Assembly: GCA_964016885.1 (NCBI GenBank) | Contig: OZ024749.1 | Coordinates: forward strand, 25,792,001-25,856,000 | DNA from: Eledone cirrhosa | Taxonomy: Eukaryota | Direction: 5' to 3' | DNA length: 64,000 nt | Part shown: positions 1-64,000 of the stretch, piece by piece | Layout: each line of letters opens with the position of its first letter | Position numbering within the stretch: the first letter of the stretch is position 1 | Program-made: the position numbers and the translations under genes | The notes under the pieces: model-generated | Database searches by the model: none | What the model saw: only the letters and a program-made list of their open reading frames with translations | What the model was told of the DNA's origin: nothing

Positions 1-430
1 GTGTATGTATGTGTCTATATGCGTATGTGTGATTTATGTCATATAGAAATGACTACTTCAGAGCTACAATTCAGTCGAAATCCTCCTATTTCATGATGAT
101 ATAAATTCCACTTCATTTCAGTAATAAATACATTGAATTCGGTGAAGTTGTAGGATCTTTAGAATGCCAGATAGGAGGTTCTGTTGTATCGGTTTCTACT
201 CACTCAGTTCTGAGTTCAAATTCCACTGCTTTCCCTCCTTTCAATCTCAATTGAGTCCCTGTTGAGTACTGAAATCCACTTTGCTTCTCTGTCTAAATCC
301 CTTTCTCTCTCATTCCCTCGCTCCATTTTCACTCTCTGTGTCTGGCTTCCATCTATCTCGTTTCCCCCCACTTTATTTGTGCTTCCATCCGTCCGTCTCC
401 CCCCCCTTCTCTCTCTATATATATATATAT

Positions 431-567
431 CCAGAAATAGCCGTTGAAACGGCTTGAGCTCTGCCGTCGGGGTCATACTGTTTCCTATTACCCACTCTAC
501 TACACTAAGTATTGAGTACACTGGTGCGTTATGGTTCATCTGGTTCCTTACCACAATTCTTTCGTTA
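431..567 (+). mobile_element. Short TA-embedded element, family L (PLE pLTR-like, 3' half of a hammerhead)
   Basis: GAAA-cggc-ttgagctct-gccg-TC-gggg (stem III plus cleavage dinucleotide), then a conserved tail (ttcctattacccactctac...ccttaccaca...ttcgtta) into (TA)n. The same sequence recurs at about 2042, 2375, 42468, 44875, 56140 and 56860. Confidence 0.7.
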
Positions 568-1996
568 TATATATATAAATACACACACACACACACAAAT
601 ATATATATATCCCTCTTTCTCATCATCTATTTCTGCATTAAACACGTCATGTTCAAACCAAACAGAAAATGACTGAACCAGGTTTTAAAAATCCCTAAGC
701 TACGCCCAATATCAAGCTGGCGTCGCTATGACACTAGTGAAAGCTCCTCCGAGGCCTCTATACACGTTGACCTCACAGAAGAAAAATAAACATGAAAGAG
801 ACTCAGACAACCACTTTTATTGTTTTATTTTCTATATGTTTAGTGTGTGTGACACACAGTAACGTATTTCCAAAGAGCGCAGTGTTAATTCCATCGGCAT
901 ATTTTGTTCCCCGGCAACGAAAATCATATTGGTTGCAAAGGATGAAATGTCTAAGCTTTGGCCATAATCTTTGACCTATTTGTGAACTTTTGTTATTTTT
1001 TCTTCATATATATTAACTTAACTACGTTTTCAGCACAAATAACACACAACGGTATTGAAGATATTTCATTTTAATCAATTTCTTTTAACATGTCTAGCTT
1101 TGTTTTTTTTAATTTATTTATTTTTATTATTATTTCTCGTTTAATTTTCCCATAGCATCTGTTTAATTTGTCTTGTTTTTTTATATTTTGCATTTATTTT
1201 TCTCAATTTTAATTTACCACGTAATCAAACGTAACTTTACTTGTGATAAACCTAATTATGTGCAGACAGACATCATAATTAAAAATGTAATTTGAAATTA
1301 AAATAAAACATCTCGAGATTATTGAAATAATTAAAAATGATTTCAAGAATTTTTTTTTATTTTATTATATTTATATTTTTTTGGTTTGTTTCATTTATTT
1401 ATTTTTTTAATTTTATTTATTCTTTTTTTTTTTCTTATTTATTGTCAGCCGATTTCAAACACACAAGTCATTGACATTCCGGATTGTTGGAGCCGGATTA
1501 AATTTTAGTATCGATGTTTCAACGCTTCAGCTTTAAGAGATTATGGTAAAGGAAATTAATAATAAATTGAAGATTATAAAGAAAATAATTTGCTAAATTC
1601 GCGGGAACCGCAGGGAGTTCTGATTGGAATATGGCTTACAGAAACTAAATGAATTCCATCACGATTAATAATAGAATTCAATACAAAAGTTTATAGCTCC
1701 AATCATTTTATATTACTTTATTTCACATTTTCTATTTTCTTTACACTTTTTATTTCATTTTTTTCTGTGGAGTTTCCTGTCGATATTTGTCTGATTTTCT
1801 ATCTCGATATCAATTTATTTTTTCGAATTGTTTACCATATTTGTTGGTTTGCATTTTCTGTATGTGCATGACTACAACAGCTTGTCTAAATACCTAGCCA
1901 GGCACATTATCTCTCTTCTCTATCTTGAAAACAAAAGGCTTATGCCAAAGACACTGATATATGTTTTCCATTTCCCTTCGGAAATTAAATTGCCTT

Positions 1997-2041
<45 letters not shown>

Positions 2042-2046
<5 letters not shown>

Positions 2047-2255
2047 AACGAGTAGGACCCCGACGTCTGAGCTCAAGCCGTTTCGACGGCTAATGCTCAG
2101 CCGTCGGGGTCCTACTCGTTCCTATTACCCACTCTACTACCCTAAGTATTGAGTACTTTGGTGCGTTATGGTCCACATGGTTCCTTACCACATTTCCTTC
2201 GTTATATATATATATATATATATATTTATACATATATATACATATATATACATAC

Positions 2256-2286
<31 letters not shown>

Positions 2287-2292
2287 TATACA

Positions 2293-2325
<33 letters not shown>

Positions 2326-2530
2326 GTATATATATATATGTATATATATATGTATAAATATATATATATATAAAACGAAGGAAATGTGGTAAGGAACCAG
2401 GTGGACCATAAAGCACCAAAGTACTCACACTTAGGGTAGTAGAGTGGGTAATAGGAACGAGTAGGACCCCGACGGCTGAGCATTAGCCGTCGAAACAGCT
2501 TGAGCTCAGCCGTCGGGGTCCTACTCGCTC

Positions 2531-2531
<1 letters not shown>
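2042..2531. mobile_element. Two family-L copies in inverted orientation around a (TA)n tract, each with a fold-back end
   Basis: 2042-2205 and 2375-2531 are largely reverse complements. Each contains a local hairpin gaccccgacg...cgtcggggtc. Confidence 0.75.
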
Positions 2532-2570
<39 letters not shown>

Positions 2571-2574
<4 letters not shown>

Positions 2575-2758
2575 GTTTCTACTTTAGGCACAAGGCCAGC
2601 AATTACCCAGTGCATTACTGGCACTTTATTTTATCGACCCCGTAAGGATGAAAGGCAAAGTCAACCTCGGCGGGATTTGAACTCAGATCGTAAAGGGACG
2701 TAACTATGCTGGAAAGCATGGCGTCCGACCCTCTACCGATACTGCCAATCCACCGCCC
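2571..2758 (-). mobile_element. tRNA-derived SINE (cephalopod OR-like, Nin/Deu-type core)
   Basis: The minus strand starts GGGCGG, with A-box TGGCAGTATCGG, B-box GAGTTCAAATCC, core GCCTTTCATCCTTACGGGGTCGATAAA and an AT-rich tail. More than 20 copies are in the window. Confidence 0.85.
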
Positions 2759-2811
2759 TATATATATATATATAATATAAGATCAAAAGATGGTTAAAGG
2801 AGTTCCATGTT

Positions 2812-2878
2812 TTTTATTATGCGCATTTCAAAAACAAACATCATCATGCAATAATATTTATGTTTTCATCAGATAAAA
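2812..2878 (-). ncRNA. Minimal type-I hammerhead ribozyme (family A) at the PLE1 3' terminus
   Basis: ttttat-CTGATGA-aaacataaatattattgcatgatgatgtttgttttt-GAAA-tgcgca-TA-ataaaa. Stem I, the stem II hairpin, a palindromic stem III and the core are all intact. Confidence 0.85.
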
Positions 2879-2974
2879 CAGGAGAACATGATATGAAGGC
2901 TAAAAAACACTTGTGGATAGTGCAGTTTTAAATCAACATATGAAAAGTGGTTTTAGATTGATGTGTGATATTGG

Positions 2975-3390
2975 GAAAAAATATTTTATTTAGAGAGGGG
3001 GGGGGGGGGAAAGGATGAAAAGGGAAGGAGATGAGAGGGAGAGATGGGTGATAGAGAGAAAGAGATAGTTTTTATAACTGAGAGGAGATATATATTTTTA
3101 CATAGAGAGGTTGAAAACCGTTGGAAGATACTGTATAAATTAAAAATTTTGAAAATTAACGAAGGGAGGATATGTGCGAGGAAAAAATATTTTATTTAGG
3201 GAGGGGGGGGGATGAAAAAAAGGGGGAGGAGATGAGAGTGAAGGTGGAGAGGGAGAGATGGGTGATAGAGAGAAAGAGATAGTTTTTATAACTGAGAAAA
3301 AGATATATTGTTTTAACATAGAGAGGTTGGGAACCGTTTGAAGATAATGTATAAATTAAAGGAATTTGAAAATTAACGAAGGGAAATTAT
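2975..3390. repeat. About 215-bp imperfect direct duplication within the PLE1 3' UTR
   Basis: gagagggagagatgggtgatagagagaaagagatagtttttataactgaga...aaaattaacgaaggga occurs twice (about 3033-3167 and 3247-3384). Confidence 0.75.
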
Positions 3391-3873
3391 GTATGAAGAT
3401 AGAGAGAAAAAAATAATAATTGTGGATGAATATTCTAACGTCAAAAAAAGAAATGTATATATTGTGGCAATTTCAAAATTAACGAAGAGAAAAATTATTA
3501 AGGTTTGTGTGTAGAAGGATTTGAGAAAAATAATGTGAAGTTAAAGTTTGTATATTGGTTGAATTGATAATATATGCGAATAAAGAGTTAATATGTATTA
3601 ATAATGAGTTCGTTGATGGGGAGAAAAAAATAATAAATTAAGGATGAAATTGAGATTAAAAAGATTTATGATAGAGAGAAAAAATAATAATGATTGCGGA
3701 TGAATATTGTATATGTTATGATTTTACAAGGTGAAGATAGAATGAGGGTAATGAGTAAACAAGTATTATAGAGTGTATAATGCCCTTTAAAGTAAGGTAG
3801 ATGGGTATATTTTAAAGAGGTATATGTATATGTGCCTTTGAGAAAAGATTCTAAATTGATAAAGAATTGAATA

Positions 3874-5726
3874 TTAACTGTATACTTTGTGAAAAGTTCT
3901 ATGGAATTTATGCAGGCAGATAGAAAACAAATCTGTGCGTCTATTTATTATAGAATCTAGGTTAGAGATAATGGTAAATTTTTCATTTAGGCAGAGATTA
4001 CAGATTTTAGATAGAGAGCTGTTCAAGTATGAGGATGCAGAAGAAATCTTCTTCCAAAAGATGGTATATTTAATGTTTTTGTCTTTTAAGGACCATATGA
4101 GTTCTGAGAGAGCAGTGTTAGTTCTTTTAAGTTTGTATTTGAAAGATGAATGATGATTATAGAGACGAGCTTTAAAAGAGGTGGAAGTGGAGCCAAAATA
4201 GGTGAAGGAATTGGTGCTAGTTATAATTTTACATTCATAAATTAAGTTTTTATCGAGACAATGGTTGTTGAGAGGACATTTATTTTTAATGCGGCAGTTG
4301 CAATTAGAGAGATTATTAATGAGTGATCTAGTGTTATCTATAGAAGGAATTGGATTGGAGAAGTTGTTTGCGATAGGAATAATAGGAATAATAGTTTCTT
4401 GATTTAGAGTTGGATTATGAACATTTAGCGAAGTTGTGTTTGACGTTGTATTTGGGTTTACAGAAGTTAGCCTAGGGTTTACAATGACGTCGGGAGTACT
4501 ATTACTGTTATTATGAAATTCAATATTGGAAGGAAGAGATTTAGTATTTAGTATTTTATTGTTGTGTTTAGAGATGATGTTGGAAATATTGGAGGATGTA
4601 AAATACGAAAATTTGATGGTGTGTTTGTTAAATATTTTACTATAGATATGTGAGGGAGGGAAGCATTTATTTAAGGCACTAAAGAATAATTTAGGAATAT
4701 TGTTATTAATAGAGATGGAGAAAGGAGCATTATACCAGATTATGTTTTTGTATCTAGGTCTTTTATTAAAATTATTGGAATGGTCATGATTAATTATTCT
4801 ACTGTAAGTTTTTCTAGAATTTGTTTCTTTACTATATTTGATTTTATCTGGATAGCCGGCTTTAGAAAGTGCGTTATTATAGTGATTGGCGTTAGCATCA
4901 AAGATGTTTTTATTAGAAGATATGTTAGATATTCTATTTCCAATATTATTAACTATAGCATTCTTGATATTGGTAGGATGGTTAGATTTAAAGTTAACAT
5001 AATTAAGGTTCTCATTGTTTTTATGGTAAGGGTAATATAGGCCAGTGTCAAGATTAAGAGATACATCCAAGAAATTAGCTAGTTTGATACTATTATCAAA
5101 TTCAATTTTTAGGTTATGTTGGTTAAAGAGATTACGTATATTGTTCTTAATAATATTAAGGTTGACTATATTGCAATTTAGGATAGTAAAGAGTCCATCG
5201 TCACGATAAATTCCACCGCGAAGTTGAGGAATTTTCCGACTCAAAGAGTTCAAAATGAAGATACCAATTAAATCAGTCAATTGGGATGAATCAGATGCTC
5301 CCATTGTGATGTCGAAGTTGTTAGAGGTATCGGCTCTGGTCCAATATTCGTTGTTGAACTCTAGGGTGGTTTTACGTGCGGTGAGGATGATGTGAAGTTC
5401 ATCTGTGGTGATGTCAGAATATTTAAGTGCGAAAGATAGTGCATTATTGAGAAGTGAAGGCGAAATGGAGGAATAGTAGCTGGCAATATCAAATTGAATA
5501 AATTTTAGTTTGTTTTTATTATCCAATTTGTTGAACCAGCCAATCACTTCAGAAGTACCAAACCATAAATTTAGGTTCAAAGAAGAGCAATTAGAACTAA
5601 CCTGTGGGATAATTCTATCCAAGATGGCTTTACTAACAACCCCCAGATCAGATTTAGAGGGGGCGATTAATCTAACAGGTAGTTCAGTGCGAAAATTGTT
5701 TTTGTGATCCTTGAGATTTATCCTCG
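3874..5726 (-). CDS. PLE1 polyprotein, RT core plus GIY-YIG endonuclease (5' part displaced)
   Basis: [68 protein letters not shown]...YFGST, CNLCLNEK. Open to TAA at 3874. Confidence 0.9.
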
Positions 5727-5831
5727 TTAATTAACTTACTTATCCTCCTACATTAACTTGCTCCTTAACGGTTGAGCGCTTACTCTCATATTGGATACCT
5801 TTTGATGGTCCTTCACCTCTTCTTCTACAAC

Positions 5832-6654
5832 ATGGATTATTACAACATAACCAATTCAACTAAAGACATTCCTATACCTGGTAAATCTGAATTCACCAAA
5901 CTTCTTATTGAAAAAACTGACTCCTTCGTAAGAAGACTTAGATGGACAGCCTATTTCTATGACCAGCGCCTAAAAGGGAACTTTCATACCAAAGAACACA
6001 ACTTCCTCGATCATCTTTTTAATTCTAGACGAAATCCTCCTTCCAACAAAAATCTAGTACAATTCGAGGAAGAATTAACTAAAATAATAAAAAATCTTAA
6101 ATTCAAGAGATACCCTTACAAAGGACAAGAGCACCTTGTAAATCTCAAGAACACAATCTCTAACCTAAATTCCTCAAAAAATGTTTTAGTCCACTCTGAC
6201 AAAACCAATAACCTATATGGTATTTCCAAGGATAATTATAACAACCTTATCCTAAAGGAACTTAGGAAAAAGTATCGTAAAACCATCCATGAAAATTTAG
6301 AATGCATAAACCTTGAAGCCTATGAGATTATGTCAAAACTTGGCATTGAAAAAAAGACCGAACCATTCCTCCCAAGAACTCCGAGGATAAATCTCAAGGA
6401 TCACAAAAACAATTTTCGCACTGAACTACCTGTTAGATTAATCGCCCCCTCTAAATCTGATCTGGGGGTTGTTAGTAAAGCCATCTTGGATAGAATTATC
6501 CCACAGGTTAGTTCTAATTGCTCTTCTTTGAACCTAAATTTATGGTTTGGTACTTCTGAAGTGATTGGCTGGTTCAACAAATTGGATAATAAAAGCAAAC
6601 TAAAATTTATTCAATTTGATATTGCCAGCTACTATTCCTCCATTTCACCTTCAC
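5832..6654 (+). CDS. PLE1 N-terminal region to RT motif A (inverted fragment)
   Basis: [16 protein letters not shown]...[39 protein letters not shown]. The last 91 codons duplicate the start of the minus-strand frame, then the frame runs into microsatellite. Confidence 0.85.
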
Positions 6655-6781
6655 GAGTGCGTGTTTGTGCATATGCGTTTATGTGTACTTATGTGTATGT
6701 ATGTATGTATGTGTATGTATGCGTGTTTGCTTGTAAATGTGTATGTGTGTGTTCGTATATATGTATATAAATGTATATATG

Positions 6782-6844
<63 letters not shown>

Positions 6845-7047
6845 ATGGGTATATATATATATATATATGTATATTTATATATATATATGAGATTTTATAT
6901 GTATGTGTGTGTGTATGTGTATATATATGTATATATATGTGTGAATGTATGTGTTTGTGTGTGTGTGTATGTATGTGTATGTGTGTGCATATGTATGCAT
7001 GTGTATGTATAGTATATTTTACACGAGAGAGACATACGTGCATGTAG

Positions 7048-7089
<42 letters not shown>

Positions 7090-7857
7090 AAACATATATA
7101 TGTATATATATATATATGTATGTGTATGCGCACGTGTGTATGTGTAGATATATATGTGTGTGTATGTGTATGCGTGTGTGTGTGTATATTTGTGTGTGTG
7201 TGTATATTTGTGTGTTTGTGTGTTTCTTGTGTATATATGTATATGTGTGTATGTATGTATGTGGTGTGTGTGTGTGTATATATATATATATGTATATGTA
7301 TATGTCTGTATATGTGTGTGAATGTGTAGGTGTGCACACACACACACACACACATATATAAATATATATGTGTATATATATGTGTGTGTAAGTGTTTTTG
7401 TATGTGGTTGTGAGTATGTAAATATATTTTATTCTTTCCATCCTACAAAAACACTCTGGCCACCTGTGGCTTGTATGTTAACTTGACCACTCACCCCAGT
7501 CTGTGCCAGGATTCGGTCTTGTTAAATGTTTAATTTCTATTACCAACCCACCTAAATTTCCCTACTATATATCTGTTGAATTACAATTCTTGGGGTTTTT
7601 ATTTATTTATTTTTCTTATTTTTATTTATTTTTTTATTTATTTTATTTATTTATTCTTTTATCTATTTTATTCATTTATTTATTTATTTACTTATTTATT
7701 TATTTCAAAAAAGCACTCTGGCTAATTGACCACTCACCAAAGAAAAAACGGCCTGTGCCATGAAGTGGTCCTGTGTATCTAAATCCCCCCCCCCTTTCGA
7801 CCACCCCTCCTTTACCACTACCTAAATGTATAAATACCAGAACTAAATATGACACCC

Positions 7858-7908
7858 AGCTTTCTGAAGATTGCATCTGAATGAAACAGTACTAGTCCTG
7901 TAGAAGCT
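7858..7908 (+). ncRNA. Type-I hammerhead motif (family B)
   Basis: agcttt-CTGAAGA-ttgcatctgaat-GAAA-cagtactagtcctg-TA-gaagct, with a weak stem II. The downstream tail to about 7992 is homologous to 15055-15150 (inverted). Confidence 0.65.
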
Positions 7909-7994
7909 CCTTCTATAAAATAAAAAAATTTTAATCTGCCATGTATTGAGTACCTTACTTACTGTGATTATCCCCGACTCAACCCGGGACCTAC

Positions 7995-8030
<36 letters not shown>

Positions 8031-8040
8031 TTATATATAA

Positions 8041-8163
<123 letters not shown>

Positions 8164-8169
8164 CATTTG

Positions 8170-8778
8170 TGTCAGGTCACCAGTTGGTGCTACTGGTAAC
8201 ATGTATCCCAGTACAACCTGTCTCATGGTCGGGTCGTTGGCGACTAAACTGGCAACCCCACCAAGGTTTCTTGGTGAGGAGGGTGACTTTGGACATCCTG
8301 CAGGACTAAAAACAAAACCTGTCAAAGGGCAAAGGAGCTCTTAAGAGTCAATGGCCTTCCAAAATCACCGGGAGAGATGACCCCTTAGCCTTTGTCAAGG
8401 CAGAATTCTAGGAGAAGGAAAACTCTGATATAACACCTGCAGCCCTGATGGTATCCAATGATGTTGACTTGTTCTTCTTTTTGGTAAATATCATCTTGGT
8501 TAAGAGAGTGGGACTGGCTTTGTGCAATGCCTTTGCTCACTATAAAAGCTTCACGGCACAGGCATTGCTTTATATCTGGAGATCTCTCTGCACTTGCCAT
8601 CACATGGTACCATGGGCCCAGCACTGTGTGTCAATAATTGTCACAGGTGTAGTGTTTGTACCAGAGTTTTCAAGTCGCTGGCTGGACTCAAAAGTCACAC
8701 TCGTTCAGCGCATCGGTAGGGGTTCTCCTACATGGATATAAAGTAGTGGCCGTACTCGAAAACGAGTTGGCAGCCACC

Positions 8779-8779
<1 letters not shown>
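8170..8779. mobile_element. Interspersed repeat, possibly RTE-type LINE 5'-UTR derived
   Basis: 8481-8779 has a close inverted copy at 42650-42950, and both are in (TA)n. It contains ggagaaggaaaactctga, which I recall from RTE-type 5' ends (unverified). Confidence 0.55.
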
Positions 8780-8824
<45 letters not shown>

Positions 8825-9284
8825 TTAAATGCCCATTTTTCCATATGGGCCACATTTACATAAACACGTATATGTATGCTAGCCAATAATAGGTTTTATG
8901 AATAAATAAGTATATCTAATTTTAATTCAATTCTGTAACCATGGTTTGATAACTGTAAAATGTATGATCAAATACTGGCTGATACAGTTGTTGAAGGATA
9001 CTACGTCGCTGTCGACGATTAACATACAGTTGCACGATAAACTATACATCTAACTGTGTAATCCCCATGTAGATGACTGAATGTTCAACAGATAATACTA
9101 ACACAAGACTAATTCATAAGCTTAATCAACTTAGCACAATATGACTCTTCATTGGATATTTCAATTATAGATGAAATCCACTCTGCGGACTTCTATTCAG
9201 TCTCCATCTGCCAGATGTGACGCACAAGGTTTGATTCTAAATCTGTCTTGAGGCCGTAGACTGGTCATGTCAATGTTTATCTCG

Positions 9285-9670
9285 GTTGCCGTGAAGTTAA
9301 GTGACGCGGATTCCCCCTGGAGAAGACGCCAGTCCATTGCAGGATAAAATCCCTAGCTATTGATGTATACTATTGATGTATAATGTGAAATGGAGTGTTT
9401 TGCTCCAGGAATCGAACCTACGATCTCATGACAGTAAGTTAAATACCATTACCTCTAGGCCACGCGCATCCACAAGGTTTGTTTTGATCCAATCCATGGT
9501 CATAGGAATCATAGGCGGCAAATTGTCAGAGTCGTTAGAAACTCGGATAGAATACTTTGTAGTATTCATTTCGGCTCTCTTCTCTCTGAGTTCAATGCCC
9601 GCCAAGGTCAACCTTGCCTTTCATCCTTTCAAGGTCGATAACAAATACCTGTCTTGCACCGGGGTCGATT
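9285..9670. mobile_element. Two degenerate SINE remnants
   Basis: 9285-9468 resembles 56345-56588 (gacgccagtccat, ccaggaatcga, taggcc). 9513-9670 has the B-box gagttcaa and gcctttcatcctttc..ggtcgata core. Confidence 0.55.
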
Positions 9671-10612
9671 CTTCCTCTATATCTCTTTCTCACTTCCTTT
9701 CTCTCACTCTCCCTATCCTTCTCTGGAAGAAATCTACTGTAGATGAGATGGGCTCCACCCCGTTTTAGACAAATGCCCCTAGAAATGACCTATGTCAATA
9801 TGGCACCCCCATGACTCCTGAAGTGTTACGTGTCCATACATACATACATAGTAAACATACTTATCTATGACAAGGAGAGGAATCGAAACTTCGATGTTAT
9901 GCCTTCCATGCGAGCTTCTTAATTACTCGGTGATGCCCGTATCTAATAGACGGTTCATATTCATACAATGGAAGCAGAAGTTTTACTTATATACGGATTA
10001 GAATGGAATGAAGTGGGATTTAATAGCGAATACATTTTCCCTGACATTTCACACCCAACAGAAAACGGCAAAAAAAAATTAACAATGCAAAGATTAATTC
10101 TAATCTGTTACTGACTAACTATAATCTGTCATGTATATGAATTCTCGTTAAAAATTAACTAATAAGTCATTGCTTAAATGTTTTTAAATGCCACTAATTT
10201 AAAAATGTTGTTTAACATATTACTTCAGTATTCTCTAGAGATGCAAAAATACAACATAAACGTTTAACTAAAACACATTTATCATACATCATGTATTTTT
10301 TAGCTCATTCTACAACTGATTATATTATACACAATTATATTATGTATCTATATATTATTTCTTTGGCGGAAAATTAGTAGAAAGGTAAAAATGTCGATAG
10401 AATACTTTTTGGTATTCGTTCATGTTCTTTGTTGTTTGAGTTTCAATCACACTGATGTGAACTTTGCATTTCATTGTTTCGAGTAAGTATATATAATAGC
10501 GAACTGAAACTATGATCTCTCTCTATCTATCTATCTATCTATCTATCTCACTCTCCCTCTCTCTTTATATAAATATATATATATATAAATGTAATCTGAG
10601 TTTTTCGAATAT

Positions 10613-11253
10613 TAATAATTGTTTCTACTTTTTGGCACAAGGCCAGCAATTATCTCAGTGCATTACTGGTTCTTTATTTTATCGACCCCGTAAGGATGGA
10701 AGACAAAGTTAACCTCGGCGGGATTTGAACTGAGAATTGCAAGGGCCGTAACTCTATGCGTCAAAGCATGGCGTCCTACCCTCTACCGATACTGACAATC
10801 CACCATATTAATAATTGTTTCTACTTTAGGCACAAGGCCAGCAATTATCCAGTGCATTACTGGTACTTTATTTTATCGACCCCGTAAGGATGAAAGGCAA
10901 AGTCAACCTCGGCGGGATTTGAACTCAGATCGTAAAGGGACGTAACTATGCTGGAAAGCATGGCGTCCGACCCTCTACCGATACTGCCAATCCACCACCA
11001 TTTTAATAATAACATATTCACAATCCACCATATTAATAATAACATATTCACAATCCACCATAGTAATAATTGTTTCTACTTTTGGCACAAGGCCAGTAAT
11101 TACCCAGTGCATTACTGGTACTTTATTTTATCGACCCCGTAAGGATGAAAGGCAAAGTTAACCTCGGCGGGATTTGAACTCAGAATGGCAAGGGCCGTAA
11201 CTATGCGTCAAAGCATGGCGTCCGACTCTCTACCGATACTGCCAATCCCCCCT
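10613..11253 (-). mobile_element. Three tandem tRNA-SINE copies inserted into another repeat
   Basis: Copies at about 10613-10806, 10810-10997 and 11064-11251. The host repeat is uninterrupted at 26352-26600. Confidence 0.85.
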
Positions 11254-11696
11254 TAGTAATAATAACATTCGATTCGTTTGCAATTATGCAAACAAGCCTC
11301 AATTTTAAACCCATGTCAGTAGAATGAACACTTCATTCTTGCTCTTGTGTTGGCATGTAAACAGAACTGCAGGCACTAATGTTTCTGGGTATCACCCTTC
11401 ATCAGTACAGCTCACTGTTCACCTGCCAACTGTCAGAGCTAGTGAAAATATATGCTATTTTCTAAAATATACAGGACTGATCGGCCTGATTAGCATGCTA
11501 GCAGACTGGCTGATCATTCACATCTGCATATTAGCAAATCCACTGATCAGCCAGATTTGCATATCAGCAATATATATATATATATATATATACAGAGAGA
11601 GAGATTGGGGGGGGGGGGGTTAGATATATAGATAGATACAGATAGATAGATAAATATATATACATATATATATAAATTTATTTATCTGTATATTTA

Positions 11697-11728
<32 letters not shown>

Positions 11729-12166
11729 GCCTGCACTTTTTCTCTTTGTTGTGGGTGTAATAAAGAATCTATCGAGAATGGCATTGAAATGTCAATATGG
11801 AATATAATTGTGGACCTAGAATAGACTAAAGTAGCGGAGGAATCAATTTGCAAGATACCAGACCTCATTTGCTTGCTGTTTGGATTACAGCTCGTCAAGC
11901 TGCACCAAGGAAATAATGTTTCCATTTGTCATACTGTATACAGTTCGCAACTTCTGGCAGGAAGTAAACGTGAAATAGATTGCCTTACTCAAGGAAGTGA
12001 GGCAAGACCCGGTCTGGGAATCGAACTCGCATTCTCATGATTGTGAATTTAATTCTCTAACCACTCCGCCGCACGTAAAGTAGGGGTAAAGTAAAGGTGA
12101 CAAAATAAAACAAGAGTTTTCATAAAGGCGATATAAGCTTCAAATATCATGGCATATAAATTAGAC

Positions 12167-12281
<115 letters not shown>

Positions 12282-13049
12282 GATAGATAGAGAGAAGAGA
12301 GAGAAATAGAGGCAGAACGAGAGAAAGAGATGTAGCAAACTTATGAATATTACCAAATCTTATTCCTACTTATCATTGCCCCACGACATGCAGAAAACAT
12401 TAGAAAACTACCTATATATATATATAATCACCGACGCAGTCTAAGATAATTTCTAACACGCATTCAACTATATAGTGTGAGACATATAGAAGAAAAATTG
12501 CTTCCTTTTGCTATCATGCTTCTTAAAATCTCACAGAGCAACGTGATAAAAACGGGAAACTCTGAGTAGTAACAAGAGCCTTACGTAAAAGAAAATGAAT
12601 ATATCTTCAGACACGCGAATACACACACTTTCACACACAAAAACACGTACACAGGTATAAAAATGTGTACATACAGAGTGAGGTATGGCGAACGTTGGTC
12701 GACATGTGCAAAGAAAGTCTCATTGTACCTACAACATGCGCACTCATACAATTACAGGAATATGTATATATATAAACGGAAAAAATGAAACGAAATTTCA
12801 TTTCCCACTCTTAGTACGGCTGTTACTTAAATATAAGTAGGTACACGTACATACATATATGTATACAGACGTACAGTTGTATGTATATATATACGAGATA
12901 TATATACATACATGCACACATATATATATGTACGTATGGATTCACCGAACATTTAGTATAATGCTCGGTGTGTTTGTAAACAAACATCCCGTATTAAGCC
13001 GTAGTGTCTAGCAACCATCGTTGCTCGTTTGTTCAACACTGACAAAGGA

Positions 13050-13092
13050 ACGCTGTACTAGTTTCAAGCTTATTAGCTATCGTCAGCAACGT
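13050..13092 (-). ncRNA. Minimal hammerhead ribozyme (family C), unit 1
   Basis: acgttg-CTGACGA-tagctaataagctt-GAAA-ctag-TA-cagcgt. Confidence 0.9.
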
Positions 13093-13471
13093 ATACCTTC
13101 CTGCCAGATTTTTGAACGTATATACTTACCTTATGCATATTAACGGCTGAGTAGCCCAATTTTCATATCGAGTTGGTTAATCGGCCGGGTGCACCGAAAA
13201 CGATAAACAGAAAAATTGAAACGAAATTTAATTTCCCACTCTTAGTACGGCTGTTACTTAAATATAAGTATGTATACGTACATACATATATGTATACAGA
13301 CGTTCAGTAGTATGTATATATATATATATACATGCACACATATATATATATATACGTATGTATTCATCGAACATTTATTATAATGCTCAGTGTGTTTGTA
13401 AACAAACAGCCCGTATTAAGCCGTAGTGTCTAGCAACCATCGTTGCTCGTTTGTTCAACACTGACAAAGGA

Positions 13472-13514
13472 ACGCTGTACTAGTTTCAAGCTTATTAGCT
13501 ATCGTCAGCAACGT
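13472..13514 (-). ncRNA. Minimal hammerhead ribozyme (family C), unit 2
   Basis: Identical motif to 13050-13092. Confidence 0.9.
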
Positions 13515-13897
13515 ATACCTTCCTGCCAGATTTTTGAACGTATATACTTACCTTATGCATATTAACGGCTGAGTAGCCCAATTTTCATATCGAGTTGGTT
13601 AATCGGCCGGGTGCACCGAAAACGATAAACAGAAAAAATGAAACGAAATTTCATTTCCCACTCTTAGTACTGCTGTTACTTAAATATAAGTATGTATACG
13701 TACATACATATATGTATACAGACGTTCAGTAGTATGTATATATATATATATACATACATGCACACATATATATATACATACGTATGTATTCACCGAACAT
13801 TTATTATAATGCTCGGTGTGTTTGTAAACAAACATCCCGTATTAAACCGTAGTGTCTAGCAACCATCGTTGCTCGTTTGTTCAACACTGACGAAGGA

Positions 13898-13940
13898 ACG
13901 CTGTACTAGTTTCAAGCTTATTAGCTATCGTCAGCAACGT
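13898..13940 (-). ncRNA. Minimal hammerhead ribozyme (family C), unit 3
   Basis: Identical motif to 13050-13092. Confidence 0.9.
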
Positions 13941-14041
13941 ATACCTTTAACGATTAACCCACTCGATATGAAAATTGGGCTACTCAGCCGTTAATATGCA
14001 TAAGGTAAGTATATACGTTCAACAATTTGGCAGGAAGGTAT

Positions 14042-14084
14042 ACGTTGCTGGCGATAGCTAATAAGCTTGAAACTAGTACAGCGT
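14042..14084 (+). ncRNA. Hammerhead (family C), inverted copy with core mutation
   Basis: acgttg-CTGGCGA(A6G)-tagctaataagctt-GAAA-ctag-TA-cagcgt. Probably impaired. Confidence 0.7.
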
Positions 14085-14315
14085 TCCTTTGTCAGTGTTG
14101 AACAAACGAGCAACGATGGTTGCTAGACACTACGGCTTAATACGGGATGTTTGTTTACAAACACACCGAGCATTATAATAAATGTTTGGTGAATCCATAC
14201 GTACATATATATATGTGTGCATGTATATAGATATACATACTACTGTACGTCTGTATACATATATGTATGTACGTGTACATACTTTTGTGTACATATATAT
14301 ATATATAAATATATA

Positions 14316-14376
<61 letters not shown>

Positions 14377-14422
14377 ATCCGCATACACACACGTATATAT
14401 ATATAGGCATATATATATATAC

Positions 14423-14469
<47 letters not shown>

Positions 14470-14483
14470 CGTATACATACATG

Positions 14484-14526
<43 letters not shown>

Positions 14527-14978
14527 TTGATTCCATTTAATCGCTTATATTCTAATTTAAATCAACATTTTTTGTACCTCTCTCTCTTCCTGAGTTCATT
14601 GTATATTCTTAAAATCAATCGACACAAAAAAACAAATTCGATTTCTCCTTGTTTCTATCAGTGGATTATCGGATATCATTTAGAGCATATTACAATTGAA
14701 ATTTTAGAAATTATACATTCCATTGAAGGTAGAGGCATTAAGTATTCACACAGAAAAGAATATATTTACTAAAAAATAAAATGAAATAAATAAAAGGTAA
14801 CAATAACGACGACAACAACAATATAAGGAATACTGAGATGATTTAGCGCGTTATCTCTTCAGCACGTATATATATATATGCATATGTGTGCATGCGTGTG
14901 CATATCCGCAAGTGCGTATGCACATGTCCATATTTACACATATTTATGCAAACAGACACACACACACACACACACATA

Positions 14979-15043
<65 letters not shown>

Positions 15044-15054
15044 ATATATATATA

Positions 15055-15260
15055 TCCCGAGTTTATCCCGAGTTTATCCCGAGTTCAATCGGGGGTAACC
15101 ACAGCAAGTAAGATACTCAATACATAACAGAGTATAAATATTTTATATAGAAATGGCTTCTACAGGACTAGAACTGTTTCATTCAGGAGAAATCTTCAGG
15201 ACTTCCTGATGATTTCTCCAGAATAAAATAGTTCTAGTCCTGTAGAATCAATTTCTATAT
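15055..15260 (-). mobile_element. Family-B element with a fold-back palindrome (15145-15260) of two opposed HHR motifs
   Basis: The minus arm reads CTGAAGA-tttctcctgaat-GAAA-cagttctagtcctg-TA. The plus arm reads CTGATGA-tttctccagaat-AAAA-tagttctagtcctg-TA. The centre is at about 15202. Confidence 0.7.
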
Positions 15261-15299
<39 letters not shown>

Positions 15300-15304
15300 A
15301 TATC

Positions 15305-15337
<33 letters not shown>

Positions 15338-15600
15338 CATGAATCAAAGTTATGTTCAAACCATTTATTAGCTTACAATTGTTTCTTCCAAACCGAGGTT
15401 TTGAATCTTCGGAGCAATTTTTCAATGATTGTTTAAATACATGACCTCCTTGCGACATACAGAAACATATGTATATATCGATGCACAGTGGGGTGACATC
15501 CATTATAATATTTTAGCATGCCAATTTACATTCAAAAATTAAAAGAAAATTAAAAGAAAATTAAAGTTAAAATACAACATCGGCAGTTTACGAAGATAAT

Positions 15601-15720
15601 GCAAGAGGATAGTTTGAAGTAGTTAGTGTATGCAATGGTTACACGTGGGGCATGCGCGTGTGTCTTATTTATATAAGATTATATTGCGGCTAGGTGTTAT
15701 ATGCAATACAAGCACTTTAA
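15601..15720 (+). pseudogene. Possible decayed SRCR-domain exon
   Basis: One frame reads ARG*FEVVSVCNGYTWGMRVC-x10-VICN, similar to the SRCR pattern GRVEV..NG.WGTVC-x10-VVC. It has an internal stop. Confidence 0.3.
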
Positions 15721-17513
15721 ACGGGCAATCAAGAGTATTATGGGGTTTGTATTGGTAAAGTATTTTTTATGTATGATATAGAAGCTTGTGTGCAGAGAAA
15801 TATTAAAAGTGAGAAGCAAAATAATGTTATGGTTTTCGTATACACCACCATTTTCACAATCCAGGAAACGTAATATATAGATTATATGTCCTTCACATAA
15901 TCAACGATGATTCAGTATTGGATGCTTGATGTATTAGGTTAGATTATTACAGCTTGTTGTTCTTTATTCCAATTTTATAGAGCAGGTTGTTTTTGTTGCG
16001 AGAATTTACATCGTATTATTTTCCGGAAGTCTGTGTGTGATTAAGGGGAGTTAATGCGTGAAGGGAGGTAACTAGCTGATTTCTATAACTAAATTTATTA
16101 TTTCAATGTACATTAAATGGTGTCCCAATTGAGTCCCTAACATATATGGTTATAAACAGTTTCTAAATTTAAGTATCCTATCTTTAAATTACAGTCTAGT
16201 CTATCAAGAAGTACTAAAGGTGTCCATATTAGGATGATTACGCTCCATCATAGTGTCACAACTGAATATTCCACATGAAGAGTCAGATCTCCAAATCAAT
16301 GATCTTTGTAAATGTGGTCTACCCACAGAACCTGGCAGGGTTTTATTAGAACCACGTCTATATACAACCCCTGGTAAGCTCTGGGTCAGTGCATGTCTGA
16401 TTGCATGGCAAAGTTAAATACCTCTAGGGTAGACCAGAGAGCAATTCTACCTACTACAACAACAACTATACCGTCACCAACAACAATAACAACGGCACGG
16501 TCACCAACACCAAAAGCAACAAATAACACGCCTAGGACACCACCAGCAACAATACCAACACCATCAACAACAAGCACGTATTCACTACCAACAATAGCCA
16601 GGCTAACATGGCCCTCAACAAAAACGCCAAGAAGAACAAGCCCTTCTCCACTCCCACCAACCACAACGACAACTACACAGACACCAAATACGACTAATAC
16701 ACGGTCACCAACACCAAAATCAACAAGCAAATCACTGCCATCAACAACAGCAAGCACACTAGCACAACTGATAATAACTACACCAAAACTGCTCACAACA
16801 AAAACACAAACAAAAACACCAACAGAAACATCAACAACAAAAACACCAACAGCAAAACACCAACAACAAAGACATCAGCAACAAAAACATCAGCAACAAA
16901 GACATCAACAACAAAAGCACCAACAACAAAAACACCAACAACAAAAATACCATCACCTCCGCCAACCATAAGAACATTTAATCCGACATCACCAACAATA
17001 TGCAAGTCACCAGTACCAACAGAATCCATACTAAAACCTCCCACAACAAAAACGCTACCACACCAAAACCAACAGCAACATGCAGGCCACAATTATCAAA
17101 ATTAACTAATGTAAAACCACCCCCAACAAAAGCACAACATAAAGCAACTTCAACAAGCACATGTCGGCCACCAACAATAATCACCCCCCAACAGCAAGTA
17201 CGCCACAATAATCAGACAAAAAGTGCGCAAAACATGAACGACAACAACAACCCCAACAACCACAACAACAGCTACAACGACTGCAAACAGGCCACGGACA
17301 CCATAAATAACCACAACAAAACCTCCAACACAACTACAATAATCACGCAAAAAGTGCACACAAACTAAACGACGACAACAACCACAACGACAGCAAGCAT
17401 GTCATCAACACCAACAACAAACACACCAAAAACCCCCAGAAGAAAATTGCCAAGAACTCTAACAATAACCACCCACAAGTAAAATGACATCAACACCCCC
17501 TACACCAGCAAGA

Positions 17514-17830
17514 ACCACCCACAAGAAAATCGCCAACAACACTCACAACACCAACAAAAACCACCCACAAGATAATCGCCAACAACACTCACAACACCAG
17601 CAAAAACCACCCACAAGATAATCGCCAACAACACTCACAACACCAGCAAAAACCACCCACAAGATAATCGCCAACAACACTCGCAACACCAACAATAACC
17701 ACCCACAAGAAAATCGCCAACAACACTCACAACACCAACAATAACGACCCACAAGAAAATCGCCAACAACACTCACAACACCAACGATAACCACCCACAA
17801 GATAATCGCCAACAGCACTCACAACAACCA
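17514..17830 (+). repeat. 46-bp minisatellite, about 7 copies
   Basis: accacccacaagataatcgccaacaacactcacaacaccagcaaaa recurs at about 17560, 17606, 17652, 17698, 17744 and 17790. Confidence 0.85.
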
Positions 17831-17941
17831 CCAACAAATAAAACGCCAACAACACCAAGAACAACAATAATCACTCTCAAGATAAACGCCAACAAACACC
17901 GAAGCAACCAACAACAATCAGGCCACCAGCACTAACAATAA

Positions 17942-18152
17942 GGGTTTCTTATATAGACTCAAGGACAGCAATTTTATGGAAGGGGACAGTCGATTAAATT
18001 GACCCCTGTGTATTACTGGTACTTTATTGTCTCGACCAGATAAGGACGTAAAGCATAGTTAACCACGGCGGGATTTGATCTCAGATCATAAAGCACCGTT
18101 AGTCTATACTGCAAAGCATGGTGCCCGACCCTTTACCGATACTTCCAATACA
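17942..18152 (-). mobile_element. tRNA-SINE with a 14-bp target-site duplication
   Basis: SINE body flanked by agcactaacaataa at 17928-17941 and 18153-18166. Confidence 0.8.
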
Positions 18153-18237
18153 AGCACTAACAATAATCAAAGCAAAACTACCTACAAGAAAAACGACAAC
18201 AACAATATTAACCACTCTAAAACCACCCACGACATAA

Positions 18238-21200
18238 ACTTCACCAGCCCCGACAACGATAACAAAAACTAACCTGTCACCAGCAATAACAATAAAAGCA
18301 ACACTATCAAAAACACCAACAACACCTCCACTACCAACAACACCACCACTACCAACAGCACCACTAAAACCACAACTACCAACAACACCAACAACACCAA
18401 CACTACCAACAACAGCAACAACACCACCACTACCAACAACACCACCACTAACAACAGCACCACTAAAACCAGCACTACCAACAACACCAACAACACCACC
18501 ACTACCAACAACACCACCACTACCAATAACACCACCACTACCAACAACACCACCACTACCAACAACACCACCACTACCAACAACACCACCACTACCAACA
18601 ACACCACCACTACCAACAACACCACCACTACCAACAACACCAACAACACCACCACTACCAACAACACCACCACTACCAACAACACCAACAACACCACCAC
18701 TACCAACAACACCACCACTACCAACAACACCAACAACACCACCACTACCAACAACACCACCACTACCAACAACACCACCACTACCAACAACACCACCACT
18801 ACCAACAACACCAACAACACCACCACTACCAACAACACCACCACTACCAACAACACCAGCACTACCAACAACACCAACAACACCACCACTACCAACAACA
18901 CCACCACTACCAACAACACCAACAACACCACCACTACCAACAACACCACCACTACCAACAACACCAACAACACCACCACTACCAACAACACCACCACTAC
19001 CAATAACACCACCACTACCAACAACACCACCACTACCAACAACACCACCACTACCAACAACACCACCACTACCAACAACACCACCACTACCAACAACACC
19101 ACCACTACCAACAACACCACCACTACCAACAACACCACCACTACCAACAACACCAACAACACCACCACTACCAACAACACCATCACTACCAACAACACCA
19201 CCACTACCAACAACACCAACAACACCACCACTACCAACAACACCAACAACACCACCACTACCAACAACACCATCACTACCAACAACACCACCACTACCAA
19301 CAACACCAAAAACACCACCTCTACCAACAACACCAACAACACCACCACTACCAACAACACCACCACTACCAACAACACCACCACTAACAACAGCACCACT
19401 AAAACCACCACTACCAACAACACCAACAACACCACTACTATCAATAACACCAACAACACCACCAATACCAACGGCACCACTAAAACCACCACTACCAACA
19501 ACACCAACAACACCACTACTATCAACAACAACAACAACACCATCACTACCAACAACACCAACTCTACCATCAACAGGACCACTACCAACAACACCAACAA
19601 CACCATCACTACCAACAACACCACCACTACCAACAACACCAACTCTACCATCAACAGGACCACTACCAACAACACCAACAACACCACCACTACCAACAAC
19701 ACCACCACTACCAACAACACCACCACTACCAACAACACCACCACTACCAACAACACCACCACTACCAACAACACCACCACTACCAACAACACCACCACTA
19801 CCAACAACACCAACAACACCACCACTACCAACAACACCACCACTACCAACAACACCACCACTACCAACAACACCACCACTACCAACAACACCAACAACAC
19901 CACCACTACCAACAAGACCATCACTACCAACAACACCACCACTACCAACAACACCAACAACACCACCTCTACCAACAACACCAACAACACCACCACTACC
20001 AACAACACCAACAACACCACCAGTACCAACAACACCATCACTACCAACAACACCACCACTACCAACAACACCAACAACACCACCTCTACCAACAACACCA
20101 ACAACACCACCACTACCAACAACACCACCACTACCAACAACACCACCACTACCAACAACACCACCACTACCAACAACACCAACAACACCACCACTACCAA
20201 CAACACCACCACTACCAACAACACCACCACTACCAACAACACCACCACTACCAACAACACCAACAACACCACCACTACCAACAACACCACCACTACCAAC
20301 AACACCACCACTACCAACAACACCACCACTACCAACAACACCAACAACACCACCACTACCAACAACACCATCACTACCAACAACACCAACATTTCCAACA
20401 ACACCACCACTACCAACAACACCAACAACACCACCACTACCAACAACACCATCACTACCAACAACACCACCACTACCAACAACACCAACAACACCACCAC
20501 TACCAACAACACCAACAACACCAACAACACCACCACTACCAACAACACCACCACTACCAACAACACCAACAACACCACCACTACCAACAACACCACCACT
20601 ACCAACAACACCAACAACACCAACAACACCACCACTACCAACAACACCACCACTACCAACGACACCAACAACACCACCACTACCAACAACACCAACAACA
20701 CCAACAACACCACCACTACCAACAACACCAACAACACCAACAACACCACCACTACCAACAACACCAACAACACCAACAACACCACCACTACCAACAACAC
20801 CAACAACACCACCACTACCAACAACACCACCACTACCAACAACACCAACAACACCAACATCACCACCACTACCAACAACACCACCACTACCAACAACACC
20901 AACAACACCACCACTACCAACAACACCAACAACACCAACAACACCACCACTACCAACAACACCACCACTACCAACAACACCAACAACACCAACAACACCA
21001 CCACTACCAACAACACCACCACTACCAACAACACCAACAACACCACCACTACCAACAACACCAACAACACCAACAACACCACCACTACCAACAACACCAA
21101 CAACACCAACAACACCACCACTACCAACAACACCACCACTACCAACAACACCAACAACACCAACAACACCACCACTACCAACAACACCACCACTACCAAC

Positions 21201-24200
21201 AAGACCAACAACACCACCACTACCAACAACACCACCACTACCAACAACACCAACAACACCACCACTACCAACAACACCACCACTACCAACAACACCAACA
21301 ACACCAACAACACCACCACTACCAACAACACCAACAACACCACCACTACCAACAACACCAACAACACCACCACTACCAACAACACCACCACTACCAACAA
21401 CACCAACAACACTACCACTACCAACAACACCACCACTACCAACAACACCAACAACACCACCACTACCAACAACACCAACAACACCACCACTACCAACAAC
21501 ACCACCACTACCAACAACACCACCACTACCAACAACACCACCACTACCAACAGCACCACCACTACCAACAACACCAACAATACCACCACTACCAACAACA
21601 CCAACAACACCACCACTACCATCAACACCACCACTACCAACAACACCACCACTACCAACAACACCAACAACACCACCACTACCAACAACACCAACAACAC
21701 CACCACTACCAACAACACCAACAACACCACCACTACCAACAGCACCACCACTACCAACAACACCAACAATACCACCACTACCAACAACACCAACAACACC
21801 ACCACTACCAACAACACCACCACTACCAACAGCACCACCACTACCAACAACACCAACAACACCACCACTACCAACAACACCAACAATAACACCACTACCA
21901 ACAATACCACCACTACCAACAACACCAACAACACCACCACTGCCAACAGCACCACCACTACCAACAACACCAACAATAACACCACTACCATCAACACCAC
22001 CACTACCAACAACACCACCACTACCAACAGCACCACCACTACCAACAACACCAACAATACCACCACTACCAACAACACCAACAACACCACCACTACCAAC
22101 AACACCACCACTACCAACAGCACCACCACTACCAACAACACCAACAATACCACCACTACCAACAACACCAACAACACCACCACTACCATCAACACCACCA
22201 CTACCAACAACACCACCACTACCAACAACACCAACAACACCACCACTACCAACAACACCACCACTACCAACAGCACCACCACTACCAACAACACCAACAA
22301 TACCACCACTACCAACAACACCAACAACACCACCACTACCATCAACACCACCACTACCAACAACACCACCACTACCAACAACACCAACAACACCACCACT
22401 ACCAACAACACCACCACTACCAACAACACCAACAACACCACCACTACCAACAACACCAACAACACCACCACTACCAACAACACCACCACTACCAACAACA
22501 CCAACAACACCACCACTACCAACAACACCAACAACACCACCACTACCAACAACACCAACAACACCACCACTACCAACAACACCACCACTACCAACAACAC
22601 CAACAACACCACCACTACCAACAACACCACCACTACCAACAGCACCACCACTACCAACAACACCAACAATAACACCACTACCAACAACACCACCACTACC
22701 AACAACACCACCACTACCAACAACACCACCACTACCAACAACACCAACAACACCACCACTACCAACAACACCACCACTACCAAAAACACCAACAACACCA
22801 CCACTACCAAAAACACCAACAACACCACAACTACCACCACTACCATCAACACCACCACTACCAACAACACCACCACTACCAACAACACCACCACTACCAA
22901 CAACACCAACAATACCACCACTACCAACAACACCAACAACACCACCACTACCATCAACACCACCACTACCAACAACACCACCACTACCAACAACACCACC
23001 ACTACCAACAACACCAACAACACCACCACTACCATCAACACCACCACTACCAACAACACCAACAACACCACCACTACCAACAACAACACCACTACCAAAA
23101 ACACCAACAACACCACAACTACCAACAACACCAACAACACCACCACTACCATCAACACCACCACTACCAACAACACCACCACTACCAACAACACCAACAA
23201 CACCACCACTACCAAAAACACCAACAACACCACCACTACCATCAACACCACCACTACCAACAACACCACCACTACCAACAACACCAACAACACCAGCACT
23301 ACCAACAACACCAACAACACCACCACTACCAACAACAACACCACTACCAACAACACCACCACTACCAACAACACCACCACTACCAACAACACCACCACTA
23401 CCAACAACACCAACAACACCACCACTACCAACAACACCACTACCAACAACACCAAAAACACCACCACTACCAACAACACCAACAACACCACCACTACCAA
23501 CAACACCAAAAACACCACCACTACTAACAACACCAAAAACACCACCACTACCAACAACACCAACAACACCACCACTACCATCAACATCACCACTACCAAC
23601 AACACCAACAACACCACCACTACCAACAACACCACCACTACCAACAACAACACCACTACCAACAACACCAACAACACCACCACTACCAACAACACCACTA
23701 CCAACAACACCACCACTACCAACAACACCAACAACACCACCTCTACCAACAACACCACTACCAACAACACCACCACTACCAACAACACCACCACTACCAA
23801 CAACACCAACAACACCACCACTACCAACAACACCACTACCAACAACACCACCACTACCAACAACACCAACAACACCACCTCTACCAACAACACCACTACC
23901 AACAACACCACCACTACCAACAACACCACCACTACCAACAACACCAACAACACCACCACTACCAACAACACCAACAACACCACCTCTACCAACAACACCA
24001 CTACCAACAACACCACCACTACCAACAACACCACCACTACCAACAACACCAACAACACCACCACTACCAACAACACCACTACCAACAACACCACCACTAC
24101 CAACAACACCAACAACACCACCTCTACCAACAACACCACTACCAACAACACCACCACTACCAACAACACCACCACTACCAACAACACCAACAACAACACC

Positions 24201-24693
24201 ACTACCAACAGTACCACCACTACCAACAACACCAACAACACCACCACTACCATCAACACCACCACTACCAAAAACACCAACAACACCACAACTACCAACA
24301 ACACCAACAACACCACAACTACCAACAACACCAACAACAACACCACTACCAACAACACCACCACTACCAACAACACCACCACTACCAACAACAACACCAC
24401 TACCAACAACACCACCACTACCAACAACACCACCACTACCAACAACACCAACAACACCACCACTACCAACAACACCACCACTACCAACAACACCACCACT
24501 ACCAACAACACCAACAACACCACCACTACCATCAACACCACCACTACCAACAACAACACCACCACTACCAACAACAACACCTCCACTACCAACAACACCA
24601 ACAACACCACCACTACCAACAACACCAACAACACAACCACTACCAACAACACCAACAGGACCACCACTAACGACCAACAAAGAGAAGATATAG
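18238..24693 (+). repeat. 6.4-kb composite repeat (cca cca cta cca aca aca / cca aca aca); open frame (PPLPTT/PTT)n, mucin-like
   Basis: The frame is open between TAA at 18235-18237 and TAG at 24691-24693, with no ATG. Units are 9, 15 and 18 bp. The long minus-strand GSGGVV and poly-V/L ORFs are its shadows. Confidence 0.85.
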
Positions 24694-24885
24694 CGGAACA
24701 TTTCAGAATCAATGAAGAGGAATAATAGATGGGAGAAGTATAAAGGGTTATATCATTTATAAATTATAATAATTTTTATATGAATTTAAATAGACTTAAT
24801 TAGAAATTTAAATTATAACATAAAATTTAAAACGCTTCAAAATCTTTAAAAAGAACATCAAACGAGATAGTGAATATAATTATAA

Positions 24886-24932
<47 letters not shown>

Positions 24933-25435
24933 TATGTATCATCCGTACTAAGAGTGAGAGATGAAATTTCGTTTCATTCTTTTCCATATACGTATATATA
25001 TATATTTATATATATATGTCGGGGCGAGGGGTTTCTGCGTGCGCCTGTGTTTTTATCCATATATATATATATATATATGTCTGTGTGTGTCTGTGTGTGT
25101 GTGTGTGTGTGCGTGTGCGTGTATATACATAAGTATGTGTGTATATATCTGGAAAAAGATAGAGAGTGTGATAAATGTATATATATATTTTTTATATAAT
25201 ATTTTAAAGATATATATATATGTATATATGTATGCATGTATGTATGCATGTATGTATGAATATATGTATGAATTAATGTATGCATCCATATATGTATGTG
25301 TACGTGTGTGTATGTGCGTAGTATATAATTACAAACGGAGGTATTGAGAAAATGAACGAAGTTTATTGAAAGCGTGAAAACAATATTATTTTTTCCCTAT
25401 ATTTTAGTACAAAAATACGCTAAGGAGACGATATA

Positions 25436-25536
<101 letters not shown>

Positions 25537-25550
25537 TATATATAAATATA

Positions 25551-25634
<84 letters not shown>

Positions 25635-25744
25635 CATATGTATATATGTGATATTCTCCGCGCCACCTCTACATCTATATAGAGACAGATAATAGAAATG
25701 CATATATATAAATATATATATACATACATACACATATATATATA

Positions 25745-25790
<46 letters not shown>

Positions 25791-25999
25791 TACATACATA
25801 CTTATATATATATATATATGAATAAGAACAAGTATGGAGTCGTGTGGTACCTTTATAGAAAACTGGTAAATTATAGAGAGTTTAATTCCTTTTTTTATTT
25901 CAAGTGCATTGAAATTTTAATGAGAATATGAAATATTTAAATACGAGAACAAAGAACGAAAGTGATATTGTAGTAAACTTATATGTAAATATATATACA

Positions 26000-26060
<61 letters not shown>

Positions 26061-26324
26061 TATACTGAGAGATATTGTGCGTCGTGTGTGTGGATGAGTG
26101 TGTGAGATTGTGAGAGTCAATGCATATATAATGTATAATAGACTATGCTATCAACAGACGAAATTATAAGCATATATTAACCGTTCACACGCCATTTAAT
26201 ATGGAGTTAACTCTTTCAGTGTATTCATATATGTGTACTTCTGTATATTAGGCGTATATTATGGCCTTACTAGTCTCATTTAGTAACATCTTAAGTTTAT
26301 ATTATTAACATATATATTTATTTA

Positions 26325-26351
<27 letters not shown>

Positions 26352-26359
<8 letters not shown>

Positions 26360-26600
26360 GTAATCTGAGTTTTTCGAATATTAATAATAACATTCGATTC
26401 GTTTGCAATTATGCAAACAAGCCTCAATTGTATAGCCATGTCAGTAGAATGAACCCTTCATTATTGCTTTCGTGTTGGCTTGTGAACACAACTGCAGACA
26501 CTAATGTTTCTGGGTGTCACCCTTCATCAGTACAGCTCACTGTTCACCTGCCAAACTGTCACAGCTAGCGAAAATATATGCTATTTTCAAAAATACAGTG
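26352..26600. repeat. Interspersed repeat; empty-site paralogue of 10582-11472
   Basis: aaatgtaatctgagtttttcgaatattaataataacattcgattcgtttgcaattatgcaaacaagcctc... is contiguous here and split by SINEs at the other site. Confidence 0.85.
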
Positions 26601-26760
26601 ACTCAGATTACATTTATTGTATTCAGCCATGCAAAGCGAAAAAAGTTTCCCTTCATATATATATTTATATGTGTGTGTGTGTGTGTGTGCGTATGTGTGT
26701 GCGTGTGTGTGTGTATGTGTGTGTGTGTCTGTGTGTATGTGTGTGTAAGTATGTATCTAT

Positions 26761-26838
26761 TAGGACGTCAAGTATGAAATTTGTAGAAAATTCTTGTAAA
26801 AACACGGATTTCTACAAATTTTATACTTGATGGCCCAA
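26761..26838. repeat. Small hairpin / MITE-like inverted repeat
   Basis: tcaagtatgaaatttgtagaaa ... tttctacaaattttatacttga. Confidence 0.6.
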
Positions 26839-27060
26839 TGTATATAATCAATATATATAATCAACTTAACGCCCTATTTTCTCTACTTTTTTTCAAGTCA
26901 ACTCACATCGACCCGCTATCTCTGTCCTTCTAGGTATTATTTTACCCAACGCCCCTTCCACATATTCTGCTGCTTTAACAGCTTCCATACGCCGAGCTTT
27001 TCCATTTTCCTTGAACCTAATACCTACCACTTTTCGTAACTGTACTCCGTCATTTACTTT

Positions 27061-27123
<63 letters not shown>

Positions 27124-27210
27124 GGAGGTGAGTTTTATTGTAGTACAATAGAGCAATGCAGATATCGGATAAGAAGCACTCTACAGTTTGTGGGACTGGA
27201 GTATGCATAA

Positions 27211-27539
27211 TATAAGATCAAAAGATGGTTAAAGGAGTTCAATATATTTTATTATGCGCATTTCAAAAACAAACATCATCAAACAATAATATTTGTGTTT
27301 TCATCAGATAAAACATGAGAACATGATATGAAGGCTAAAAAAACACTTGTGGATAGTGCAGTTTTAAATCAACATATGTTGATTTAAAACTGCACTATCC
27401 ACAAGTGTTTTTTAGCCTTCATATCATGTTCTCCTATTTTATCTGATGAAAACACAAATATTATTGCATGATGGTGTTTGTTTTTGAAATGCGCATAATA
27501 AAATATATGGAACTCCTTTAACCATCTTTTGATCTTATA
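27211..27539. mobile_element. Spacer-less palindrome of the PLE1 terminus with two intact HHRs (27247-27313 minus, 27437-27503 plus)
   Basis: Each arm matches 2777-2942. The centre is the 6-bp palindrome catatg (27373-27378). Confidence 0.9.
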
Positions 27540-27540
27540 T

Positions 27541-27579
<39 letters not shown>

Positions 27580-29214
27580 ATAATGCATATATATATATAC
27601 ACACATATATGTATATATATATATATATACGTATGTGTGTGGGTGTGTGTATGTGTGTGTGTCTGTCTGGGTATGCGTGTGTGTATGTGTGCGTGCGTCT
27701 GTGTCTGCGTATGTGAGTACACAAACACAATATACTTGTATACTTATTACAAGCGTATATACAACCATACATACATATACATAATTTACGCGTATATTCA
27801 TTATTGCAGCTCCTCAAATTTCTTTAATAAGAGACTGGGACCCTTTATCTAACGATATTCCGTAGATGTAAGTGTTAAAAACCACCATCTCTACCACAGC
27901 AAGTGGGACATTATGTCCCGTTCACTTCTCGTTCGTCTCTCGTACGGAATCATAGTCTAGCAGATTTCGTGTCATTGTATTCATGTAGAACAATAAGAAC
28001 AATTAAAACAGCATCGAATAAAATTCCTCTGTTATTCGTACGGCGTCTCTTTCGTGTAGGTTCAAATCCCAACGAGATCAACTTTGCCTTCCCTCCTTTT
28101 TTTTCATGGTTTGATCTCGTAACTGCTGAGTGGGTCCTAGTGACGCCGTATTGATATTAGGCGTTTGTAGCGCATATTTACCCATGGCGGAGACCAATAA
28201 TCTTCAGATCTGAATAGAACAGATTTCTTCCCGAGAAGGATAGAGAGTGAGACAATGGAAGGGCGAGAGATATATAGTGGAATATTCGACCCCATTACTT
28301 GACTCGTAGTTTTGTTTTCAATGTGAAATGGATGAAAGGCAAAGTTGACCTCGGTGGGATTTGAACTCGGAGAGCCGAGAGCCGAAATTTGAACTCAGAG
28401 AGCCGAAACGAAGCATTCTATCCGACATTCTAAAGTCTGTGCACGTTCGCAGTTTTTTTTTTGGTTGATAAAACCTCTTCTAGACCATGTCCTTGTCGGG
28501 GTATTTTGCTGCACATGTTACGGTTATGTAAGTTATGTGTCCCAATTAGGGTTTATCTAAACGGAAAATCTCCAGATTGTAACAGCGTTGGATATTACTT
28601 TTACCGTGTGCCTTCCGATGTCCACTTTTATTCTTTCGGGGTCGATAAATAAAGAACCCACTCAGATCTCATGCAATCCAACTGTTACTTCTTGGTTGTC
28701 CAGCTGGATAAAGCGAAGACGAGTCGAGAGGGGGTCTGTGTTTGCTAAACATGTGAATATATATCCTTAACGAAACCATATCCCATGCTACCAAATCATA
28801 CTCGATTTCGAATGACTGCTGTAGTTAATCAAGACACCAAAGACACCTGCACTCACTGACTCGCAAACGTCTTATACATTGCCTAAGCTAAGGTAGAAAA
28901 TTAAATAATCTCATAATTCTTTGTCTTACAGGTCGTGGGTTCAAACCCGCTACATCTGACTCGATGGATGTCTTAGAAATCAATACAAGATTCTTTGAAA
29001 CTATACTGATATTATAACTAAACACCAATTGATACATGACTGTGTTCGATAGACCTGAAAGCATTGATACTATTTAAAACATCACTGCACACAGGAAAAA
29101 TTTTATCTTCTTTTACCGAGACATGCATCTGTATTCCTCTGCTTGATTGCTTATGAAAAATATGGCTGTATAAATACACATAAACTCTCGCTCACGCTCA
29201 CACACACGCATGGA

Positions 29215-29267
<53 letters not shown>

Positions 29268-29358
29268 ATGTTGATGTATATATATATATATACATATATA
29301 TGTATGTATATATATATATATATATATATATTTATGCATATATATAGAGAGAGATATG

Positions 29359-29406
<48 letters not shown>

Positions 29407-29455
29407 CGTGTGTTTATGTATACACATACACATGTATATATACTTAAATACGTAC

Positions 29456-29589
<134 letters not shown>

Positions 29590-30001
29590 CGTGTGTGCAT
29601 ATATGTGTGCATGTCTGTATGTGTGCGTGCCAGTGTATGTGTACGTGGGTGTGTTAACGAGTGTTAATGCTTTTTTTGTGTTTATATGGACCGCTTATAT
29701 TATATAAACTTGTGACTTAATTGCCCCATTTTAGGCCAAATTAAAAGCAGATAAAACACATTTTGAGAGAAATGAACGATACCCTGTGCGCCCATGTGTG
29801 ACACAATAAGACGAATAAAAAATAGAAATATGAAATATTCTTACTTGCCATTTTTCACTCTTCTCTTAAAAAATAAAATTTTAACGACAATGCAGCCTTG
29901 TTATTTCAAACGTGAAATTTACTGCTTTTCAAAAGAAGACATACATACTGGCATAATATGTATGTGTAGGTATATAATTACAAATAACGGTATTTTGCGG
30001 T

Positions 30002-30053
<52 letters not shown>

Positions 30054-30085
30054 ACATATATATATACATATATATGTATGTATAA

Positions 30086-30120
<35 letters not shown>

Positions 30121-31279
30121 CATAAATATGTATGTATGTACATATATGTACATATATATACATATATATATATATAAATATATATATAGGGTATATGCGT
30201 ATATATGTACATACATAAATAAGTACATACATGTATATAAGTACATATAAGTACTACATACATACATACATACATACATACATACATACATACATACATA
30301 CATACATACATACATACATACATACATAATTATGCATAAAAGCCTATGAAGGCATGCATTTATTCGTTTTTAATTTCCCTTTGATATTTTGGAAATGTTT
30401 GAATTTAAATTTTTTTTTACTGATTATCAAGTAATCGGCATAATTTTTTCATATTCTTGTTCATGTAAAAAAATGTTCAAAATTAAATGCAGTAATAAGT
30501 ATATTCTTTGACATGCTTATATATTTTATATACATGTGTGTGTATATATATATATATATGCGTGTGTGAGTGTTTTTGTGCGTAAAGATATAGATGCATA
30601 TTATATATATATATATGTATGTATGTATACATATAAATATATATCCATGTATAACATACATCTATGAGTTTGTGGGAGCTTTGATCTGTATCTCATATAT
30701 GTTATTATATATATATATGTGTGTGTGTGTGTATATATATATGTGTGTAAATACATATATATAAAACCATAGCCATATACTTACGATATAGGTACTACTA
30801 AAAAAAAAATAACTGAACAACGTCAGCAAACTTCTTTAAAAATGCTTAAATACATATTCAAAATGGCAGCCATCAGGACGAACGTTGTTCCGTAACAATT
30901 GCTTCTAATGGTGTGTAACAACCTAAGAGACAAAGGCTGATCACATTTCTCTATAGACATTAGCTTAAGCAAGATATTAACTTCAGCTTCTGTTAAAGAA
31001 ATATACGTTGATTGCTTAATTTTTCTTCTTCTCTTTCCGTGAAATAACGTACACGGTAATTAGAGCATTAAGGAATTTCATAGTGAAGAACAATTGATAA
31101 CCACACTACTCTTCAGAAGTTTTAATGTCAAACCAATAGACCGTTCTATAAAAATCAAATATTGTTGTAGCATTTTTATAGTTTTGTTATTTAATGCTCT
31201 TAAATAATGATTTATGTGGCCAGATCACTAGTTTAGATACTGTTTGGTGACTTTCTATTTACTGTTTATATATATATAC

Positions 31280-31334
<55 letters not shown>

Positions 31335-31442
31335 AATGTGTGTGAGTATGTGTAAATTACGCACACAAACACACACGGACACGCATACATATATATATAT
31401 ATATATAAGCAAAATTACGCAGACAAAAACACACGGATACAC

Positions 31443-31521
<79 letters not shown>

Positions 31522-32053
31522 TGTGTGTATGTGTTCTATGATTTTAATTTATTCTGCCGCATATTATATCAGATCATTTTTTAATGTTTTCATGTAATAT
31601 CTTGTACTTTTTATAAATACTTTTTTTTACTTTCTCTAAATCTCATTTTATTAAATTAACGATAAGATCGCACCTCTCAATAACATCAATGATAAAAATG
31701 ATGAGTTTTTTTTAGTTATTTTTGTCAATTTCGATGTTCTTTTACAATGTTTTTTTAATTTCCTTTATTCATATCTACACTGTCTTTTCTTTCGTAATTG
31801 TGCTCTATTACTAATAACACATATGATTAGTTTCTCTTTACAAATCAGGCAAGGATGAAATTTTAGCCACATTGACCGATTTTATTGGTCCTTTTAGAAT
31901 GCTTACAAGTTCTGAGGGAAATTTCGTACACAGGAAGTATGTTAGCCTGCAACATGGCCATAGTCGAATGAGAAAAACCTGTAAGATATTTTTTTTTAGC
32001 ATGGCCTACTATACGACCTGTCACGTATCTAAATTCAATTTAGATCATTCTCA

Positions 32054-32600
32054 GTAATAATGGTTTATTATGTAGGCACAAGGCCAGTAATTTTGGGGTC
32101 GGGGAAAGTCGATTAAATCTACCCTAGTGCGTGACTGGTACTTTATTTTATCGACCCCGTAAGGATGAGAGGTAAATTTAACCTCGGCGTGATTTGAACG
32201 CAGATCATAAATAGCGATGACTCTATGTTGCAAAACATGGCGTCCGACCCTCTACCGATACTACCAATCCACCGTCCTTGATTCTCAATAATAATGGTTT
32301 CTGATTTTGGTAAAAAGCTAATCACGTCTGGGGAGGGGAAAGTCATGTGTGTTATTGGTACTTTATTTCCTCGATTCCGTTATCATGAAAGGCAAACCTA
32401 ACCTAGGCGAAATTTAAACTCAGAAACGTAAAGGGACGTAACTAAATGCCACAAATCGTTGCCAATGTTCTATCGATACTGCCAGTCCTCTAACCTCATC
32501 AATAATGGTTTCTTATTTAGGCAAAAGGCCAACAAATTTGGGGGAGAGGAAAGTCTACCAAATCTATCCCAACCTGTGAATGGTAATTTATTCTATCGAA
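32054..32600 (-). mobile_element. Tandem tRNA-SINE copies (two full, one partial)
   Basis: Same core as 2571-2758, in a longer variant with ggggaaagtcgattaaatc. Confidence 0.75.
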
Positions 32601-32644
32601 CCTGCACACTTTACAAATTATTCTCTGTGAATGTTTTATGTGTT

Positions 32645-32728
<84 letters not shown>

Positions 32729-32887
32729 ATCACTTTCTAGTTGATATATATATATATATATTGAGTTAAATAGCTCTAAGAAAAAGGCTTTTCCGAGCCG
32801 TACAATATAATTGAATAAACAAGAGAGATGAACACTAATACAAACATACATGTGTTCGAATTGTAAGGACCAAATTTGCAAGGGTGA

Positions 32888-33032
32888 AAAAATACTAACT
32901 ACAGCAATATGGTTTGTTATCCTTAACTTTAAATATTAAATTAAGAAAAATAAAGAAAAATAACAGACCTATATTGGGCAAAACGCCTAAAATTAAGGAT
33001 AACAAACCATATTGCTGTAGTTAGTAGTTTTT
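32888..33032. repeat. Inverted repeat, about 43-bp arms
   Basis: tactaactacagcaatatggtttgttatccttaa ... ttaaggataacaaaccatattgctgtagttagta. Confidence 0.8.
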
Positions 33033-33064
33033 CAAATCCACGTTCAATAAAACATCAGGATTTT

Positions 33065-33124
33065 TTTCATTCTGACGACTGAAAGCAGATTTATTTGCTT
33101 TCAAGAAACCACTCGTAAATGAAA
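33065..33124 (+). ncRNA. Type-I hammerhead motif (family D)
   Basis: tttcatt-CTGACGA-ctgaaagcagatttatttgctttcaa-GAAA-ccactcg-TA-aatgaaa. 7-bp stem I, strong stem II, minimal stem III. Confidence 0.8.
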
Positions 33125-33469
33125 TAATCATCTTATGTTGTTTATTACATATATATATACATATATATATATATAACGAGAGAGATATAACGGTAGTGTT
33201 CGGAGATTGATTACAACATATTATTCCCCCCACAGAAGTTATTAGTGGACTATTACCCAGAGTCCCATGCAATGTGTGTGAATTCGAAACTGGTGGGAAT
33301 TCTTTGACCACTCAGACACTAATACCATACACAAATATTATCTATCAGTTCTATCTACCATTGCCAACCATTCCATCGATGTAAGTAGCACTATAGGACG
33401 TTTAGTAGTCACCAATAATTACCTGATCTCTTCCACAACTTAGCCCTCCTCTCCATAACAAAGCTATCT

Positions 33470-33504
<35 letters not shown>

Positions 33505-33848
33505 GTTGCTGCTGTTTCTACTACCATTACCACTACTCTACTACTAGTGTCACCACTACGACTACTACTACTGTTGCTGCTGTTGCTACTACTACCACTA
33601 CCACTACTTGTGTTACTACAACTTCTACTACTACTGTTATTACTACTGCTACTACTGTTAGTATTACTATCGCTACTACTACTACTGTTGCTGCTGCTGC
33701 TTTTTGCTACTATCATTACCACTACTTCTACTACTACTGTTATTACTACTGCTACTACTGTTAGTATTACTATCGCTACTACTACTACTGTTGCTGCTGC
33801 TGCTGCTGCTGCTGCTTTTTGCTACTATCATTACCACTACTTCTTCTG

Positions 33849-33881
<33 letters not shown>

Positions 33882-34070
33882 TTGCTATTACTAATACTTC
33901 TGCTAATACTACTACTACTCATACTACTATTACTACTGCTAGTGCTATTATTACTACCCCCACCACTACTGCTATTACTACACTTCACTTAGTATCTACC
34001 ATTACGGCGTCACGAATTACCATCACCACCACCATCACCATCACCATTACCACGCCATCGCCTCACCACA
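33470..34070. repeat. Cryptic (CTA/CTG/CAC)n trinucleotide tract with internal duplication
   Basis: ctactactgttagtattactatcgctactactactactgttgctgctgctgct...ttttgctactatcattaccactacttc occurs twice. Confidence 0.85.
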
Positions 34071-35032
34071 CCCGCTTTTATATTCATAATAAACGAATAT
34101 TAACTTTCGTTTACTCATTACACGATTCTGAAGACGACAAGTAAAACATATAATCGATATACAATATGTCTAATCAATAATCAGAGAAGATATGTAAATA
34201 ATATCAAATGAAGACAGATATAATCAGACCAGAGCATTGAATATCCACTAGAGAATCTGTCCAGCTGTCAGATATAATATATCATTTGATGTGATTGTTT
34301 CGAGAGATATAGTTTAGTAAAAGGTGGTGGTGTAGGCTGGAGAAGCTAAATCACAGCCAAGTTCTTGTTTACTAATTAATGTTATGTAGAACATTGTTGC
34401 AAGCTCCACAAAGATCCTTCTTCGGCTGTCTGGACTATTCATTGCTTCTTATAAATATATAAATATATATTATATACATATATATATGTATATATATATG
34501 TATATATATATGTATTGTTATATTTGGGGAGGGTCATATTTGCGTAATATTGCCAGAATTAATAACAGAACACACTCACTGTTTGGTTGGTTTTCGCTTC
34601 TCGCTGTCTTTTATATATATATATCTGCGATCTAACTTACTCGGTCCTCAATGTTGCCATTGACTGACCGGCGGTCAAAAATAATACAGATACAATATAG
34701 ACAAACACATATATATATAGTTTACATAAATCTTTCGTTGCACATCTGCAACATCGTCAGTGGTGTTATATTCATTGTTCCTCCTGTTGTGTTGTATGTC
34801 TACGCCATTTTTTTTGTTCAGTCTGTCTATATATTTATTTATTTATTTGCTTGTTTGTTTATCTTATTTTATTTTGTCTTCTTTGCGCATGCGTTTGCGT
34901 GTGTGTATAGTGTTATGTGTGATGTGTGACTAGTGTGTATAGTGTTGTGTCTGCTGGGTGACTAGTGTGTGTTTATGTGCTTGTGTATGTATTTATTTAT
35001 CTTATTTTATTTAATTTAATTTACTTATTTAT

Positions 35033-35665
35033 TTATACTTCTCTTAGGTCAGTGTTGTTTGTTTGGGTGTTGTTGTTGTTCCACTCATTCTTTCTGTTTA
35101 GCTTTGGTCTTCTAATTTCTATTTCACTGGCCTCTCTGATTTGCCTATCTGCTGGGTCATTCCTATGTTTAGATATTATTCTAATTTCTATGTTGTCTAT
35201 GTTACCGTCATGATGTTGTCTAGCATGTTCATATAGTACTGACCCGTTTTTTCGTCCTTTTAGTTCCCCCCAGTGTTGGTCTATCCTTTCACCTATGCTA
35301 CGAGCTGTCTCACCTATGTATGTTGTTGTCGTGTTTCTGCAAGTACCCTCTGTACATCTTATGCTATAGACTACGTTTCTAGTTTTACAGTTTATCCGGG
35401 GGTTCACCTTACATATGATACATTTCCTATTGGTACAGTGGGTTTTCTTAAAAGGGTAGGTTTTGCTGATCAGGGATTTTATGGTGGTTCCTGGCTTTTC
35501 TACCACCTTTATTTTTAAGTGGGTCTTTCTCAGGGCCTTTCTACACTGGTTAGCTAATTTCCCTCCAGGGGTGGCGTCCACAAACATGACACTCTGATAT
35601 CTCTGGTTGTCGTACCATGATGTGGCCTTCCCTATCTTATGTCTAGCCCTATCTAAGCTATTCCA
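35033..35665 (-). pseudogene. PLE2 C-terminal/GIY-YIG domain in the inverted arm (open to its natural stop)
   Basis: CxxxxCxxC, NVVYSIRC...TTYIGETARSIGERIDQH, RQIREASEI...LNRKNEW. Confidence 0.85.
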
Positions 35666-37619
35666 CAACACACACAACTATGACGATAGAAATAACGACA
35701 ACCCCTTAGAGAAACTATTTTTCAACCCAGCTGACAAAACATATAAGATGGGTAATATCTATCCTACGAGGTTACCCTTTAATAAAAGAGTCTGCATACC
35801 ACAACAAATAGATGACGAGACGGAGGCACAGTTCACCATAGCTAGAAATAAGATTAGACAAGTAGTAGACAGGTACACTATGAGACAGAGCAGACCAGAG
35901 GCCCAACAACTTGGGATAAAACCTGTAGAAGGCTTGGTTAGCCTCAAGCAGCGCACAAGGGATGGTGAGGTAGTGTGTCTACCCACAGATAAGTCTGGTA
36001 GGATGTCAATAGATAGCATGCCGAACTACATCGAGGCAATGCAACCCCACATCACCAACACGAGCGAAGTTGCACAACTAACACACGATGGGAGAGAAAA
36101 AATCCTCAACGCTCACATGATGATGTGGACTGACATCCTAAAGCCAAGCAGACGCACTGCCAACAACTTCCAGGCGTCTAACAATGGCATACCACCCTTG
36201 TATGGGCTCCGCAAAGACCACAAGACTGTCGACGACCCGACAATAGGACCACCAACAAGACCTGTATGCGGAGCTAATATAGCTAGCAACTACAGGATCT
36301 CCTACTTCCTCTCAATGGTTATACGCCCCATAATCAAGATGTCCCCAGATGTATGCGTCAGCATAGCTGGCGATGTTGCCAACCTTTTCATGGTATGGTG
36401 GGAAAGGAGACTTAAAGATCTCCTTAATGAAAGCTCCATAGACCTCATCATGTACTCTCGTTATGTAGACGATATCAATATAGTTATAAGAACACCCCCA
36501 CTAGAGAGCACTAACAAGTTTGATTTAGAACGTAGCACGATGGAAAGCATCCAGCAGATAGCTAATTCCATACACCAGAGTATAACTGTAACTATAGACT
36601 TCCCTTCCAAACACCCTAACAATAGACTACCTGTATTAGACACAGAACTCTGGATCAACACTATAGACGAGAGAGCCCAAATTCTCCACTCACACTATGC
36701 TAAACCCATGGCCTCCAAATACCTGATACTCAAAAACTCAGCAATGTCCAGTAGTGCTAAGTTTAATATTCTGATCGCAGATTTGGTACGAGTGATGAAG
36801 AATGTGTCCAGCATGTGCGACCCAACAGAAATGGAAGGACACATCCAACACTTCATCAACCGTATGCAGTTCTCTGGCTACAACCAAAGAGACAGAGTCA
36901 GAGTATACGAAGGAGCCATGGAAAAGTATAAGACCCTCATAGAACTGGACATGAAAGGAATTTGCCCACTATACAGGAGCAAATCATGGAATAGCTTAGA
37001 TAGGGCTAGACATAAGATAGGGAAGGCCACATCATGGTACGACAACCAGAGATATCAGAGTGTCATGTTTGTGGACGCCACCCCTGGAGGGAAATTAGCT
37101 AACCAGTGTAGAAAGGCCCTGAGAAAGACCCACTTAAAAATAAAGGTGGTAGAAAAGCCAGGAACCACCATAAAATCCCTGATCAGCAAAACCTACCCTT
37201 TTAAGAAAACCCACTGTACCAATAGGAAATGTATCATATGTAAGGTGAACCCCCGGATAAACTGTAAAACTAGAAACGTAGTCTATAGCATAAGATGTAC
37301 AGAGGGTACTTGCAGAAACACGACAACAACATACATAGGTGAGACAGCTCGTAGCATAGGTGAAAGGATAGACCAACACTGGGGGGAACTAAAAGGACGA
37401 AAAAACGGGTCAGTACTATATGAACATGCTAGACAACATCATGACGGTAACATAGACAACATAGAAATTAGAATAATATCTAAACATAGGAATGACCCAG
37501 CAGATAGGTAAATCAGAGAGGCCAGTGAAATAGAAATTAGAAGACCAAAGCTAAACAGAAAGAATGAGTGGAACAACAACAACACCCAAACAAACAACAC
37601 TGACCTAAGAGAAGTATAA
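35666..37619 (+). pseudogene. PLE2 RT-GIY-YIG polyprotein, 5'-truncated, internally deleted, with a premature stop
   Basis: PTDKSGR, LYGLRKDHK, PTRPVCG, YSRYVDDI, LPVLDTELW, HYAKPM, YIGET. RT motif A and most of motif B are absent near 36355. TAA at 37509-37511 stands where the inverted arm has CAA. Confidence 0.88.
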
Positions 37620-37892
37620 ATAAATAAGTAAATTAAATTAAATAAAATAAGATAAATAAATACATACACAAGCACATAAACACACACTAGTCACCCAGCA
37701 GACACAACACTATACACACTAGTCACACATCACACATAACACTATACACACACGCAAACGCATGCGCAAAGAAGACAAAATAAAATAAGATAAACAAACA
37801 AGCAAATAAATAAATAAATATATAAACAGACTGAACAAAAAAAAATGGCGTAGACATACAACACAACAGGAGGAACAATGAATATAACACCA

Positions 37893-37920
37893 CTGACGAT
37901 GTTGCAGATGTGCAACGAAA
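37893..37920 (+). ncRNA. Hammerhead core plus stem II in the PLE2 pLTR (family E); also 34733-34760 minus, 39874-39901 plus, 38983-39010 minus
   Basis: CTGACGA-t-gttgca-gatg-tgcaac-GAAA. The diverged copy reads CTGATGA-t-gtcgca-gatt-tgcgac-GAAA, a compensatory change. I could not close stems I and III. Confidence 0.6.
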
Positions 37921-38398
37921 GATTTATGTAAACTATATATATATGTGTTTGTCTATATTGTATCTGTATTATTTTTGACCGCCGGTCAGTCAATGGCAAC
38001 ATTGAGGACCGAGTAAGTTAGATCGCAGATATATATATATAAAAGACAGCGAGAAGCGAAAACCAACCAAACAGTGAGTGTGTTCTGTTATTAATTCTGG
38101 CAATATTACGCAAATATGACTCTCCCCAAATATAACAATATCTGTTTCGACACACGATTTCATATAAAAAACCTCGCAAAACTAATTCATCGCCGCTATA
38201 TATATGTAGATAAATCTACCAAGAGTTTACGGTAGTGTCCAATCCGTATGAAGAACTCAATGTAATATGCCAACTCAATGTAATATGCCAATTCTAACAC
38301 ATATATATCCTAGAAACGATCGGTAAATAATGAACTTTTTTTGTTTAATATAAGGAACTGTTTCATTGTTTTATTCATTATTTTTTTTATATTTTATG

Positions 38399-38436
<38 letters not shown>

Positions 38437-38533
38437 TATTAAAGTGTTAAACAATATTCAATGAGTATGTCAAACAATGAGTTTTACAGTAGATTGGAAG
38501 CACTCTACGGTTAAACAAATTTCCGGAGTTATT

Positions 38534-38732
38534 AATATTAAAATACAAATATTAATAAAATAGATGTTCTTTTGATCAATTAAAAGATTAAATTTTAACC
38601 ATTTAACATCTCAGGGTATGTCATGTATCATTATATTTTGTCTGATAAGGGCGTACTGTTGTACATCCGAAATATGTATAATCAAATGTAATTGATCAAA
38701 AGAACATCTATTTTATTAACATTTGTATTTTA

Positions 38733-38735
<3 letters not shown>
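38534..38735 (+). mobile_element. Short element with inverted termini and a degenerate HHR (family F)
   Basis: Arms at about 38534-38581 and 38690-38735. The motif is CTGATAA-gggcgtactgttgtacatcc-GAAA-tatgta-TA. Confidence 0.6.
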
Positions 38736-38772
<37 letters not shown>

Positions 38773-38775
<3 letters not shown>

Positions 38776-38941
38776 GGGAGGGTCATATTGTTATAATATT
38801 GCCAGAAATAAGAACAGAACACACTCACTGTTTGGTTTAGTTTGGTTTTCGATTTTCTATCTTTTATATCTCCATAGTTAATTTATTTGGCAATCATTGT
38901 TTATGATTGATTGACTAGCGGTTTAAAATACATATATATAT

Positions 38942-38981
<40 letters not shown>

Positions 38982-39073
38982 TTTTCGTCGCAAATCTGCG
39001 ACATCATCAGTCGTACTATTATGTTTCCTCCCATTTTATTGTAAAGTTTACGCCATTTTTATTTTATTCACCG

Positions 39074-39075
<2 letters not shown>
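38773..39075 (-). mobile_element. Diverged solo pLTR related to PLE2
   Basis: tttggggagggtcatatt..atattgccagaa..acagaacacactcactgtttggt matches 34523-34590 with divergence. Confidence 0.8.
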
Positions 39076-39116
<41 letters not shown>

Positions 39117-39182
39117 TAGTAACACAACAGGTAGTTCACCATACCGAGAACAATTGTTTCAGCTTATGTGGATCTTCATATA

Positions 39183-39255
<73 letters not shown>

Positions 39256-39471
39256 GGTGTTGGATGCTTAAAGCACTCAATGACCTCGTAGAGTAGAGGA
39301 AAATCTGCTTCGTAGAATCGAGACGTATCCGACGACCGCGCGATTTCAGAGTCAGGTTTGTTCACCATATTGATCGTACCTCGAGGTGGTCGCCCGAGAA
39401 ACAATTGTAATATGTGTAATAAATTCCTTTCGTCGCAACACTGATTCTCTTTTTTCTGTGATATATATATA

Positions 39472-40113
39472 TAGACCAAAGCTAAACAGAAAGAATGAGT
39501 GGAACAACAACAACACCCAAACAAACAACACTGACCTAAGAGAAGTATATATAAGTAAATAAATAAATAAATAAAATAAAATAAAATAAAATAAAATAAA
39601 ATAAAATAAAATAAAATAAAATAAGATAAATAAATACATACACAAGCACAATAACAACAAGCACATAAACACACACTAGTCACCCAGCAGACACAACACT
39701 ATACACACTAGTCACACAGCACACATAACACTATACACACACGCAAACGCATGCGCAAAGAAGACAAAATAAAATAAAGAAACAAGCAAATAAATAAATA
39801 TATAGACAGACTGAATAAAAAATGGCGTAGACATACAACACAACAGGAGGAAAACAAAAAAAATATAACACCACTGACGATGTTGCAGATGTGCAACGAA
39901 AGATTTATGTAAATTATGTAAACTATATATATGTGTTTGTGTCTATATTGTATCTATTATTTTTGACCGTCGGTCAGTCAATGGCAACATTGAGGACCGA
40001 GTAAGTTAGATCGCAGATATAAAAGACAGCGAGAAGCGAAAACCAACCAAACAGTGAATGTGTTCTGTTATTAATTCTGGCAATATTACGCAAATATGAC
40101 CCTCCCCAAGTAT

Positions 40114-40119
<6 letters not shown>
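39472..40119 (+). mobile_element. Solo 3' end (pLTR) of the PLE2 family
   Basis: Matches 37542-38139 closely and is flanked by (TA)n. Confidence 0.9.
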
Positions 40120-40210
<91 letters not shown>

Positions 40211-40366
40211 GGGGGGTAAGCATGACTACGTAGTAAGTCTTTTCTTCTGGAGTATCAAAACTCGAAGCTTAGAGAGAGGTGGGTGAGATAGAGAGAATAG
40301 ATAGGTCGCTAGATATATACATAGGTTGAGAGATAAAAAATATATAGATAGATACATAGATAGATG

Positions 40367-41792
40367 TTTTTCTTTATTTGCCACAGGGGCGTACAAAAAT
40401 GGGACATTACAACATGTGACGACGGGGGTTTACATAAAAATCATATCACTTAACAATAATAAATAATAATAAACTATATATATAATAAAATAACAATTAA
40501 AATCCCCAATAGGGGGAAACGTTGCTGCAGGGCTGTTTTACACCCCGTGGAGAGAACAACCCTCAACACCAGGAACACGTTTTGTAGGTGTTCCTGTCTT
40601 CCCTTTGTTTATCTTCCTCAACCGTCAGGTATATACAGAGAAGGCCCATTCACTCGAGCCATTTTCGCCACATTCACCCACCTTTCAGCGAATTTACTGG
40701 GGTGTAGCACCTTTCTCTCCACTCTCACCTTCCTTCTGAAGTGATACTTAAAGAAGGGGAAAAGTTGTTGTCCGGGGAAAAAGGTGTTTTCCCTCAGTCC
40801 TTTTAACCTCGTCCACCATATTACCTCTTTCGCCATAGCCACCAGGCAGAGGAAGACCGCCTCTCTTTCATTCTTAAATGAAGGCAGCGGGGTGATCCTC
40901 ACAATGGACTCGGCTGACAACTGGATGCGTCCCACACGTGAAAGTAGCTGTTCGACATAATTCCACATGTCGGTCACCCCTGGGCACTGAACAATTGCGT
41001 GCAGAACGGTTTCGATGTCCTGCTCGCATCTTGGACAGGTCCTTTTGGCAGGATCTCTGCCAGGGCGTGTCTGTAGATTTTGTCTCGAACTGGTAGAGCT
41101 CCTCGGTAGCACTGCCAGGCCTGAGACATCTGGAAGTTATCCATAGGCACTGGACGGAAAGTCCTCCCAAACAGACTGGTCAGTTCGTCCTTCTCGATGC
41201 CTAGAGTTTCCCCGAGCAGGTCGTCGCACTTATGCACCACTAATCACCTATAGAATGTCGAAGTGGAGTCTCCGCTGATTGCCGTTTCCGCTTGGTAGAG
41301 GGCTGTGAGCGCCTGAAGGCACCGAAGTGCCAGGCACTCGTTTTCGGCCTTCGCTTGACCCAGGACCGCAGCTCTGTTAGTGGGAAGAGCTTGTTTCACA
41401 AACGACAGCCACACCGGTTCACCGGTCAGGAATACCGGGAGATGGCGTAGCCTCAGCGCCACCTCCGCTCGACCTTTCAAGGAGAGTTTGCACTCAGCCC
41501 ACTATTGGGTGTGTGCACACACCTCCGCCGTGACCTCGTTCCAGTTCTTGTCCACCTGGAGGTATGGACCAAACCAGACCCCGAGCAATTTCACCGGTCC
41601 TTCTGTCCAGCGTCCAACAACACTGTCGGAAGGCATGGGTTTGCCTCTCCATGTGCCGAGGTGCAAACCGACAGACTTGTTTGGATTTAGTCTGGGTCCT
41701 GTCAAAGTTTCGTATTCCTGTAATAGATTGCCGATTACCCTGATTTCCGAGGTTTTCGACACCATTACGGTTATTTCATCAGCATAGGCCGA
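40367..41792 (-). mobile_element. 5'-truncated Tx1/L1-like non-LTR retrotransposon (frameshifted ORF2 3' part)
   Basis: SAYADEITVMV, GPRLNPNKSVG, VKLLGVWFG, and the zinc knuckle CPRCEQDIETVLHAIVQC. It has an AATAAA/A-rich 3' end and (GATA)n on both sides. Confidence 0.85.
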
Positions 41793-41817
41793 CGATAGAT
41801 AGATAGGTAGATAGATT

Positions 41818-41898
<81 letters not shown>

Positions 41899-42281
41899 TG
41901 AGAAAAGAGAGAGCAAGAGAGAAAGATTTACAGAAAGATAGATGGATAGATTAAAAACTAACTTTTGATGTAAAGACAAAAGTAGACATAATTATTTCCG
42001 GTGTGTGCCAATGGCAAAATATTACACAATTTCACACGACATGATAACTTGCTTGGCATTCATAATAATAACAGCAGAGTTTTACCTTATACAGTAATCA
42101 ACATTCGTATTAATAATAGTCTTATCACTTGCTAGAATTAACTTTAGTTATATTGAAGCATGCCAAAAGAAGAAGTATGCATCTTGTAATTAGACGTTTT
42201 ATATATATATATATAAATGTATATATAAATGTAGATAGACATATACATATGTATATATAAATGTGTATGTATAAATATATG

Positions 42282-42377
<96 letters not shown>

Positions 42378-42403
42378 TATATATATATGTAAATATATAT
42401 ATA

Positions 42404-42467
<64 letters not shown>

Positions 42468-42470
<3 letters not shown>

Positions 42471-42637
42471 CGAGGAAGTTGTGGTAAGGTACCAGATGGA
42501 ATAAAACGCACCACAGTAATCAATACTTAGGGTTGTAGAATGGGCAATAGGAAAACGTATGACCCCGACGGCAGAGCTCTGCAATCCAGAAATAGCCGTC
42601 GAAACGGCTTGGCTTCTGCCGCCGGGGTCATACATTT
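42468..42637 (-). mobile_element. Family-L element with a fold-back end
   Basis: Tail plus tatgaccccgacggcagagc...gccgccggggtcata. Confidence 0.7.
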
Positions 42638-42649
42638 TGATATATATAC

Positions 42650-42950
42650 ATGGTGGCTGCCAACTCGTTTTCGAGTACGGCCACTACTTTATATCCATGT
42701 AGGAGAACCCCTACCGATGCGCTGAACGAGTGTGACTTTTTAGTCCAACCAGCGACTTGAAAACTCTGGTACAAACACTACACTTGTGACAATTATCGTC
42801 ACATAGTGCTGGGCCCATGGTACCATGTAACGACAAGTGCAGAGAGATCTCCAGATATAAAGCAATGCCAGTGCCGTGAAGCTTTTATAGTGAGAAAAGG
42901 CACTGCACAAGGCGAGTCCCACTCTCTTAACCAAGATGATCTTTTTGGTA
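42650..42950. mobile_element. Inverted partial copy of the 8170-8779 repeat
   Basis: Reverse complement of 8481-8779. Confidence 0.8.
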
Positions 42951-43022
42951 AATATATATATATATACATATATATATACATACATATTTATATATCTATC
43001 CACATATCTACACATATATACT

Positions 43023-43105
<83 letters not shown>

Positions 43106-43270
43106 TTGTATGTCAGTGTATGTGGTGAAAGGTGCTTAAAAATTGAGAAGAATTACACATATACATTATATATATATAAAATATATATATATATATATAT
43201 ATATGGAATACTGTTATATATATATATTATGGAATACTGTTGGCTTTCTGCTACAATATTTTCTATACCT

Positions 43271-43337
<67 letters not shown>

Positions 43338-43568
43338 ATATATATGTATGCGGATGTATGTGGATAGGTGTGAATATGTGGGTATGCGTGAGAGCGAGTG
43401 TGTGTACGAGAGTGTATCAGTAAGTGCTTTGCACTTCAAAATGGTGCAAATTATGAAGAAAAATGGGTCCTAAGTAGGCAAAGAGAAAAAGGCTTCAAAA
43501 ATGCAACACATATACTGACTTATGCGTATATATATATTTCTATATGCATATAAATATATATATACGTG

Positions 43569-43659
<91 letters not shown>

Positions 43660-43660
<1 letters not shown>

Positions 43661-44533
43661 AAGGTTTACATACATATATATATATATAAAGTCATAAATA
43701 CATATGTGTTTTGCAACGGGTTACTTTGTGGCTCAATGAGGAATTAATAAATTAAATAATCAGAGCTATATATCATAAAACATGTCTATAGAATCGCCAG
43801 ATAAAATATATACCGTTTCCTCTCCCAATTAGTATAATTAACCATACAGAAAATCAATTAGATCAAGCTATAAGAATAAAGGCTCCTATGAAGAAATCTC
43901 CGACAAATAACCGAACGCAGCCCCTTCGCGGCGGTTACGACGGTTTATTTATCGAATATTTCTACAGCATATATAAATCGACCAGATATACAGTCAACTA
44001 AACAGAAATAGGGGTAAAATAAACTAGAAGAAATTGTACATATTTAATTACTTCTACCATGGTTTCATCCGCATTTTAAGACATCCGATAACATTGGAAA
44101 TCTAGAGCTTCGGATTCTTCAGGAAGTTAGCTCAAATTTAGACAATTGATTTTCCAAAGTGATCGCGCCAAGAATACTTTCAAAAATGGCTAAGAATCGT
44201 GACGTGGCACCGCTAAAGTTAGAAAGGATGTGATTAGTTGCTTACGGCTGGTAGGCTCTTTTCTAGAAAGCGCAGCCCAATACAGCCAAAATTGTATCTC
44301 AACCTAACGGGAGATTATTACATATAAAGCTTTACATATATATATATATAAAGTAATAAATATATATGTGTTTTGCAGCGGATCACTTTGTGGCTCAATG
44401 AAGAATTAATAAATTAAATAATCAGAGCTATATATCATAAAACATGTCTATAGAATCGCCAGATAAAATATATACCGTTTCCTCTCCCAATTAGTATAAG
44501 TAACCACATAGAAAATCAATTAGCCCAAGCTAT
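43660..44533 (-). mobile_element. Retrozyme-like element (about 660-bp unit with about 205-bp direct terminal repeats)
   Basis: About 43660-43871 is repeated at about 44326-44533. It has an internal HHR, no ORF and (TA)n flanks. Confidence 0.8.
44049..44128 (-). ncRNA. Type-I hammerhead ribozyme (family G) with a long stem II
   Basis: acttc-CTGAAGA-atccg...cggat-GAAA-ccatgg-TA-gaagt. The core is intact and stem III is palindromic. Confidence 0.85.
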
Positions 44534-44548
44534 ATGTTTTATGATATA

Positions 44549-44640
<92 letters not shown>

Positions 44641-44874
44641 TGTATATATATACATATATATACATATATATACACACATATATATATCGTATTTCGTATA
44701 TATATAGTTTCCTATATATATATAAAGGAAAAGAGTCAGAACCACGTCGACTGAGCTCCTGCCGTTTCGACAGCTATATCTTAACATACAGTATATTGTC
44801 AAATATACTATACTTACATTCATGTATGCATTGCTATTTCAGATAACCAATACTAATATACATATATATATATA

Positions 44875-45063
44875 AGGAAGGATAGTGTGGTAAGGAACCA
44901 GATGGATCATAACGCACCAGAGTACTCAATATTTAGGGTAGTTGAGTGGGTAATAGGAAAACCTCTAACCCCGACGGCAGAGCTCAAGCCGTTTCGACGG
45001 GTATTTCTGGACAGAAATACCCATCGAAACGGCTTGAGATCTTCCGTCGGAGTTCAACTTTTT

Positions 45064-45066
<3 letters not shown>
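44875..45066 (-). mobile_element. Family-L element folded back on the HHR stem II
   Basis: ccgacggcagagctcaagccgtttcgacgggtatttctg-ga-cagaaatacccatcgaaacggcttgagatcttccgtcgg. Confidence 0.75.
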
Positions 45067-45127
<61 letters not shown>

Positions 45128-45513
45128 ATGATCGGAATTAAGAGTATTCCGCAGTTCACTGTAATAATAATAATAATAGTATTAGCTCAAAGAGGAATAG
45201 AGAATTTCCTTCTGAGCTCAAATGCAAGTATATATTATACAAAGAGAAGTGTGTTACACAGTGAGATGTGTGTAAAGAATTATTACAAGTGATTTTACCA
45301 TTGCTGTATATGGAACAATATATACAGGTTAGCAATAAATAGAAAAAAACCAATTCAGAATCAAATCTCTGGATTAGAGTTTTAAATCACAAACCTTATA
45401 ACTATATTTTGCTGATACGAATCTAGCTTCGTTTCACCATTTATATGTGCAGTATCTGTTCACAGGATCCTCAGTCAGCAAATGCGAACACTGAACACTA
45501 CACATCTAACCTC

Positions 45514-45890
<377 letters not shown>

Positions 45891-45974
45891 ATCTACTCCA
45901 AAAACTTGTCGAGTGCTTTATATCAGTTATAAAATATTTACTTGTTGTATCCCAACAATTTTAAATAGAACTTT

Positions 45975-46038
<64 letters not shown>

Positions 46039-46463
46039 GTATATATATATATATATATATCACCGACGCTAAGCAACGTCGAGCCTGCCTAGTGGGAAAC
46101 CAAGCTTCGGTAAGCATTTCTCTAGGGCGGTGCCTCAGCATGGCCTCAGCCGGATAGCTGGAGCAGGTACGAGAGTAAAAGAAAATATATACATATATAT
46201 TAGTGTACGTAGACAGACACGCACTTATATAGATGTATGTATGCGCATGAATCTCATACGTTCATTCGTTTGGATTTACAAAAGATACTCTTTCAAAATT
46301 ATATTAATGTATTTGTTCAGTTTGTAACTAATTCCCGCTGCTAGTTCACTATCACTTCGAAGTCACTATCCTTTCTTTTCTTTCTGAAATATATACATTA
46401 TTTTACTGTTTAACTGTCTCTATTTCTGAGTATTCATTAAACAACCCCTAAAATATATGTATG

Positions 46464-46593
<130 letters not shown>

Positions 46594-46668
46594 TATATAT
46601 AAATATAAATATATATACATGTGTAGTTATGTATATATATATGTATATATTTTTATATATACACATTT

Positions 46669-46719
<51 letters not shown>

Positions 46720-46720
46720 C

Positions 46721-46799
<79 letters not shown>

Positions 46800-47231
46800 C
46801 ATAGATATATATAATTTGGAGGGAAGCATATATACATTTAGGGTATGAAAATGATGGAGAGAATCGGTAAAATGTAAAATCATGAACTTCCATTCCAATT
46901 ACGAGACATCTAGTTGCCAATAGTGAGAGGTAAGTAGCAATTAGTGATAATGGAAGGTGAAGAATTTATCAGTTTTCGGCAGATGGAATCACGGAACTTG
47001 TTAAATTAGAGAACGTAAAGTTAACTGACGGATAATTATCTCATATTGTAAATATATATATGATTTTTCAAATACACGTCTATAGCTCTGTATGTGTATA
47101 TATGTATATATATATATATGTATGTATAGATATACACATACATATATATGTGCGTGTGTGTGTGCGTGTGTGTGTAACAATACACACACATGTATATGCA
47201 TGCATCTATGAATGAATATCAACATCAATAT

Positions 47232-47291
<60 letters not shown>

Positions 47292-47293
47292 GA

Positions 47294-47329
<36 letters not shown>

Positions 47330-47482
47330 TTATATGCATATATACATATGCTTATGTACATATGTATGTATATGTATGTGTGTTTGCATATCTCAATATA
47401 TGCATCCTATTTTGCACATATTTACACATCCCACACGCACACACAATTAATTACACATATACACGTGTGTGTATACACACTC

Positions 47483-47573
<91 letters not shown>

Positions 47574-47716
47574 TATACATAGATGTATATATACATATAT
47601 ATATATACATAGATGTATATATATATATATACATATATATACGTATATATACATATATATATATACACATTCATATATATATACATATATATATATACAC
47701 ATTCATATATATATAC

Positions 47717-47799
<83 letters not shown>

Positions 47800-47880
47800 T
47801 ATACACATTCATATATATATACACATATATATATATATATATATATACATATATATACATATATACGTATATATACATAT

Positions 47881-47962
<82 letters not shown>

Positions 47963-48189
47963 ATATATATATTCGCAATAAAATATTCGAGATATAGATC
48001 TATCCATCCACATAGAAATATGTTCCTATGTTATTTGATATAGTACATTAAATATAAATATATTATTATCTCAAATATCATACCTCTATTTTTTGCTTCA
48101 GATATACATACATATATTTACACACAGTATCATAGACATACACATACATACATACAGATATGTATATATATACATACACACACACACAT

Positions 48190-48275
<86 letters not shown>

Positions 48276-48409
48276 TATTGATGTGTAATGTTTAGTTTCT
48301 AATGGTGCATCAGTTTGGACACTTAATACTAATATCTGGGATTTTACATTTGGTACTTCACAAATATTGGTGTTATTAAGAATTAGAGTGATAATAATAT
48401 TTATAATAA

Positions 48410-51400
48410 TAAAAATGGCTTCCGATTAAGGCACAAGTCCAGCAAATTTAGGAGGAGTGGAAAGTCAATTAAATAGACATCCGTGCATTTTTGGTACTTT
48501 ATTATATCGACACCGTAAGGATGAAAGGCAATTTAACCATGGCGGCATTTGATCTCAGATCATAATGAGCTATATCTCTAGTTCAGAAAACATGGTGTCC
48601 GACACTCTACCAATTCTGACTATATAGGTTTCTGATTTAGGCAGAAGGCCAAACATTTTGGGATGTAAAGGTACGTAACTATGCCAGGGAGCATATACAT
48701 ATATAACATCATTATATTTATTGCAGCACATTTACGTCTCTTTACGGACTGAGTTCAAATCCGGCCGAGGTTAACTTTGCCTTTCATCCTTACGGGGTCG
48801 ATAAACTAAAGTACCAGTAATACACTGGGATAATTGCTGGCCTTGTGCCAAAAGTAGAACCAATTATATTTATAATATAACATCGGGCGGTGGATGGACA
48901 GTATCGTTTGAAGCATTGAGTTACGGCCCTTGCCATTCTGAGTTCAAATCCCGCCGAGATTAACTTTACCTTTCAACCTTACGGGTCGATAAAATAAAGT
49001 ACCAGTAATGTACTGGCTATTTGCTGGCCTTGTGCCAAAAGTAGAAACAATTATATTTATAATTGTTTCTACTTTTGGCACAAGGCCAGCAATTTACCAG
49101 TACATTACTGGTACTTTATTTTATCGACCCCGTAAGGTTGAAAGGTAAAGTTAACCTTTATATTTATAAAATAACATAATTATGCTTATACACAAGCGAC
49201 GCGCGTTTCGCGACTGATCGACTCAAGTTACGATTGGTAGTAATCGGGCCCGACTCTGAAATTGATCGCTCATTAGACTTGTCGGTGTGTTGGGTTCAGC
49301 TTGCAGAGGACATTTAATTAGACTAGTCAAAAATTAAAATCTTATTCGAAATAGGATAATGGAAGAGAACTAGTGTGTTAAACTTTATTAGGTACGAGAA
49401 AAAACACCTTAAATCTTCAGAAGTGTGCATGGTGTTGATGAGTGTAGCTATGTATACCTCCTCCCCAATAAATTCGTATTAAATCTAGCCCTGAACACTT
49501 TGATCCTCACTCTTTTTTTATTATGGGGAAATTTAATCATTAATAATTGTTTCTACTTTTGGCACAAGGTCAGCAATTATTCCAGTGTATTACTGGTACT
49601 TTATTTTATCGACCTCGTAAGGATGAAAGGCAAAGTTAACTTCGGCAGGATTTGAAATCAGGCCGTAAAGGGCCGTAACTCTATGCTGCAAAGCATAGTG
49701 TCTGACCTACCGATACTGCCAATCCACCACTTCAGTAATAATGATTTACGGTTTAGAATGTAAAGGGCCGTAGTTAAACATCACACAGCATGTTCTCCGC
49801 GGCTCTACCAAAACTGCTAATCCTGCGCCTATATTTATTTATCTGTAATAATTGTTTCTACTTTTGGCACAAGGCCAGCAATTTTTTATCGACCATGTAG
49901 GGATGAATGTCAAAGTTAACCTCGGTGGGATTTGAACTCAGACCGTAAAGGGCCGTAACTATACTGCAAAGCATAGCGTCCGATCCTCTACCAATACTGC
50001 CAATCCACCAATGGATTATCTGTAATAATTTCTACGTTTGGCACAAGGCCAGCAATTATTCCAATACATTACTGGTACTTTATTTTATCGACCCCGTAAG
50101 GATGAAAGACAAAGTGAAACTCGGCGGGATTTGAACTCAGACTATAAAGGGGCATAACTCTATGGTGCAAAGCATAGTGTCCGACTCTCAACCGATACTA
50201 CCAATCCACCAATGGATTATCTGTAAATATATCACATTACTATATCGTACAACTAATCCTCTAGTTTGCTTTCTTTATCAGTCATAACATCATGGCGGTG
50301 GATTGGTGGCATTATCGGTAAGATATTGGACAACATTCTTTGAAGCATATAGTTATGTCCCTTTATGCATCTGATTACAGAATCGATAAAGTAAAGAAAT
50401 AGTAGCACACTGAGATCGATCGATTTAATCGTTTTTCCCTTCCTCCAACGCGTAAATCAGAAACCATTATCAATCAGAACAGCATCGCAGTGGATTATCA
50501 GTTTCGTTAGAGTGTTGGACACCCTGCTTCACGGTATAATGTTACGTCCCTTTATGTTCGGATTTCAACTCTCATCGAGGTTAGTTTTGCCTTTCATTCT
50601 TACAGCGTCGATATAATCAAGTGCTAATAACACACTGGGGTCGATTTAATCGATTTTCCCCTCCGACAAACTCGTTGTCTTCTAGTCTAGGGCAGACACC
50701 ATATCACTCTCAACACCGAACTTGATGCTTACTTATTTACTCATTATCTGTATAAATATTTAACTCTCTCAAATTACAATCGCAATTACTACTAACATAA
50801 TTAAAACTGGTTATCCCCTAATCACTCTATTAAACTATTTGGTATTTCCTGTAGGCGTAAGCTACTTCCAGATAAGAAATAGAAAAACGCAATACACCTG
50901 GCATTTATAATTTACAATCTAAATTAAAATCGTAAATTATATTTTCTTAAATATATATAATAGGCATTGAAATTATTTCTGGGAGCTAGAAATTGATATT
51001 GTGTTTTACATGTATGTAAAAGTTGTTGATCTACATGGCTTGTATGTGTGTGTATATTAACAGTTCCGCTCTACAACATGTTTTTTAAATTTCAAACATG
51101 TACAACGGTATATCAATTTGATCTACAACAGTTTTTAATAATGGGATACATATTAATTATAATTGTTTCTGATTTAGGCTCAAGGCCAACAATTTTAGGG
51201 GAGGGGAAAGTCAATCAGGCTAACAATTTAAAGGGACAGGGGAATTTGAATTAATAGACCCCAGTGCATGACTCGTACTTTATTTTATCGATCCCGTAAG
51301 GATGAAAGGCAAAGCTAGCCTCGGCGGGACACATAGCAATTATAAAGATTACTAATCATGGCATAATGGCAACAATTTTTACCGGAGAGAAAAGTCGATT

Positions 51401-52230
51401 AAATCAACCCAGTGCATTACTGGTACTTTATTTTATCGACCCTGCATGGATGAACAACAAAGCTAACCAGCGGGATTTGAACTAGGATCGTAAAGGCAGT
51501 TAACTATGCCACAAAGCGTGGTGTCCGACGCTCTACCGATGATGTTAATCCACCGTCCTGATAGACACAGCAATATTAATGGTTTCTGATTTAGACACAT
51601 GGCCAACAATTTTTTTTTTTTTTTTGTGAGGGAGAAAAGCGATTAAATCGACCTCAGTCCATTACTGGTCGTTTATCATGTGACCCCGGTATGATGAAAG
51701 GCAAATTTGACCTTGATGCGATCTGAACTCAGAATGAAAAAAGTAGAAATAAAACCACAAAGCGTGTTAGCCGACACTCTACCGATTCTCCCAATCGGCC
51801 TATGTGTATCATAAATAATAGTTCTTGATTTAGTCACAAGACCAACAAATTGAAAGAACGGGGAAAGGTGACATAATCGACCCTAGTACGTTACTGGTAC
51901 TTTATTTTATCAACCCGTAAGAAGTAAAATCAAAGCTAACCTTGTCGGGATTTGAACTCAGAACGTAAACGGACATAACTCTATGTCTCGAAGCATTGTG
52001 TCCGTCACTCCTCCGATACCGCCAATCCACCGCAGTAATAATTGTTTCTATATTTGGCACAAGGCCAGCAATTTCCAAGTAGATTACTGCTACTTTATTT
52101 TATCGACCCCGTAAAGATGAAAGGCAAAGTTAACCTCGGCGGGATTTGAACTCAGATCATAAAGGGACGTAACTATTCTGGAAAGCATGGCGTCCGACTC
52201 TCTACCTATACTGCCAATCCACCGCTCTAA
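48410..52230. mobile_element. Dense cluster of about 14 full or partial tRNA-SINE copies
   Basis: The core ttttatcgaccccgtaaggatgaaaggcaaag recurs on both strands (about 48500, 48790, 48980, 49120, 49605, 49885, 50085, 50600, 51285, 51430, 51670, 51905, 52100). Confidence 0.85.
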
Positions 52231-54149
52231 TAATACCTTAAGAAGACTCACACATGACATAATATTTACCCATTACTCTTCTATCATTATCACTCAAGAT
52301 ATCTAAATCCTTATAAACCTATTAACACATTATCACCTTATAGGAAATAAACCCGTATTCTAAAATCAGTAAAACCTTAACTACCTCATGAGATGGTAGT
52401 ATTATTGTCATTACTTAGCTTCTGCAAGACAAATAGATTACAAATATCTATAAGATTATTATCCATCAAGGTGGTCTCCTGTACATGTTAAAAATCTGAT
52501 TGTTTAAATTCTAAACATCTAACTAATTGCTTTTGGTTTCTTCTCTTGAAGATAAGGGAAACGTATTTCTGCTACTTTTCTGGCTGATGTCAATGTGCGT
52601 TGAATTAAATATAGAAATATCCTTCTTTGTTTGTTTAGGATGTAATCTGTTAAATGCCTGTTAGGAATGTATACCTGGAGCATTAACATTAAGGTTTCTT
52701 TAGGATAAAGTGAAGAAATAGGATAGAGATACATATATATAATCAATTAACAGAGAGATATCGAATGTTGTTCAATAAAATGTATAGAAAGAGAAAGGAG
52801 TATTGGAAAGGATCAAAAATGTCTTAAATGTGAAGAAAAGGAAGGAAAGAGCGGTGACTATTATGCAACTGCAGGAATAAAGGGAGAAGAGTAGAGGGTG
52901 ATGGACTCTGCCCCTGGGCTAGAGCGTGGTTTCGGCTGCGTCCCGCGGACAAAATTACAAAGGCATTTTCGGTGAAAAATGGCCAGCGACACCCGTTGCT
53001 ACAGCCAACCTATCTCCTGGAGCTCCTTTCACAGACGAGCTACTGTCATTCCGATTTTCGGAGCAGCTTAGCAGATAAAGAATTCCACTTTTAGCATTCA
53101 GAAATGTTTTTAGTAGTGTTCTATAGATTTAAGAAATATGAATTTGCTATTTCGATTTGAATACCCATTGTATATATTCTAGGGTTATTGTAACTCTGTT
53201 GATATTAGATTGACCCCACCGGAGATTCAACAAAGGTAAGACAATAAATGGCCGTAGTTTCTTCTTTTGATCCTAGAGAAACCCTAGCGACAACATACCA
53301 GCTATAAGATACGAATGAACAATTTACAGATTATTTCCAAAACAAACAAAGAAGGAAAACCACTAAACTTAATTAAGTATACTTTCATCTTGCCCAGAAA
53401 AGCAGCAAACGTGTCCTCTATTATCAGAGAATACGCGAAAAGCAATTATTTATTAGAGCTTAAACAAGCAAATTTGCCATACGTAGAAGACCACGCGGAT
53501 GGATGAAAATCCTCTAGATATTAAAACCGATGCTTGGAGCATAAAGGAAATAATAAATTATTCATATAACCATTTAAGATCTACACTTAATTATTCTCTC
53601 CCATCTCCCTCTCTTTCCAAGAAATGTTTAACCTTTGTTAATACCACATGCACACTAAACAGATTGCGCCCACAGGCGATGATTGGAATGAGAAAATTGA
53701 ATAGAATTACTATATTTCGCCGTATGCTTGACTACATATCATAGTCTAATATAAGGTACAAGAACGGAAAACATGGGTATCAACATGCCTGGGAATCGAA
53801 CCAACGCCTTTTACTTTTGCGATAAGTCTCCTCACTAACTTGTAATCAACTAACACACTTACTACGGTATTAAAAGGTGTGGGCCGATTCTAGGCATGCT
53901 GATATCTATTTTCCCGTTTCTGTAGTCAAACATACCGTGAAAACTACTCATTGTATTCAGTATATTTCTATAAATATATGTATGTGGGGGGGGGGGGGGG
54001 GGGGCGTGAACTTCTCTCCATTTAAAATCAAAGAATGTAACTATGCGGATATAATTAACTGAATTTAAATCTAGATCATTTGAAGGTATGTTCCAAACAC
54101 ATTGATCTCTAATGAGTGGATGTGAAATACAAATGAATTCTTTAGTTTA

Positions 54150-54655
54150 AAGCATAGATACAACGGTTTAAAATAAAATCTTCATTGAACTGTTTAAATC
54201 AAAACATAGGAACAGAGGTTCAAAGTAAAATATACACTGAAGTGTTTAGATCAAATCAAAGGAACAAAGATCCAAAGTAACATCTACATTGAACTGTTTA
54301 GATCAAAATAATGTGACATAGTTTAAGGGATAATCTACGTTGAAGTGTTTAGATCGAAATATAGTAACAGATGTTCAAAGTAAAATCTAATTTGAACTCT
54401 TTAGATCAAATCATATTGACAGAGGTTTAAAGTAAAACCTACATTGAACTGTTTAAATCAAAATGTAGTGACAGAGATTCAAGGGGTAATCTAATTTGAA
54501 CTGGGTTGATCAAACCATAGGAAAAGAGATCCAAATAAAATCTAGATTGACGGGTTTAGATCAACACATAGTGACAGAGGTTCAAAGTAAAATCTAATTG
54601 AACAATATAGATCAAAACATAGTGGCAGGGGTTCAAGAGATAATCTACTTTGATC
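54150..54655. repeat. About 52-bp minisatellite, about 10 diverged copies
   Basis: Consensus is approximately aaaatctacattgaactgtttagatcaaaacatagtgacagaggttcaaagt. Confidence 0.8.
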
Positions 54656-54995
54656 TGAGGATCGTACGAACAGAAATCCGAAAGGTTGATGTATTGAAAC
54701 AGTTGTAAGGGATATTGAATGCATTCAGCTTTGAAATATTCATCGTTTACTGTTAGCCATTAATTCTACGAATGTGTAATTAGAGTGGTCGATGGAGTAA
54801 ATGACAACCCCCCCCCTCCCCTCACACACACACACACACACACACGGAATTGTCCCTGGTTGACCAACCCGCTACTGGTAATGTTGAATTGATTTTGAAA
54901 AGCTATTATTAACTTTAAAGCAGTTCTTAGTTTACACTGATATTTAATTTCACCACACAATTGAAACTATTAATTTTATGTATATATATATATAT

Positions 54996-55329
54996 TAGAA
55001 AGTGAAGTTTTTTTTACAAAATGAAAAATAACCGAGGTGTCCTACACAAGTGAATGTATAAAGAAATAAAGATGAAATCGAAAATGCAACTAGAGTCTTA
55101 TTTAAAAAATATATATATATTTGGTTCCTTTACCGGTTTCGCAGTTCTTCTGCTTTTCAAAAGTAGAGTTGAGATGGATGGTCTGCGGTTTTTCTCACAC
55201 AGACCCTCCATCTCACCTCTACTTTTGAAAAGCAGAATAACTGCGAAACGGGTAAAGGAACCAAATAAATATATATATTTTTTTTTTAAATAAGACTCCA
55301 GTTGCATTTTCGATTTCATCTTTTTTCTT

Positions 55330-55332
<3 letters not shown>
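54996..55332. mobile_element. Palindromic element (family H) with two opposed U3-A8 variant HHRs (55127-55163 minus, 55221-55258 plus)
   Basis: ctt-TTGAAAA-gcag-aagaa-ctgc-GAAA-ccgg-TA-aag. Arms at about 55069-55185 and 55200-55322. An inverted paralogue is at 58484-58841. Confidence 0.8.
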
Positions 55333-55396
<64 letters not shown>

Positions 55397-55402
<6 letters not shown>

Positions 55403-56133
55403 GACGTAAAATAAGAAAATTATAAAAATTTACTTACTTACTAAAATTTCACTCCAACTAATTAGTTTCTGAAAGGGAATAAACATGGTTTCCGATTGGA
55501 ACAACATGGAGAAATATCCTTTCGTCATCAAGGAGATCTGTTCTCAGCTAAGTTCCCAGGCAAAGCGTGGACACAGGGAACTTATACAAAAATAATTCAG
55601 TGGATGGTAAAAAGCAAGCGAGGACTAGATTCTAGGACATTGAAAAAATCACTGCCTACTTAGTCGGTGGCGAATTCAAGAGAATCAATCACGTGACATC
55701 GAGGTCAATCAGTGAGGAGTGAGGGTGCTAATAAGACAGTAGCCTGGCTATTACTATGAAGCATAGCAGTAGTTTTGGCAAAATTTTGCTCAACAAAATA
55801 ATTTGGAGGTAATTATAAAGAATTAGTATATCTACCAACATATATATACATATGTATATCCATGCTAGCAAATATATAGGTGTTGTCTTAGTAACTTTGT
55901 GGTTCAATGCAAGGGGATACAGAACAATTATATGAAAGACGTAAAATAAGAAAATTATAAAAATTTACTTACTTACTAAAATTTCACTCCAACTAATTAG
56001 TTTCTGAAAGGGAATAAACATGGTTTCCGATTGGAACAACATGGAGAAATATCCTTTCGTCATCTGGGAGATCTGTTCTCAGCTAAGTTCCCAGGCAAAG
56101 CGTGGACACAGGGAACTTATACAAAAATAATTC
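55397..56133 (-). mobile_element. Retrozyme-like element: 535-bp unit with about 200-bp direct repeats, each holding an HHR (family I; 55452-55535, 55987-56070)
   Basis: ctcc-(TT/CA)GATGA-cgaaagg...cctttca-GAAA-ctaattag-TT-ggag. Each copy has a different single core substitution. Confidence 0.8.
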
Positions 56134-56139
56134 TGGGTT

Positions 56140-56233
56140 ATACCTTTTCCTATTACCCACTCTACTACCCTAAGTATTGAGTACTCTGGTGCGTTATTAT
56201 GGTCCACCTGGTTCATTACCACAATTCCTTCGT
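56140..56233 (+). mobile_element. Family-L tail fragment
   Basis: ttcctattacccactctactaccctaagtattgagtactctggtgcgtta...ccttcgta. Confidence 0.7.
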
Positions 56234-56279
56234 ATATAAATACATACATATATATACACACATATATATATTTCCATTT

Positions 56280-56315
<36 letters not shown>

Positions 56316-56344
56316 AACGTCTAAAGTCTGTCTTAATCCAGAAG

Positions 56345-56588
56345 ACTCATTTGGCCGTTGCTTATCCCGATTTCATGGCGTGAAGCGACTGAGAGTACAA
56401 GACTTCCCCAAGGACAGGACGCCAGTCCATCTCATGGTTAAACCTCCAGCTATTGTTGGTACTCATTTTCTGCTGAGTATACTGGAGCAACGTGAAAAGA
56501 TGTGTTTTGCTCAAGAAAACAATACGCAACCCAGGAATCGACATTATGATCGTAGGTCCAACACCCTTACCACTAGGCCTCTAGACGC
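56345..56588 (-). mobile_element. Second SINE-like family
   Basis: The minus strand has ggcctagtggtaagggtgttgga (A-box-like) and gtcgattcctggg (B-box-like). Relatives lie at about 9285, 11980 and 60330. Confidence 0.6.
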
Positions 56589-56642
<54 letters not shown>

Positions 56643-56645
<3 letters not shown>

Positions 56646-56786
56646 AGTGGTTACACAACAGTTAGTTCACCATACCGAGAACAATTGTTTCACCTTAGCG
56701 GATCCTCAGCATTTACGAGCTGAGGATCCGCTAAGGTGAAACAATTGTTCTCGGTATGGTGAACAAACTGTTGCGTAACCACTTCT
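56643..56786. mobile_element. Palindromic element (family J) with an intact HHR at 56716-56753 (+)
   Basis: cgag-CTGAGGA-tccgctaaggt-GAAA-caattg-TT-ctcg. The mirror copy is at about 56675-56710 and a related fragment is at 39114-39178. Confidence 0.8.
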
Positions 56787-56859
56787 ACCTAACTCGTCTC
56801 ATGGACTGAGTGTTCTACCACTACGGATATTACCTTCCAGTGTTCTACCACTATATATA

Positions 56860-57045
56860 TGAAAAAGTATGACCCCGACGGCAGAGCTCAAGCCGTTTCG
56901 ACGGCTCTTTATGGACTAGCCATCGAAACGGCTTGAGCTCTGCCGTCGGGGTCATACTGTTTCCTATTACCCACTCTACTACCCTAAGTATTGAGTACTC
57001 TGGTGCGTTACGGTCCATCTGTTTCCTTACCACAATTCCTTCGTT
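56860..57045 (+). mobile_element. Family-L element folded back on the HHR stem II
   Basis: gaccccgacggcagagctcaagccgtttcgacggct...agccatcgaaacggcttgagctctgccgtcggggtc, then the tail. Confidence 0.75.
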
Positions 57046-57070
57046 ATATATATATATATATATGAAGTTG

Positions 57071-57174
<104 letters not shown>

Positions 57175-57539
57175 CAACTTCATTTTCACTTCGTAATGTA
57201 CTACGCAATATTTCATGTGGAATCTCTTATGGCTATGAAAGAAATTATTTTCATTATTATCACATTATTGTAATTATCTCATTATTATTCTCATTAGCGG
57301 TTGATTGGCCGAATCAGTAGAGCCTCGGTTAACATGTTTTGTGGCAAATAGTTACACCCTTTACACTCTGAGTTCAAATCTTGCATCAGTTAGCTTTGAC
57401 TCTCATTCAACCGGTTCGATAAAATAACGTACCAGTAACGTACTGGTGTCTATTTACACTATTTTCCCGCTACTCCCAAATTGTTGGTCTTGTGATTAAA
57501 TCATAAACCATTATTGTTCTCATAATGTTATTACTAGTA

Positions 57540-57711
57540 TCATATTAATCGTATTACTAGTACTGCTATCACTACTACTAATAGTAATACAAATACTACT
57601 ACTGTTAGTACTACTACTAATACTACTACTAACACCACCACCACCCGCACAGCACCACTACTACTACCACCACCTCTATCACTACTACTACCTGAACCAC
57701 ACCTATCACCT

Positions 57712-57748
<37 letters not shown>

Positions 57749-58053
57749 TACTACTACTTCTATAACTAACACCATCATCACCACCATCAGCACCACTACT
57801 ACTACTACTACTACTACCACCTCCTCTACCACCACTACTACTACTTCTAACACCAACACCACCACCACCATCATCACCACTTCTACTACTACCACCACCT
57901 CTACCACAACTAATTCTACTACTACTAACACCAGCACCACAAAACATCAGCACCACTACTACTACTAATACTATTAACATCAACACCACTGACATCAGCA
58001 GCGCCACCACTACTACTACTACTACAACTACTTGTAGTAGTAGTAGTAGTAGT
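57540..58053. repeat. Cryptic (CTA/CCA)n trinucleotide tract
   Basis: Low-complexity sequence. Confidence 0.85.
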
Positions 58054-58165
58054 AGCCAGACAGACTTAAATCTGTTTCGCAAGAGGGATATTCAATTTGC
58101 TGGTAATTCAACAAATATAAATGTTTATAACTGATTCAAAGCACTCGACAGTTTTTGAAGTATAC

Positions 58166-58402
58166 TATTCAATGATATTAAATAAATGGAAACTATATTT
58201 ATAAAAGTATATTTATTCTATTATATATATTTCAAGGGTACCAAAACTTTGTTGGTACGCTATCATCAGAAAAAATACAAAGTTTGTTTTGTAAATATTG
58301 ACATAACCAGGAAAGAAGAACTTAACGGTTCAAGTTTTTCCTGGTTAGGAAAAACTAGAATCGTTAAGTTCTTATAAATATAGTTTCCATATATTTAATA
58401 TC

Positions 58403-58411
<9 letters not shown>
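58166..58411 (-). mobile_element. Family-F element with inverted termini and a core-intact HHR (58214-58277 minus)
   Basis: tatttttt-CTGATGA-tagcgtaccaacaaagttttggtaccctt-GAAA-tatata-TA-atagaata. The termini are shared with 45624-45890. Confidence 0.75.
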
Positions 58412-58483
<72 letters not shown>

Positions 58484-58487
<4 letters not shown>

Positions 58488-58841
58488 AAAATGAGATGAA
58501 ATCGAAAATGCAACTAGAGTCTTATTTTTTTTTTAAATATATATATTTATTTGGTTCCTTTACCGGTTTCGCAGTTCTTCTGCTTTTCAAAAGGTGAGTT
58601 GAGATGGAGGGTCTGTGGTTTTTCTCAGAGATGTGAGAAAAACCACAGACCCTCCATCTCAACTCACCTTTTGAAAAGCAGAAGAACTGCAAAACCGGTA
58701 AAGGAACCAAATAAATATATATATTTTTTTTTAAATAAGACTCCAGTTGCATTTTCGATTTCATCTCATTTTCTTTATACTTTCACTCGTGTAGGACACC
58801 TCGGTTATTTTTCATTTTGTATAAAAAACCTCACTTTCTAA
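58484..58841. mobile_element. Palindromic family-H element; fully paired U3-A8 HHR at 58557-58594 (minus)
   Basis: cctt-TTGAAAA-gcagaagaactgc-GAAA-ccgg-TA-aagg. The plus-arm copy has GAAA changed to AAAA. Confidence 0.8.
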
Positions 58842-58854
58842 TATATATATATAT

Positions 58855-59468
58855 ATATAATAGAATAATCGAGTATCGGAAAATCAGGTCACGAATTTAC
58901 GATAAACAAATCCGACATGAGTGGCAGAGGGCTCAATAATTCAGATAAATCAGAGCTATAACTATCGTTAAAATACCAACACACAAAGATTATGCCTAAA
59001 ATCACCCATGCAGCCGAAAAATAACGACCAGGAAGATTCGGGTCACTCAGATAAAATATCAATAAATCAATAATTTATATGAATGTAAAAACTTACCCGG
59101 ACCCACTAGAAAGGTGGTAAATCTAGCTTCTTGTGTTTCTGCAATTCCTTAATCCGCCTCCTATCAGCCCACATAAAAATATATAAGACTTCTAGGGAGC
59201 GGAGGGACCGGAATGCTTTATCAACGGGTCATGTCCGACGAATAAAGAAGTTAACTATAGCTAGACGCACATGGAGTCTAGCAAGGGAGATAACCTCTAT
59301 ATTCGCGAAAAATAATCGGTAATGTGGAATACACATATCGAATAAGAGTGCTCAATAGACATATTAAAATAAACAGGAGCTATTCATCATTCAATAGAAT
59401 CGACAAAAAATGAACAATAAAATTAACTCTATGTCTAGAGCTAAATATAATAGAATAATCGAGTATCG
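58855..59468 (-). mobile_element. About 590-bp retrozyme-like monomer bounded by a 24-bp direct repeat, with an extended HHR (family K, 59095-59229)
   Basis: atataatagaataatcgagtatcg occurs at both ends. The motif is acccg-TTGATAA-agcattcc..tccgctcccta...taggaggcgga..ggaattgca-GAAA-c...g-TC-cgggt. Confidence 0.65.
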
Positions 59469-59983
59469 AGCATCACTCGTTCCCTGTTAGCCGATGAAAT
59501 TTTCACCTCACGCTCGTAGTCCCAGTAGACTCTATATACTTTTGTACTTTTATGAATGAAGTGTAAAGTTCTTGTAAAGTTCTTCAACATAATGTGTAAC
59601 AGAATTCCATATTCATAGATATCTGATTAAAGTATTTGACATCTGGAAGTCTCTCAGGCCAGATTTGTTAATACTAATGAACATATACAGATTCTAATGT
59701 ATTCCATTTTATTCAATTTATTTTCATTATGCCGCCTTCCATTTTAATCTAATCTTTCACATTATGTTCCATTGTATTCCAGTGAGAAATGGCACCATTC
59801 ATTAGGCTTGGTTTAAAAGTCAAGTGTGTTAAACGTACAATACTCCTCACCAACCAGCACCCCCACCACACATCTTCCGCAAACGTTTCATCTAACTCCT
59901 TACCGAAAGAGACTTTCAACAAATGTCTTAATGTGCCGAAATTATAAAACGTTGAGGGAAAAATATGAGTGTGCAGATAGATA

Positions 59984-60021
<38 letters not shown>

Positions 60022-60039
60022 TTACTACTACTAATAATA

Positions 60040-60233
60040 ATAACTGTTTCTACTTTTGGCACAAGGACAACAATTGACCACTACATTACTGGTACTTTAT
60101 TTTATCGACCCCATAAGGATGAGAGGCAAAGTTAAACCCGACGGGATTTGAACTCAGACCGTAAAGGAACGTAACTATGCTAGAAAGCATGGCGTACGAC
60201 CCACCCTCCACCGATACTGCCAATTCACTGCCC
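60040..60233 (-). mobile_element. tRNA-SINE in a (TAA)n tract
   Basis: Full-length copy flanked by aataataat runs. Confidence 0.85.
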
Positions 60234-61075
60234 TTATAATAATAATAATAATAATAATAACAGTAGTAACAATGGTGGTGGTGGTCTTTCCATTGCTGAT
60301 ACTATTTAACAGTCGCAACTCATGACAGAAAGAGTAACGTGAAATAAAGAGTCTTGCTCAAATACATAACACATCGCCCATTCCAGGAATCGCACTGGCA
60401 ACCTTACGATTGGGAACCCAATTCCCTAACCATCAAGGCATTCGCATTCACTTCATTTTGATATTCTTGTTGAAAATCTCACTTACTGTTGCATAGGTTC
60501 TTCCTGAACATTTTTACGTTTTCTATTCATCTTAAGGGTTTTGTTCATGAATTTGCTTAACTTTGTGTTGGTATTAGCGTGAAAATGGAGCTAGGGACTG
60601 GGGCTCCAATTTCCTGTTTAGCTGTTAATATGATCTAGGCTCTGATGAAAAGATCCTTTGCGGTATATAGTTACGACGGCCCTATCCAGTCTGATATCAA
60701 ATATTGCTGAGATTAGCGTTGCATTTCATTCCTACGGTATCGATATAAAATACCAGTAAAACACTGGCGCTCGATATAATCGATTTTCCTCTTCCCTTCA
60801 AATTGCTCGTCTTGGGTTAAATATAGAGACATTTATTAAGGGTGTTGGATTAGCAGATTATTAGAACATCGAATAAAATGATTAGCATTAATTGCCCCGT
60901 GTCTTTATGTCCTGGGTTCAATAAAGGTGTCGATAAAATAAAGTAAAAGCCATGTATTGAGGTTGATTTAATGGAATTTCACACCCGAAGGAATTACTGG
61001 CCAAATGCCAGTAATTAGGAGCAGTTATTATTAGTAATTATCAGTTATTATTAGTTATTATTAGTAATATCATAC

Positions 61076-61222
61076 AATTCTGAGTTCAAATCCCGCCGAG
61101 GTTAACTTTGCCTTTCATCCTTACGGTGTCGATAAAATAAAGTACCAGTAACGCCCTGGGATCGATTTAATCGACTTTCCCCTCCCCCGAATTACTAGCC
61201 TTGTGCCTATACTAGAAATCAT
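61076..61222 (+). mobile_element. 5'-truncated tRNA-SINE
   Basis: B-box gagttcaaatcc plus core plus tail. Confidence 0.8.
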
Positions 61223-61489
61223 TATTATCATTAGTGTTGTTGTTGTTGTTATAACTCCATTTACTGCTAAAGATGCTTTTAAAAAATATAATTGTTTTTT
61301 ATATGTTTATTATTCTGTTGATTTTTTTACAGAAATTCAAATTACATTTTTTTGTCGGCAGTTTTAAACAAAGAGAGAAAAATAAAACAAACAAACAAAC
61401 AATCTAAGAATCATAATAAGATACAAAGAATATAAACAGAGAATTGAAAAAAAATATTAACAAATTAAAAATAACTACATAATATTATA

Positions 61490-61936
61490 CATAACAACAA
61501 GAAAAACATTTATAACAAAAACAATAACAACCGGACTAACAATACACTCATTGATAACAACAATTGTAACAATAACAACAATAACAATAACAATAACAGC
61601 AACAATAACAACAACAACAACAATATAAATGTTAATAACAACATTAAAAACAATACCTTTAATAACAATAAAAACAAGAATAACAATAACAGCAAAAATG
61701 ACAATAACAACAACAATAACAACAATGCCAACAGCAATGACAATACAGACAATAACCTCATCTGTAACAACAACAACAATATCAACAACAACAATATCAA
61801 CAACAACAATAACGATATGAATTACAACAATATAAATATTAACAACAACAACTAAGACAAGTATCTCATCTATAACAACAATAACAACAACAACAATAAT
61901 ATAAATAACAACAAGAAAGACAATAGCCTCATCTAT

Positions 61937-61970
<34 letters not shown>

Positions 61971-62275
61971 GAAATTACAATGATATTTTGCTAACAATTT
62001 TACTGACAATAACAATAAAAACAAAGCAATAAGCCTTATCGACAACAATAACAGCAACAATAATTATAACGATAATCATACGAATAATAAAACAATAACA
62101 GAAACAACAAACAAAAAAGACCCCAAAATTCCGGAAACAATAGCAATAATGATAACAAAAGCACAAAAAAAAACAATAACAAAGATAATAAAAATAATAA
62201 TATGAATACCAATAAGAACATCACTAAATCACCAACAACAACAGCAATATAAAAATCACAATGCACAACAATAAG
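61490..62275. repeat. Cryptic (AAC/AAT)n tract
   Basis: Low-complexity sequence with a recurring ctcatct(g/a)taacaacaa sub-unit. Confidence 0.8.
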
Positions 62276-62574
62276 ATGCAATCATTTATTAATAGTTCCT
62301 ATTAAACCAATAGTGTTTTCTTTAATTGATTGAAAAAAGTTAAGGAGGGATGGTCGTTATTGGACGTTTACTTGCTATTGTTCCAAGTAGCTTCGGGTTT
62401 TTCTATTTCACATTAAATTCTATTCCATTTAGATGTATATATATATATATATATTACACACACACCTTTATATATATATGTATGTATATACATGTATGTA
62501 TGTATATATATATATATTTGTATATATATATTACACATATATATCTATATGTATATATATATATGACACACATA

Positions 62575-62627
<53 letters not shown>

Positions 62628-62630
62628 CAC

Positions 62631-62661
<31 letters not shown>

Positions 62662-62678
62662 CATGTATATATATATAT

Positions 62679-62727
<49 letters not shown>

Positions 62728-62857
62728 CATGTATATTTATATATACATACATATATATATGTGCGTGTGTATATAAATATTCACACATACACATATATAT
62801 ATATAATTATGTGTGTAAAGTGTGTCTATGTGTATGGATGTATGCATGTGTGTTTGT

Positions 62858-62950
<93 letters not shown>

Positions 62951-63207
62951 TGTATTTGCCATATTGACTATCACAACAAAAGAATTTCAAATCATCAAAT
63001 ATTTACTTGTGTGTTTTTTCTGTCGTTTTTATTTTGTTATTTTAGTTTGTTCTGTGTTCTGTATTTATTTTGTTTGTTTTATTTAATAACCTGGCACTCA
63101 ATACAAAGAATTCTTCGCAAAATAAATTTAACAATAAATTGTCTTCCATTTTTGTTTTCCAAAAGAAATGTATTTGCGATTGTCTGTCCTATTCATACCA
63201 AACGATT

Positions 63208-63304
<97 letters not shown>

Positions 63305-64000
63305 TCACTTATGTATGTGTGTATATATATATATATTGTTATATAAGATATTATATGTGAGTTGTGAGCGGTGTGAAGCGGAAATTCAGGTAGTCTTTTG
63401 TTTGGTTGGTTGACTGTTCGGTCGGTTTCTGCAGTTATCACCAAATTAAACGACCAAATAATCCTGCTTTTCTTTTTTTTTTGTATTTTTATTTTTCCAA
63501 GTTCATATTCCTGACATATTGTGTCACTAACGTCTCTTCATTGCAATTTCCCGCCTGTTAATCGTTAAATGTTTTTATTGCAAAATATGTATTTTTTTTG
63601 TGTGTGTGGTGTGTCTCTGTGTGTGTGATTGTGTGTGTTAGGTTTTTAATTGCATTCATGGTGGAATTTTAATGTTTGAATAGGCGATAACAAATCACAT
63701 CAGTGATTTTTGGGAGGGGTTTTGCAAAAAAATTCCACTTTCCTGATATTTCAATTCGCTAATATTTCTTCATGGCCGATTCTAGCCAAAGTTACGTTAA
63801 ATTACTATTGTATTCTTCAAAAGAAGAAAAAACATTTGGCAGGTTTTTAAATACATTCTGTGAAACTATGACGTCGGAAAATGAGATAATATCAATCCTA
63901 CCATTTTGTTTTACCCTCCGCTTGTTCTTTTCAATATTATTTTTATTATAAAGTTGTGAATTATACAGAAATCTTTGTAAATGGTGCTGCTATATTGTGT

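What the first reader, a model, noticed from the sequence alone, without database searches (positions are those of the whole stretch)
2777..6654. Complete Naiad-type PLE ORF split into two opposite-strand halves
Seen: the layout is rc(C) rc(B) A B, with B = 273 bp duplicated and only two differences noticed. Joining 5832-6653 (+) to 5454-3874 (-) gives a stop-free RT-GIY-YIG protein of about 800 aa. Established: the YRDD, MG..D.....L.G and IIW.N.P.S motifs and (AT)n targeting fit Naiad PLEs. Inference: this is a recent insertion with a 5' inversion plus duplication (twin-priming or template-switch-like), unlike the usual inverted 3' pLTR. The family is probably still active and is the likely mobiliser of the 27211 palindrome.
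Basis: partly seen in the sequence, partly recalled or inferred. Interest (0 to 1): 0.7.

Follow-up and report, generated by a model that had tools for sequence, protein, structure and literature searches.

The report
Clipped two-armed Hydra-clade Penelope insertion
This is a young jumping gene of a known group (Hydra-type Penelope elements, not Naiads) whose two back-to-back partial copies together still spell the whole protein, likely because a deletion clipped one copy and fused it to an older neighbouring element of another family.

Summary
The layout is real: a 273-nt inverted duplication with two differences, and halves that add up to a stop-free 800-aa protein. It is not a Naiad. The GIY-YIG is C-terminal, and DKT, CxCx5C, CxxC/CxH, no CCHH and a hammerhead motif mark the Hydra clade. 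The family is young (median 0.18% private changes; 25 of 47 frames intact). Most copies (47 of 69) are ordinary head-to-head pairs in (TA)n. The 27.1-27.5 kb palindrome is one such truncated pair, not a separate passenger. New here: the right flank is the 3' arm of a second Hydra family, joined at 2 nt of microhomology and apparently older (1.13% versus 0.21%). Seven of eight non-(TA)n junctions inspected run into another family's outward arm. Best reading: a two-armed insertion lost the outer part of one arm and the neighbour's inner arm in one deletion. Twin priming and a two-RNA co-insertion remain open. No reads span the junctions. Overlapping inverted halves are published for rotifer Pen3, and this scan noted Hydra two-armed and mixed-family insertions on other DNA of this genome.

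The parts
2759..2773 (.). (TA)n target tract at the left end
   Evidence: sequence
2774..5726 (-). left arm: 5'-truncated Hydra-clade copy (family H), from inside the RT to the 3' end, without tail
   Evidence: 98.1% to natural copy L028; 3' end matches other copies
2812..2878 (-). type I hammerhead motif: CUGAUGA core 2872-2866, GAAA, 2-bp stem III with palindromic GCGC loop, predicted cut after 2818
   Evidence: structure placed by hand pairs in 99.3% of cells over 6 distinct copies, no compensatory change; not the minimum-energy fold; no Rfam hammerhead hit
2777..3873 (-). 1.1-kb 3' UTR with internal ~210-nt repeats
3874..4302 (-). C-terminal GIY-YIG endonuclease with CxCx5C linker, CxxC and CxH, no CCHH
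   Evidence: translation, alignment with 10 homologues
4303..4545 (-). 81-aa Asn/Ser/Thr/Ile/Pro-rich stretch, about 70 aa longer than in the 10 homologues
   Evidence: 18 of 81 residues Asn
5454..5726 (-). B, duplicated 273 nt, family-type copy
5727..5743 (.). 17-nt filler at the head-to-head junction, partly matching sequence on both sides
   Evidence: 14 of 56 head-to-head junctions show gaps of 8 nt or more, some of them alignment breaks
5744..6654 (+). right arm remnant: 5' part of H from the last 10 nt of the tail through ATG 5832 (RWT, DKT) to an internal end; includes B' 6382-6654
   Evidence: 99.7% to L028; same haplotype as the left arm at 6 of 6 polymorphic sites in the overlap
6653..7996 (+). 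3' arm of a second Hydra-type family (Y), 5'-truncated, with hammerhead core 7864-7886 and tail, ending in (TA)n at 7997; 2-nt microhomology AC at 6653-6654
27119..27541 (.). separate, heavily truncated two-armed insertion of family H: two 166-nt arms meeting at CATATG (27373-27378), 90-nt tail on the left arm

Best explanation
This is a two-armed (head-to-head) insertion of a Hydra-clade Penelope-like retrotransposon whose right arm was likely clipped by a deletion that joined it to the outward arm of an older neighbouring element. Shown: the arms, the filler, the internal end at 6654, the neighbour Y, the 2-nt microhomology and the missing head of Y. Inferred from the family and from PMC11167929: the enzyme cut both strands in (TA)n and each end primed a cDNA at one of two fixed starts on the same source RNA. 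The left cDNA stopped 2.95 kb in, the right ran almost full length, and repair joined their 3' ends with a filler. Inferred: the resulting long inverted repeat (655-nt spacer) lay beside Y's own inverted pair. During integration or later, a microhomology-joined deletion removed about 2.8 kb of the right arm, the (TA)n and Y's inner part. What survives is the unpaired spacer A plus 273 nt of stem, so the two remnants cover the whole frame. This copy cannot make the protein.
For: 47 of 69 insertions are two-armed with both outer ends at a 3' terminus (45 by script; L026 and L046 moved by eye); 44 of those 45 sit in (TA)n against 1 of 7 internally ended arms (Fisher p 2e-6). Other Y copies continue 570-670 nt or more upstream of the joint, and none of that lies left of the H element. 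Seven of 8 non-(TA)n junctions inspected lead into another family's outward arm, two with an inverted remnant of the partner (L024, L077). Y carries 6 private changes in 529 sites against 8 in 3806 for H (p 0.004); L064 is similar (p 0.0009). Exactly one tail occurs in 43 of 45 scored same-family pairs but in only 2 of 5 mixed joints. No start-type hairpin follows any of the 7 internal ends. Five of 7 internally ended arms end just past the start of the sense arm (overlaps 13, 13, 33, 273, 828) and one is a 434-nt gap, whereas L1 twin priming gives 66% deletions and 17% duplications (10.1101/2024.08.27.596794, passage).
Against: No pre-deletion allele was seen; no read or contig from the 6 runs laid spans either junction. 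The window itself obeys the one-tail rule (H without, Y with), as a single event would. In L024 and L052 the partners are as young as H. Partner families were sampled with only 9-21 loci against 70 for H, which inflates their private counts (a 21-locus subsample raised the H 3' UTR only from 0.27% to 0.36%). No inward-pointing partner was found although inward neighbours are common beyond ordinary ends (13 inward, 8 outward, 34 none of 55, crude motif scan), so the model needs breaks near the centre of the neighbour's inverted pair, which is untested. Overlaps of 13 nt also fit twin priming.
Confidence: 0.5

Rival explanations
1. Two-RNA co-insertion: one break, or two synchronous breaks, was patched by two families. 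The right cDNA started at Y's tail, copied 1.34 kb of Y RNA, jumped at 2 nt of microhomology to H RNA at 6654, ran to 5744 and was joined to the left H cDNA. The insertion would then be 2774-7996.
For: Both outer ends are PLE 3' termini in (TA)n, one with and one without tail. All 7 partners found point outward. Partners in L024 and L052 are as young as H.
Against: Y looks about five times older than H here, and no Y copy above 97% identity was found among 40 scored of 920 candidates. The one-tail rule fails in 3 of 5 mixed joints. PMC3846280 (passage) reports no cross-mobilisation between the EN+ and EN- PLE types in the rotifer.
Confidence: 0.22
2. L1-style twin priming: the second target end, resected or nicked inside Y, primed on the same H RNA at 6654 and copied its 5' part, while the first cDNA overran that site by 273 nt.
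For: The geometry is that of a 5' inversion with internal duplication. Both arms share one haplotype. Three other copies have overlaps of 13, 13 and 33 nt, near the L1 median of 22 (10.1101/2024.08.27.596794). A PLE enzyme extends both strands and starts internally without homology (PMC11167929).
Against: No target-site duplication; it still needs loss of Y's head. 273 nt is far above the L1 median. Duplication types outnumber gaps 5 to 1, the reverse of L1. It does not explain why the second end so often lies in another PLE's outward arm.
Confidence: 0.2
3. Misassembly or a chimeric read fused two repeat-rich loci or folded the element back.
For: Long inverted repeats trouble assemblies (PMC8557442, section 6), and no independent reads span the junctions.
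Against: A 17-nt patchwork filler, a 655-nt spacer, two private substitutions in one arm and only 2 nt of overlap at the H-Y joint are not what an overlap collapse or a fold-back read gives. Six other loci show internally ended arms.
Confidence: 0.06

Closest known systems
Hydra clade of C-terminal EN+ PLEs (Craig et al. 2021, PMC8557442), e.g. Hydra-1_Obim, Hydra-1_Crog, Penelope-13_HM
   Same: RT then GIY-YIG; DKT, CxCx5C, CxxC and CxH, no CCHH; hammerhead near the 3' end; (TA)n target; inverted 5'-truncated copy with a tail at one end. By eye the supplement's Hydra-1_Obim shares the DKT, DHK, RLI, FIQFDI, MGA and YRDD blocks.
   Different: 3.7 kb instead of generally under 3 kb; RWT for RWK; about 70 extra Asn-rich residues before the endonuclease; 1.1-kb 3' UTR; 90-92-nt tail instead of 30-40.
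Adineta vaga Pen3 copies with permuted overlapping 5' and 3' halves in inverted orientation (Arkhipova et al. 2013, PMC3846280, section 7)
   Same: [quoted passage not shown]
   Different: Another host and family; flanks were not resolved there, and no joint to a second family was described in what I read.
L1 twin priming, 5' inversion with internal duplication (10.1101/2024.08.27.596794)
   Same: Inverted 5' part joined head-to-head to the 3' part with an overlap.
   Different: No poly(A), no target-site duplication, 273-nt overlap against a 22-bp median, and the outer end lies inside another element.
Naiad clade (PMC8557442)
   Same: PLE-type RT, (TA)n preference, tandem and inverted insertions.
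   Different: Naiads have the endonuclease at the N-terminus, DKA, CCHH and no canonical hammerhead; none of these holds here.

Membership tests
Naiad | GIY-YIG N-terminal to the RT | tested here: not met
   YRDD at residue 357, endonuclease from 659 to the C-terminus; Naiad proteins in the supplement begin with the endonuclease
Naiad | DKG modified to DKA | tested here: not met
   DKT
Naiad | [quoted passage not shown] | tested here: not met
   one cysteine only; canonical PLEs of the same genome show CxxC there
Naiad | No canonical hammerhead | tested here: not met
   full motif at 2812-2878
Naiad | RT groups with Naiad RTs in a tree | not testable with these tools
Hydra | Single ORF, C-terminal GIY-YIG | tested here: met
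Hydra | DKT motif | tested here: met
Hydra | RWK motif | tested here: inconclusive
   RWT at the aligned position; most homologues have RWK
Hydra | CxCx5C linker, CxxC and CxH around the conserved E and N, CCHH absent | tested here: met
   against PMC8557442 section 11
Hydra | Canonical hammerhead near the 3' end | tested here: met
   motif and pairing; cleavage untested; Rfam gave no hit
Hydra | (TA)n insertion | tested here: met
   44 of 45 terminal inverted arms
Hydra | Generally shorter than 3 kb | tested here: not met
   unit of 3692 nt plus 3; the paper gives this as a tendency and lists one 3045-nt entry
Hydra | RT apart from Penelope/Neptune/Nematis, within Hydra | tested here: inconclusive
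   tree of 18 rows separates the window family plus 10 unnamed DKT-type homologues from 6 canonical PLEs of this genome at 100/100; two rows were badly cut, and no labelled Hydra reference was in the tree
L1-type twin priming product | Target-site duplication around the whole insertion | tested here: not met
   left end in (TA)n, right end inside element Y
L1-type twin priming product | Microhomology between second primer and RNA | tested here: inconclusive
   2 nt, no more than chance or end-joining gives
L1-type twin priming product | Both parts from one RNA | tested here: met
   same haplotype at 6 of 6 sites, but ordinary two-armed copies also mostly share haplotypes, so this does not discriminate

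The most novel reading that the evidence does not exclude
Penelope-like enzymes of different families patch one DNA break together: a cDNA begun on one family's RNA jumps to another family's RNA, giving mixed two-armed insertions such as 2774-7996. With 7 such joints among 69 insertions, this would be a routine route for swapping 3' ends, ribozymes and start signals between PLE families, and possibly for joining distant (TA)n sites.
Probability: 0.2. Interest if true: 0.72.

Novelty: new member of a known kind. Interest (0 to 1): 0.38.

Why it matters
The element and its layout are precedented. What is useful is the family-wide count. How PLEs build their inverted ends is unresolved (PMC8557442, section 15). 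This family shows a near-absolute one-tail rule and one source haplotype per insertion. About one insertion in ten ends instead inside another family's outward arm. Either two-armed PLE insertions make (TA)n clusters deletion hotspots that erase kilobases, or different PLE families share breaks. One population long-read data set would tell which.

Tried and rejected
Pfam found nothing at cut-off for either half or for 11 aligned proteins; PDB gave nothing below E 0.65. Rfam gave no hammerhead and only sub-threshold miRNA-like hits. My first hand-drawn hammerhead structure was out of register and was corrected. Public runs held 40-62% of the words at best; laid on both junctions they showed only the ordinary family continuation, which proves nothing either way. 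A search for a second haplotype with the right flank found a repeat family instead. Cryptic start hairpins after the internal ends were not found (the second normal start also folded weakly, so the test is blunt). Different source elements for the two arms: rejected. A Naiad for the tree was sought through PF01541 and not found. The orientation control uses a motif that misses hammerhead variants and looks only 900 nt out, so it is not comparable with the by-eye partner count. Searches for twin priming or mixed-family joints in PLEs found no paper on that subject among the rows listed (open-access library only).

Full report
Observation. The inverted repeat 5454-5726 / 6382-6654 is 273 nt with two differences, at 6595 and 6647. 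The + arm from ATG 5832 and the - arm down to 3874 give 800 aa without a stop. A search with the junction region had 2109 candidates, 40 scored. I fetched 39 of these and 31 further loci from a 5' query. All are top-scoring, long copies, so every count below is biased towards young, long insertions. Collinear copies are the rule. Frames of 780 aa or more occur in 8 of 19 and 17 of 28 copies where the start was located. Mean pairwise difference in the frame is 1.34% and the median private rate 0.18% over 60 copies. Both differences in B are private to the + arm (38 of 38 scorable). 5727-5743 is filler; parts of it match sequence on both sides.

Clade. PMC8557442 (read: abstract, sections 3, 6, 11, 12, 15, supplement parts 1, 2, 5 and search passages, with sequence runs cut; the rest of the supplement was not seen) defines Naiads by an N-terminal GIY-YIG, DKA, CCHH and lack of a canonical hammerhead. 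It defines Hydra by a C-terminal GIY-YIG, RWK, DKT, CxCx5C, CxxC and CxH, no CCHH, a hammerhead and (TA)n. The protein has RWT, DKT, CxCx5C, CxxC, CxH and one cysteine in the GIY-YIG core. Fifteen unnamed homologues at 33-39% identity were found; the ten aligned show the same layout. A tree separates this group from six canonical PLEs of the same genome at 100/100, with two badly cut rows and no labelled Naiad or Hydra reference. A hammerhead motif lies at 2812-2878 on the - strand; it is not the minimum-energy fold, which fits the dimer-type motifs of PMC4209133 (part 1 of 4 read). Departures from published Hydra elements are length (3.7 kb), about 70 extra Asn-rich residues and a 90-92-nt tail.

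Family anatomy. Of 69 distinct insertions (70 loci plus the window, L031 and L062 dropped as duplicates), the script called 45 two-armed with a terminal outer end, 7 with an internally ended inverted arm and 17 direct; L026 and L046 are two-armed on inspection, giving 47. Exactly one end carries the tail in 43 of 45 scored pairs, two were not scorable, and the two exceptions look like scoring artefacts. In 14 long pairs the arms differ at 0-18 sites, of which 0-3 are family polymorphisms. This fits one source RNA with two starts, as shown in vitro for Poseidon_Ac, which cuts and extends both strands (PMC11167929, parts 1-2 of 4 read). The palindrome at 27119-27541 is such a pair, truncated to 166 nt per arm and joined at CATATG.

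The right junction. The first 23 nt beyond 6654 occur 108 times in the genome. They belong to a second family, Y, with Hydra-type frames, a hammerhead core at 7864 and two alternative ends. Other Y copies continue upstream; the joint shares only AC; the upstream part of Y is not found left of the H element. I then read the outer flanks of 8 other loci (the 6 other internally ended arms, and L064 and L052). L081 is (TA)n and L020 is unrelated DNA. L024, L034, L043, L052, L064 and L077 run into the outward 3' end of another PLE or retrozyme-like family ending at (TA)n. The L043 partner was judged from its motif and repeat unit only. With the window that is 7 of 8 non-(TA)n junctions. L051, L029, L054 and L058 had mixed or TA-rich flanks and were not followed. 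The one-tail rule holds in the window and L024, fails in L034, L077 and L052, and could not be scored in L043 and L064. Private changes, H against partner: window 0.21 and 1.13%, L064 0.18 and 1.03%, L034 0.17 and 0.64%, L024 0.23 and 0.20%, L052 0.17 and 0.11%; partner families were thinly sampled.

Mechanism. I favour an ordinary two-armed insertion beside an older Y insertion, followed by a deletion from just past the start of H's stem into Y's outward arm (0.5). Inverted repeats fold back and rearrange in single-stranded DNA even when widely spaced (PMC10164571, abstract only), and TA repeats break and are repaired by microhomology joining (PMC13645644, abstract only); applying this here is inference. 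A two-RNA co-insertion (0.22) explains the outward partners best but fits the age gap badly. Twin priming (0.2) fits the geometry, but L1 products are mostly deletions with short overlaps (10.1101/2024.08.27.596794, passages). Misassembly is unlikely (0.06) but not excluded, since no run laid spans the junctions.

Novelty. Overlapping inverted halves of a PLE frame, and Asn-rich inserts, are described for Adineta vaga Pen3 and Pen2a (PMC3846280, section 7 and passages). The link of retrozymes to PLEs is proposed in 10.64898/2026.07.22.740005 (abstract only). Three searches listed no paper on twin priming or mixed-family joints in PLEs. Unchecked notes of this scan describe Hydra two-armed insertions and single mixed joints elsewhere in this genome. 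The element is a new member of a known clade in a known layout; the recurring mixed-family joint is the part worth a follow-up.

Noticed in passing
window 1998-2578: Two small two-armed insertions of another very young PLE family (the L052 partner, V), each a short inverted 3' end plus 3' end and tail, lying tail-to-tail across (TA)n; relatives at 422-610, 42.4-42.7 kb, 44.7-45.1 kb and 56.1-57.2 kb.
   Followed up: partly
window 2569-2760: A ~190-nt repeat with more than 15 copies in the window forms the left neighbour of the insertion.
   Followed up: no
G000:C6:38071213-38089520 (L061, L062): Five tandem full-length units of family H with a period near 3657 nt, headed by an inverted arm.
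   Followed up: partly
L068 and L078: Head-to-head insertions with a full-length copy on each side, differing at 4 and 8 of about 2490 sites.
   Followed up: partly
L030 and L031 (C4, 290 kb apart, opposite strands): Same insertion with the same flank: a segmental duplication or an assembly duplicate.
   Followed up: no
L065:4854-4938: An 85-nt filler at the head-to-head junction whose end resembles the 3' UTR of the L024 partner family, seen by eye; a possible captured piece of another family.
   Followed up: no
window 12759-14284: A 430-nt tandem repeat that switches orientation near 13950, retrozyme-like in layout.
   Followed up: no
window 16400-25000: About 8 kb of strongly strand-skewed ACC/AAC repeats that could code a Thr/Asn-rich, mucin-like stretch.
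   Followed up: no
L111, L117, L119, L120: Several further Hydra-type families coexist in this genome, one (L117) with its own low-complexity inserts, beside canonical DKG/CCHH PLEs.
   Followed up: no
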